From Octopus vulgaris (taxonomy: Eukaryota): a stretch of 64,000 bases of DNA. The stretch covers positions 104,904,001 through 104,968,000 of the forward strand of contig OX597820.1 of NCBI GenBank assembly GCA_951406725.2. Reading direction: 5' to 3'. Shown here in pieces: positions 1 to 64,000 of this stretch. Position numbers and translations under genes: made by a program. Position 1 is the stretch's first letter, and every line of letters starts with the position of its first letter. Below the pieces are notes generated by a model, which saw only the letters and a program-made list of their open reading frames with translations, was not told where the DNA came from and ran no database searches.

Positions 1-71
1 ACCTAGCAGAACCTCTTTGATTTCCAAAATAACTTTAGTTTTATATCATCTAATATATAAGAAATTCAAAA

Positions 72-282
72 GACAGCAAGCTGGCAGAATAGTTAGCACT
101 GGGCAAAATGCTTAGTAACATTTTGTCCATCTTTACGTTCTGGGTTCAAATTCTGCCAGAGTCGACTTTGCCTTTCATCTTTTCAGGGTCAATAAAATAA
201 GTACCAGCTGAGTACAGGAGTCAATGTAATCAACTTACCCAACTCCCCTGAAATTGCTGGCTTTGTGCCAATATTTGAAACA
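72..282 (+). mobile_element. tRNA-derived SINE, family A (Nin/Deu-like central domain)
   Basis: A-box-like gctggcagaatagttagc, B-box-like gggttcaaattc, then gtcgactttgcctttcatcttttcagggtcaataaaataagtacc. More than 15 related copies in the window, e.g. 3908-4215, 4750-4972, 15778-15950, 39685-39890, 43300-43520, 48510-48680, 51040-51190. Confidence 0.85.
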
Positions 283-329
283 AGTATACCAGATATTCAT
301 CAATAAACATTTATCCTTTGACAGTAGCA

Positions 330-590
330 GTGATCAGTTTCTTTGCCTCATTCTCTCCAAACATACAATCAACAATATCTTTGCAGTGGAGCAAGATTAA
401 AATTTCAGCAATTGAGTAAGGTTTCTTATTTTTTGCAATTCTCAAGACGAGGTGATACTTGGTAGGAAAGCCACTCTGGTGAAGTTCGCATACATTTCAG
501 ATAAGATGCCTTCTGTCCAAAATATGATTGTTCTTTGTCAGCTTTTGGTTGTGATTCATGTACTCCAAGTAATTCTTCTTGTATACTCTT
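330..590 (-). pseudogene. hAT (Charlie/Buster, ZBED5/8-like) transposase fragment
   Basis: Frameshifted translation gives ADKEQSYFGQKASYLKCMR ... SYQVS / RIAKNKKPYSIAEILIL / CKDIVDCMFGENEAKKL, resembling the Buster-family RIAKxKKPxTIAExLI motif. Confidence 0.7.
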
Positions 591-763
591 AGGGAAAAAC
601 ATATGGTTAGAAAACACCAGAACCAAAGCCCCTATTTACTATCTTTTGAGAAAAGCATGAAAATATAAGACATATTACTTTAGCCCAATAAAACTATTTC
701 TTATCTCGAGTTAGACATAGCGACGGTCCATCATACACACTGGAGATCGAAGTTTCATTCGGC

Positions 764-886
764 GGCAATCTTTCGATACAGGTACACGACGTCATTCACC
801 CACAAAACTTTCCCTCAAGATATAAAGAGGCGAGGCTGAAAAGGGTGAATGACGTCGTTTCCACATACCGATATCGAAGGATCGCC
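764..886. repeat. Short imperfect inverted repeat (hairpin)
   Basis: Perfect 16-bp core ACGACGTCATTCACCC (786-801) / GGGTGAATGACGTCGT (843-858), with imperfect outer arms. Confidence 0.8.
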
Positions 887-2699
887 AACACATTTTTTAA
901 TACACATTAGAAAACTAGTCCCAGATACTCCATAAAGTACATGAGGATTGCAGCTGGAATAAGCCTGTCATCATAGATGTGTGCTCAATCAAATTTTGCT
1001 TCGGGTTAAACAACAACTAAGCAATGCTGTAAAACAGATAAAACTGATAACGAAGACGTAAAACTTTAATACATACGTGTACATTGTATCATGGCTAACT
1101 GCAACTAAATCTCCACTCAAAACTCGCCCTTATTATCTTAAGGAAAGGACATCGTATACTATTTGTCGTTGACTAGAAGGGATGGTCAGGTCATGGCGAA
1201 CGCCTCTATCCTAAACCTGCTGAATGCCTAGGACAAAACAACATCACAATTCTTATTCATTCAAACGATTTTCTTTTTCTTCGTAATTTCACTTTTCATA
1301 ACCTCTAGATTTCTTTAACGAAAATATATTCTTTACAAAATCGCAGTGACAACTTGCGTGTTTATTTATTTCATTTACTTTCCCACTACACAATGATTTG
1401 TACGCAATAACACGAGTAAAAAAATATCAAAACAAAACCTCTCTAAAGGGAATAATCAATGCTTTTCGAAATTGGGTTCTTAATCGCTTCTAAAAGATAC
1501 AGAACATTGGCAGAAATATTTTAAGGGAACACTATAAATTGTAGTTCGTAGTGTTACTAGTACTATACGACCTAGGTGGGATAATGAAAGGTGAAGTTGA
1601 CCTGACAGGATTTGAACTTGAAGTTTACATCGAAGTGGCGATATTTAAATACTCTTGTGTCGGTGTTCAACTGCATGAACGAAGCATCTTCACTGTCTCA
1701 TCAAATGCATAATTTCTTTTATTGGCACAAGCACTTTTTATTGTGAAGGTAATCGATTCCAATGAAATTAAATATAAGACCACACTTACTCCGACTGTCG
1801 CCCTATTCTACAGCCTTTTCCATGATAATGATGTCTAATCTTACCATGAGTCTGCATATTTTGATCAACGTAAATCGACCTCAAGTACATAAATTATATC
1901 TTTATCTTTCTTATCAACCAACCAGCCACGGAAAGATAAAGCCAAACTTGAGGACTTGGCGGGATTTTAATATAAAGGGACATAACTACTACTCATGACA
2001 TCTAATCCGGCACGTTACTAAACTAACAACCTGTACCTTGAAAGTCTTTTCATAATAATCGGTTTTTAACTGTGGCAAAATATAATAAAATTTGAGACTG
2101 AATCAAAGAAATAAAGCGTTTTCATTTTATATGCCCTGGAAGAGATGAAACACTAAAGCACTCCATCTCTCCACCATGTGACAATGAATAATATTTAGTA
2201 AATATATTTTATTAAGTAATAACATGTAATCTTTAAGAGTGAATATATCGAATAATAAGGAAATAATAGAAGATTAAGTAGTATTTTATATTGCAATTAG
2301 ATAACTGATTTCTAAACAAAGGCACAGGGTCATTACGGGGAGGCGGAGGAGGAAGAATAATGATCATTGCAATAAAGGTATAAACGCAATATGGACTGAA
2401 TATAGCTGAGAACCTGTTTAATTTGTTATTTTAATTGCAGAAACTAAATAACAAAATATATCGGCGAATATACATATATGCCCGAATAGTTAATTAACAA
2501 ATCAATTTAATTGATGACTCGATCGTATAGCTTCATTCAGTTACATTAGCAAACGAATACACAAACTAAAAGCAATATATTCCAGTCTTTTTTAGATAGA
2601 TTAATAGCAGTAATTTTTATAATGATTTTAAAAACATTTCAGATTTTGTCCACTAAAAAGTAGAAAGACTAGATCAGGTTAATTATCCTTTCGTGTACG

Positions 2700-2730
<31 letters not shown>

Positions 2731-4223
2731 GCATGTGTACGTGTGTATATATACTCTTTCATCGACATCGTTCAAATTCCCGTAGTTAAAATGCCGTTAT
2801 ACATATGAATCAAAACCGGAAATTATTCAAGCTATAAGTTTTCAGTTTGTAGATGTATAATACAATAACACTACCTTTGATATGTGAGGAAAATGAGACA
2901 TATCTAGTTAAATAACATAAGCAAAATATGTCTTCAGAACAGATCCTTTCTTCATACGTATAACCTTATGATAGTCGTCAACAAGGAAAATATGAGGCAC
3001 ATACCTTGCACCTATATCCGTATTTCTTTTCCTCGATTCCAGTTCTTCTTTTTTTGTTTTAGATTGTTAGAATTCCGTTTGCTTGTTATAATATATCGCT
3101 GTGATTATGAAATCCGCTCAATCTAGAGAATGTTGCCAGGATCTTCGGTGGTCATACGATATCACCATCTCAGTCGGATTCTTTGTTAAACAGAAATCAA
3201 TCAATTTTGAGGTCTTTGAAAATGGGTTACCTCCCTTTAAAGTATTGCAACAACGTTGAATTTACAAAGAAAGTAAATATTTAGATTAAACTGTAGAATC
3301 ACCTTACCTTGTTTATATAAATAATACTACCTACAACGAACAATCACAGTAATATCAACGACCTTGTCTTGTAATCTAAGCCATTAAATTACCGAGTCCT
3401 AACACCAGTGCACAGGAAAGGCTAATTTCTATATGGATTACCAAAAGGGACATTATTGTTCGAGTGTCATGGCTTCTGAGATATGTACAGAACCACAAAT
3501 TTGTGGAGCAGAAAGCTGGATTTTATATTAATTTAATGCTTGATTGGTTATAGGTACTTATTTTACCGACTCCGGAAGAATGATAGTTGCTTTTTGTAGG
3601 ATTCGATCTCAGATTATAAAGGAATGCAACTAAATACTGCAATGCATTTTCCAGACCCTCAACCAGTTCAAATGCAGCATTCTTTACCACATCATAAATG
3701 ACACCATGCCACTCAATTTGAGATGCAACATTCAATTTTTTTCTTGAACCCAAAATTACATCATATTAATGGTATATAAGTGGACAAAATAAAGAATAAA
3801 ATATTTTGGTCGAAGATCGAGGACAGAGGCCACAAATAGTAGTATAAGGTGTCAAGGACTTCTTGTGGTTTTAATAAATGACAACGAAACATCAATAATA
3901 ATAATAATCCTTTCTACTAAATTTTGGGGAAGGGGACTAGTCAGTATTTGACTAGTGCTTAATTTATCCACCCCGAAAGGATACAAGACAAAGTCGACCT
4001 CGGCGGAATTTGAACCCAGAACGAGGTACCGCTAAGCATTTTGCCCGGCGTGCTGACGTCTCTGCCTGCTCGCCACCTTCAAATTTTTCCACAATTTGGT
4101 GGGAGGGAATTAGTCGATTATATCAGCCCTCAATGTTTCACTGGTACTTTTTTTATCGACCCCGGAAGGATGAAAAGAATTTGAACTCAGAACATAGCGA
4201 CGGGCGAAATACTGCCAAGCATT

Positions 4224-4645
4224 GAATCTTTTCGGTTTGACCGGCAGTTTTTTAAAATAATTTCCACGTAACTAAACACTTTTAAACTTCGTATACTGGT
4301 AGAATGTGTTTATAAAACATCTTTTTCTCTTGGCTTTATTGAGAAAATTCTATAGTTTGTAAGGTATTTGTAGTTTTTTTTCTGCAATTTCAACCAATCA
4401 ATGACGTCTATTGAGGTGAAAACATTCGGTGCCGTATGAATATGTCCCTCGTTTAAGAAACAGATTGGGTTTATTTACATTTCTGAAGAAAAAATATACC
4501 CTTCCCCCACCTCTAACCCTAACCCTAACCCTAACTAACTCTAAAACAGATTGAAATGCAATAGATCGATACTAGGGTCATAATTATGGGTGACAATTTC
4601 ATATGACACCGCTAGAAAAAACTGCCGTTCAAACCGAAAAGATCC
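4224..4645 (+). mobile_element. MITE with ~28-bp TIRs and internal (CCCTAA)n, inserted in a family A SINE
   Basis: TIRs g(a)atcttttcggtttgaccggcagttttt / aaaaactgccgttcaaaccgaaaagatcc. 8-bp TSD CAAGCATT (4216-4223, 4646-4653). A second copy lies at 21162-21598. Confidence 0.9.
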
Positions 4646-4690
4646 CAAGCATTTTGTCTAGCGTGCTAACGATTCTGCCAGCTCGCTGCC

Positions 4691-4749
<59 letters not shown>

Positions 4750-4999
4750 CCTTTCTACTGGAAGCAGAAGGCCTCAAATTTGGAGGAAGAGATTAAGTCA
4801 ATTACATCGACTCCAGTGCATAACTGGTACTTAATTTATCGACCCCCCCCCCTAAAAAAGGATGAAAGGCAAGGTCGACCCCAGCGGCATTTGAACACAG
4901 AACCTGAAGACAGACGAAGTACTGCTATGCTTTTCGCCCGGCGTGCTAACGATTCTGCCAGCTCACCGCTTTAATATTAACAACAACAACAACAACAAC

Positions 5000-5058
<59 letters not shown>

Positions 5059-5061
<3 letters not shown>

Positions 5062-5553
5062 TTGCCCTGTTTCAGTACCAGGCAGTGGCTTTCATGCCTT
5101 CTCATCTTAACTGATTGGAAGTGTGTTCATGTACATTGTTTTATCTTGGTATAAATGATGGGCTACAGCAAATATTCTGCTCAATACCACCGTTGTTTGA
5201 CCATAACCAGTTGAGCATGTCGCTTAGTGGCTGACGATATGTACATCTCTGATCATGAGTAGAAGTAGTAAGGGAGCATCGTAGCCATGTGTTGTGAGGA
5301 ATTCTTTGGGATTTGGATAATTCCCCTCTAGAGCGGGATGGGCTACTCAACCAGAAGAAAATTCTAATTGGGCCCCACCTGCAAGGTCATGTGCTGTTTA
5401 TCTTGATATAAGGTCACCATGTCGCGCACATATGGTTGTGATGCATGTGCCTGGTGTACCCTTATTAGACGGGTAGTCATGATGGGTATACTGGGCTTCG
5501 TATATTTGTACCCCAGTGTCACTTTGATGGCATGCACTGCTCTTTCACTCAGT
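5059..5553 (+). repeat. Dispersed repeat family C, embedded in (AAT)n
   Basis: Highly similar to 13551-13997 and to 14038-14105 plus 15342-15721. All copies are flanked by (AAT)n and end gcactgctctctcactc. Confidence 0.85.
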
Positions 5554-5565
5554 AATAATAATAAT

Positions 5566-8500
5566 GATTTCTTTATTAACCACATAGAGCTTATATGTAT
5601 TTTAATAAAAGCATTGTGGACAACACAGGACAATACAATGTGTGGTTACATAAAATTCATGTAAACTATGAAAAACTAAATAATCGAATATAACAACAAA
5701 ATTCCCCAAGAGTGGGAAACCTCCTAGGACCGCTCGTGAAACCCCCACAAGTTCACAACAGTCCTGACCACCAGGGTAAGTGCCCTTTCCACTTTGTCTA
5801 CAGGCGCATGCTTAGAGTAGGCCCATTCACTCGGGCCATTCTTGCAACATTCACCCTCCTTTTAACAAAATTGCTTGGAGGCAGCACTTCCCTATCTACA
5901 CTCACTTTCCTTTTCAAGTGTAACTTGAAAACGTTGATGAGAACTTGACCAAAGAGGAAAATGTGTTTTCAGCCTTTTCAATCTGATCCACCTCACAACC
6001 TCTTTCGCTAAGGCCATCAAGGAAAGAAAAATAGCCTGTTCCCTCCCTGCCAAAGCAAGGTGGCGGGACGCGAAATTTTTTTCCCAAAAAAGTTCCGGAC
6101 CCCAGTTATGAGCTCATTTGCATTCAGCCAATCAAAGCTCAACTATCAAACTAGTGTCCACCTGGTCACGAAAATACTCTGGTTGAGTTCAATGGAAAAT
6201 GTGCGTTATAACAAAATCCAACTGTTCTAAACGGGTTAATAGGGATGACAAATGTAAAGTTTAGTGTATAAAGAGAATGGAGAGCTGTTCACCGACAATG
6301 CCATAAGTGTTGCCAATTTGCGTAATTTACGAGAAAATATGTGTGTAATTTCGTAATTTTCTGATTGATTTTTGTACACTCCTCATTTAAAATGTTTATG
6401 TTGATCTGGAAACATCGTAATCAATGGCGTTGTGTCGTATTGCACCCTCTTTGCATATATCCGTGGGTACATGCAGTATCAATAATCTCAGTCTGAGCAT
6501 AGGTACCTAATGGTAGCTCCATATAGAGATGGTGCTCAATTGATCTATGAGGACGGTGGGGAAATGTGCTTATGTGAGACCTGCTATGCTGTACTCACAC
6601 AGTGACATACACCATTCTATGCCTGACTGTTTGTACTGTAGTAGTACACGGTATGTGAATTTTCCAGGTGAGCTCTGATTGGCTGTATGCAAATGAGTTC
6701 ATTACTGAGGTCAGGAACTCTCGTGGGAAAAAAAATTTCGCCGGCGGGACTATCCTCACGATGGACTTAGACGATAGCTGGATCCTACACGCGACAGCAG
6801 GTGTTCGACATAAACCCACAACTCAGAAATACTCAAGCACTGGACGAGAGCGTGCAGAACGGTTTCGTCACTCTGCGCGCATCTCAGGCAAGCCCGGCTG
6901 ACTGCACTTCCGTGTTGTAGAGTTTATCTCGAACAGGTAGTGCTCCCCGTAGCACTACCAGGCCAAGGATTTCTGGAAATTATCCATAAGCACCGTCCCG
7001 AAAGTTCTCCAGAACAGACCACCCAACTCGTTCTTGTCGACGTCCAGTGTCTCCCTGAGAGCATCGTCGCACTTACCCGCCACTGACCCTCTATAGAACG
7101 CCATAGTGGAATTTCCACCGACCACATTGCCCCACTGACAGGGGAGTGTGAGCGCCTGACGATATATTAGGTGCCAGGCGCCTTTCCTCGGTCAATGCTT
7201 GATCCAGGACTGTAGCTCAGTCAAAGAGACAAGCTGTGAGAAAACGCATTTGACAAACGGCGACCACATCTGCTCACCATCTAGGAAGCGCTGGAGATAC
7301 TGCAGCCTGAAGGAATGTCTACGCATCAATAGCCACAGTATGCCTAGCCCTCCATATAGCAGGTGTTGACAGCAAATGGAGATCCTGACCAGTGGAACGC
7401 GTTCTTTCCACAGAAAGCGGAATAGTAGGCGATCCAGTTTGGTCAGACTCGAACCGGGACAGAGCATGACGGTCAGGCAATAGTAGATGACGGATGCGAT
7501 GTAAACATTCACCACCCCACCCGACCTTTCAAGGATAGCTTTCTCTCAGCCCATTTCTGGATGAGATTAGCCACTCTGCTCGCTACCTCGTCCCAGTTCT
7601 TCTCCACCTGGAGATCTAGACCGAACAAGACCCCGAGCAATTTAACAGGTCCTTGCGTTCAGCGTCCACGATGTTGTTGGAAGGCATGGACCTGCATCTT
7701 CAGGTGCCGAGTTGCAAGCCCACTGACTTCTGATTAATTTTTGCTCCTGTCACCGCTTCGTATTCATTTAGAGCGGTACCGACCAGTTCTATGTGCTTGG
7801 TGTGCGACACTGTGACGGTGATGTCTGCGTATGCCGACACGGTTCTCTCACATCCTAGGTCGCGCTGGATGCCTCTCAACGCCTCCAATTTCCGCAGTAG
7901 TGTCTCTAGAGCCATCACATATAGAAGAGACGAGAGGGGACACCCTTGATGGACCGAACGCATAATGCTGAATGATTCCGATATGTAACCATTCACCCGA
8001 ACTACCGAGTAGATGTCGTTGTACATTGCTGCGATCCAGCCACAGAAACCAGCTGCCGTGAGGACGGCCACCAAGTATTGGTGGTTGACCCTATCAAAAG
8101 CTTTAGACTGATCCAAATTGATCAACACCCCACCCATGCCAGCTTCATTCCCCGCCCTGTCTGTGATGTGTCGCATGAGGTGGAAGCTGTCGTGGATGGA
8201 TATGCTTGGGATGGTGCATGTTTGCGCATCATCAGTCAGTTCCTCGACGACAAGCGCCAACCTCTTCGCTAACATCTTGGTCAAAATTTTGAAGTCTGCG
8301 TTTAGCAGCGTTATGGCCCGAAAATTTTCTATTTGATCCCACTTGTTTGGGTCATTTCTCGGCTCACAGAACTAGAAATTCGCCCGTTCTCTTGCCAGGT
8401 GCGGTAGATATCTGCTAAGAGGTCGCCAAACAAGTCTGTCATGTGATAGTAAAGCACGTAGAGCAGACCATCCAAACCAGGCGATTTTCGCCCCGTGTAG

Positions 8501-8570
8501 CCCTTCATTGTTGTCCATCATTTCTTGACATGTTGAGGCTCTTCCACTCAGGCTCATCGAGCGGCTTGAA
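5566..8570 (-). mobile_element. Tx1-like (L1 group) LINE, 5'-truncated copy: RT, Zn-finger and 3' UTR; degenerate
   Basis: SPGLDGL, LDQSKAFDRVNH, VHQGCPLSSLLY, SAYAD, FRFLWK..PLV motifs. Ends in AATAAA plus an (ATT)n tail. Multiple stops and frameshifts. Confidence 0.9.
6070..6741. mobile_element. MITE with ~80-bp TIRs and 9-bp TSD (Mutator-like), inserted in Tx1 ORF2
   Basis: TIRs gcgaaattttttttccc...ctcatttgcattcagccaatca / tgattggctgtatgcaaatgag...gggaaaaaaaatttcgc. Flanks TGGCGGGAC / CGGCGGGAC. Removing it restores the LINE frame RIVPPPCFGREG. Confidence 0.85.
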
Positions 8571-8589
8571 TTCACTCGTTTCTTAGAGG

Positions 8590-11500
8590 AAAGCGGATAG
8601 ATTATCTTCACAATAGATTCAGCTGATAGCTGGATCCGTCCAACACTTGACAGTAGGTGTGAGGCATAAACCCATAAGTCAACAATGCTCGGGCACTGGA
8701 TGAGAGCGTGCAGAACAGTTTTGTCGCTATGCGCGCATCTCGAGCAAGCCCGGCTGACGGCATTGCCATGCCTACAGAGTTTATGCTGAACCGGCCATGC
8801 CCACCACATCTGGTAGCACAGCCAGGACAAGGATTTCTGGAAATTATCCATTGGCCCTGACCCGAAAGTCCTCCGGGACGCACCAAGCAGGTGATTCTCA
8901 TATACATCCAGAATCTCCCCGAGAACGTCGTTGCACTTGCCCGCCACTAACCCTCCAAACAACGCCAGAGCGGAACTACCCCCGACCACATTGTTCAACT
9001 GACATAAGACTGTGAGTGCTTGACGACACTCTAGATGTCAGGCGCCCTGCCTCGGTCTACGCTAGATCTAGGACTGCAGCTCGGTCAAAGAGACGAGTTG
9101 TGGAAAATCCTTGTGACAAACGGCGATTATACTTGCTCACCGTCAAGGCAGCCCGGGAGATGTCGTAGCCTAAGCGCATGTCTGCGCATCTGCAGCCACG
9201 GCATGTCCAGCTCTCCATTTAGCGGGTGTTGGCAGCAAATGGAGTGCCTGACTAGTGGAACGCATCCCCTCCACAGAAAGCGGAAGAGTGCGCGCCCCAG
9301 TTTGGATCGGACGTAAACTGGAACAAAGTAAGACGGTCAGGCGGGAATATATAATGGAGTCACCTCTGCCTGATCTTTCATGTATAGTTTTCTCTCGGTC
9401 CATTTCTGAAGGGGACTGGCCACTCTGCTTGTCATCTCGTCCCAGTTCTTCACCTGGAGGTCCAGACCGAACCAGACTCCGAACAATTTAACCGGTTCCT
9501 CCATCCAGCGTCCCACAACGTTATTGGACGACTTGGACCTGCATTTCCATGTGCCACGCTGCAGGCCCACTGACTTTTCTTGATTAATTTTTGTTCCTGT
9601 AACCGCCCCATATTCTTTTAGAAAAGTGCAAACCAGGTCTATGTGCCTGATATTCGATACTATAACGGTGACATCGTCTGCATATGCCGACACGGTTCTT
9701 CTACCTCCTAGTTCGCTCAGGCTACCTCTCAACATCTCCAATTTCCGCAGTAGTGGCTCTAAGGTCTGTACGTACAGATGTTGAATGGTTCCGATAGGTA
9801 ATCATTCACCCGAACTACCGATCAGATGTCGTTGTTCATTGCAGCGATTCACACACGGAAAACTGGACCGAAACCGGACGTCGTGAGAACAGCCGCCAAG
9901 TATTGTTGGTTGACCCTATCGAAAGTTTTAGGCCTAAAATTTTGAAGTCTGCGTTCAGCAGCGTTACGGGCCTAAAAGTTTCATCCTTCTGGTTCGGGTC
10001 TTTCCTCAGCAGTGCCACCTCTCCTCGATTCACAGAATTAGGAATTCTCCTGTTCAGCTGCCAGTTGCGGTAGATATCAGCTAAAAGGCGACCAAGCAAG
10101 TCTGCCATTTCAAAGTAAAGCTCGGAGGACAGATCATCCACACCAGGTGTTCTGCTCCCCGTGCAGCCCATCGTTGCAGCCCGTAGTTCTGCGGCTGTTA
10201 TCGGCATTTTGCAACGCTCAACTCCCTTACCGAGCGCGTTCCGGCTGCCATTCGTCCCAAACAGTTGGGCAAAATGCTGTTGATATGCCTCACACCTCAC
10301 ACTTCGGGCTTGAGTACCGTACGCTCACTTTGGTTCGCCAATGACCGAACCGTGGCTTTGTTGCTACGTTGTCCCTCTACCACTCAGACCTATCGAGCGA
10401 CTTCAGTTTCCTCGTTTCTTAGAGCACGCGCTTTGGCTCTAACAATACATCCTGCGTGCTTAGCGTTGAAGAATTGGTCCAATCTCGCCGCCAGCATGTT
10501 GGTTACGATGTCCTTCCAAAGCGCATCTTCTAAGTTTTTAACTAAGCTTCCCTCTATTCGATTCTTTTTTATTGTTAATGCCTAAACCCAGTTGATTATA
10601 CACTAATTGTCCTTTTCGGGACAAACCACCATTTGTTGTTGACAACTGACCCTGTCAACGCTCGCTTAATTAATTCGCTAATCCGGTTTCTGTAAGCTTG
10701 GCACGCTGGGAGTGACGATTCAGCTTCCAGTAACCAGATCCCTGCCTACGAAGTCTATCTAAGTCGACAGTGAAGACCATAAATTTGTGGTCTGTATAGC
10801 CGACGACTTTGAAAAGTGGGCAACGTATACTACCTTTATCTACTAGCCTACAGAATAGTCTATCTAGATACGACTTAGATGACCCGATGCGGTTCGTCGA
10901 TGTCCACAGTGGCACATTCGGCAAATCCAGTCGGTATCGGTCAGACAGTTGAAAACATTTGAGCAGGTTTGTGAGGCTTTTGCACTCCGCTCTTCTAACG
11001 GTTAGTCCCACACAATTTAAGCGTGCGTTCAACATAGTGTTCCAGTCACTCATTAGCACTAAAGGTCGAGACATTCCCAGGAAAGCCTCCAGACGTCTGA
11101 AGAAATCTGGTTGCCCTGCCCTTGTCGAAGCATAAACACCCACCAGTCTGAAGGTATCACCGTCGCTGTTGTTCACATTCAGGACCACCAACTTAAATTC
11201 AGGGTCCAGGAAGTTAGTCCTTATCTTGAGATCCAGACCTTTCCGGAATGATACTGCAGTTACACCCAACATTTGCGGTTGGCATGGAGATAAGAAAATC
11301 TCATACCCACCGATAATAGGTATGGAAGCTTGTCGGTTGGAGAGTCTGATTTCACTGATAGTCACTACATCTAAACTTAGTGACCAATGGTCATCGAGTA
11401 GGTGGCCCTGTTTCCAAGTTGACTCTATGTCACATGCATTTATACAGCCTGTCCTTAGCAAAGCCATGTTTGTTACCCTATTTCTGTGGAGAGACATATT

Positions 11501-13434
11501 CTTTCCTTCTGGCTATCTGTGAGTGTCTCCACAAGCATTTTATTTATGGTCCCACGAAAATATCTAATTTCTTTGGGATATTTTGCTTTCAGTTTGTTGT
11601 TTATTGTGTTGTTTTTATAATTTTTATGTGAATTGGTGTTATGCGGGAATGCGGAGTATCATTCAAAGTAATATGCATGTTCTTGTTGTTTGTGTCTACG
11701 GTCGTTTAATTATTGATGCCTTGGGAGTGCTGTTCATGTTGATCTGGATTGCTATGTGTTTACGTTTACTGAGGTGTTTGTAATGGTGGTGTTTGCAGTG
11801 TCGGAGAAGTTTGTGATTGCATTGGTGTGTGATGGTTTATTAATTTGTGTCTTCTCCTCTGATCATTTTGTTTTTAGTTTTGTACCGCGCTTTTCATTTG
11901 TAATTTTTCCCCCTTTTTCCTTTCACCAGGATCCATTCTGATGAGTTTCCAAGACTGTTTTCTTCACTAGACGAGATTTCACGTAGGAAAGATCTGTGTC
12001 AAGTGGGACAGGTATGTCTGTACAGTCATGCGTTTCTAATCTGGTGATTTGGTCGACAGGTGAAGGTAAGGTTTAACTCGGTTGCATTGGTGCAGGTGTT
12101 GTTATTGTTTTCTCGGTTGTGGTACTAGTGCTTCCTGCTGATGTTGCTGAATGGGTCTCTCTCTTGCTGTGCTTTCTGATGGTGCTGTTTTTGGCACTGA
12201 TGCTGTTGGCATTGTTGTTGCTTCTGTTGTTTTTGTTGCTGCTATTGTTGTTATTCGAGGTGTCTGCAGCATCGATTTCTTTTCTTTGCTTGGGATAGAA
12301 AGCCTCTAAACGGTTTGTTTCGCTACAAGTGTGGTTTCACGGTTTTCTGCCTTCTACTGCTACAGATAACAGTGTTCCATTATGGAGGTTGATCAAGTCA
12401 GGGATAGCTTCGATACTGTTCCGATCAACGTATACCATCAATTCCATACTTGTGCCTGACCAATTCTCCTTTAACATTCTGTAGGCTCGCAGAATTTTTG
12501 TTTGTTCTCTATGTCGTATAATACCAGCAAAGGGATGTTCACATCTGGTGGAATCTCCGTTATCTTTATTATGACGACCCTCTGATCGAGATAAGTCGGA
12601 ATTAGCCGAACTCCTAACTTTTGATGATTGTCGTTGCATTTTCTATGGCTAATTCTTCAGTTGAGAATCTTACCTCAATTGTGCCAAAGCGTCTCCTAAG
12701 GGCGACATAAGTTGTTAAACCACAGACCAGTTTCAGGCGTTTTTCCATCTGGCCTGCATCGCCCAAGTCTTCTCGTATTCATTGCAATACATTTATATAT
12801 AAGGTTTTTTTCTTCTTAATGTGTCCTTGCACTTTGTCTGGTGTGTTAAAGAAGACTGTTCAGTCATTCTTTGTTCAGTCCATCTTAGCGTCACTCAATA
12901 TTTTTCCATTTTCTGATAGTCTTGTACGAAACTGTTTCTAATCTGCATAAAATAAAAAGAACAGCCGATGTTGTCGTTTTATTAAGGTTTGTAGTAGTGG
13001 TGGTGGCGGTGACGGTGGGGATTTTGTAGGTGTTGGGGACAGTGGTGGAGGTCGTGCTCGCATCATTTTTAAATATATCTTGTTCGTCACTGCTGCTTGT
13101 GCTTCTATCTTTGTTGTTACTGTTGCTGCTGTCTGTGCTTCGTTTTTCGACCATCTCAACTAGTAGTGAGAAAACAATGTCATAGCGACTATTCCAACAG
13201 CCTTCGCTTCACTCGATTGAGAAGCCATATTGATGTTTTTACGTATTAAAATATTAAATTTGCAATTTTAAATCTCAAAATTCGCCCTTTAAAAGGGCGA
13301 ATTCTCGCCAAACCAGCTCGCTCCGCTTGCAGCGAGCTGAGTTATTTAGTTAACAGTTCCACAAAGTTTGTAATACCAACTAATAAAACAACAAATTTTA
13401 AAGAAAGCTCTCGAGCTACGAACAAGCGTCCTCT
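8590..13434 (-). mobile_element. Tx1-like LINE, 3'-truncated copy: ORF1 remnants, APE endonuclease, RT, Zn-finger; degenerate
   Basis: APE ORF 10670-11497 (CIN, DVVTISE, VGVYA, SDWN, YLDR, TDHK, GYWKLN). RT pieces TPGVD, FRPVTLLNADFKIL, SAYADD. Zn-finger CSRC...ETVLHALIQC-like. S/T-rich ORF1 remnants at 12337-13154. Confidence 0.92.
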
Positions 13435-13471
13435 CACTCTCCAGATACAAACAAAAACAACAACAATGATG

Positions 13472-13541
<70 letters not shown>

Positions 13542-13550
13542 TAATAATAA

Positions 13551-13997
13551 TCTGCTCAATACCACAGATTTGCTTGTCAGTCGTTTGACCGTAACCAGTT
13601 GACCATGTCCCTTAGTGGCTGACAATATGTGCATCTCTGATCACGAGCGGAAGTAGTGGGGGAGCATCATAGCCATGTGTTGAGAGGGATTCTATGGAGT
13701 TTGAATAATTCACCTCTGGAAACATAGGTGTTTCGTTCAACATCCTTAAACAACCCTTATTCAAGGACCTTTTGAGCGGGATGGGTTACTCGACTAGAAG
13801 AAAATTCTAACTGGGCCCCACCTGCAAGGTCATGTGCTGTTTATCTTCATATGAGATCACCATGTCGCGCACATATGGTTGTGATGCATGTGCCTGGTGT
13901 ACCCTTATCAGACGAGTAGTCATGATGTGTATACTGGGCTTCGTATATTTTATCCCAGTGTCACTTTGATGGCATGCACTGCTCTCTCACTCACTCA
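13551..13997 (+). repeat. Dispersed repeat family C, copy 2
   Basis: Aligns with 5178-5550 and 15355-15721; (AAT)n on both sides. Confidence 0.85.
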
Positions 13998-14105
13998 ATA
14001 ACAACAACAACAACAACAATAATAATAATAATAATAAATGCTCGATGCAATACCAGGCAGTGACTCTCATGGTTTCTTCTCTAAACTGATTGGAAGTCTT
14101 ATGTA

Positions 14106-15339
14106 TTAGGCTGGCAACTAAGTTCTCGCGGTTTTTTAAAATTGAAATTTTTTAAAAGGTTTAATAAAAAAAATAGCAACTAATTAATCAATAATGTATT
14201 CACCCTTGTTGTTTACAACTTCTTCCCAACGTTCTACAAAATTTTCAATACTTCGTTGGAACGAAACTCCGCGCGTAGCATTTGAAAGAGATCGAAAGAG
14301 GTGGAAATCCGTTGGTGCCAAATAAGGAGAGTACGGCGGGTGGGGCAGCACTTCCCAGCCATGCGTTTGAATGGCTTCCTTGGTCATATTGGCGATATGA
14401 GGGCAGGTGTTGTCGTGCAGCAGAAGAACTCCATGCTGACGATTAGGTCTTTTCTCTTGAATAGCCATGTTGAATCGTTCCATCTGTTGAACATAGAGTT
14501 CCGCGTTGACCGTTTGGTTCCGTTCAAGCAATTTGTAATGGATAATCCCTTCCTAGTCCCACCATACACACAACATCGTTTTACGCGGATGAAGATCTTG
14601 TTTCACGCACGGTGTCGCTTGTTTACCGGGGTTAAGCCATTCATTACACTGCTTCATATTGATGTACAGGCACCGTTTTTCGTCACCATTAACGATTCAG
14701 TAAAGAAATCGTTACTTGTGTTCATGAGTTGAGCAGTGACGAGCAAGCAAACCAACGGAGATTGTGGCTCGTTGATTTTTGTTGTTATCACTTAAAGCAT
14801 GCAGAACCCATGCCCCACACTTCTGAACCTTTCCCGTCCAGTGAAGATGCTTCTCTATAGCAGTGTGGGAGCATTCCATATTCTCTGCCAGTTCCCTTGT
14901 CGTTTGACGAGAATTTTCGTGCAAAATTTGGTTTAATCGCTCCTCGTCGAACTCAACTGGATGGCCAGAACGAGGCGCGTCTTTGAGGTCAAAATTTCCA
15001 TTTTTGAACTTGGCATACCAATCACGAGCAGTTCTTTCAGCTATGGCACCCTCTCCATACACAGCACAAATGTCGCGAGCAGCTTTTGCGGCCTTAGAAC
15101 CTTGATTAAAAGCAAAAACAGGAGGTGTCGAAAATACTCGTATTTCTTAACTTGTAATTCCATTTTAATGATCTGAAAATAAACAAACATTAACTAAAAT
15201 TAACTAGAAAAAAAACATAAACAAAATAGATTCCAAAATGATTCAAAAATAGAATTCTCGAAAAAAATAGATTTCCAAATTTAAAAACGCAATAAATTCC
15301 AAAATTTAAAAAATGGCGAGAACTTAGTTGCCAACCCAA
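14106..15339 (-). mobile_element. Near full-length mariner (DD34D) element with pseudogenised transposase (ATG 15163 to TAA 14184)
   Basis: TIRs ttaggctggcaactaagttctcgc / gcgagaacttagttgccaacccaa with TA TSD. The empty site catgtacattgtttt is seen in family C copy 1. Motifs WVLHAL, GDEK, LLHDN, YSPYLAPTDFHLF; stops and frameshifts present. Confidence 0.96.
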
Positions 15340-15721
15340 TACATTGTTTTCTATATGTGCACCTCTGATCATGAGCAGAGGTAGTTGGGGAGCATCATAG
15401 CCATGGACTGAGACAAATTCTTTGGGGTTTCAATAATTCACCTCTGGAAACATGGGTGTTTCGTTCATCATCCTTAAACAACCCTTATTCATGGAGCTTT
15501 TGAGTGGGGTGGGCTACTCGACCTGAAGAAAATTCTAACTGGGCCTCATCTGCAAGGTCATGTGCTGTTTATCTTGATATAAGATCACCATGTTGCACAC
15601 ATATGGCTGTTATGCATGTGCCTGGTGTACCCTTATCAGACGGGTAGTCATAATGGATATACTGGGCTTCATATAATTGTATCCTAGTGTCACTTTGTTG
15701 GCATGCACTGCTCTCTCACTC

Positions 15722-15778
<57 letters not shown>

Positions 15779-16654
15779 CCTCTCTACTATAGGCACAAGG
15801 CCTGAAATTTAGGAAAGAGAGATTACATCGACGCCAGTACTCAACTGGTACTTATTTTATCGACTCTGAAAGGATGAAATGCAAAGTCGACCCCGGCGGA
15901 ATTTGAACTCGGAACGTCATAAGTCAGAAGAAATACCGCTAAACATTTCGACGATAACACTGAGACGATACTAAACAATATAGCGAGATGCTCTATAAAA
16001 GAACGAGTAAAAAACAGAATAACAGTAATAGAGAAACAATAAATTCTAAACAATGAATAGTTGCCCAAAACAGGGAGACTCCGAGGTCTATTCGTGGAAG
16101 CACGACAAAACCAAGATCGGACTGACCAATAAAGCAAGTACCTTCACACAGTTGTCCTCCTCCAGTTTACAGGTACACGCTCAGAACAGGTTCTTTCGCT
16201 CGAACCAAGCTCGTCGCTCATCTACGTTTCAATAAATTTCTTGGCAATTTCTTCCCTCCTCAACCTTACTGATTTACGTAGTAGAGGTTTATATTCATGC
16301 AAGAACTATAATCTATTTGTAGAAACCGTAGAAATGGTTAACGTATATTGAGATAATAGGTATGACAACATTCAGTGGCTAAGTCGGAATTGAGGTGATG
16401 TTTCGTTTTGTGATCCAGAGAGAGAAACTACTGAAGTCAGCCAATATCAGTTAAATAAAATACAAGTGAAATAGTTCTGCAGTATTCAACTAAATACGGC
16501 AATGAAATTAGACTGGGAGAATATTTTTCTTTGAAATTGAAAGTTGATCTGATAGAAAGGAATTATGTGATATTAAAACGATGAACATTGAAAGTATAAT
16601 TAACTTTTTTGCATCGTTGGGATTGATTCGTACAAAATTGGAGGTATTATGTAT

Positions 16655-17050
16655 ACAGGTATTCTTTTCTACTCTAGGCACAAGGCCCGAAAATTTGGAG
16701 GAGGGCCCAGTCGATTACATCGACCCCAGTACGCAGCTAGTACTTAATTTATCGACCCTGAAAAAATGAAAGGCAAAGTCAAGTTCGGCGGAATTTGATC
16801 TCAGAACGTAAAGACAGGCGAAATACCTATTTCTTTACTACCCAGAAGGGGCTAAACAGAGGAGACAAACAAGGACAGACATAGGTATTAAGTCGATTAC
16901 ATCGACTCCAGTGCATAACTAGTACTTAATTTATCGACCCCGAAAGGATGAAAGCAAAGTCGACCTCGGCGGAATTTGAACTCAGAACGTAACGGCAGAC
17001 GAAATACCGATAAGCATTTCCCCGAGCGTGCCAACGTTTCTGCCAACTCG
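16655..17050 (-). mobile_element. Two nested or tandem family A SINEs
   Basis: Two copies of the atcgaccccgaaaggatgaaaggcaaagtcgacctcggcggaatttgaactcagaacgt core. One carries the longer tail ending gtaaagaaatag. Confidence 0.85.
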
Positions 17051-17419
17051 TATTTGACGAAATTCTTTCTTCAGTTGGTCTCATATCCCATTACACCACC
17101 TTGTGGAGCTTTGTGTATTAGTGAGTAGCAGTTGACTGCAAAATATATGTAGCAGGTCAGTGTTGGTAGAGAAGCAATAGTTAACTAGTATAATGTGTGT
17201 GGGGCGGGGGTAGAGAGAGGCAAGACGTAGTATGAGCACAAACCCAGCAGAGAGTGGTGGGGTGGGAAACTAGAAAAATCCTCTGGGATTTCCCAAATAG
17301 ATCAGGTGCTAGAGCTTAACAAACCGGGCCTGGTGGTAGTTGGTAAGATGCCCCACATGACAAATAGTCAAGAAGGAGGGCGAAAAAATGGATATGTAGT
17401 GGCTTCATAGCATGGATTC

Positions 17420-17865
17420 GATCACAGGGCTACACACAGACGGGACAAATTACAAAGTAGAGCTTTTCTTTATGGGGAGAAAAGAAAAAAAGGGGGGGTA
17501 GGTTTTCGATCAAAAGGGATCATAAAAGGGAAAGAAAAAGAAAAAAAAGAAAAAAAGGAAAGAAAAGAAAAAGAAAAAGAAAAAAACGATCAATAGGGAT
17601 AGTGCATCACAGGAATGTCATCATGTAAAATGTAAAGGGGGAAGCAGATAGGGTTTATCCGTGGAAAGAAAAGCCAACGGAAAAGACCACGGTAACCTCG
17701 GTCAATAATGTTAACACATTTGTTTGCAAGTAGGTAACCCTCTGTTTTAAATTTTTCCGGGTTCATAGGATTATGCTCAAGGTGGCTTCGTCATTCAAAC
17801 GTACCATCCTTGCTACATTCACCCATCTTTTTTTCAAACATTCGCTAGACAAAACTTGCCTCTGT
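17420..17865 (-). mobile_element. 3' fragment of another Tx1-like LINE (ORF2 C-terminus and 3' UTR)
   Basis: RQVLSSECLKKRWVNVARMVRLNDEATLSIIL* resembles the ORF2 end at ~5800-5900 (REVLPPSNFVKRRVNVARMARVNGPTLSMRL*). Confidence 0.7.
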
Positions 17866-17912
17866 GATAAAAATAAAAATACTAATTCTACTACTACTAC
17901 TACTACTACTAC

Positions 17913-17972
<60 letters not shown>

Positions 17973-18358
17973 GCAATTACTCTCCAAAATATAAATAATA
18001 ACAAACAAGCTTGCCCCGATTTAAATTTCCCGCTAATGACAAAGTGACACCATGCGCAGTTTAACAATAAGTGGTGCGCTGTTATCGAACATCACAGCAG
18101 GGACGTTATGTTGCACCTTCCGGTATCCTAAACCTTGTGGTTGACGTTGCTTAAACAGAGGTGCGGTTGAATCTGACAGTCGCCTATGCTGCTGAGTGCT
18201 TTATAGGTGCTAAACCAATGGTCACTCTATGGCCGACGATAACATTAAACTTCCTAAAAAATTATAGACACACACACACACATATATATATATAGGAAAT
18301 AGTGGCACAACAAGGTGCCAATTTTTGTTGGAAAATAATATTATTGTATTGTAATAAT

Positions 18359-18763
18359 GTAGCTGTGTGGTAAGTAGCTTGCTTACCAACCACATGGTTC
18401 CGGGTTCAGTCCCACTGCGTGGCATCTTGGACAAGTGTCTTCTGCTATAGCCTCGGGCCGACCAATGCCTTGTGAGTGGATTTGGTAGAAGGAAACTGAA
18501 AGAAGCCTGTCGTATATATGTATATATATATGTATGTGTGTGTATGTTTGTGTGTCTGTGTTTTTCCCCCTAGCATTGCTTGACAACCGATGCTGGTGTG
18601 TTTACGTCCCCGTTACTTAGCGGTTCGGCAAAGAGACCGATAGAATAAGTACTGGGCTTACAAAGAATAAGTCCCGGGGTCGAGTTGCTCGATTGAAGGC
18701 GATGCTCCAGCATGGCCGCAGTCAAATGACTTAAACAAGTAAAAGAGTAAAAGAGTAAAAGAG
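18359..18763 (+). mobile_element. tRNA-derived SINE, family B (CORE-like)
   Basis: tgtggtaag A-box, ggttcagtccc B-box, ggcatcttggacaagtgtcttc CORE-like segment, internal TA/TG repeat and (aaaagagt)n tail. Other copies at 38033-38170, 42217-42570 (-), 54515-54845 (-), 55235-55635 (-). Confidence 0.88.
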
Positions 18764-19269
18764 TGTGTGCAGGCATACCTACACATGTGTGCCATCAACC
18801 GACTTCGTTTCTTCATAACTGACAGAAAAATGGATATTTTTAATAAAACTTTCTACAAACGCGCTTCAGAAGGTATAGATTCCGATTATATCGGAGTTTG
18901 TTGAGAAAGGACTTTTTCCGTAAGTGAGGAGAGTAGTTTCGGAAAATTCACACGACTCGGCTTTGTTTCCTTATGACTTTCAGAAAATTAGTATTTTTTA
19001 ATGAAATTTTGTACAAATGCCTTTCAGAGTGTGTAGATTGCGATTATACTTTAATTTAATATCGAAATAAAACCACAAAATTTATATATCCATATATATC
19101 CACAAAATGAAACTTGCAATGTCGAAATTGTGATGTGTCAGTATGTATGTGTGCATATTCACTATTTTTCTTTCCTTATCAAATTCCGATATAATCGAGT
19201 TCTACACCGTGTGAAGCGTATTTATAAAAAATTCATTCAGAATATCTATTTTTCTGGAAGACAATCCAG

Positions 19270-20182
19270 GAAAATCAATAAGGTCAATGGCAAAAAAATT
19301 TCGTGTGTCAGAAAAAACAGTCAGAAATATTGTGCATAAAGATATCAGATACAAATCTTATGTGATGAGAAGAGGTCAATTCATGTAAAACAAAAAAAGA
19401 AAAAGAAAGAAAGAAAGAAAGAAAGAAAGAAAAAGAAGAGAACAAAGAAGGAAAAACCGTTTAATCAGATCCAGAAAAGTTTTGAACAAACTTAAAAATC
19501 CATTAGATGGTGGGATTTGATTTTTTTCAGATGAGAAAAACTTTGTCCAGGACCAGAAAACTAATAGAAGAAATGACAGATGGTATGTACAGACCCTTCT
19601 GGGGTCCCAAGAGTAATGCACATAAAATTTCCTGCAAGTGTCATGCTTTTGGATGTTGTTAGCAATGAAGCACATTTGATGCTTCCTCACTTTGTCCCAC
19701 AAGGCCTTAGGGTGGATACTGCTGCGTATGTTGAGTTTCTGGATAAAGTTGTGATCAACAGTGCATGCAATGGAAGGCCTTATGCCTTTCAACAAGATTT
19801 TGCAGCATCACACAAGGCTCAAATGACACAAGAATGGATGGCTGACAATTTGCATGATAACATCACCCCCAACATTTGACCTCCTAATTCTCCAGATCTC
19901 AATCCACTGGACTACTATGTATGGTGCATCGTTGAGAAAAATGTCGTAGTTCGAATCATGTCCGATATGAACAAGGATCACTTAATCTGAGCTTGTAAAC
20001 TATTTCGACCCCACGTAGAAGCAGTTACTGATGCTTGTGGTGGTTTTATTGAATGAAATTGTTAAATAGATAATTTCGCTTAATGTCTATGTTATTTTTA
20101 TAAAAATACAGTTTTTTTTTCTGTTATTACATAAGCGTTTTTTTTTAAACCATAAATCTATCCTCAAATACCGTTCGCACCC

Positions 20183-20183
<1 letters not shown>
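19270..20183 (+). mobile_element. Degenerate Tc1/mariner-superfamily element, DD37D (maT)-like
   Basis: FFSDEKNF, NRRNDRW, KFPASVM, YAFQQDFAASH, NI*PPNSPDLNPLDYYVW; stops and frameshifts. Confidence 0.85.
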
Positions 20184-20241
<58 letters not shown>

Positions 20242-20310
20242 CGGGAAACAATGTAAATTAATATTAATACAATAAAAGAATATGTAATAATCATTATTTA
20301 TATAATGTGT

Positions 20311-20463
20311 GCGTGGCGTGAGTGCGTGCGTGGCGTGAGTGCGTGCGTGGCGTGAGTGCGTTCGTGGCGTGAGTGCGTGCGTGGCGTGAGTGCGTGCGTG
20401 ACGTGAGTGCGTGCGTGGCGTGAGTGCGTGCGTGACGTGAGTGCGTGCGTGGCGTGAGTGCGT
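20311..20463. repeat. 17-bp minisatellite (GCGTGGCGTGAGTGCGT) x9
   Basis: Direct reading; occasional G>A or G>T unit variants. Confidence 0.95.
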
Positions 20464-21161
20464 GCGTGCGTGTGTACAGTAATGTCTCGATATATGAGTT
20501 GATTTGTTCCCGGAGACCACTCGTAAAGAAAACTCGTAAAGCAGAGCAATGATTACCCATAGTACCAATGTTATAAACCATAATTCGTACCCAGAAAAAT
20601 ATTTTACCTATAAAATTTATAATACTCGGAAATAAATGGCAATAAAACAACAGTAGAATGAAAAGAATATTTTACGTGAAGTGAAAAGAATGTCAAGGTC
20701 ATTTATAATAAAAATTATCATTATTATAATCGTTTTCTGAATCACTTTCACTAGCACTAGACTTGCGCACACCAACACTTGTAGACGCGATAGCTGATTC
20801 ACAAGCACTCGTAGACGGACTTGTAAGTTTCTTTTTGAAAAACAAGTCTTGAGTTGTTTGCTTAGAAGAAGCTTTTTTTTTTCTTCTTTTTTTCGCGTCG
20901 TAAACCCGAATGATATGTAGAAAAAGCGGACTTTTGGAATAAGATAGAATTGCTCGTTTTATTTAGTTTTGTGTTGTTTTGGTAGGAAGTAGCGGGGCGG
21001 TATGGAAAAAAGTTTCTACAGAATGACAAAAGTAATAAGAAACACACACACACACAACGGAAGAAACAAATAAACGGAAAAGGTTGTTGTTGGGGGTCAA
21101 GAAGGAATGGTTTTAAAAAATGGAATTTTGAAGAAATCATCATTGTCTCAGATGATTTCTT

Positions 21162-21598
21162 GGATCTTTTCGGTTTGAACGGCAGTTTTTTCTAGCGGTG
21201 TCATATGAAATTGTCACCCATAATTATGACCCTAGTATCGATCTATTACATTTCAATCTGTTTTAGGGTTAGGGTTAGTTAAGGTTAGGGGTGGGGGGAA
21301 GGGTATCTTTTTTTTCTTCAGAAATGTAAATAAACCCAATCTGTTTCTTAAACGAGGGACATATTCATATGGCACAGAATGTTTGTTTTTTTTTACCTCA
21401 ATGGACGTTATTGATTGGTTGAAATTGCAGAAATTGAAGGAAAACAACAACAAATATCTTACAAACTATAGAATTTTCTCAATAAGGCCAAGAGAAAAAG
21501 ATGTTTTATAAACACATTCTACCAGTATACGAAGTTAAAAAAATTTTTTAGTTACCTAGAAATTATGTTAAAAACTGCCATTCAAACCGAAAAGATCT
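21162..21598 (-). mobile_element. Second copy of the telomere-repeat MITE
   Basis: Reverse complement of 4224-4645 with the same TIRs; ttagggttagggttagttaaggttaggg at ~21263-21290. No clear TSD. Confidence 0.9.
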
Positions 21599-22498
21599 TG
21601 GAAATTACTTGGAAAATAAGAGGACGGGAGTAGAATTTGAATAACATGGAATTTTTAATTCTTTTTTTTTTTTCTTTTTTTTTTATGTAAGTTACAAGTG
21701 TTTCAGAAGGTGTGATATCATAAAATTACGAGAAATAGCATCGTAGAAAATACGACAAGTGGAAAATTTTACCATTTCGTTTCGATCTGTAATAAATAAA
21801 ATATATAATTGTGATTTGCCCGTACAGGTAACTTGAAAACAAACAGAAGCGGTGAAGTTCAAGCGATGTCCAATTGTTATTAAGCAAATATTTAAAAAAT
21901 ATTCATTATATTCAATGGAATTTGTTTATGATGATCGTACGTCCTCACAATAACCGGCTGGTAACATTAGACAAATATTTCGGGACTCACTAATTTCACT
22001 GACAATAATCATCAATAACACGATCCGTAATTATAATAAGCGCCTTCCACTTAAGCGGAAGGAAACATGGAATTCCAAACATTTTAAAGAAAATGTTTAA
22101 CAATTTTATGTGTAAAGAATTTTTTTAAATCCAGATTTCGTTCTGTTTGCTTACAAAAAATGAAACTAAATGGTTTATTTAAATTGCCCTATATAAGAGT
22201 AAAAATATGATGCTAAATAATATAGAGATGATTAATCGATTTAGCAACGGGAGATTTGTTTCCCTTCGTTAACAGGGAAGTTAACAATAACAATAATAAT
22301 AATACGGATGACCAATAGCAACACAATCTAACAACTTATAATCGATTTTTTAACCTTATTGGGTTCCACATCATTCTGACAGTCTCCAATTTAACAACTT
22401 ATAATGAACAAGTTGTAATTTCGCTAACTTATGTGCCACTTGTTGGTTCTTGTCTCCTCTCTGTGTGTGTGTATGTGTGTGTGTGTGTGTGTGTGCGT

Positions 22499-22549
<51 letters not shown>

Positions 22550-23108
22550 TGTGTGTATACTCCACCACCGCTTGACAACTGGCGTTAGTGTATTTACGTC
22601 GCCATAATTTAGTAATTCGGCAAAACGACCTGATAGACTTGGTACTAGTGGTGATTCATTCGACAACAAATTCTTCAAGCCCTCACCGTTTGCTTTTACT
22701 GTCTTGTTCTCACTGTCCTGTTCTTGTTATCACTTTCACCCTCCGCAAAAAATCTCAAATTTTATTTAATTTGCTTTGCGGGAAGGACTGTTTCAACGAA
22801 ATCGCGCATTGTCCTTGCATCCGGACACGCGGAGTAGATGAAAAGGGACAACTGATGAAGGGGAACATTTTTTATATTGCATGTCTCGTTTCTCTGCTTG
22901 TTTTTTTCGTTGTTCGAAATATAGTTAGTTTTCCATGTTTTTGTTTTAATGATTTCGTTTCTCATTGTGTTCAACGTGTTTTCGATGTCCTGTGCCCATA
23001 TATGCATGTATATATATACATATATATGTAGGTATGTACATATATGCATGTATATATGCATATATTTATATATTATATATATGCATATATTTATATATTA
23101 TATATATG

Positions 23109-23158
<50 letters not shown>

Positions 23159-23202
23159 TGTATGTATGTATTATATATACATATATGTATATATATTATA
23201 TG

Positions 23203-23259
<57 letters not shown>

Positions 23260-23410
23260 TCTGGAATTCGACTGAGGAGAGAAAACTCTGAATGACCCGT
23301 CCTTGTTTTCTTTGTATCGTCTGTCTAGATGTTTTGTTGTCCCTTTTTTGTATCACCTAACTGTCTGGATGTTTTGCGTTCTTGTCCCATTTTGTATTAT
23401 ATATATATAA

Positions 23411-24445
23411 CTAGCAGAGAAACCCGCCCTTGCTCAAGATTAAAATAGCATAGTTTTTTTTCTATTGTTTTACTTGTTTCGGTATTATAATCCGATTTCA
23501 TTCAGGTCTACTCGGGCCACATTTTAAAGATAAAGAATTTTTTTTTAAATCAGAAATTTTATTAAAAATTGGTAATGAAAAAAAGCAAGCTAAATGTTTA
23601 AACAGTCTTTGAGAAGCAACTGGATAAACTTCGCGGATGCAGATGTGAAGGGCAAAGAATGAAGGAAAAATGCTGGAAAAAACATAAAACATCAATTAGG
23701 TCTCTGCGCAAAACTGATATAGTATAATATGACTGCACGTACAATGTTTTGGATACAATATGTAGTCACACCCAACCTAATTTTGCAGAATCTGTGCCGC
23801 GACGTGAACCCATGGTTGGGAGTTTGATTGGCATGAAGAATTTTGAGAAAGTTACAATGACTCCAGCGACGGGAGAGTAATGGCGGTAGGTCCTTTGTAG
23901 ACAACGGTCCGGGTGTTGCCCGGATTACCACAAATGAAGAGATTGTGTAGACTGCCGACACGGGAGCATCCGATGTATAGTTAACTGTGAGTAAATACCT
24001 GCTGTGTCAGATTTAGGCCAACTACTTGTAATAACTGTCCCTGTGCCTTGTTGATGCTCATTGCAAAGCATACTTTTACGGGAAACTGTCGTCGCATATA
24101 TTCAAATGGTACAGCAGAGGGACTAAGGCTCATGGGAGTTAATAACATTGTCACGCCAGCAGGCAGTCTGTTCAGAATGGTTGTCGTCGGAATTAAGGTT
24201 CCAATATTTTTGACGATCAGATGCATACCGTTGCATAGTTCTGGTGGTTCCATGTTTCTCAGCAGCATAACTGGAACACCAACCTTCAGTCTAAGGTCAT
24301 GAGGTGGAAGTCCGAGAGGTAGTTTGCTATTGAGAAATTCATTAGGTGTGCAAATATTCAGGTCAATCCGGCTACATTTACTAGCACTTTTGCCTGTACG
24401 ACTGCATGTGAGACAACGTTCGCCTTTTTCACAAATATATATTAG
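23411..24445 (-). mobile_element. Non-autonomous Helitron with PIF1 helicase fragment (23981-24340)
   Basis: LPPHDLRLKVGVPVMLLRN..LCNG..RRQFPVKVCFAMSINKAQGQ..VGLNL. Minus-strand 3' end has a GC-rich subterminal segment followed by CTAG at 23411. Confidence 0.88.
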
Positions 24446-24696
24446 AATAGCAGAGATACCTGGCCTTGCTCGGTATTAAAAGCGGGGTATGTGAATGTGT
24501 ATGTGTGTGTGCGCGCGTGAATCTTGGTTGGTTTTTTTGTTTATTGGTCAGTTATTTTTAGCGTTTTGACAGAAAAAAGTCATTCTAAAATTGTTTTTTT
24601 AACGTAAGCGTGACCAAACAAGTTGAATGCTTACACAGAGCAAGTTTTGCAGCCATATCATCCAAACCGACTGGTTGAAACCAGGCTTAGCTGTCA

Positions 24697-24769
<73 letters not shown>

Positions 24770-24822
24770 TGTACGCATATATATATACACACATATACAT
24801 ATAAATATATATATAAACACTT

Positions 24823-24854
<32 letters not shown>

Positions 24855-26238
24855 TATATATATATATATATAAATTAACACAATAAATATCTGATTAATA
24901 ATATGTTATCATGATTGTTCGGTGGTGGTGGGCAATAATAATTCATCGTTCTAAAAGACCTGTGACGGGAATATTTAAACTTTTGCGGCTGCGGTGGGAG
25001 AAAGAGTGACAGAGAGACGGCGAAGGCAGAGAGAGAAGGAGAGTGGAAGTTGTCAAAGTGGAGGGAAGGGGGGAAAGATAGATATCGAAGACAGGGTGAT
25101 ATCCGAAAGGGAGAAACGACAAACACTTGTCAAAGTCTATGTTTTGTTGCCCTAGTAACCACAACTTTTGAGATGGGGATTTCTAACCTAGTCCGATCGC
25201 TTCCTCGTCTCATTTTAGATGTCCCCGTAAATTTTCGCCACAATCTGAGCACGCCTACTACCATTGAACCCTGCATAACCACTAAATGAGACATGCAAAC
25301 ATACAACTTTCGGCCATTTCACTTTTATATAGAGACTAACTGAAGGTGACCCGCTCTACACGCGGGTAAGAGTGTGGTTGTTACTTTCTGTTGCTTCCAT
25401 TCTGTTTTTTAACACCACATTCTCCCTCTTTGTTTCTCTCTCCTTTCTCTCTCACTTTCCCACTCTCTTACTCTTCCTTCCTCTCGGACTCTCCCTCGCT
25501 TTCTCTTACTCTCTATCTTTCTCTTATCTATCTCTCTCCCATTTATAAACAACAAAAGATCTTGAGTAAGTTGAGAAAGAAATATTTTGAAAGATCAATC
25601 ATATATATCAGGCAGTGACAACGGAAAGGTCTGCTTCAAGGCAGACAGCAAAACACTAACATTTAAAAGGGACAGACGAACTTGCGAGCTGAATAAAAAT
25701 TAAATAAATATTGGAAACCAAAGTTTGAAGGGATAGAATCTGAGGATAGTAGAGTCACCATGGCTGGCATTTCTTAACGACGGACAGTAACGTAGTGGCA
25801 GTTTAACGGCTGGCGGAAAATTTTGAACTTGATGTAAAAGAAAATTCCTAAACACCAAGCTTTGAAGTGATTCTTTCTCACGACAGTAGACTCACCATGG
25901 CAAGCATTCAAAACTTCTTCATCATGGATGGCAACACATTGACGATTTAAAGGCTGGCGCAAATTTTTTAGCTTCATGTAACAGAGAATTCCTAAACACC
26001 CACTCTTGTAAATTTTAATCTCCTTCAAGCCCCATTTAGACCTCTTTTCACATTTTGGTTAATATAACCCGATTTCATTCGGGTCTATTCGGGTCACATT
26101 TTATAAGATGAGGAAAAAAATAGTTGCCATGCAAACTCGCCAGCACTTTTAACATAGGTGTGCATATTTTCAGCACAACCGACCAATAATGCACACATTA
26201 TATATATATATATTATATATATATATATATATACGTAT

Positions 26239-26282
<44 letters not shown>

Positions 26283-27459
26283 CATTATATATACAAATGT
26301 ATACAAATTATATATATATATATAAATTAAATTAGAAATAAAACCACTATTAGGCAAATCAAACAGTGAAAAACATAAACCAAAACATAAAAATAAAAAT
26401 ATAATATACAAAATATATAAAATATAAAATTGAAAAGTTTAAGTTATTTAAATTTAAAATTAGAATTATTGATTTATATTTATAATTTTTTTTAAATATA
26501 TATAGCTATCAAAAAATATTAAAAAGTTTAATATACATAAATACAAATATATACACTTTGTATATATACATTATATATACATATTTATATATAGAACACA
26601 CACACACATATATATAAATAAACCAATAAATATCTGATTCATAATATTTGTTCCCATGATTGTGTGGTGGTGGTGGTGGTGGCGATGATAATTCTCTCTA
26701 TGAATGCAGACAGACGTAGAGAAAGAGAGTGTGTGAAAATGCTGTCGAAGGCGGGGAGGGGGAGATATAGGACGCTGTGAAACGACGTTATAAAGAGAAA
26801 ATGAAGGGAAAGGAGGTAGACGCTGTGAAACGACGTTATATATAGAAAGTGAAAGGAAGGGAGGAAAGAGAATGAGTGATGGAGGAAGACAGATACATAA
26901 AAGATTGAGAGTAGACTTGTGAAAGTGCGTTTTTGGCCCTAGCAACGACACCTTTTAAGATGGAGATTTCTAACCTAGCCCACTCGCATCCTCACCTCAT
27001 TTTACATGTCCCTGTAAATTTTGGAGTCAATCCGACGTGATCTAGTGGCCTTTAACCCGTTCTCAATGCAAAAATCAGACAAACAAACAAACTTTTCGCA
27101 TTTCAGAATTATAATATAGAGATACTTGCAGAGAAACCCGGCCTTGCTCGGGATTAAATAGTTTATTATTGTCTTAATTGTTTTGGTATTATAACCCGAT
27201 TTCATTCGGGTCTACGCAGGCAACGTTTTAAAAGATGAGGAATTTTACCCTAGAGGCCACGCCTTTCACTTGAGCAAACTCTTCCGCCCGTCACCTCGCA
27301 CCAGTTTCTCACAAATTTATTTATAATTTTTTTTTTTTTGCCAAAAACTCCCGTTTTTGGATATGGAAGTTGGTTCTAGAAAATTGCCAAAAATCGGCAT
27401 TGGCAAATTCCCCCCCTTCCCCCCCAATTCTTCAATTTTGACTTTTTTCCCAACACGAT

Positions 27460-27565
27460 CCCTAACACTAACCCTAACCCTAAAACCCTAGCCCTGAAAC
27501 CCTAACTCTAACCCTAAAACACTAATCGTAACCGTAACCCTAAAACCCTAAAACCTAACCTTAAC
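27460..27565. repeat. Degenerate interstitial telomere-like (CCCTAA)n array
   Basis: ccctaacactaaccctaaccctaaaaccctagccctgaaaccctaactctaaccctaa... Confidence 0.8.
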
Positions 27566-28035
27566 TACAGAAATGTTTTCAATTTTTTGTCCGAATCATA
27601 ATGTCCGTATTTTTCCGCATATTTAGAAAAAAAATTCTTAAACAAAAATTTTACGAAAATTTTTGGAAATTTTTTTTCAGAATCATAATCTTTGTATTTT
27701 CTTGCATATTTTGAAACAAAGAAAAAGAAAAAAATTCTGAAAAAAGTGAAAAATGAAGGAAATGTGAAACCACTTATTCAAGTCATTGATGCAATTTTAT
27801 ACCAATTGCTATTTTTACTTTTGTTATGTTACGATTATATTATACTTTAGTTTGATTTTAATTATTACTTACTACATATAATTCAATTGTTATTATTATC
27901 TCTAATTTTTATTGTTAAAGTGTCAACATAAACTCACCATGCAATTAAAAAATTTTGCCAATTTTATTTTATTTTGCAGATTCGTATACCCCGTATTAAA
28001 TGAGACATGCAAACATACAACTTTCGGCTATTTCG

Positions 28036-28199
<164 letters not shown>

Positions 28200-29895
28200 A
28201 TACACTAGCATTATGACCCGTCGTTGCCGGGTCATAGCGCTAGTGCATGTATATATGTGTACATATTACATGTACATCTATATATATACATCTACACATA
28301 AAATACAAAATACAAATTTATATCTTGATATCGCTTATGATAACAATACTCAAAACATATAACAGACTGGAATTGTAGGCCCATCTCATGCAATTTCGAT
28401 CAATTGCATCTTGTCCTCCCTCTTGTATAGAAGTGTGGCTACAATCCAGCCTACCTCTACTTCTGGGATGACATTTTTAATTTTTATCCGGGACGTCCTA
28501 CGTCCCAGATATAAAGGGAAAAATAAAATATTTCCACTTTGTAAGGTTCAAGTCGAGTACTCCCTTGCACGGCTCCGTTGACTCGAACCTTGCTTCTATT
28601 GTGGCGAATTTACCGCCTCTGGTTAGATATCTTTCATAGTCGCATCAAGACACTTTTCGATGGTGCTTTCCTCCAGGTGTTCAAATCTTTTTTCTCTACA
28701 TTGTATACTTTATAGACAATAATCTTTTCTTTAATTTAATTTTTCATTTCGTTTGGTGGTGTTATCCTAGATTCACCGTCTTTATCGGTGATCAATCCGA
28801 AATAGGCTTATATTTCTTCCATTTTAATTTTAATGAGTTCACGCCCGCCGACGGCTTCAGCGAAATTCATTTTTGGAAGGCATTTTAACGATAATGCTTT
28901 CGGTATAAACAGTGAAAATATTGTCAGTTTCCCCAAACAGGGACACAATTCAATTTTTAAACAATAACCAAAGCTCCTTCTCCCAAAGGGGGAGGGTTAC
29001 GGTTTACAATTATTTAACAAATGCAAAACAACAACGTTTCCCTTACGATGAACCAACAACCGTGATAACAATAGTTAAACAGTAATAATAATAACAACAA
29101 ACCTTACGGTTAATCAAAAAGCAGTACGCAGCTGAAGCTATAGTCCTTTATGTATAAGAAATAAACCAACAGCAGTACTCAGTAGAAGCGGCTGTTCGAG
29201 AAAACAGACATTATATACAGCCAAACTTCATATAGATACTTAATGCTAGCTAATTAGCAGATAATCTAATGTAAAAGCCGTGTAAAGGGTATGTGCACAG
29301 CTCCATCTGGACTATTCCATTTCTGCACACTAATTTTATTTTTAATTCATTCCGTTCGAGAAAACAGACATTATATACAGCCAAACTTCATATAGATACT
29401 TAATGCTAGCTAATTAGCAGATAATCTAATGTAAAAGCCGTGGTAAAGGGTATCATCCATCTGGACTATTCCATTTCTGCACACCATTCCCATTCATGTG
29501 AAACCACTTATTCAAGTCATTGATGCAATTTTATACCAATTGCTATTTTTACTTTTGTTATGTTACGATTATATTATACTTTAGTTTGATTTTAATTATT
29601 ACTTACTACATATAATTCAATTGTTATTATTATCTCTAATTTTTATTGTTAAAGTGAAAGTATCTGTCATAAAATAGAGAAATGTTTTTGTTTCACTTTT
29701 AACACGTAATACTGAAATAGTGGAGAAGATATGATATTGCTGTGGACTCGCCCTAGGCAAAAAGTTTTTAAAAATCTTTGCCGATGACACTCCCCGGACC
29801 CTAAGTAAGGCATGTGTAAAATTTGAATGAAATTGGTTGTGTAGTTCTCAAGTTTTAGGGAAACACACAGACAGACAGACAGACACACATTCTCA

Positions 29896-30068
<173 letters not shown>

Positions 30069-30101
30069 GTATATGTATATATATATATATATGTATATGT
30101 A

Positions 30102-30176
<75 letters not shown>

Positions 30177-30180
<4 letters not shown>

Positions 30181-31002
30181 TTAATTTATAAAAATATGGT
30201 AAAGTAAAAAAATTCACTTTACCACACGCCGAACTTTTCAGAAATAACAGCCAAAAATTTGGCTATTTCTTCAACTGCAAATAAAAGTCTCCAGACAATG
30301 CATACTCAGAAAATAACTCACATAGGTATAAGGGAAAAACAATGAAAGATCACATCCATATACGATACCCGAGGACAGTCTGTTTCTGGATTTGTGGGTA
30401 AAACGCCACTTTTCCTTCATCAGCTCAGAGATTTCTTCTGATTTAGATTTGAAAATACTAAGAATCAAACATACCCGTCCGATATCTGTAACATCGGACA
30501 AACCATGCCAGACACCCAGTACTAGCGAATCCAAAAATACGAATGAGATCAATTATTCTCCCTGTCCACCCACGTGAGTCATAGAGCATTACATTTCTAC
30601 AGAGGTAAAAACTGCAGTTCAAACATACTCTCATTCGTATTTTTGGATTCGCTAGTACTGGGTGTCTGGCATGGTTTGTCCGATGTTACAGATATCGGAC
30701 GAGGTATGTTTGATTCTTAGTATTTTCAAATCTAAATCAGAAGAAATCTCTGAGCTGATGAAGGAAAAGTGGCGTTTTACCCACAAATCCAGAAACAGAC
30801 TGTCCTCGGGTATCGTATATGGATGTGATCTTTCATTGTTTTTCCCTTATACCTATGTGAGTTATTTTCTGAGTATGCATTGTCTGGAGACTTTTATTTG
30901 CAGTTGAAGAAATAGCCAAATTTTTGGCTGCTATTTCTGAAAAGTTCGGTGTGTGGTAAAGTGAATTTTTTTTACTTTACCATATTTTTATAAATTAATA
31001 CT
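30177..31002. repeat. Foldback element: ~372-bp inverted arms with 80-bp spacer
   Basis: 30177-30548 is the reverse complement of 30629-31002 with only about four differences; mirrored ORFs in the track confirm it. Confidence 0.97.
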
Positions 31003-31088
31003 TCAAATATACCGTAAATGGTCTTTACATACCGAATACTGCTTGGTCGAATTTATTAACAATTAATTAATTCTACCCCTTTTTTGAT

Positions 31089-31124
<36 letters not shown>

Positions 31125-31390
31125 ATAAATATAAGAGAGTGGTCACTATATTGCTCACTCTAGCACCAGTTAATCCAAAAGGTTTCAACCACGAAAATAC
31201 ATGTTTCCCATGAAAGTCAGTACGATGTTAGCTCACACGGACAGGGCAAATAAAAATAACAAAAATACAGATTATTTTGGGACAATTGTTTCGCTATTAA
31301 TGAATTATATCGGATGAAATCCACTAATCACACGCCAGATTTTACCAATAAATATACTATTAAATTAGTATCTAATTCTCTCACCCTTTT

Positions 31391-31449
<59 letters not shown>

Positions 31450-31695
31450 ATATGTAGATGAGAAAGTTGGTGTGTGAAAGCACGTGGTTGGATATATAGA
31501 AAATAGAAACGAGTGAAAAAACTACCGAAGGCTTGTTTTATAAGGTTAAAGAATATATTTAAGTCGTTATGTTAGAAAAATGTTAGAAAATTTTGCATAT
31601 AGTAACATAGTTTTTGGAGAAATAACCGGTTTCGTGTTAACTTTTCAAATTTCTCAAATGTCTTTATCTACATCGTGTCATGTCTTCGTTATGCA

Positions 31696-31750
<55 letters not shown>

Positions 31751-32086
31751 AAAGTAAGATAGGGTTATGAAGGTAACCCACTATGGGATATCAGTTATCC
31801 AATATACTGCTGGTGAAGCACCCAAATGCCAAATACATAAATGCTTATAATTGCAATGCAATTAATTTATTTATTGTATCGGACGGGCGAAAGTAAAATA
31901 TTTTACCGTAAATTCAAAATACAAATAAGAAAATGGAAGAACAAATTCATTTCAATCATCAACTTACAGATATTACCATTTCATATTATTTATTAATTAT
32001 ATAAATAGGAACATCAAAATCGAATAAAACAATATACATCAATATGCAAATTAATAATACCATAAGAATAATACAAATAAAATGGT

Positions 32087-32216
32087 TCTTACAGCTGTTT
32101 CAGCCCACAGATAAAAGTATCTCATTCTGCCTATATTAGTCAAATGTATTGAGGTAATATGCAGTTGAAAAGGAGGTACTTATATATATATATATATCTC
32201 AAGGCCTCGTCAGAGA
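32087..32216 (-). ncRNA. Candidate type I hammerhead ribozyme (Penelope/retrozyme-like)
   Basis: UCU-CUGACGA-GGCCU...(~95 nt)...GGGCU-GAAA-CAGCUG-UA-AGA: intact core, palindromic stem III ACAGCUGU, 3-bp stem I UCU/AGA, GUA cleavage triplet. Confidence 0.6.
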
Positions 32217-32266
32217 TTATAAAATACAATCATAAAAATATAAATATAAATATGAAACAAAATACG

Positions 32267-32322
<56 letters not shown>

Positions 32323-32329
<7 letters not shown>

Positions 32330-32608
32330 ATCACGTGACCGACCAGACCATCAGATGTTGTTACACATCGCTGGTCACAATGCGTTCGCATTGTTTTAGC
32401 CTTCGAATGACGCCACCCCGCTGGGAAGGTTTACGAAAATAAACAAAAGACAAAGGCAGGTGGAGTACAAACAAACAAATGTATTAGTATAGCGCTCAGG
32501 AATAGAAATAGAAAAAGTCTTTTACGTTTCGAGCCTACGCTCTTCGACAGAAAGATACTCAGAAAAAAACAAGGAGAGAAAAAGTGCGTGTAGGAGCTAA
32601 CGATCTAA
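32323..32608 (-). mobile_element. Penelope 3'/pseudo-LTR fragment, inverted relative to the copy at 37503-37608
   Basis: 32502-32608 is the reverse complement of 37503-37608 and includes the hammerhead-like ctgtcgaagagcgtaggctcgaaacgta. Confidence 0.75.
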
Positions 32609-34592
32609 CAATCGAGTGGCAAAAAAGGGGCCTTCCACATGCTCATATCCTGCTTTGGCTCTCAGCGAAGATCAATTCCAATGACATCGACAACATAATC
32701 TCTGCAGAGCTTCCTGATCCAGCTTTAGACAAAGAACTATACGAAATAGTTAAAGCAAACATGGTACATAGTCCATGTGGGCGTGGATTCAACATAAACT
32801 CACCATGCTTGAAGGACAGCATATGTTCAAAAAGATTTCCAAGGAGGTTCCTACAAGAAACTCAGACAGGTGCTGATGGGTATCCATCATACAGACGCAG
32901 AAAACCAGAAGACGGAGGCTTCACAGCAACTATCGGACAGCACAATATTGATAATAGATGTTCCATACTGCCCACTCCTGTCAAAGACTTTCAATGCCCA
33001 CATTAACGTTGAGTTTTGCAACTCCGTTAAATCCATCAAGTACGTTTACAAATATGTAAACAAGGGTTCTGACGCTGCAATGTTTGGACTTCAACAAGAA
33101 TACTGCCAGGATGAGATGACGCATTATCAGGTGGGACGGTACATATGTAGCAACGAGGCTTTCTTGTGCATCTTTGGCTTTCCAATTCACCAACGACACC
33201 CCGCCATTCAACAGCTTGCAGTGCACCTGGAAAATGGTCAAAGAGTGTATTTCACTGATGCTAATGCTTCTCTGTTGGCAGAGGGAACCAAGGGATATCA
33301 TACTCACTGCATTCTTCAAGCTTTGTCAAGTGGATCCATTCGCTCAAACCTTGCTGTATCCACAGATTCCACCGTACTACACTTGGAATGGGAAAAAATG
33401 GGCCCCACGGAAAGCAGGTCAAAATGTTCATGGATACCTTGGCATTAAGTTTTACACTTGCCTTGGGCGAGTATACACAGTGCATCCCACTCAACAAGAG
33501 TGCTTCTACCTTCGTCTACTACTGCATGAGATCAGAGAGCCAACGTGTTTCCAGGTCCTAAAAACCGTTCGTGGAGAGAAGACTGCTATCGACAAGGTCT
33601 GTTAGAAGATGGTGTACAATGGGATGCAACTTTAGGAGAGGCTGCTTTATCACAATCACCAAAAAGTCTCAGGGCACTATTTGCAGTATTACTACAGGCA
33701 TGCGAACTGTGTGATCCGGCCAAATATAGAGACAACCTGGCTGAAGACTTTCAGCGCCAAGCTTAACTGCTCTATCCTGACATGGAGGGTATCAGCAATG
33801 AAATCTATAACAAAACACTCATTGACATTGAAGACAGGATTGCTAAACTGGGTGGAAATGAATTGTCGACGTATGGCCTGCCACAAGCATTCAGGTCAGG
33901 GTCAAATAACCTTCCCACTTCTGTCATTCGTGAAACAACCTACGACACTCAAGCGCTTTCAAAGTACATTGTTGAAAATAAGCCTAAGTTACTTCAAGTC
34001 TGTCGATACAATTCCAGATATAAATGAAGTTGTGAACTATCCTCCTGAATTTCTCAACTCACTGGAGCCTCCTGGACTACCTCCACACATATTAGCACTT
34101 AAAGTTGGAACTCCTGTAATGCTACTCCGCAAGACTTTGCAATGGAACACGACTGGTGATAAAGAAAATGATGTCACACGTTATCGAGGCGATCATTCTT
34201 TCTGGATGTGGAAAAGGTGATGACGTCTTTATCCCAAGAATTCCTCTTACTCCATCAGGAGCAGAAATTCCATTTACATTCAGAAGACTGCGATTCCCCC
34301 TTCGTGTCAGCTTTGCCATGTCCATTAACAAATCTTAGGGTCAAACCCACTCTGTAGCTGGTCTTCTCTTGGAAGAGCCCTGCTTCTCGCATGGGCAACT
34401 TTATGTTGGCTGCTCAAGAGTAGGAACCTTTTTGTATATGCTCCACAATGAAAAACAAAGGAACATTATTTACAACGAGGTGTTATAATCTCAACAGCCA
34501 GGAGGTATATACATGATCCCCTTTTTTTTAACAAACTTCATTTACTTTCATGTATTTATATTAATATACATATATATATATGTGTGTGTGTG

Positions 34593-34631
<39 letters not shown>

Positions 34632-34702
34632 CCATATATATATAACAGAAAAGTCTAATTCTTCAATTGAATGTAACCGGGCAACGCCGGGTATCTCTGC
34701 CA

Positions 34703-34704
<2 letters not shown>
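32609..34704 (+). mobile_element. Helitron RepHel pseudogene with 3' end
   Basis: HUH Rep motifs IEWQKRGLPHAHILLW, MVHSPCG, YPSYRRR, HINVEFC..SIKYVYKYVNKG. PIF1 C-terminal motifs [31 protein letters not shown]. Helicase N-terminal half deleted near 33990. 3' hairpin ccgggcaacgccggg followed by ccagt. Confidence 0.93.
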
Positions 34705-34736
<32 letters not shown>

Positions 34737-34738
<2 letters not shown>

Positions 34739-37608
34739 CTGACCTGGGCCGCCGACCATCCCAGTGGACGCCTTCCCCCGGCCAGTTCCAAGCAGTGGAT
34801 CTTTTCGCGGGTGCCTGTCAGCGCGCGTTGGAGCGGTTCAACTTCTCCAGGCGCCACCGCCGCCTCAACATCTCCCAGGCCGAGCTCTCGGCTCTTCGTT
34901 CCCTCCGACGGCGCGCTGACATTGTCATTAAACCGGCCGACAAGGGTGGAGCTGTGGTGGTGTGGCGCGCGGACCTCTACAGGGCCGAGGCGCTCCGCCA
35001 ACTCAATGACACCTCCTTCTACTCCCCTCTGTTCTCTGACCCCACGCTTAGCTACCAACAGACGGTCTCCTCTACTGTCCACGACCTCATCTCGTCCTCC
35101 CGTCTCCCCCACACCGCATCCAACCTCATTGTCCGAACCCCACGCACCCCCACCATTTACTTCCTCCCCAAAATCCACAAACCCAACAACCCTGGCCGCC
35201 CCATCGTCTCCGCCTGTAACTGCCCCACAGAGCTCATCTCAAAATACCTCGACCGTGTCCTTGACCCCCTAGTGGCGTCTCTTCCCTCTCACATCCACGA
35301 CACCAACCATGCTCTCCACCTTTTCAATTCTTTCTCCTTTCCTCCCGGCTCCTCCAAACTCCTCTTTACAATGGACATCCAGAGCCTCTATACCCTCATC
35401 CCTCACCACGAAGGACTGCGTGCACTTCAACACTTTCTCGACCTCTGCCCCAACCCCGAACCCGACACCTCCACACTCATTCGTCTGGCCGAACTTGTCC
35501 TTTCTCTTAACTGCTTCTCGTTCGCGGGTGAGTTCTACTAATAGGTCTCGGGAGTGGCCAGGGGAACGCGAATGGGCCCCAACTATGCGAACCTGTTCGT
35601 TGGCTATGTTGAGGCCCAAATATTCTCTAGTTTCACTGGTCCCACTCCCGAACTATACGGTCGTTACATTGACGACTGTATCGGTGCCATCTCACTCTCC
35701 CGCGAACATCTAGACTCCTTCCTCTCTTTCGTTCAATCCTTCCATCCTGCCCTCCACTTCACCTGCACTATCTCCAACACCTCTGTCTCCTTCCTCGACA
35801 TTTCGGTCAGCATTCATCACTCCACTCTTACCACCTCCATTCACTACAAACACACAGACTCACACTCATACCTAAACTTCTCTTCCTCCCACCCCAAATA
35901 CACCAAGCTTTCCATCCCCTGTTCCCAATTCCCCCGTCTACGTAGGCTCTGTAGTGATGAACATGACTTTGAGACTCAGTCTCAACTTATGGCTCGCCAC
36001 TTCATCCTACGTGGATACCCCCTCACTACTATCCACACCGCCCTTGCCAGAGCATGTTCCGTAGACCGTGCATCTGGTCTCTCCCCACGAACCCGCCCTG
36101 CAGTCTCCCGCCTTCCTTTTCCCCTCACTTACCACCCCACCACCCTACCTCTCCAACGCACCATTCTTCGAGCTTTCCGGCATCTCCAGTCCGACCCGTC
36201 CACTTCACACCTCTTCCCTAACCGACCCCTCCCCTCCTTCAAACGAGTCCATAACCTACGAGACCTCTTGGTCCACAGCTTCTTCCCCGACCCTACCTCC
36301 CAACCTGGCTCTTCCCCTGCTAGTGCCCACGTTGCCGCACTTGCCCTTACCTCTCCAATACCACCCTCCTCACCGGCACCTATCATCGACTCCTTCACCT
36401 GCACCTCCAGCAATATCATCTATTGCATCTCCTGCTCCCTCTGCCATTCCCTGTACATCAGACAAACGGGACGCCGCTTGGCTGACCGGTCCGCAGAGCA
36501 CCTCCGAGACATCCACCTCGCCAATGACACTCCTGTCTCGCGCCATTTCCGCTCCACCGGTCACTCCTTGCAACACCTGTCTGTGTTCAGATTGTCCTTG
36601 CACAGAGGCCATCCAGATTCCCGCTTACGCCGTGAACAGGGATTGATCTTCTCTCTTTGCTCTTTTACGCCATTTGGGCTCAACTCTCCCCCTTTTCATC
36701 TAACCTCCTCCCCGACTCCTACTTCTCTTCAGTCCTACATCTTTTCACCCCTACTCTCTTTCCCTCTTCTTCCCTCTTCTCCCTCTTCTTCTCTCTTCTG
36801 TCCTCTTCCCCTTCTCTCCCCTCTCCCTCTCCCTCCTCCTCTCCCTACCACTCCCCTCCTCCTCCTCATCTACCCCTCCCCTCTCTTCTATCCCCCATCC
36901 CCGTCCCCTCTCTTCTCTCCTCATATACCCACCTTCCGCTCCCCCTATAAACCCACCCACCCCTACTCCACCTTCCCTATTCTTCCCACCCCTTCCCCCA
37001 CTCTACCCCACACCCTCCCCTACACACCTCACCCCTATCCCACACCGCTCCCCCACATACCTCACCTCTAACCCCATCCTCTACCTACCCACAACCCCCA
37101 CTCTACCCCAACCCCCAGCCGAACCTACACCCCCACCTGTGCTTTCCCCATTCTCGCCTCCCCCACCTCCCCACAACATCACACCGCACTACACTACACC
37201 ATACAACATTACACATCACATCTCAACACACTACCTACAGCACACCGCCCACACACCCATCCCCACATCTTTACACCTACACATACATACACATCACATC
37301 ACAACACACTACCCACACACCCATGCCCACATCTCCACACCCACACATACATACACAAGTCCAGACCACCAGCCCTCTTTCACACGCACATACATACTCT
37401 CTTATACACACACGCACCTTCGTTTTGGAAGTCACTTGACCCTGTTATCTCCCCTACTGTCCTTCTCGCGTCTGACCACTGTCCGAAGTCAGGACGCCAT
37501 GATAGATCGTTAGCTCCTACACGCATTTTTTTCTCTCCTTGTTTTTTTCTGTGTATTTTTCTATCGAAGAGCGTAGGCTCGAAACGTAAAAGACGTTTTC
37601 TATTTCTA
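34737..37608 (+). mobile_element. Penelope-like retroelement (RT + GIY-YIG), 5'-truncated and disrupted
   Basis: IKPADKGGAVV, YFLPKIHK, GRPIVS, MDIQSLY, GTRMGP, RYIDD, SSHP. GIY-YIG IIYCISC..YIRQTGR..EH..R..EQ..GLN. TAA TAG at 35539-35544. Followed by a pyrimidine-rich tail and pseudo-LTR. Confidence 0.95.
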
Positions 37609-38169
37609 TGAGTTATTTCCCATTTATTGCTTTTTCCAGGGCCATAGGAAGACTTTGACTTGATGCAATCTAACAACAATATCATTGATTATACAATGTT
37701 TATGTTGTTAGCATTTAATCTCAAAGAAGTTGAGCCAGTGAACAGACAATTTTCTTCTGACAATCTCCCAGCTATCTTTGACTCCCTCTTCCTTTTCTGC
37801 AAACATGAAGCTTGTATCCTAGAACCATGGATCTTCTAAGCTGGGTTGGTATCAAAACAGTTAAAATACTTAAAGTTGAGATATGACCTTTGTATGTATC
37901 TTCAATATTCTCTTCCATTTCTGTACACAACATAAAGAAATGTTCTGAACTTAACAATGGCGAGGTTAATCTGAAAATTTGTAATCTTGCAAACTGCATG
38001 GTAAACTCACTAGTACCAAAAAAGTAAATAAGTGGCTGTGCAGTAAGAAGCTTGCACCCAACTACATGGTTCTGGGTTCAGTACCACTGCATGACACCTT
38101 GAGCAAGTGTCTTCTACTATAACCTCAGGCCAATCAAAGCCTTGTGAGTGGATTTGGTAGAGAGAAACT

Positions 38170-38426
38170 ATGTTGAGAGAAAAGTTAGACATAAGAGGGA
38201 TTAAATGTGTTATGCAGGAGAGGAGACTGTGTTGGTTTGGACATGTGATGCATCTGTGTGAAGACAGCTGTATACAGAAGTGCTTGTTGCTGAAAGTGGA
38301 TGGTACCTGTGGAAGAGGGAGACCCAGGAAGACATGGGATGAAGTGGTAAGGATTGAACTTGGGATGTTGGGACTCATGGAGGAAATGACAGTAGGCCGA
38401 GATGTTTGGCGATATGAGGTCCTAGG
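38170..38426 (+). mobile_element. RTE-clade LINE ORF C-terminal fragment
   Basis: LREKLDIRGI..RRLCWFGHV..GRGRPRKTWDEVV..DVWR. Confidence 0.88.
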
Positions 38427-38652
38427 CGAGCTGGCAGAAACGTTAGCACACCAAGCGAAATGTGTAGCCATATTTCGTCTGCCGTTACATTCTCAGTTCA
38501 AATTCCGCCAAGGTCGACTTTGCCTTTCATCTTTCGGGGTCGATTAAATAAAGTACCAGTTGCGCACTGGGGTCGATATAATCGACTTAATCCATTTGTC
38601 TTTCCTTGTTTGTCCTCTCTGTGTTTAGCCCCTTGTGTGTAGTAAAGAAATA
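38427..38652 (+). mobile_element. Full family A SINE (long-tail variant) with 16-bp TSD
   Basis: GATATGAGGTCCTAGG duplicated at 38411-38426 and 38653-38668. The SINE interrupts the RTE fragment. Confidence 0.92.
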
Positions 38653-39889
38653 GATATGAGGTCCTAGGGAAGACCTGCCCACGAAACTGAGTACTAGAAG
38701 AGTTGTGTCCCACCCACATGTAACAACACACTTTTCACCTACTCTACCCTAAAATAATCAAACAACAACTCCTCTTCTAATTGCATTTTTCTCTTCCTCA
38801 CATTTCCTCCTCATTCATTATGATTGTTTTCTAATCCTCTTTCTTACCCTCACTTCTCTGCTCACTGTATCACTGCTCCCAACACCCCCACCCATCCAAT
38901 CCCTATTTTTCTAACCAGGTTCTATGCTCATAGTCTTGTTACTTGTGAGCACTACACCATCTCTCTTCTACTCTCTCTTACAATTTTGCTGTTTCCTATT
39001 CTCTCTCTTTCCCTTTGGTCACTTTCTCTCCTCTTCTCTTGTTTTTCCGCTGAACAGGTAACCAAGTATCACTTTTACATCAGTACACTTGTTTCTGACC
39101 TCTTTCTGTATCTCTCCCTCTCTCTAACTAGGTAACCATGTACCTCCTCTATAGCAAGACACTTATTTCTGCCTCTCTATTTCTCTGTCACACTCTAACC
39201 TTTCATCATTTGATACTGGATAGATATATATATATATAATCTACTTGCTTGTATTGAATACTTGTTTGTTCATTCAAAATATCACCATCATCATTTTACA
39301 TCAGATTTTTCAAAGCTTCTATGGATTAAATAGATTTTCTACAACAAACTAAATCATTATTCATTGTAGACCATCATCTTTTTCATAAGGTTCACCATTC
39401 TAAGAGCCTTTACCACATCTTCCAATGTCATCTTCAACATGTTTCTTTCATTTGTATGGTTCAATACTTTATCTTTTCACTCAGCTGTTATCTTTCATAT
39501 ACATATATCTAGATTAGCACAGTTTTTGCACACTAAAGCTGATTCTTCTTATACTCAATCTTTATCTCAGCTCATTTGTGTTCCAGTGTTAATATACTCT
39601 AACATTACACATCTAGTAAAGCATGCATACTTGACTTCTTTTCCCTCTACACACATTATCTGCATGCAATGTCAATATTGGTTTTAAATTCTGGTACAAG
39701 GCCAGTAAATTTGCAAAGAAGGAGTTAATCTATTACATCAACCACAGTGCTCAACTGGTATTTATTTTATCAACCCTGAAGGGACAAAAGACAAAATCAA
39801 CTTTAGCAGGATTTGAACTCAAAACGTAGAATCAGAAGAAATACCACATCTTCTGATGTGTTAATGATTCTACTAGCATGCCTCTTTAT

Positions 39890-40260
39890 TTAATGCCAAT
39901 ATTCATTACCATGTAACATCATTCTGTGTGCAAACATGACATAATCTATCCTTCACTTAGAGAGATAATCTCCTTTGTTGACCACAAAAATAATACTCCC
40001 TCAACCATTTCCACCCTATTCTTAATCTGGCTTCTGTGCATTTGGAATACCTACCTTCATTGCTGATGAGATTACCAAAGTAAAAGAAGCTGCCAATTGC
40101 TTCTAGGGGGTTTTCCGGTTACATAAAGCATTCATGTCATAAGTGGTCAAATGGCTAACTACTCCTGCACATCTGTTACATACAAGTCTTTCTTTAATTT
40201 CAACCTGTCTGTGCAATCCAGTTTAAATACAAATTTCTACAGAGGTCATTAATAAGTTTA
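39890..40260 (-). pseudogene. Highly degenerate RTE LINE fragment
   Basis: LEAIGSFFYFGNLIS..ARLRIGWK resembles the RTE LEvVdsFrYLG..aRiriaW segment. Confidence 0.5.
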
Positions 40261-40599
40261 GTATAGAATTCCTACTTACAACTCTCCTGCTTACTGAGAA
40301 TAATCATTGCCAAGATGGTAATAGAGCATTCTTTCTTGCTAAGAATTTTGGTTTCACTGGATTTACTTTTAGTCATCTTGATTCTACACTCAGCTTTGTT
40401 TGGGGCTTTTCCTCTTATTCTTCAACTGGTTTAGCTCCAAGAGTTAGATCATTGGCATACAGGTATTCATATGGACAACCAGTCCTAAAATTCTTCTATT
40501 CATGTTTTGGAGAGAGATAATTTTTTCAAGATATGTGTAGTGATTGTACCTTTGGAGTATTGAAGGAGACAAAACTAACATGACTCTATTGGAGGATGT

Positions 40600-40870
40600 T
40601 TTGGGGGTCATTGTTCATGGAATCAGTACATATTTGGTGTTAGGTGTTCAAGTTGCGTGTAGATGAAGTGTTGGTGTAGAAGTAAGGAAAGTATGAAGAG
40701 TGATATCATTTGTGTAAGAGTGAATGATTTTGGAGGTAATGACAAGTAGATTATTGATGCAGAGAGGGAAACTTGCAAGGAACAAAACTGAACCTGAGAT
40801 TATCATCATCACATACACAATGATGTGACTTGATTGATGGGAAACCATTGATCCACATGGCACCATAGGT
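40600..40870 (-). pseudogene. Degenerate LINE RT fragment (Jockey/CR1-like)
   Basis: SGSVLF..FPLCINNLL..IHSYTNDITLH resembles PQGSVL..F..yINDL..hsYADDtTl. Confidence 0.55.
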
Positions 40871-43517
40871 AGGCTGTTTTGGTAAGAGATTCGAGTACTA
40901 TACTTAGCATGTGTACAATATAAAACCTCTCAGATTCATTCTTAACATGAAGATTTTCTGCTGCACCATGTAGAATGCTTTGCTGGTGTCAGAAACATTT
41001 AGTTGTCTTCTATATTATATGTATCTTCCTCTTATGAGCTTCACCTAGTATTTCTTTGAATCTATATACCATTGAAGGATTGTTTAACACCCATGTCTTC
41101 TTTCTTGATATTGCAATATATCTCTTTATTTTTAGATGAGAAATGAATAATGAAAAAAATTATTTAAAAAATTTTCTTCAGAAATGCAACCATTTGACCT
41201 GAATGGTTAAATATGTTGCAGTAAATGCTGAGGGTTAATATGCCATTACTAACCTGTTTTCATTGCCAACATACTCAAATCTCACTGTTACAGTTCATCT
41301 AATTGTAGAAAGGAAAGATGAACAAAGCAATGAGCATTTTATTAGTCTGAGGTACTGTTGAGTAAATGACTTCTGAGTATCTGGTCTATGATGCAAACAC
41401 ACACACTGCAGGCCTTGACCCAAACAATTTGTTCACAATCATGCTAAAGAAGACAATTCAGTTGATAATATACTCCAATATACATCATGAATGACAGAAA
41501 AATAAGAGATGTGATGGTCACCAGTGGAACTTCTTTGATCATAGCTCGGCTCAATCAGACAAGTGGATATTTCTTCTTCTATCACTGGTTTCATGCTGTA
41601 ATAATGGCCAAAAAATTCAATCCTTCACCAAGCTGTAACAATAAGCATTATCTGTAGATATCACTCACTGTATCTATACATAGTTCTGTGGACAGTACCA
41701 TCATCACTATTATTTTGATGTTCACTTTTCAACCATGCTAGCATAAGTCAGATAAAATTCATCAAGGCAGATTTTTTATTGTTGGATGCACTTTCTGTTA
41801 CTAACTCTTACTTGTGTACAAGTATGTGGTTTTTTTTATTCCAGAAGTTTTCAGAAATGCAGAGGACTGGTCATAATGTCAGCAAGGAATGTCCATAACA
41901 TCATCAGTTCCTTAAACTGAAAGGAATGTCCAAAGCATCACCAATTCATGCACACATACGCATACACACACCTTTTGTATTACATTTATTTTTCTATCCT
42001 TCCATGGATTAAATATATTACTGAGACATTGTTTTACAGCCAGATGCCCTTATTGTCACTAACCCTTACCTGTCTTTCAAATAAGGGATCTCTTGGTCTA
42101 TACAACTCTGAAGGCATGAGGTAAGTGACTGATTTGTTGATAGAGGTGACAACAACATCGCTCATACATCATAGAAGTAAACATGGATGTAAAGAAACAT
42201 ACCAATTCACACATTATACTCTTTACTCTTTTACTTGTTTCAGTCATCTGACTGCGGCCATGCTGGAGCACCACCTTTAGTCGAGCAAATCGACCCCAGG
42301 ACTTATTCTTTGTAAGCCCAGTACTTATTCTATCGGTCTCTTTTGCCAAACCGCTAAGTTACGGGGACGTAAACACACCAGCATCGGTTATCAAGCAATG
42401 CTAGGGAGACAAACACAAACACATACATATATATATATAGACATATATACGACAGGCTTCTTTCAGTTTCCGTCTACCAAATCCACTCACAAGGCTTTGG
42501 TCGGCCCGGGGCTATAGCTGAAGACACTTGCCCAAGATGTCACGCAGTGGGACTGAACCCGGAACCATATGGATGAACTTCCATACAGTTTCCATGTAGC
42601 AAATTAATTCACAAGATATTGGTCAGTTCTAGATTATAGTAGAAAACACTTGCTCAAGCTGCTATGCAGCAGGACTGAACCCAAAACTATATAATTGTGA
42701 AATGAACTTCTTAACCACACAGACCTACCTGATAGTGACTCTCAGAGAAAGGGGAGATAATTTCAAAAAATTCAGAATTAATCCTTCAAAGTTAATTTAC
42801 CTTTCTTAGAAAGAAAATCTAATATTTGTTCGCAAATAAGGATTACAACTACAATGTTAGGAGCAGGAAGGGCATCCTGCTGTAAAGCAATACTTCAATA
42901 ATATATAAATCATACAAACACGGGAAAAACCGCATGTAAAAATTAAAGAGCAAATATTACAGTGATATTTAAAATGTGTTAAAATACCATAAAACCAAAT
43001 TTAATCTTTAAAGACAGTAGTACTGATCTTTGTTGATTTCAAAAAGTGTAAATAAAAACAGTTAAACTGAAAATGTGTGTGTGCACAAATGTCTTATAAA
43101 AACACAAAAGAAAAGAATAAAACAATTTGAATATTTCATTGGGTTCCATATTTTGGACATTTATTTCATCAAAAAAATTTTAAAAAAACAACAACAATAA
43201 TATTGATTGCTTAAGGCACGGTGAGAAGTCATCATTGATAACATTATTACAGTTTGTTGTTGGTTAGCTTAAAAAAAGTTCAAATTTCAATAATAATAAT
43301 TCTTCCTATTATAGGCACAAGGCCAGCGATTTTTTTAGAAGGAGGGAAGTCAATTACATTGACCCCAGTGCTTAACAGGTATTTATTTTATTGACCCTGA
43401 AAGGATGAAAGGCAAAGTTGATCTTGGCAGAATTTGAACTCAGAACATAATGAGTCAGAAGAAATACCACTAGGCATTTTGTCTGACACACTAATGATTC
43501 TGACAGCTCACTGACTC

Positions 43518-43571
<54 letters not shown>

Positions 43572-45728
43572 TCTGACATGGTACAAAGCCAGAAATCTAG
43601 GATGTGAGGTTAGTCAATCAAAGCTAACCTAAAACTTCACTGGTAGTTTATTTATTAACCCCAAAAGGAGAAAAGGCAAAATTGATCTCAGCAGGATTTG
43701 AACTCAGAATGTAAAAAGTTGCAACAAAATACAGCATAGGCTTTTGGTCTCATGCTCTAAAGATTCTGCTAATCCAAAATTATAACAACAACATTTTTCT
43801 TTTTGGTGTGACAGAAAACTGCTCTTTTTAGAGAGAGGTATATGTTGCTTGCATTGACCCGAATATATAATTAATACTATTCACCCACCCCTCAGTAGTG
43901 GTATTTGAACCTGAGACTAAGAGACTGAGGTATTTAGTTAAGCACAGCAGTCTTGGTCATTGAATAAGCATTAGGTCAAATTTTACAGGATGGTGGGGTA
44001 ATTGAAACAACCCTATATTTGCAGTAGTATCATAAGAAACATATTGCAGGAGTATCATAAGGAACATATTGAATAAATGTGCTTGCTAGTTGCTTGCATT
44101 TAAAATGTGACCCTTTGTGTGCAAGTGTGTGTGCCTAATTCCAAATGATTGAGAACCATTTTCCTATCTGGAACAAGCTGGGACTATAATCAGTTATATG
44201 TAATCTCTTTAGTACTACAATGAGCATTATTCGTAGTATAACTACAATTATTATCATTATCATAATTATTGTAATGCAAATACATACAAGCATTATGTAT
44301 GTGTGATTGTGTGTGTATGCAATTAGTACAGAACAAAGCCTCTCTTCGGTCATTTCTAGTAATAAACAGTTCCAACTAAGATAAAAATAATATATTCAAA
44401 ATTAATTTTAAATGTATGAAAATAATTATTTAACCAGATCTTTTGACATGAAGTTAGTGATTCCTAAAACAATGATTCAATGTTGATAAGATAATAATAA
44501 TGATAATAATAATAATAATAATAATGATGATGATGATGATGATTTATTACATGAGCACAAGGCCAGAAAATTTGGTGTGTGTGGAGAGGAAGTGCAGTTA
44601 ATGATGTTGACGTCAGCAGGATTTGAACTCAAAATCTGAGGAGACGCAACTAAATACTGCAAGGTATTTGTTTGTTGCCCTTATGTGTTCTGCCAATCTA
44701 ATGTTAATAATAATCCTTTCTAATTTTGGCACAGGGCCAGCAATTTAGAGAAGGGGAAGTTGATTACATCAACCCCAGTGCTTAACAGGTATTTATTTTA
44801 GCGACCCTGCAAGGATGGAAGGCAAAGTTGACCTCAATAGCATTTGAACTCAGAACAAACCCAGACAAAATACTTAGTAGCATTTCATCTGTCTTTGCAT
44901 TGTGAGTTTAAATCTACTAAGGTCAACTTTGCCTTTCATCTTTATGGGGTCAATAAAATAAGTATAAGTTGAGCCTTGTGCCGAAATTTGAGATTATTAT
45001 TATTATTATTATTTCTAATATAGGCACAAAATCAGAAATTTGGGAGATGAGTTTTATTATTTAAATTAAATCTAATACTTCACTGATACTTTATTTCATT
45101 AACCTCAGACAGCAGATGAAAAGCAAAGTTATCTTGGCTGGATTTGAAAACAAAAAAGGGAAAAGCAGAAATGCCAGGTAGTTTGTCTAAGTTTGTGACT
45201 TTGCCAGTCAACCACTCTAAAATTAATAATGATCTCTAAAATTGGTAGAAATACCTGCCTGGTACTTTAATCTCATTGACCCTGGGGGGATGAAAAGAAG
45301 AGTTGGCCTTGATGGGATTTGAACTCAACCGTAACTGATTACCACAAGGTATTGTGTTTGGCACTCAAACAATTCTGCCAAGTCAATAATAATAATAATA
45401 ATGATAATAATAACAACAACAACATGACATGGAAGACCTAACAGGAAAACAGGTGATTGCAAAAGAAGAGAAAAAAATTTCACAATACAAAAATATTATG
45501 AATGAAAAAAAAAAAGATAGAAGCATTTAAGCTTATGAAGTGAAATTTAAAAGAAAAAAAAATGAAAAGGTTGTAGAAAAAAGTATACAAAATAAGAGAG
45601 GAGGGGCAATAAATAAATAAATAAATCAAAGAATGTCAGTTCATGTTGCATTTTATAACAATTTCAATTGAGTGCATGTATATATGTGTCTGATGAAACA
45701 ATTGGCACAAAAGGAAATTCCATACATA

Positions 45729-45770
<42 letters not shown>

Positions 45771-45816
45771 CATACATACATACATATGTACCTACATACA
45801 TACATACATATGTACC

Positions 45817-45856
<40 letters not shown>

Positions 45857-45980
45857 TAGTTGAGGAAATTTCAGAAATAAGCAGTTATTGATAAAATATA
45901 ATAAGCACCATAGCCATCTCCTTGTAAAAACTTTTTTTGGTCTTTTTTCATTGTCAATTTTTTTTTTTCATTTTAAAAAT

Positions 45981-45986
45981 TTTATT
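45981..45986 (-). terminator. Possible polyadenylation signal for vinculin
   Basis: First AATAAA on the minus strand, about 240 nt after the stop. The context is very AT-rich, so specificity is low and the UTR may be longer. Confidence 0.25.
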
Positions 45987-46222
45987 CTTCCTATGATTTT
46001 TGTTTGCTTTTAAATGTAAATACTTAAAAATAATTTTTTAAAAAATGTAACGAACTATGAGTGGCCATAATCTCAAGCAGATTCTTATATAACGCAGCTT
46101 TAACTGTATCGTTTAATTCACTGCATTTGTCTAAACAAGTTACCTTCAAATCAGTAATGGTGTGCTAAGCCATAAACTTGCACTCACACAAAACATACTG
46201 AACCTTGAAAACACTGTTTAAC

Positions 46223-46389
46223 TTATGTATACCATGGCCTTTTACGGATCCATCTGATGGTGTAGCCAGAGTCAACACGGATCTTGATTGATGCAGCCTC
46301 TGCAGCACGCACAGTTTCTTTGACTGACTGCATAAGGTTCTGAGCATTACCGACTAACATCTCTGTTGCATCTTGGTCTTCTTGAGAAC
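46223..46389 (-). CDS. VCL: Vinculin last coding exon (helix 5 and C-terminal extension) with TAA stop
   Basis: ctattttccag|GT TCT CAA... translates (G)[54 protein letters not shown]. This frame is not in the ORF track; read manually. Confidence 0.97.
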
Positions 46390-47052
46390 CTGGAAAATAG
46401 ATGCATTAATTTGTTTAATATTAAATAAATACATTGTATTTCTTGTTTCTTTATAAGATATGCTCCAACTCAAATCAACATACAAAGACCAGTAATAAGG
46501 GAAACAATAAAAATTGCCCTGATTCATTAGACTTCAAAAAACCTGGGATTTGCATCCAAGATTTAATTCAAATGCTTAAGCCCCCAAAATATTCTGGATG
46601 TAAATCAAATACTTCAGTCTAGGATAGCAATTCTGGACATCAGTTTTGCACACTAGTTTAGAAGAGGATTTTAGATAAAGAGTTTGGGAAAGGAGAAAGC
46701 AAAGATGGTTGACTGGCCATGAAGTGAACTGATTAACTATAGTTTATGGGTTCCAACCTTAACAATCAATGCAGTGTATTTGAAATCAGAATAAACTCTC
46801 CATTACAAGGACAAATTATAAGTCTTATCTGAGTCACACATCTTTAAAAAAAAAATGTTTCAATGAATGTTAAGAACTATCGAAATATAAACAATCTGAA
46901 AGTAAAATTTCTAAAAAATAGCATTTCCTGGTTCTAAACAGCATTTAGGGGTTAATCAAAAGAGGTTACTAAGCAGTACTGCAAAAAAGTACTCAGTAAT
47001 TATACACTGCAGGAAGTATTTAAGATTCTCTTTATCAAATTTAGCCTACATA

Positions 47053-48263
47053 TTGAGTCTCCCATAAATAATGCAGTATTTTATACTTTTTATTTTTCAA
47101 AATTAAGATAAATGAAGTTCTTTTTTAATCTAAAATATACTCTCCTTTTTCCACAATGCTCTTCCATTTATCTGGTAGACTTGCAAGGCCCCTCTTCCAG
47201 AATTCACTTGTCCATGATAAAAAATACTTCTCCAGCACTGTTCTGACCTTGTCTACAGAATTCATATTTTTTCCATCTAAATGATTTTGAAGACTGCAGA
47301 ATAAATGATAATCAAATGGTGTATTGTCCAGTGAATATGGTAGGTGGGTTATTGTTTCCCATTCCAACTACTCCAGCCTTTGGAATGTCATCCTCACTGT
47401 ATGTGGCCAAGCATTATCCTGATGGAAGAACACCTTCCGTCTTGAAACTAAAGATGGTCATTTTTCTTCTAGCGCTTGCAGTAGATCACCTTTGTTATCA
47501 TTTGGTTTGAGTTTAAAAATTCGAAGTTGATTAAACCTTTCATAACCCACCAAACAGATAACACCATCTTACATAGGTGAAGACCTGTAGCCTGGAGTGC
47601 CGGTGTTTCTCCTTTCCCTACCCACTGTCTTCAGACATCTTTATAGAGACTCATTTCTCGTCACCAATCATTATTCAGTCCAAAAAAAGTTCATTCGTGA
47701 GACGTGACAGCAAAGAAAGGCACACATTCACTCTCTGCATGTGATTAGATTCAGAAAGTTTGTGAGGGACCCATTGACTCAATTTTCCGACTTTTCCGAT
47801 GTTACACAGGTGTCGATGAATGGTTGACTGACCGAATCCAAGCTTCTCTGCTAGTTCTTCAAAAGTTACGATGGAATTTTATTTCACTAGGGTTTGCAGG
47901 ACTTCCTCATTGAGGTCTACAGATGAGGTTTGTCTTCTAGGCTGTAGTTTCTGGCTCAGAATTTATGGAACCACTGTTGACACTGGCTTCCATTTATTGT
48001 CCATTCCACATATACTACATTAATATTCCTCACACTTTCCATTGCATTGTTGCCTTTATTGAACTCATAAAGCAAAATAAGCCAAATAATATGCTCCTTT
48101 GTCATTCCCATTACAGATTTGAAAAAAAAAAATAACTTAAAATCGAACAGTACTCTTCAAAACTTGCACTAAGAATAACAAGTTGATGCAGGAAGTGTAT
48201 CCCATCCCTCTCTGACTCTTAGTTCATGCAATTGAAAATCACATTATTTATGGTATGACCCAA
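47053..48263 (-). mobile_element. Degenerate full-length mariner in the last vinculin intron
   Basis: Imperfect TIRs ttgagtctcccataaataatg / cattatttatggtatgacccaa, TA-flanked. Motifs WVPHKL, IGDEK, HLPYSLDNTPFDYHLFCSLQNHL..GEYILD. Confidence 0.9.
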
Positions 48264-49863
48264 TACATTTGCTATACCTTCATTTACATTCATATAACTA
48301 CTGGATTTTTAATTTACTCTGGATGGTTGATGTAAGAGACAGTAATAAAATAAAACATGAATATAAGCAAGAAGTTTATTGTAAAAACAAAATACACATT
48401 TTGTACATTCTCTTTTTATGAGAGACTGGGAAGCTATCGGTCATTCAGCAAGAAAATGTAAAAACTCTCACTTCAATTTTACTGTTTGCTAATAATATAA
48501 ATAATTTTTTCAACTAAAAGCACAAAACTTGAAATTTTTGGGGAGGATGTAAGTCGATTACAAAGGGATGAAAGGCAAAAACGACCTCAACGGACTTTAA
48601 ACTCAGAATGTAAAGACAGACAAAATGCTGCTAAGCATTTTGCCTGGTGTGCTGACAATTCTGCCAGCTCACCACTTTAATAATAATAATGATCCTTTCC
48701 ACAATAGGCATAAGACCTGAAATTTCGGGAGGGGGGGGGGGATTAATTACATTGACCCTAGTACTTACCTTATGTTTATTTTCTAGCCCTCAGAAATGAT
48801 AAAAGGCAGAGTGAATCAATACTCTGTGAACTCAGAATGTAAAGGTATACAACTAAATAGGCATTTCATTGACCACTGTACCAATCCTGCCATAATAATT
48901 TCTTACAGAGATGTAAAGCTACCAATTCTGGGAATAAAGTTAGTCAAGTGACTCCAACGCTAGTACTATATTTTATCAATCCAATTTAGGATCAAATATT
49001 GAATTCTAATATGAGCACAAAGCACCAAATTTCACAGAGAGAATAACAAGACAAAAAGCAAAATTAAAGCTGGTAGAGTTAAACATAAAGGGAGATAACC
49101 GAATTACTCCAACGCATTTTGTCAGACTGTCTACAATTCACACAATATCATTCATTTATCTGATTTGATTTGAAAATATGGAAGTAACTATACAAAATAT
49201 AAAATTCATTATAAATAAATAGATAAGTAAAAATAAAAATAGCTGATCTCAATGCAACATTTAATGTGCAAAACAGACAACTACATATTTTACCATCTGC
49301 CTTGAACTCTCATCATTGTTGTAGTGCACCTGAGCACTGTACACAATGTTTATTATTATTATTATTATCATGAACAGGAAGGAAGTCTAAATACTCAAAC
49401 TTTGGGGAAAAAGAATGCCAGAAACTAAGATATTCTAAATGGGTTCAAATACTAAATGCTGTTAATAAATCTAACAAGGGAAGATATCTTGGGGGAGAAA
49501 AAAAGGAGGGTGGGATTAAATAAAATATTTGGCTAGGAACAAGCTATACACATCAATTCTTAATAAAGGTGGTAGGTTTCTCATCAAAATAAGCATCATG
49601 GAATAAAACAAGCTAAACAATTTAAAACTAAAGAAAACAAAATTTTGTAAAAAGACAAAAGAATATGGATTATATCAATCAAATATAGATATATTTAGCA
49701 TTTTATTTTTATTTTTCGAATATGTTTCAATTTCTTGAGGTTAGGGGACAGGAGGAAACAGGTGGGCAAAAGTTCATGCCTTTCCGTAAGGGCTTAGCAG
49801 AACGAGAGCAGCAAAACCGCTTATGACAAGGCACCAAGCCAAGCCGTAACAGATCCAGCTTAC

Positions 49864-49875
49864 CCACAGCCAAAC
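49864..49875 (-). CDS. VCL: Candidate 12-nt microexon of vinculin (adds GLAV)
   Basis: ttatttccctttacacccttttctttctcgaaaTGCtttgtcgtaaag|GTTTGGCTGTGG|gtaagc: pyrimidine tract, then TGC, then AG, with a strong donor. Frame-preserving. GCATG at 49775-49779 downstream. Confidence 0.65.
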
Positions 49876-50396
49876 CTTTACGACAAAGCATTTCGAGAAA
49901 GAAAAGGGTGTAAAGGGAAATAACTCTTTTCTTTCTTTTTTGATTTATTTCATCAGTAAATTGTTATGAAAGTGATTCAAGACCCAAGAGCTTTACGGAA
50001 GCATTTACCGAAATAACGAAATTCTCATTCCTCGAGTCACTTTTCTAACTTTTCTCCAATCATAAATGTAATTAAAAAAAAAAAGAAGGTATATAATTTT
50101 AATATTTCTAATCAGCAGAAAGTTGAGTTCTATTTCTTGTTTGTTTTCCCAAACCTTTGTGTGTGTGTATCAAACTCTCTCTCTATAAAGTCAATTATAT
50201 ATATGAGGCAAAATAAGGATAGGATTGCATGCAGTTGGGTGGTGTGAACAAAGTAATGTGGTGAAGGTTTCACAGGCATGTAACACCCTCGCACAAACCC
50301 CAACTCTTTTTCAAATCAGAAAAATAAATAAATAAATAAACTCATTAAAAAAAAAAAATAACTGCAAACTGTTCAGCATGCATCAACAGTACTTAC

Positions 50397-50402
50397 TTGA
50401 TT
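50397..50402 (-). CDS. VCL: Candidate 6-nt microexon of vinculin (AATCAA)
   Basis: gatcacag|AATCAA|gtaagt with a perfect donor. About 75 nt free of AG upstream, containing branch-like TTAAC (50442-50446) and two TGC motifs. TGCATG at 50377-50382 and 50228-50233 downstream. Frame-preserving in phase 1. Confidence 0.55.
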
Positions 50403-52408
50403 CTGTGATCCCCAAGCGGCAGTGAATATAAACGGCAAAGTGTTAATAGCAAGAAATTATGGCAACATCACAATGATATCTTAAGTGTGTGTATGTAGCA
50501 TTTTTTTTTTTTTGCTTTTTTGCTTTTGTAAAAGATATTTGATTAAACAGACTGTTGCCCAAGTCAAGAAACAAAAAAGGATGATTAAACTGTTTTATTA
50601 CACACATACACACTCATAGAATTTTGGAGTTGTTCTGTTTTCTTTTTAATCAAACACTGTATGTAAAGTAGTGGCTTTCAACCATTTTTTGCCTTTGATT
50701 CCTATTTTACTCAGATGAATCCTTATAGCCATCCAGTATTTAAAATATTCTGTTATATTTTTTTATAATTAGATATTATTAGGAATTGTATTTAAAAAAA
50801 AAAAATGAAACTATTTTGTGTATTGTAGAAGTATAAATAATTTATCTGCACATAAACTTTAACAACAAAATCTTATATGGACTCCCAATGGTCATATGAA
50901 CTCTTGAGGATCCAAAACCGCTAAAGCAATAATAATCACTGTGTGTCTGAGAGAGGGGAAGAGGAATCAGGTCTTACAAAAATGTAATTCAGAGAAGTTA
51001 CTGTTCATTGAGAAATAACATAGTAACATGTAAATAGTTGTTTCTCATTTAGGCACAAGGCTAACAATTTTTAGGGTAGGCAGTTTGTCAGTATTACTGA
51101 CCCCAGTACTTGACTGGTACTTTATTTTATTGACCTCAGAAGGACAAATGGCAAAGTTGACCTTTACATGATTTCAACTTAGAATTAACATATGATAAAA
51201 CTCTAAAGAGATGAAAGCACAAAGCTGGCCCTAACAAGATTTGATATATATTGTGATCTCCAGTTCATTTTTTTTTAAATATATAGTTTGCTTCAGCCTT
51301 ATTTTAAGTTCACCACTGAAAGTATTTAAAAGAATAGAACCAATGAAAGTGTCCACTTATGGTCCAACAACATGCCAGAAATAACAAACCAAATCTCTCC
51401 CTCTAATCATACTTCTATCTAAGAAAAAAAGACATCAAAAAATGTTGTGTTCAAATTGTGTCATGCCAAGAGGTCATGAGTGGAATATTTTTGAACATCA
51501 GTTGCCTCAGTCAGAGCTAACCTGGGGCTAAATAACAGCTAAAATCTTATTTTTTTTATCTTGAATTATAGTTAATATTTGAGGAAAATAACTAATTAAA
51601 GTGGAGAGTGACAGAACAGTTGTGTTGTCGAATATAGAAGAAATGTAAATTTAAATAATAATTCTCATAACAAAAAGTAAAATGCATTTAGAATCACTAT
51701 ACATAGTGAATAAGGAACTATAATTCATATAATTGTGTGAGCTAATGCAATATACCTTGTACAAGTAAGTATACAAATTAAAGTATCTGGAATAAGTAAA
51801 CTGACAAATATACCTTTAGTCTCTCTAGAATATATATATATATATATAAGATTCAGTTGAATTAGGTACTTAAGTTGAGGAACCAAGTCAGTCCGATATT
51901 GTCTCTGCACAGCTCGAAGTTAGGTGAATAAAAAGCAAATAAGTAACAAGAATGTTCAGGTATTAGTGCATTCTTTTATTCTCTAGTTCTGATGAAAGAT
52001 TTGCTATAAAATTATAATGGGGTATCCTATATGTTGAAAACCTGTATGGTCTTATTTCAAATTGATGTAATGCTTGCATTGATTAATAAAATGGAGCCGC
52101 TTGAAATGGCCATAATGCACTAATTCCTGGACATCCTTGTTACTTATTTGCTTCATATATATATATATATATATATATACTCAAAATAAGCAACAAGAAT
52201 AACTTCGGTTGCTTATTTTGATTATAATCACCCCATGGAATTTATATGGATAACACCATACAAAATTCTGGTGCATCTAACTTAAGTACCATATTCATTT
52301 GAATCTAAATTTTGCTGAACTTATTTGTATATATATATATATATAGTGTTCTTTATTTTTTATGCCCTATAAATTCCATATCATTTCCAGTAATTTGGTA
52401 TGTATGTA

Positions 52409-52499
<91 letters not shown>

Positions 52500-53123
52500 A
52501 TATATATATATAAGTGAACCATTCCTACCAATTATTGATAAACAAAGTCATACCTTAAAACAAAAATCTTGGATGGATAAATTAGTATTTTTTTTTTTTT
52601 TGGTTAACTATTACATTATTTATTAACTGTCATTAAACACTACATGGTAAATAACTATTATTAAACAAACACTTGATTTCTTTCCACTACTGTTTATATG
52701 TGATGGTTACGTGCAACTGATTAGAGCTACATGAAATAAACTGAGAGTTTGGATTTTACTGTTAGACTCAGATGTGCTTTAGAATTTACTGAAATGTGTT
52801 CATTTATTCTCTTAGTTAATTGATTACTGTTTGTTTTAGATTACAATTTAGTAGAACTAAACTACACTAAACATATCAGTTTAAACAACATTTAACTTAA
52901 ACATTCATTTCATACACATACAAAAGGCACACATATAAACATACACTCATAGCACTCACAGGTTCACATATACGTATGTTAAAATAACAAAATGATATTA
53001 GTAGTTGGCATGGCATATCGTGGCTTTTGTGTGGAGACTCTTGGTAGAGATTTTTTCTTTTTTTTTTGCAGCTATGTTCAAACAAACCATGCACAAAATT
53101 GTCAAGAAATGAGAAGAAATTAC

Positions 53124-53162
53124 CACAGGCAATCTCGCTACCATCAGGTGCTGGAATTGGCT
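53124..53162 (-). CDS. VCL: Candidate 39-nt alternative cassette exon of vinculin (adds EPIPAPDGSEIAC)
   Basis: atttgattctccag|AGCCAATTCCAGCACCTGATGGTAGCGAGATTGCCTGTG|gtaatt. Symmetric phase 1-1, open frame, coding-like GC content in an AT-rich intron. TGCATG 30 nt downstream (53088-53093). Confidence 0.75.
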
Positions 53163-54197
53163 CTGGAGAATCAAATATGGTAATATATGATTTTTGGGAA
53201 ATTTGGATTATACTACTTGGCATTTTGTAAAGCCTCCAAATTCACAAAATGAAGAGAATTCAGTCAAAAGTAAAAAAAGACGACCCCTCTTTTGTTCTTT
53301 AAAAGCTTTAATTAAACAGCAAGTAATAAACAACAATAATAACAAAGATATTTAAGGGAGCATGAAATTCACAAAAATAGGGAAAAAATTGATGGACAGT
53401 ATCATATATTGGTAATTAAAAGTGACCCTGGCTTCAAAATTGAAGAAAGACATGTGTTGCTTATATCAATCGCAGTAATTTTATTGGTCTTCTGTATTTT
53501 ATGACCGCCCCCCTCGCAGAAGGATGAAAGGCAAAGTTGGCTTTGACAACATTTGAAATCAGAATATACACAGAATGGACTAAATACCAAAAGATATGGT
53601 TTCTCCTGTTCTAAGTTTGCCAATAAGTGGTTAGAATTTAAGAAAGAAAAATTATATTCATGTTCAATTAGAATATACCCTACATATTTTGAATAACTCT
53701 CTGGGAATTACAAACAACTCTGATTTGAATGAGTTGGTTGTGCTTACGAGGGAGAGGTCATAAGAAAATTGCCGAAATATATATATATAAAACCATAAGC
53801 CTTTCACATTCACAATTTGGATGTCTATCCACCTACACTGACAACATTTTTTTTATCACTCAGCTGTGTTATAAATAGTAAACTCTGCCAAAGTTCAAAC
53901 TATCATCTAAAAAAAGCAGAGAATAATTATATGTCACAGATCTGCTCAATCAAAGCTAACCCTGGAGAAGCAGGGGAAGTGATAAACAAAATAACAACTA
54001 CATACTGGTGTTAACAAAGAAGTGTGTTTACAAAGAAGTAGGATTTTCATCAGAAATCTGCCAAATATTTCCTCTTCTGAAAAGGGCAAAATATTAAACA
54101 GGAAAAGAATAAACTACAGGTCATAGACCACAGTAGTTTAGAACAAATTATAAAATGTATAATTATACATATGTGCATACATGTATTTGTATACACA

Positions 54198-54257
<60 letters not shown>

Positions 54258-54289
54258 TATATATATATATATGTATACATCTGCACATG

Positions 54290-54323
<34 letters not shown>

Positions 54324-54438
54324 CACAATTGTCACTAAAAGTGACTAAGGGTGCAAGTCAGCACCAGCAATGCTAGAAATAAGAGTCAAAATAACTCTTA
54401 GCCATGAACAAGGATTAATTCTATCCAATGTGTGTGTG

Positions 54439-54506
<68 letters not shown>

Positions 54507-54974
54507 TATACTTTCATTATTTTACTGGTTTCAGCCATTGAACTGTGGTCATTATGGGGCAATAGCAGGAAAGGTTTAGTTGGTCCAATTGATTTCAGTT
54601 TGGTACTTATTCTACTAGTTTCCTTTAGTTAAACTGCTAAGTTACAGGGACACAAACAAGCTAACACTTGTCAAATTGTAAGAGACAAACTTAAAAACAC
54701 ACACATGTATGACAGACTTCTGTGCAGTTTTCATCTGTTAAATATACTCACAAAAAGACATTTGCTCAAAGTGCTTTGGCATAGAACTGAACCGGAAACC
54801 ATGTAGTTGTAAAGCTAACTTCTTAACCACACAGCCATACCTGCACCTATATATGTCTGTGTGTGTGATTTCTCAACCTGGTAAAAATAGCAGCCAAATA
54901 TTCCTCAAATAACAACCAATTGTCCTTAAAAAAATGTATTGGATAATTTTGTTCCAGATATACTATATCATATT

Positions 54975-55006
<32 letters not shown>

Positions 55007-55195
55007 TGTGTGTGTGTGTGTGTGTGTCAAACAGTGGAAATGAGCACTCAACACTGTATTGGTGGATATAATTTCTTTACTTGTGGGTTAAGACTACCAG
55101 TGGTCTTATGTTAAGAAAAGGAGGAAAATATCCAAGCGTCTTAAAAATTTTCCAAGCCGATCACATGGAGAAATGTGTTTGCCTCCATTTTGGAA

Positions 55196-55231
<36 letters not shown>

Positions 55232-55869
55232 CTTTCGTTCTTTTACTTGTTTCAGTCATTTGACTGCATTCATCCTGGAACACCACCTTGAGGGGTTTTA
55301 GTCAAACAAATCAAACCCAGAATTTATTTTTAAGCCAAGTGCTTATTCTATCAGTCTCTTTTGCTGAACTACAAAGTTACAGGGATGTAAACACACCAAC
55401 ACCGGTTGTCAAGTCTTGATGGAGGGGGGGAACAAACAAACACAAAGACACACACACACACACACACACATATATATGTATCTATGTATATATACATGAC
55501 GGGTTTCTTTCAGTTTCTGTCTACCAAATCCACTCACAAGGCTTTAGTCAGCCCAAGACTATAGTAGAAGACACTTGCCACACAGTGGGACTGAACCCAG
55601 AACAATGCAGTTGTTAAGCAAGCATCTTACCATGTGGTTGGTATAGAAGCTATTTACCACACAGCCACAACTAGAAGAAACATGGAATGTTCATGGCTGG
55701 AATGTTTCAGTTTACTCAGAGCTGAGCTGGGATTAAACAACAACCAAATGATGTTGATGGTGATAATCATAATGACAAGAATCACAATTCCATTGAACCA
55801 TAAAGAGAAAAGTGATCCGGTCTGTGAGATATTTTATAGTGTCATTCAAACCTCAAGCAAAGCTTGAAC

Positions 55870-56180
55870 TGGAGCAAGGTATAAACTGACATTATTGTGG
55901 CTGACTAGTTGACCTTAAGTGATATCTCAGCTGATTTAGTGACACACATTTTTGAGGTCACACTAAATTATAGTTAAATGTACTTTAGTGGTTCTAAATG
56001 ACAAATAAGCTGTTCAAACACATGTGTGTGTTTGAACAACTAATTTGTCATTTAAAGCTACTAAAGTACATTTTACTTTAATTTAGTGTGACCCCCAAAA
56101 ATGTGTGTCACCAAATTAGCCAAGACATAACTTAAGGTCGGCCAGTCAGCCAAAATAATGACAATTGACATTTTGCTCCA
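55870..56180. repeat. Intronic imperfect palindrome, ~155-bp arms, almost no loop
   Basis: tggagcaa...gtgacacacatttttgaggtcacactaaatta...ttcaaacaca / tgtgtttgaa...taatttagtgtgacccccaaaaatgtgtgtcac...ttgctcca. Confidence 0.9.
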
Positions 56181-56244
<64 letters not shown>

Positions 56245-56352
56245 CACACACGCGCACACACACATTAGAGACCAAAGTAATGTCTTTCCCATGAAAATTG
56301 GACAGCACATCTATCTAACAGTTCATTGTTAATTTTACTGTCAAAGTATTTA

Positions 56353-56530
56353 CGAGTGGGTGCTGAAAAGAAAATACCAGAGGATCAGTTAATTGCGATT
56401 TTATTTAACATAATCCCCTCGCAGATTCAGCAGTGCTTCGAGTTTTTTGGAGCTCTGTAAGAGAATTCAGAAATTTGGACCTCCAGCCAGGCCTTTTGCG
56501 ATACCCAGGAACTTTTCAGCACCCACCTCA
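56353..56530. mobile_element. Short mariner-derived MITE
   Basis: TA-cgagtgggtgctgaaaag ... cttttcagcacccacctca-TA. Confidence 0.75.
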
Positions 56531-57977
56531 TATAGACATACACATAAGTCTGTATATTTGTATGTATCTATCTATCATACATTTGTATATATCTGTAAGA
56601 TTGATAAATAGATGCTTGTTTTTATGTAAAGTTATCTATAAAGATAGTTAAACACTAAATTGAAGGATCACAATACAACACTTTTCAGTGAAATGCCATA
56701 TTTATTTTTACAAGGAAATGGTAGACAGTGTTGGCATCAGATTATCTAATGATTGTAAGTAAACCAAAATTCAATGGCACTGACAATCTTTTCCATGCAT
56801 GTATGTGTATATATATATATGCATTTCAAAGAGATGTGAACCCTTATAAGTTGCATCAGAACTTTCCTGTCTAAGAAGGCAATATCTCTGAATAAAAATT
56901 GACATGGGATAGAGTGGACACCTCAAACAGTCTCTCTGGTGACAGTTGCACTATAAAATGTACTTGTTACACTTAGTAAGACATACACAACAGAATTGGC
57001 TAGTTTTGCTCTGTTCTTGCATGTACTAGGTGACAAATGACTGTAGCAGTTGGCAAGATATTTTAGATTCCTCCAGCCCATGTCAATATGGAGAAACGGA
57101 CATATGACGATGATGATAGGTTCATATACAATAGAATTAGGTAAAAAGTCATATTTTACATGAAATACCCTATAAATGAAAATATCAACTTATAATAATC
57201 AGAAATATACATATCCAGTGATTAAATTGCATCACAGTCATGTTGTCAACGAAGTGACAGCTTAAAAGCATATCTTATGTTACAAAAAAAAATTGATCTA
57301 ATAAAGAATAAGTAAAAAAAAATTACTAGTAAATATTTTATATATATTAGCAGTATTAATACTGAGAGGTAATATTTATCCACACTTAAATGAAGATGTT
57401 CTGTTAGAACAAACTATACTGTAATTGTTAGCATGAGAGAAACTCTCATATTGGCTTTTGGTACAAAATGCACTCTTTCTTATATCAAATCCCACTACCT
57501 CCAGTACCAAGACTACCAGAACAGATGATTTCGACCTTGTTTGGTCTTGTCAATGATGGACACTCAAGCATTAGAGGCAGTAGTGATTCATCTCCCTGCC
57601 AGCAATATATAGATTGACAGTGCCAGAACAGGTGCTGACATTGCAATTAGCCAGCATGAACATATACATAGGTGGAGGCATGGCTATGTAGTTACATATA
57701 TATGTAGTGGGGAGTGTCTCCTTGTTTTGACATCATGTGACAATTGTAAGCAAGTGTCATCATCATACAGACAGTGTCATTCATTTTCAAATTTCCATGA
57801 AAACATGTCCAGTCATGGGGGAAATATTACCAACTTGGAGACGAATGAGGGATGGTGACCAAAAGAGCATCTAGCCACAGAAAATCTGCTTCACATTAAT
57901 TCCATCTGGCCCATGAAAGAATGGAAAAATGGGCAACGAAATGACGAAGATGATGTAGATATATATAAAACACCACA

Positions 57978-58304
57978 TTATTCAATGAATTCTTTTTTAA
58001 TACAGTATGGTATGATTTTTAGTAGATTTGGCTGCTATTTCTAACCAGTTAAGCAGCTGATCAGTATTTTTGATACAATGAGCAAATATTCTAAATTGGT
58101 GTGTGTGTGTATACATATACACACACACACACACATATATAACATATATATATATACACACACACATACATACACACACATACCAGTTTAAAGTATTTGC
58201 TCATCATATCAAAAATATGGATCAGTTGCTTAACTGGCTAGAAATAGCAGCCAAATCTACTGAAAACCATACCCTGCTGTATTAAAAAAGAATGCATTGA
58301 ATAA
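57978..58304. repeat. Intronic inverted repeat, ~130-bp arms (~15 mismatches), CA/TG/TA spacer
   Basis: Manual alignment of 57978-58108 against the reverse complement of 58174-58304. Confidence 0.92.
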
Positions 58305-58406
58305 CATTGTCCAAGGTCCACAAGGCTTGAAGAAAGCAAGATAATTTGGTCAGGTTTTAATCACTTTTGATCATACACTTGCTCAATCAGGACCAAGATA
58401 GAATTA

Positions 58407-58691
<285 letters not shown>

Positions 58692-59615
58692 TCAATAACA
58701 CTGTAATGTGCCACGTAAAAATCAGGAGCCAATAAAAGCATCATCACATGGTTGTTCAATCTGCTAAATCTTATTCAAATCACCTCCTGTAGTTTTACAA
58801 AAGGAAGGATACATTGGACAATGTAAATAGTGTAGTTTCTGATACACATAAAAAGAAGAGATGATCTGTTTATTGCTGGAAAGGTTCTGATCATAAGTTT
58901 GTTCAATCAGGACTGACCTAGGGCTAAACAACTCATCTGTCCAAGTAATTGCAAATATGTGCCATAAGTAGATATTTGATGAAAAGAAGACTTCTATGAG
59001 AGGTTCTGAAGGGCTGGTATAGTACTTCATTTAGGTTTCATAGCATGAAGTGAATGAAAGATAAAATCTTCTCCTCGATAGAATACCAACCCCAAATAAC
59101 TTGGTACCTAAGTCTGCTAGTAAGGCAAATTGACATTGTTCTGCCTTAAAACATAACAAAATGCCATGAACTGCTAGCCCAGTACTTTCTTAACTCAGCC
59201 GTCTTAACTCTCGTGAACTGAGTTTAGCTCACAAGTGTAAGGGGAGGGAGCACTATAATTGATGAATGTTGTTTTTTAGCTTGCAGTGCGGAGTTCAAGT
59301 TCTTTTGTGGGCCATTTGAAGGTAGAAGGAAATAGCTGTGCATTTTCTTTCCAAGAAGTCTGGAGGGAGAAGAGAAGAAGTAGGAGGAGGAAGAGAGAGA
59401 GAAAGAGAAGAAAGGAGAAGAAACAAGAGGAAGGAGAAGAAAAAAGAGGAAGGAGAAGAAAAAGAGGAAGGAGAATAAAAAAGAGGAAGGAGAACAACTG
59501 AATTAACCAGCTAAACTGTTGACCATAAAATGCCAAATGTTGACTGCATACAAAATAAAATACACACACCAAAAACAATGCAAATAGCAGAGAGAGAGAA
59601 ATTATTGAAGCTTAC

Positions 59616-59739
59616 AGTTCTCATTCTCTTGTCAGTACATTCAAGGGCAAGGATCTTCGCTAACCGGGTCACTTCTTCTGAGGCCTCAGCTATAGCTTTA
59701 GCAGTTGCAATCAAATCTTTCTTGCTTCCACCTTCACCT
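59616..59739 (-). CDS. VCL: Vinculin internal coding exon (tail domain, helix 3 region), phase 2 to 0
   Basis: Translates (R)[41 protein letters not shown], matching the invertebrate vinculin tail. Acceptor ttttgttcatccaccag, donor ACT|gtaagc. 124 nt = 1 nt + 41 codons. Confidence 0.96.
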
Positions 59740-62700
59740 CTGGTGGATGAACAAAATAAAGATGTCATGTAACAACACAAAGAACATTGAAATTAATTTT
59801 TCAGTCAAAAATTTAAGTCAAAAGTCACAAAAAAATTTTAAAAGCCTAATTGTTAAAAAATGTAGAATCTATAAAATAAAATAGCTAATATTTAATATAT
59901 AAAGACTTACTGAACAGTTACCCAAATTCAGTTATTTCTACAAATTTATTATCATCATCATCTCCAATATTATTATTGCTGTTAGTAATTAATTAATTTA
60001 ATTTTCATAATGGTTTTTTTCAATAAGCTGCGACTAAGCTGGAGCACCACTTTCAAGGGTTTAAACCAGTCATACTGACCCCAGTATTAATCTTAGTCAG
60101 GTACTTCTTTTATTGATACCCATCTGTTGAACTGCTAAGTTATGAGGTATAAAGGAAATGCTAACATAAACTACACTGGTTTTTAGACTGTAAACACACA
60201 CACACACACACACACACTATGAAACTGAACAATCTCAGTCATTATTCAATAACATCTTAATATTTCTGGGAGTAGCTGTTACTGAATTAATAAACATTAA
60301 TCCTCTACTATCAACTTCATCTTTTGCCCTGTTATACAATGTTCTAATCGATATATCTTAAAAACATTTTCATTTCATTACCATAAAAATATATCTTTTA
60401 AAAAAGCAACTCAATTTAAAATACTACCCATGACCCTTTATAGGGAGTTTCATGACTGGTGAAAGGAAAGGAGAAATTTATTCTCAAACTAAAAACTTGG
60501 CCCAAAAGCTCACAACAGAATGGGGTCAGCTAAGGGTGCTCAAAGTGCCAAGTAGTGATGTTAGAATTGGTAGAGGATTAATTCTAACACCTAAGTAGGC
60601 CATAGCAGGAAAGAACCCGTACAGTTCCATCAATTTATTGCACAGTATTAGTATTCTATAAAAGAGACATCTCCAATAAATTAATGAAATATAATTTGTT
60701 CTGGAAAGTCATGAGAATTAGTGACTTAACAGATTTATAAAATTAGGGAAAATATTTTGGAGTTGAAGAAATTATTCACTTCATCTTTAATTATTTACCA
60801 ATTATTTGACAAGTATTCACTTTATTTTCTTTAAAAATTTTTTTTCTTTTTTTAATTTATATATAAACTGAAAATATTAAATAAAAATAGGATTAATTTT
60901 TTAAAAGAAAAAATATAACTTAAGCAAATTGAACAGAACTTGAAACAAAACAGAAAATCAAACTGTTTTTTTTTTTTTTTTTGCTAAGACAAAAAGTGAT
61001 AAGTTATGAATTAAAAAGCATATATTTTTTAATTTAAAAAATTTTTCTTTTAATTTTAGAGACTAATATTTATGTTTTTTGTCGTGCAAGTGATTCTCTG
61101 TAGTAAAGGGGAAAAAAATAATAATTAATACAATAAATAAATAAAATGCTGCCATGCAATAATCATCTTCAATAGTTTAACTTTAAATTTTAAACAGCTT
61201 TGATACAGTGAAAAAAATTTGTTGTGATATAATAAACATTTCTCAAAACAAACAAAATAAACTGAAAGACTGGAGGGGACGCAGAGCCAAATGGCCATAA
61301 ACATTTAAAAATAAAAAAAGAGGATTAGACAGTTTAGTGACATCAGGTAGGTTAGAGATTATGAAGAATAAGTTTGTGCATTAATCTCTGCATTTTTTTT
61401 TTTTTGTTTTTGGTGAAACAGCAGATATTATGTATACATTTGTGTATGTATTTTACAATATAGAAATGTCTTTGCATCTTTATATGTAGTTTAGCCCCAA
61501 GTCAGTTCTGCTTTAAGAGTGTGATTCTAAAATGGATGATATAGTGCCTGGATGGCATGAATGCATAGCAAGTATGTACTGCTGCTGGCTAACACCAACC
61601 AATCGGCTTTATACTAGATTCATGCTACAGAAATAACTGACCAAAAAGATATTCTATAACGTGCTTCTATTCCTGGCCCTCCCACCTTAAATCTGGATTC
61701 TAATGTTTTAAGATTTTTGTGTCTTAAAAAAATATGGTCTCTATTTCCAAAGGACTAAGAAGTTTTTTGAAGTAGATCTGGCTGCTACACTGAGCATAAT
61801 GAGCAACTCCATAGAAACTGGCTCACAAGTGTGCAAGGTGGTATTAATATGTGTCTCTGTGTATACACGTGAGGACTTGGCTGTGCACATGATGTGTATG
61901 TTGGCTAATGTGTTGTGTTATAACATGTGTATGAACACCTATTTGATAATATATCTTTTATCTCTTTTATGATGTGTTTCAGTCACATGACTGCAGTCAT
62001 GCTGGAGCACCACTGTTAAGGAGTATAAAAGCTATTAAGTAGCTTTCCAACAAACCCACAATACATTTATTTTCATAAATTCATATATTAAAGGACATCT
62101 TTATGTTTTCTGAGTTAAAATAGAAGCAGAGCACTAGAATCAGACCCAGAAATTAGTAAAATTGGGGAATGCTTGACTAAATACTTTCAGTAAGAATCTA
62201 AGAGTGATAAGAGTCAAACGTAATGATGACCAAAGAGTTGTATGTAACCTAAATCATTGGAAGTGGGCTGGGGGGTCTAAAATTAAATGACAGAATAAGA
62301 ATGACTAGTTGAATGTACAAAAGTGAATAGAATACCAAAGGGTAAAAAATGTTATGAGAGCCAAAGTGATGTGACTCAAAATGTATCAATTGCAGAGTAC
62401 AAAGAAATAAAAGCTAAGTGTAAAATGATATGGTGTTAGGAACTTCCATTGGAAAGAGAAGGCTGAAAGCAAGAAAACAGTAAATTAATTCTTGAGATAA
62501 TGTGTTTCTAATGATGGCTGGAGCAAATGCTTAAAAACTAGTTTGGAGAAACTTGTTTGTGTGTGAAATGGAGATTGAAAGTTAAAGAAAATCTCAGAAC
62601 AATATTGGTGTGCTACAATGATGTTTATATATAAATATTTTAAGTACAAGAACTGCATTCGTGATGTTGTTGAGAAGGATAAAGGTTAAAAGAAAGGATG

Positions 62701-63506
62701 TAAAGAATGCCTATGTGTAGTAGAGAGTAGGTTAGTAATGACAAGGCTAGATGTAGTGTACAAAGAACTAGTAAGATGATGTAGTTTAGTGTAAAATTTA
62801 AGAATAGCTCATGTGGAGTAATAATTGGCGAAAGACAGGAGAAAAACCAAAGAAAACAAGTGGAAGAGAGGAAGGTAAAGAAGAAAAAAGATGAAGAGGG
62901 CAGAATAGGAAAGAGAAACATAAATATGGAAGAAAGTTATATGAGAATTGATATTGAGAGAGAGAGTTATGAAATGGAACTGGAGTGAAGAAAGTGAGAT
63001 AAATAGAGGGAGGGGAAGAAAATAGGAGCCTGGAATGAGATTTTGATACTGAAGAGGAGGAGGATTAGAGAGTATTGAAATGAAATAGGGAAAAATATAA
63101 TAAAAAATGAGAGGGAGGGGGAGGAGAGGAAGAAAATATAAGCATAGAAGAAAGCTGATGATGATGATGGATAGTAGAAATAAAAAAGGATATGAGAGGG
63201 AATTAAGAAAGTGAGAGGAAAGTGATTAGGGATTAAGAATTGAGTTTAATTTACACTGTGTCTAAAGACTATTGAAATTGTTTGAATACATATGCCTTAA
63301 GTGTGATTATTACTACATATAGGGTTCTGCTGTTAATGGAAGATGTTGATGTGTGTGATGGTGTATATGATACATAGGTGGTTATACAAGATAAGGGGAA
63401 TCATCAGTACATGTACATGCTGATGAATATATATGCCTATTTTCAAGTATGTATGTATGTACTTAACAGTACTATTTTTTGCATGTGAGAGTATTTCGAA
63501 TACATA

Positions 63507-63542
<36 letters not shown>

Positions 63543-63547
63543 GATAT

Positions 63548-63746
63548 ATCAAAATAAGCAACAAGTATATCCAAGGTAGAGTAGTACAATTGTTTCATGC
63601 TACTTCATTTTATGAAACAATTGTACTACTCTACCTTGGATATACTAGTTGCTTATTTTGATTATAATCACTCCATTTAATTTATATGGATAATACCACA
63701 CAAAATTCTGGTGCCTTAAACTTAAGCACCATATTCATCTGAATCT
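63548..63746. mobile_element. Short non-autonomous repeat with internal fold-back, related to 52180-52310 and 51845-52155
   Basis: Near-perfect ~48-bp arms caaaataagcaac..tacaattgtttcat / atgaaacaattgta..gttgcttattttg. The downstream block matches 52208-52308. Confidence 0.75.
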
Positions 63747-63957
63747 ATATATATATAAGCATATATATATACATGTGTGTGTGTGTGTGTAGCATCATCC
63801 TCATCATCACTTAACATCCGTTTTCCATGCTGGCATGGGCTAGATGGTTTGACAGAAACTGACCAGCTGAAGAGTTACCCAGGCTCCTAAAGCCAACCAC
63901 TTTACAATGGCAGCTGGGTGCTTTTACACAGTACCTTTACGGGTACTTTTTACATGG

Positions 63958-64000
<43 letters not shown>

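What the first reader, a model, noticed from the sequence alone, without database searches (positions are those of the whole stretch)
49775..49925. 12-nt microexon with eMIC/SRRM4-type architecture
Seen: long pyrimidine tract, then gaaaUGCuuugucguaaag, the 12-nt exon, GUAAGC, and GCAUG about 85 nt downstream. The surrounding ~250 nt is non-repetitive and CpG-rich compared with the rest of the intron. Established: UGC between the pyrimidine tract and the AG is the hallmark of neural microexons activated by eMIC-domain SRRM3/4 (Srrm234) proteins, and downstream GCAUG is an Rbfox enhancer. Inference: neural-specific inclusion of GLAV.
Basis: partly seen in the sequence, partly recalled or inferred. 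Interest (0 to 1): 0.75.

Follow-up and report, generated by a model that had tools for sequence, protein, structure and literature searches.

The report
Hairpin-locked vinculin microexon in octopus
An intron of the octopus vinculin gene holds a likely 12-base mini-exon with nerve-type splice signals that is predicted to be folded shut in an RNA hairpin, where RNA editing would be able to switch it off; no spliced copy has yet been seen.

Summary
The gene is vinculin of an Octopus (minus strand). The 12-nt candidate (49875-49864) has UGC at -15, a 46-nt AG-free zone, an 86% pyrimidine tract and a GTAAGC donor. In 308 kb scanned, the motif filter hit only this site and a 6-nt microexon 530 nt upstream. 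That 6-nt exon and a 39-nt exon in the same intron are annotated and conserved in other animals. The genome encodes a switchable eMIC Srrm234.

New here: a predicted sense-strand hairpin (-47.8 kcal/mol, z -3.9) encloses UGC, acceptor, exon and donor. A second hairpin buries the pyrimidine tract.

Not shown: inclusion. It is in 0 of 195 parsed vinculin junctions, three RNA runs of unknown tissue show only forms without it, and no homologue was found outside octopus. Neural specificity and editing are untested.

Verdict: probably a real, lineage-restricted eMIC-type microexon held off by RNA structure, possibly gated by editing. The scan had not noted this site before.

The parts
46223..46389 (-). 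Vinculin last coding exon (tail helix 5 and C-terminal arm, to stop)
   Evidence: 100% identical to Octopus vinculin proteins; matches solved vinculin tails at residues 1014-1065
49776..49891 (-). Predicted hairpin B enclosing UGC, acceptor, 12-nt exon and donor; lower stem 21 pairs with 4 G-U
   Evidence: -47.8 kcal/mol, z -3.9, 0 of 200 shuffles; opposite strand -24.5, z -1.1; core pair probabilities mostly 0.9 or more in 131- to 1001-nt contexts
49775..49779 (-).
49790..49790 (-). C lying opposite the acceptor A (A-C mismatch)
49858..49863 (-). 5' splice site GTAAGC
   Evidence: sequence
49864..49875 (-). Candidate 12-nt microexon (+4 residues, GLAV), inclusion not observed
   Evidence: for; no inclusion or homologue seen
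49876..49877 (-). Acceptor AG (AAG context); A49877 unpaired in the stem, predicted ADAR target
49888..49890 (-). UGC at -15 (eMIC-type enhancer motif)
49895..49920 (-). Pyrimidine tract with UCUC; candidate branch A at 49911 (weak YUNAY match, inferred)
49896..49936 (-). Predicted hairpin A burying the pyrimidine tract (11-12 contiguous pairs); the next upstream AG (A49925) is also in an A-C mismatch
   Evidence: -11.8 kcal/mol, z -3.4
50397..50402 (-). 6-nt microexon (+2 residues, E-S), UGC at -19, UGCAUG at +15, unstructured
   Evidence: in 7 of 10 O. sinensis models and in scallop and oyster proteins; homologues in 13 genomic loci; z +3.45
53124..53162 (-). 39-nt optional exon (+13 residues)
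   Evidence: commonest form among proteins; RNA contig joints in runs X1 and X4; homologues in 7 loci
58442..58532 (-). Upstream constitutive vinculin exon (tail helix 4)
59616..59739 (-). Vinculin exon (tail helix 3 region)

Best explanation
The site is likely a real, lineage-restricted optional microexon that would add four residues to the loop between helices 4 and 5 of the vinculin tail, and that is predicted to be held off by RNA structure. It is the third of three optional exons (39, 6 and 12 nt) in this intron. Shown: the splice signals, their rarity, the in-frame position in a loop, and a genome-encoded eMIC activator. Predicted: two sense-strand hairpins bury the pyrimidine tract and the UGC, acceptor, exon and donor, so the default is skipping. 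Inferred: eMIC-bearing Srrm234 in neurons wins a race against folding and gives partial inclusion. Also inferred: ADAR editing of the acceptor A, which sits in an A-C mismatch, would turn AG into IG and tighten the stem, so editing would push against inclusion.
For: The relaxed motif filter hits only the verified 6-nt exon and this site in 308 kb, both on the sense strand of one intron. The intron is a hotspot of optional exons in many animals. The insertion point falls in loop 108-113 between helices 88-107 and 114-152 of a predicted relative's tail (P0044, pLDDT 78). The eMIC exon pair is present with a read-through stop. The hairpin is strand-specific and stable in longer contexts. With the splice core fixed and only the downstream part shuffled, 0 of 1000 shuffles fold as well and 9 of 1000 give an A-C at the acceptor. 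Of 607 AGs in the intron, 6 sit in an A-C mismatch; 2 of the 6 are this acceptor and the next AG upstream. Reading the acceptor A as G lowers the energy from -47.8 to -54.4. Editing of the -2 A with the expected splicing change is documented in human cells (PMC5991522, sections 8 and 11).
Against: No inclusion seen: 0 of 195 parsed junctions among 354 proteins, including 19 Octopus models and 8 unnamed cephalopod-like assemblies. Runs X1 and X4 show the 39-nt form and X2 the all-skipped form. No homologue among 80 other-animal loci, though none looks cephalopod (best 93% at the last exon). No editing-type change at 49877 among the 40 difference rows shown (98 hidden); the one change shown nearby, at 49818, breaks a pair at the top of the upper helix. 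The proven 6-nt microexon is unstructured, so structure is not a general feature here. An octopus study reports that editing very rarely alters splice sites (PMC9699675 passage), though its method counts editing-generated sites. The filter was set after seeing the site.
Confidence: 0.5

Rival explanations
1. It is a plain eMIC/Rbfox neural microexon, and the hairpin is incidental or does not form during co-transcriptional splicing.
For: All 3' splice-site features are present and the activator is encoded. Other intron windows, mostly at or near simple repeats, fold as well or better: this one ranked 5th by energy and 12th by z among 398.
Against: The stem is strand-specific and involves no simple repeat. 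It arises in 0 of 1000 shuffles with the splice core fixed and pairs exactly the UGC with the GCAUG.
Confidence: 0.2
2. The conserved thing is the hairpin itself (an intronic microRNA precursor or other structured RNA, or an element acting on the 6-nt exon 530 nt upstream), and the 12-nt exon is never used.
For: Strong sense-strand hairpin. Unspliced RNA contigs span it in runs X1 and X4. No protein carries the insert. Octopuses have many lineage-specific microRNAs (PMC9699675, title and passages).
Against: No Rfam match at the site. A Drosha-type cut would give a precursor of about 90 nt with a 4-nt bulge and a loop of over 40 nt (my reading). A hairpin alone does not explain the tract, AG-free zone, UGC, in-frame length and strong donor occurring together.
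Confidence: 0.18
3. It is a neutral leftover, such as a decayed inverted repeat with chance splice-like motifs.
For: No inclusion and no homologue found. The G-U excess over A-C in the lower stem (4 to 1) is not significant. At least one relaxed-filter hit arises in 56 of 500 shuffles.
Against: Single-copy. Strict-filter hits arise in only 8 of 500 shuffles, and there is no false hit in 308 kb. It lies on the correct strand and in a known exon hotspot.
Confidence: 0.12

Closest known systems
eMIC-dependent neural microexons (SRRM3/4 in vertebrates, Srrm234 eMIC isoform in flies; PMC8797185 passages; bioRxiv 10.1101/2024.09.17.613571 passages)
   Same: 3-27 nt, frame-preserving, UGC between tract and AG, long AG-free zone, UCUC-containing tract, activator made by alternative 3' end processing
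   Different: Inclusion, tissue and dependence are unproven here. The branch point is not CUAAY. All signals are predicted to be base-paired; the passages I saw mention no such structure ('secondary structure' occurs 0 times in the 2024 preprint).
Exons whose 3' splice-site A is edited by ADAR, and exons repressed by ADAR on dsRNA (Hsiao et al. 2018, PMC5991522; abstract and sections 8 and 11 read)
   Same: Acceptor A at -2 in a duplex; editing expected to give skipping. A-C mismatch guides are used to edit acceptor As on purpose (PMC12106830 passages).
   Different: Those are human exons, enriched in Alu duplexes. Here the duplex is a short, single-copy local hairpin around a microexon, and editing is only predicted.
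Annotated invertebrate vinculin isoforms with 39-nt and 6-nt inserts in the helix 4-5 loop (NCBI models of O. sinensis, Pecten, Mizuhopecten, Crassostrea)
   Same: Same intron, same phase, same loop
   Different: The 12-nt form is in none of them and has no homologue in the other-animal loci
Vertebrate metavinculin (PMC7827843, search listing only; insert position recalled)
   Same: Optional exon that alters the vinculin tail
   Different: A much larger muscle and heart insert near the start of the tail, not a microexon in the helix 4-5 loop

Membership tests
eMIC-dependent neural microexon | Length 3-27 nt, canonical AG/GT, frame kept | tested here: met
   12 nt, phase 1 on both sides
eMIC-dependent neural microexon | UGC between pyrimidine tract and AG | tested here: met
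   TGC at -15
eMIC-dependent neural microexon | Long AG exclusion zone and upstream-shifted tract with UCUC | tested here: met
   46 nt without AG, 86% pyrimidine, TCTC at 49898-49895
eMIC-dependent neural microexon | Strong branch point (CUAAY) | tested here: inconclusive
   Only a weak YUNAY-type site at -36, read by eye
eMIC-dependent neural microexon | eMIC-bearing Srrm234 encoded in the genome | tested here: met
   PF15230 hit over cut-off; second eMIC exon about 24 kb downstream, and a read-through stop option
eMIC-dependent neural microexon | Exon is spliced into mRNA | tested here: inconclusive
   0 of 195 protein junctions; 3 of 8 run-layings informative, all without it, tissues unknown, contigs drop rare forms
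eMIC-dependent neural microexon | Neural-enriched inclusion and loss without eMIC | not testable with these tools
   Runs carry no tissue labels; needs raw reads or a minigene
eMIC-dependent neural microexon | Evolutionary conservation of exon and flanks | tested here: inconclusive
   Absent from 80 other-animal loci while the 6-nt exon is in 13; no other cephalopod intron was available
Rbfox-enhanced exon | Accessible (U)GCAUG in the downstream intron | tested here: inconclusive
   GCAUG at +85 lacks the 5' U, is 1 of 10 in the intron and is predicted paired, P about 0.9
ADAR-edited 3' splice site | Acceptor A in a duplex, opposite C, with a 3' G | tested here: met
   Predicted only: A49877 opposite C49790 between 6-bp and 8-bp stems
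ADAR-edited 3' splice site | A-to-G observed in pre-mRNA | tested here: inconclusive
   Two unspliced contigs span the site; no such row among 40 shown, 98 hidden
Intronic microRNA precursor | Match to a known family, 55-70 nt precursor, reads from both arms | tested here: inconclusive
   No Rfam match; geometry long and bulged; the microRNA sequence files of PMC9699675 could not be read

The most novel reading that the evidence does not exclude
An editing-gated neural microexon: the octopus wraps an eMIC-activated microexon in a hairpin that presents its acceptor adenosine (and the next upstream AG) to ADAR. eMIC and A-to-I editing would then act as opposing inputs on one splice site, letting editing level set vinculin tail isoforms without recoding a codon.
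Probability: 0.2. Interest if true: 0.78.

Novelty: new variant of a known kind. Interest (0 to 1): 0.5.

Why it matters
Cephalopod editing is studied mostly as codon recoding, and its effect on splicing has been called very rare from counts of editing-generated sites. Such counts cannot see an acceptor that editing destroys. This site gives a single-nucleotide, directly testable case linking the two main neural RNA-diversifying systems. The intron also carries an ancient 6-nt eMIC-type microexon without structure, a built-in control. If only the exon holds, it is a modest new lineage-specific microexon in a vinculin loop that repeatedly gains optional exons.

Tried and rejected
Run search: no holder on record as RNA and no tissue labels. 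First laying was crowded by repeats; the rows for the 12-nt region were mostly hidden. Second laying on the last exon alone (runs X7, X12, X19, X21) returned no contig on the exon, so it says nothing. Depth in bin 49816-50239 in X2 and X7 might suggest a stable intronic RNA, but part of that bin has similar sequence elsewhere in the genome, so I do not use it. An exact 23-nt search of metagenome contigs found 0. The 78-codon open frame through the exon has no protein homologue, so I reject a longer coding exon. The short-protein search (best 120 of 217 read) and cluster look-ups gave no 12-nt form; only the best 120 of 2816 long hits were read. C/D snoRNA rejected: a UGAUGA lies upstream but no CUGA follows before 49740 (read), and Rfam gave nothing. 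Literature: vinculin+microexon (25 of 33 listed), octopus+microexon+eMIC, octopus+microexon, vinculin+octopus+splicing, microexon+hairpin+ADAR and searches showed no paper on this exon in the listings. Vinculin is absent from the fly eMIC paper's text and supplement and from two preprints' main texts. The 2019 eMIC paper, which I recall covering octopus, is not held; its tables, the annotation file and PDF supplement of PMC9699675 and closed bioRxiv supplements may list this exon.

Full report
Gene context. The finding lies on the minus strand in the last coding intron of vinculin. The last exon (46389 to the stop at 46223) is 100% identical to Octopus vulgaris, O. sinensis and O. bimaculoides vinculin and matches solved vinculin tails. 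The upstream exon ends at 58442; both ends are phase 1. In a predicted tail of a relative (P0044, 19-row alignment, mean pLDDT 78) the junction falls in the loop between helices 88-107 and 114-152, so short inserts are structurally plausible.

Observation. The AG-free zone is 46 nt and the tract 86% pyrimidine. A strict filter, set after seeing the site, gave one hit in the window and hits in 2 of 300 and 8 of 500 intron shuffles, but missed the known 6-nt exon. A relaxed filter gave two hits in 308,000 bases of this genome, both strands: the 6-nt exon and this site. Shuffles reached one hit in 56 of 500 and two hits in 5 of 500. The region is single-copy at the search's sensitivity.

Other exons in the intron. 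Returned proteins show a 39-nt exon (53162-53124) and a 6-nt exon (50402-50397) in this intron. The 6-nt form is in 7 of 10 O. sinensis models, 0 of 5 O. bimaculoides and 0 of 4 O. vulgaris models, and in scallop and oyster proteins, so annotation catches such exons unevenly. From 80 metagenome loci I kept 58 regions with an AG before the last exon. Thirteen hold a 6-nt homologue with a GTAAGT donor, 10 of them with an upstream UGC, and 7 hold the 39-nt exon. No locus holds a 12-nt homologue, but none is closer than 93% at the last exon, so cephalopods are probably not sampled.

Inclusion. None of 195 parsed junctions among 354 proteins carries the 12-nt form. In RNA-type contigs, runs X1 and X4 (two studies) join upstream exon, 39-nt exon and last exon, and X2 joins the two constitutive exons directly; X7 showed no junction row. 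Tissues are unknown and contigs drop rare forms. A second laying was empty. Inclusion is therefore neither shown nor excluded.

Activator. PF15230 hits the genome once, over its cut-off. The exon can read through to a stop or splice to a second eMIC exon about 24 kb downstream. This resembles the alternative 3' end control described in flies (PMC8797185 passages).

Structure. The sense strand at 49891-49776 folds to one hairpin of -47.8 kcal/mol (z -3.9, 0 of 200 shuffles); the other strand gives -24.5 (z -1.1). Pair probabilities hold in contexts up to 1001 nt. The acceptor A49877 is unpaired opposite C49790, in an AAG context. A second hairpin (49936-49896, z -3.4) buries the pyrimidine tract, and its upstream AG (A49925) is also opposite a C. 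Of 607 AGs in the intron, 6 are in such a mismatch. With the splice core fixed and the downstream part shuffled, 0 of 1000 fold as well and 9 of 1000 give the A-C. Against: it ranks 5th by energy and 12th by z among 398 intron windows, most better ones lying at or near simple repeats. A variant in X1 and X4 at 49818 breaks a top pair, and the proven 6- and 39-nt exons are unstructured.

Mechanism. Shown: signals, rarity, frame, loop position, activator gene. Predicted: two hairpins hide the signals, giving default skipping. Inferred: eMIC-Srrm234 promotes partial neural inclusion. Inferred: ADAR, whose liking for an A-C mismatch with a 3' G I take from general knowledge and from guide designs in PMC12106830 (passages), would convert AG to IG and stabilise the stem by about 6.6 kcal/mol. 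In human cells 385 of 492 splice-site edits hit this -2 position, and splicing moved as expected in 137 of 158 exons (PMC5991522 section 8). Editing of the paired A at 49878 could instead open an acceptor 2 nt upstream and shift the frame (inference). Because editing is high in cephalopod neurons (recalled), net neural inclusion is not guaranteed. No editing was seen, but only 40 of 138 difference rows were displayed. [quoted passage not shown]

Known and new. Microexons of this layout and acceptor editing are each known. My searches listed no paper on this exon or on a hairpin-enclosed eMIC microexon; the 2019 eMIC paper was not available. The scan had no note on this place or on this idea; a note on sea-urchin vinculin concerns another exon.

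Verdict. Real exon about 0.65-0.7; structure matters about 0.5; editing gate about 0.2. New variant of a known kind, interest 0.5.

Noticed in passing
window 50397-50402 (-): Ancient 6-nt eMIC-type microexon with conserved upstream UGC and GTAAGT donor; including it brings the loop to the length seen in a vertebrate vinculin (P0001).
   Followed up: yes
window 53124-53162 (-): 39-nt optional exon conserved in molluscs and other animals; an unnamed protein with arthropod-like flanks (P0233) has a similar 13-residue insert.
   Followed up: partly
L055:7707, L058, L059:1485, L064, L066, L047:440, L051:2005: 18-nt candidate microexons in the same vinculin intron in more distant animals; L047 and the L055 group have a nearby UGC, and L055's has an AAG acceptor like the octopus 12-nt site. 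L068 is a transcript with a 17-residue insert there.
   Followed up: no
proteins P0076, P0062, P0216, P0330: Further lineage-specific inserts in the same loop: 14 residues in Haliotis rufescens, 3 residues in Mytilus.
   Followed up: no
L089 near 1570 (-), just beyond the window: A 45-nt optional, Cys/Trp-rich exon between tail helices 2 and 3, present in 12 of 29 parsed proteins.
   Followed up: partly
G000:C25:37317492 and L085 near 4380: Srrm234 eMIC domain split over two exons with a read-through stop that would give the non-eMIC form.
   Followed up: partly
window 47100-47900, 14187-15146, 19577-19876: Mariner-type transposase remnants (family recalled from the translated motifs).
   Followed up: no
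window 4000-10600 and 32500-33800: Decayed LINE reverse-transcriptase fragments and a Helitron-like helicase fragment (names recalled from the translations).
   Followed up: no
window 48544-48967, 51088-51511, 55328-55751: High-copy SINE-like repeats in the vinculin intron, very deep in RNA contigs.
   Followed up: no
window 58082-58201 (-): Another strong hairpin (-47.1 kcal/mol, z -4.8) about 240 nt after the upstream exon's donor, not at a listed tandem repeat.
   Followed up: no

What the first reader, a model, noticed from the sequence alone, without database searches (positions are those of the whole stretch)
50228..50480. 6-nt microexon candidate with perfect donor, AG-exclusion zone and paired Rbfox sites
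Seen: cacag|AATCAA|gtaagt, no other AG for about 75 nt upstream, TTAAC about 40 nt upstream, two UGC between branch site and AG, and UGCAUG 14 nt and ~165 nt after the donor. The next upstream AG (50480) would give an 83-nt exon with a stop, so only the 6-nt form keeps the frame. Inference: inclusion changes G to E-S-S, adding potential phospho-acceptor serines to the loop.
Basis: partly seen in the sequence, partly recalled or inferred. Interest (0 to 1): 0.7.

Follow-up and report, generated by a model that had tools for sequence, protein, structure and literature searches.

The report
Ancient two-codon vinculin microexon in octopus
A six-letter optional exon in the octopus gene for the adhesion protein vinculin, also spliced in by other molluscs and apparently by annelid worms, adds two residues to a loop that in human vinculin helps lock the protein shut and grip actin, so it likely tunes adhesion in some cell types, though which cells use it is untested.

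Summary
On the minus strand, AATCAA (50402-50397) is a 6-nt cassette exon in the last intron of an octopus vinculin gene. Spliced in silico, it gives C-termini identical to 7 of 10 O. sinensis RefSeq isoforms fetched, so a close relative's gene models already list it. The same G-to-ESS change occurs in scallop and oyster models that also list the skipped form, in assembled cephalopod and bivalve sequences, and in two records grouping with annelids. It lies in the tail's helix 4-helix 5 loop and restores the vertebrate loop length, between positions matching human R1008 and D1013/E1015, published head-tail lock and actin catch-bond residues. Its signals fit eMIC/Srrm- and Rbfox-regulated microexons, and the genome has an eMIC-domain hit. 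Tissue specificity, regulators, phosphorylation and function are untested. The junction did not appear in contigs of four runs, which cannot show absence. My searches found no paper on it, and the scan had not noted it before. Verdict: a real, old, undescribed member of a known class.

The parts
50397..50402 (-). 6-nt cassette microexon AATCAA, phase 1-1; changes G to E-S-S in the vinculin tail H4-H5 loop
   Evidence: ESS isoforms
50403..50479 (-). 3' splice-site region: CAG acceptor, 75-nt AG-free zone, branch-like TTAAC at 50446, TGC at 50437 and 50421, pyrimidines 9 of 17 next to the AG and 16 of 25 further upstream
50391..50396 (-). 5' splice site GTAAGT (8 of 9 consensus positions)
50377..50382 (-). 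TGCATG, putative Rbfox site 1 (15 nt into the intron)
   Evidence: function inferred from PMC4317164
50228..50233 (-). TGCATG, putative Rbfox site 2 (164 nt into the intron)
   Evidence: function inferred
53124..53162 (-). 39-nt cassette exon (EPIPAPDGSEIAC) in the same intron, combining independently with the microexon; TGCATG 31 nt downstream
   Evidence: its junction to the last exon is in contigs of runs X1, X12, X14
58442..58532 (-). upstream constitutive vinculin exon (tail helix 4, ends ...MLGAQ + G)
46223..46389 (-). last coding exon of vinculin (tail helix 5 and C-terminus, to the stop codon)
   Evidence: (PF01044, E 3.1e-22)
59616..59738 (-). vinculin tail exon (helix 3 region), further upstream
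   Evidence: (PF01044, E 1.8e-12)

Best explanation
The site is a real, frame-preserving, alternatively spliced 6-nt exon of octopus vinculin, shared with bivalves and probably annelids, that is likely switched on in excitable cells by eMIC/Srrm and Rbfox proteins and is predicted to loosen the tail loop that carries head-lock and actin contacts. SHOWN: the gene, the splice signals and the G-to-ESS product in sister-species models and assembled sequences; independent combination with a 39-nt exon (four loop versions); the position at human 1010-1012; loop length 9 to 11 residues, equal to vertebrates. PREDICTED: the 3-residue turn between helices 4 and 5 becomes a 7-residue low-confidence loop, while helix 5 starts at the same residue. 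INFERRED: skipped by default because the exon is too short and its 3' site weak; included where eMIC acts at the UGC motifs and Rbfox binds downstream; inclusion shifts the residues matching R1008 and D1013 and adds negative charge beside the conserved E1015/E1021, changing how easily vinculin opens or how it holds actin under load. Odds by step: real exon about 0.95; neural-biased inclusion about 0.6; measurable effect on autoinhibition or actin binding about 0.45.
For: Identity: Pfam vinculin; 23 exon matches, all at one locus. Product: the in-silico microexon form equals P0123 (O. sinensis X3), and the 39-nt + microexon form equals six further O. sinensis isoforms, over the whole C-terminal 87 and 100 aa. 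ESS is in 26 of 330 proteins with a readable loop, of 348 fetched: O. sinensis 7 of 10, Pecten maximus 10 of 13, Mizuhopecten X4, two Crassostrea gigas models, each species also having forms without it. P0011 is a 961-aa ORF on contigs of at most 4.2 kb while the gene here spans over 100 kb, so it is mRNA-derived (inference); it groups with cephalopods beside its skip form P0013. P0139 groups with the leech Helobdella (support 100) and P0086 with annelids (89) in the quick tree. Signals match published eMIC targets: AG exclusion zone, UGC near the 3' site, distant branch point, strong donor in vertebrates (10.1101/2021.02.24.432780 passages; 10.1101/2024.09.17.613571 introduction and passages). 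Downstream TGCATG marks alternative microexons (PMC4317164 passages). An eMIC-domain (PF15230) hit over the cut-off is in the genome. Structure: the ESS form aligns without gaps to human tail structures. R1008 and E1015 are computed anchors of tail to head (PMC5807537 passages). D1013 and E1015 are two of four residues whose mutation opens vinculin (PMC10354202 passages). R1008 bonds actin, and E1015/E1021 are proposed catch-bond residues (PMC10721916 passages). AlphaFold pair: H4 883-903 / H5 907 skipped, H4 883-901 / H5 909 included.
Against: No transcript of the window's own species carrying the exon was seen: 0 of 4 O. vulgaris and 0 of 5 O. bimaculoides proteins with a readable loop have it. 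It was not met in any named gastropod, chiton (0 of 5), nemertean (0 of 2), heterodont bivalve or arthropod record fetched; automatic models often miss microexons, so loss and oversight cannot be told apart. No tissue labels were available, so neural bias rests on motifs only, and Rbfox sites fit muscle as well. The Rbfox domain search gave no hit and was uninformative. The annelid placement rests on two unnamed records, one filling only 17% of the columns, in a quick tree without bootstrap, and their exon structure is unknown. The low pLDDT of the included loop may reflect that few of the 51 aligned rows carry it. The residues matching human R1008 and D1013 are A and S in octopus, so human contacts need not carry over. 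The same junction accepts many unrelated inserts, which suggests a tolerant loop.
Confidence: 0.65

Rival explanations
1. The exon is real, but its purpose is a phosphorylation switch: it adds serines in an acidic context so that a CK2-type kinase can regulate the tail.
For: S/T-x-x-D/E sites in the loop rise from 1 to 2 in octopus and from 1 to 3 in P0011 and Pecten. The serines are invariant in all 26 ESS records. The loop is predicted flexible. The unrelated-looking crustacean insert also ends in two serines.
Against: No phosphoproteomic evidence was seen. One such site exists without the exon. The kinase consensus is recalled, not tested. It is not exclusive of the best explanation.
Confidence: 0.2
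2. The exon is real but mainly a muscle or Rbfox-only exon, a small invertebrate analogue of metavinculin, and not an eMIC neural microexon.
For: There are two downstream TGCATG, and RBFOX promotes microexons in brain, muscle and heart (PMC4317164). The neighbouring 39-nt exon also has a downstream TGCATG. ESS is in 10 of 13 Pecten models.
Against: The 75-nt AG-free zone with UGC at 19 and 35 nt is the eMIC-type layout, and the 39-nt exon lacks UGC in its last 40 nt. RefSeq isoform counts do not measure inclusion.
Confidence: 0.25
3. The exon is inherited but spliced rarely or with no effect in this species, because the loop tolerates any short in-frame insert.
For: It is absent from the O. 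vulgaris and O. bimaculoides proteins fetched. At least six unrelated inserts occur at the same junction in other lineages.
Against: The same residues are kept across cephalopods, bivalves and annelid-grouping records, the donor is near-perfect, and the regulatory layout is intact.
Confidence: 0.1
4. The site is a chance arrangement of intronic letters.
For: The loose pattern (YAG, short frame-preserving stretch, GTRAGT) arises about 1.3 times per simulated intron.
Against: The predicted product matches seven O. sinensis proteins letter for letter and recurs in distant molluscs.
Confidence: 0.02

Closest known systems
NCBI automatic isoform models of O. sinensis vinculin (XP_036360819.1 X3, XP_036360818.1 X1, XP_036360826.1 X11) and of Pecten maximus, Mizuhopecten yessoensis and Crassostrea gigas vinculin
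   Same: The same G-to-ESS insertion at the same junction, alone or after the 39-nt exon.
   Different: These are unannotated automatic models without tissue, regulation or function. The O. vulgaris proteins fetched lack it (0 of 4).
eMIC / SRRM3/4-dependent neural microexons (10.1101/2021.02.24.432780; 10.1101/2024.09.17.613571; human TAF1 6-nt exon 34', PMC6948980, abstract start only)
   Same: Length 3-27 nt, frame-preserving, long AG exclusion zone, UGC between branch point and AG, strong donor, insertion in a surface loop.
   Different: Neural inclusion and eMIC dependence are not shown here. No vinculin microexon appeared in the papers searched.
RBFOX-enhanced alternative micro-exons (PMC4317164)
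   Same: TGCATG in the downstream intron flank.
   Different: Human data. Rbfox binding is untested here and the Rbfox gene was not located.
Metavinculin (vertebrate VCL 68-residue tail insert)
   Same: Alternative splicing of the vinculin tail within one gene.
   Different: A far larger insert, upstream of the region aligned here (numbering offset of 68; its place near helix 1 is recalled), not in the H4-H5 loop.
alphaN-catenin II (48-residue C-terminal alternative insert; PMC5505122 passages)
   Same: An alternative insert in the C-terminal region of a vinculin-family protein.
   Different: A different gene and size. That it lies in the equivalent H4-H5 loop is recalled and was not tested.

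Membership tests
Vinculin gene | Vinculin domain match, full exon series and fold | tested here: met
   PF01044; 23 exon matches at one locus; a model of the relative P0011 best matches human vinculin 1tr2, E 3.2e-50
Alternative microexon | 3-27 nt between AG and GT, frame-preserving | tested here: met
Alternative microexon | Both included and skipped products exist for one gene | tested here: met
   O. sinensis X3 versus X5; Pecten, Mizuhopecten, C. gigas; P0011 versus P0013
Alternative microexon | Junction reads from the window's own species | tested here: inconclusive
   Only assembled contigs could be laid; they show presence, not absence
eMIC/SRRM-dependent neural microexon | Long AG exclusion zone, distant branch point, UGC near the 3' site, weak proximal pyrimidine tract | tested here: met
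   75 nt, TTAAC about 40 nt upstream, TGC at 19 and 35 nt, pyrimidines 9 of 17; the branch point is a motif match only
eMIC/SRRM-dependent neural microexon | Regulator with an eMIC domain encoded in the genome | tested here: met
   PF15230 hit, 32.6 bits over a cut-off of 27, G000:C25; a single partial exon, expression not tested
eMIC/SRRM-dependent neural microexon | Neuron-biased inclusion | not testable with these tools
   Runs are coded, without tissue labels, and held as contigs
eMIC/SRRM-dependent neural microexon | Inclusion depends on eMIC | not testable with these tools
   Needs a minigene or knockdown
RBFOX-enhanced microexon | TGCATG in the downstream flank | tested here: met
   15 and 164 nt into the intron
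RBFOX-enhanced microexon | Rbfox protein present and binding | tested here: inconclusive
   PF12414 gave no hit and no control rang either; binding not testable
Metavinculin-type insert | About 68-residue insert at the start of the tail | tested here: not met
   Net insert of two residues in the H4-H5 loop

The most novel reading that the evidence does not exclude
A neuron-specific two-codon switch, kept since the common ancestor of molluscs and annelids and perhaps homologous to the crustacean 18-nt exon that also begins with E and ends in SS, toggles vinculin between a short invertebrate tail loop and a vertebrate-length loop. It thereby sets the head-tail lock and the directional actin catch bond cell type by cell type: splicing control of a mechanosensor's force response, in a loop that protostomes have repeatedly used for alternative exons.
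Probability: 0.2. Interest if true: 0.72.

Novelty: new member of a known kind. Interest (0 to 1): 0.43.

Why it matters
Old microexons outside vertebrates and flies are poorly catalogued, and this one falls in a loop whose human counterpart has mapped roles in autoinhibition and force-dependent actin binding. The two natural forms differ by one G-to-ESS change, so they are a ready-made pair for testing whether splicing tunes vinculin mechanics. The exon would also serve as a simple reporter for eMIC and Rbfox activity in cephalopod neurons. If inclusion proves unregulated or without effect, it is only an annotation fix for this genome.

Tried and rejected
Sequencing runs: no RNA holder listed on record; RNA status is a guess for the runs used. 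laid 4 of the 24 runs on 46000-52100; repeats swamped the tables. It showed contigs across the microexon locus in X1 and in X16 (organism C, 50350-50682, 3 other letters, 13 gaps), but 171 difference rows were not shown, so identity of the splice sites in organism C is not established. laid X1, X12, X14 and X16 on the last exon's acceptor: the skip junction was in 4 of 4 and the 39-nt exon junction in 3 of 4; a microexon junction was in 0 of 4. Contigs drop rare variants and some records are filtered, so this does not show absence. The 12-nt candidate exon at 49875-49864 was rejected for now: no product among the proteins fetched. The 83-nt form was rejected: early stop. The Rbfox C-terminal family search was uninformative. 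No relatives' genomes are held, so intronic conservation could not be aligned. The careful tree did not finish; the quick tree of 30 rows was used, with 3 listed rows (P0002, P0023, P0035) left out before building. One search's splice test had an off-by-one boundary and was redone. Literature: searches for vinculin + microexon (33 papers, 25 listed), microexon + octopus, vinculin + alternative splicing + mollusc + isoforms + exon, a six-term cephalopod/annelid search (20 of 1,418 listed) and vinculin + octopus + splicing showed no description of this exon in titles and abstract starts. The preprint 10.64898/2026.09.05.749416 has no 'vinculin' or 'VCL' in its main text, but its supplements are closed. 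Torres-Mendez et al. 2019 is not held. Exon tables in either could list it.

Full report
Observation. Of 18 loose microexon-like patterns on both strands of the window, only this one has all the extra features; a simulated 12-kb intron gave the composite once in 300 runs (features chosen after the fact). The 83-nt alternative has an early stop.

Gene. The window is G000:C7:104904001-104968000. The flanking exons encode the vinculin tail (Pfam PF01044). The last exon's 54 residues are identical to Octopus vulgaris, O. sinensis and O. bimaculoides vinculin. All 23 exon matches to a full-length query lie at this one locus, over more than 100 kb (a stricter first look was used, so this is a floor). 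The 12,051-nt last intron (58441 to 46390 region) holds a 39-nt cassette exon at 53162-53124 and the 6-nt exon.

The exon is real. Splicing window exons by coordinates gave C-termini identical to stored proteins for four combinations: skip (7 proteins), 39-nt only (6), microexon only (P0123, O. sinensis X3) and both (6 O. sinensis isoforms); forms with the 12-nt candidate at 49875 matched none. X3 and X5 differ only by G versus ESS. That RefSeq XP models are built on RNA-seq alignments is recalled; I did not see their reads. Independent support comes from assembled sequences: P0011 is a complete 961-aa ORF on contigs of at most 4.2 kb, so it must come from mRNA, and it is 99.9% identical to the skip form P0013.

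Depth. ESS is in 26 of 330 proteins with a readable loop, of 348 fetched (the searches list only the best 120 hits each and two were aimed at ESS forms, so this is not a survey). Named carriers are O. sinensis (7 of 10), Pecten maximus (10 of 13), Mizuhopecten yessoensis (one model) and Crassostrea gigas (two models), each with forms lacking it. Unnamed carriers group with cephalopods (P0011), mussels (P0138), other bivalves (P0045), the leech Helobdella (P0139, support 100) and annelids (P0086, support 89, short fragment) in a quick IQ-TREE run. If the annelid records carry the same exon, it predates the mollusc-annelid split (Cambrian or earlier, recalled). It was not met in the O. vulgaris (0 of 4), O. 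bimaculoides (0 of 5), gastropod, chiton, nemertean or arthropod records fetched. The same junction carries other inserts elsewhere: EILIGSS and ECFPRRESEL in crustaceans, VGMADFK in Cydia moths, EQEC in Mytilus, a 14-residue insert in Haliotis, and the 39-nt exon in molluscs, Owenia and Tubulanus.

Reads. Only assembled contigs of coded runs were available. They showed the skip junction in 4 of 4 runs, the 39-nt junction in 3 of 4, and the microexon junction in none. Contigs cannot show absence and tissues are unknown, so use in this species and tissue pattern remain open.

Regulation (inferred). The layout matches published eMIC/SRRM3/4 targets: long AG exclusion zone, UGC near the 3' site, branch point set back (10.1101/2021.02.24.432780, passages), and a strong donor with a weak proximal 3' context in vertebrates (10.1101/2024.09.17.613571, introduction and passages). 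Fly eMIC exons have weak donors by the first paper, so the strong donor here is vertebrate-like. Downstream TGCATG is enriched at alternative microexons, and RBFOX promotes them in brain, muscle and heart (PMC4317164, passages). The genome has an eMIC-domain hit; Rbfox was not located (uninformative).

Protein consequence. The included form aligns without gaps to human tail structures; with the offset to 1tr2 the new residues sit at 1010-1012, and the loop grows from 9 to 11 residues, the vertebrate length. E1015 and E1021 are kept in octopus; R1008 and D1013 are A and S. In vertebrate vinculin, R1008 and E1015 are computed tail anchors on the head (PMC5807537, passages), mutation of D1013 and E1015 with K944 and R945 weakens the head-tail lock (PMC10354202, passages), R1008 bonds actin and E1015/E1021 are proposed to form the directional catch bond (PMC10721916, passages), and the residue matching M1005 touches actin (PMC7588232, passages). 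AlphaFold2 models of the pair P0013/P0011 give a 3-residue turn when skipped and a 7-residue loop with pLDDT under 50 at 903-907 when included, with helix 5 starting at the same residue; low confidence may reflect few included rows in the alignment. My best reading is that inclusion loosens and acidifies this turn and so shifts opening or load-bearing. Added CK2-type sites are a compatible second route.

Comparison and verdict. It works like an eMIC/Rbfox-type tissue microexon and meets the sequence criteria, but neural inclusion and eMIC dependence could not be tested, so I file it as an alternative microexon with probable, not proven, membership of the neural class. It is not a metavinculin-type insert. 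It is already implicit in automatic gene models of a sister species and three bivalves. Five literature searches showed no description in listings, though unseen supplements may list it. The scan's notes hold nothing on this place and no vinculin microexon; they mention other alternative exons of invertebrate vinculins, unchecked by me. Interest 0.43: real, old and well placed for a clean test, but of a known kind.

Noticed in passing
window 53162-53124 (-): 39-nt cassette exon EPIPAPDGSEIAC in the same loop, nearly invariant in molluscs, Owenia and Tubulanus, with TGCATG 31 nt downstream; seen in contigs of 3 of 4 runs. It is a larger and more widespread modifier of the loop than the microexon.
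   Followed up: partly
proteins P0142-P0159, P0204, P0328-P0335: Crustacean vinculins have an optional insert at the same junction (EILIGSS; ACLIGSS in Armadillidium) that starts with E and ends in SS like ESS; homology or convergence is unresolved.
   Followed up: no
proteins P0140, P0077, P0320, P0341: Further lineage-specific inserts at the same junction (Mytilus EQEC, Haliotis 14 residues, crayfish and mantis shrimp ECFPRR..., Cydia VGMADFK): a splicing hot spot in the vinculin tail.
   Followed up: no
window 49875-49864 (-): 12-nt frame-preserving candidate (AAG acceptor, GTAAGC donor, 46-nt AG-free zone, one TGC, 23 of 25 pyrimidines upstream); no protein support among those fetched.
   Followed up: partly
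G000:C25:37317492-37317626 (L001 1501-1635): eMIC (SRRM_C, PF15230) domain exon of the probable Srrm234 gene.
   Followed up: partly
P0122/P0123 residues about 955-970; upstream of window 59738: These O. sinensis isoforms carry a cysteine- and tryptophan-rich insert between tail helices 2 and 3 that P0011 lacks; its genomic source was not traced.
   Followed up: no
window 34489-37068 (+): Long open frames resembling a Penelope-type reverse transcriptase with endonuclease (recognised by eye, not searched).
   Followed up: no
window 11512-6600 (-): Fragmented LINE-like endonuclease and reverse transcriptase frames (recognised by eye, not searched).
   Followed up: no
window 15146-14187 (-), 47367-47128 (-), 32512-34335 (+), 24475-23984 (-): Mariner-like transposase fragments and Helitron/Pif1-like helicase fragments (recognised by eye, not searched).
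   Followed up: no
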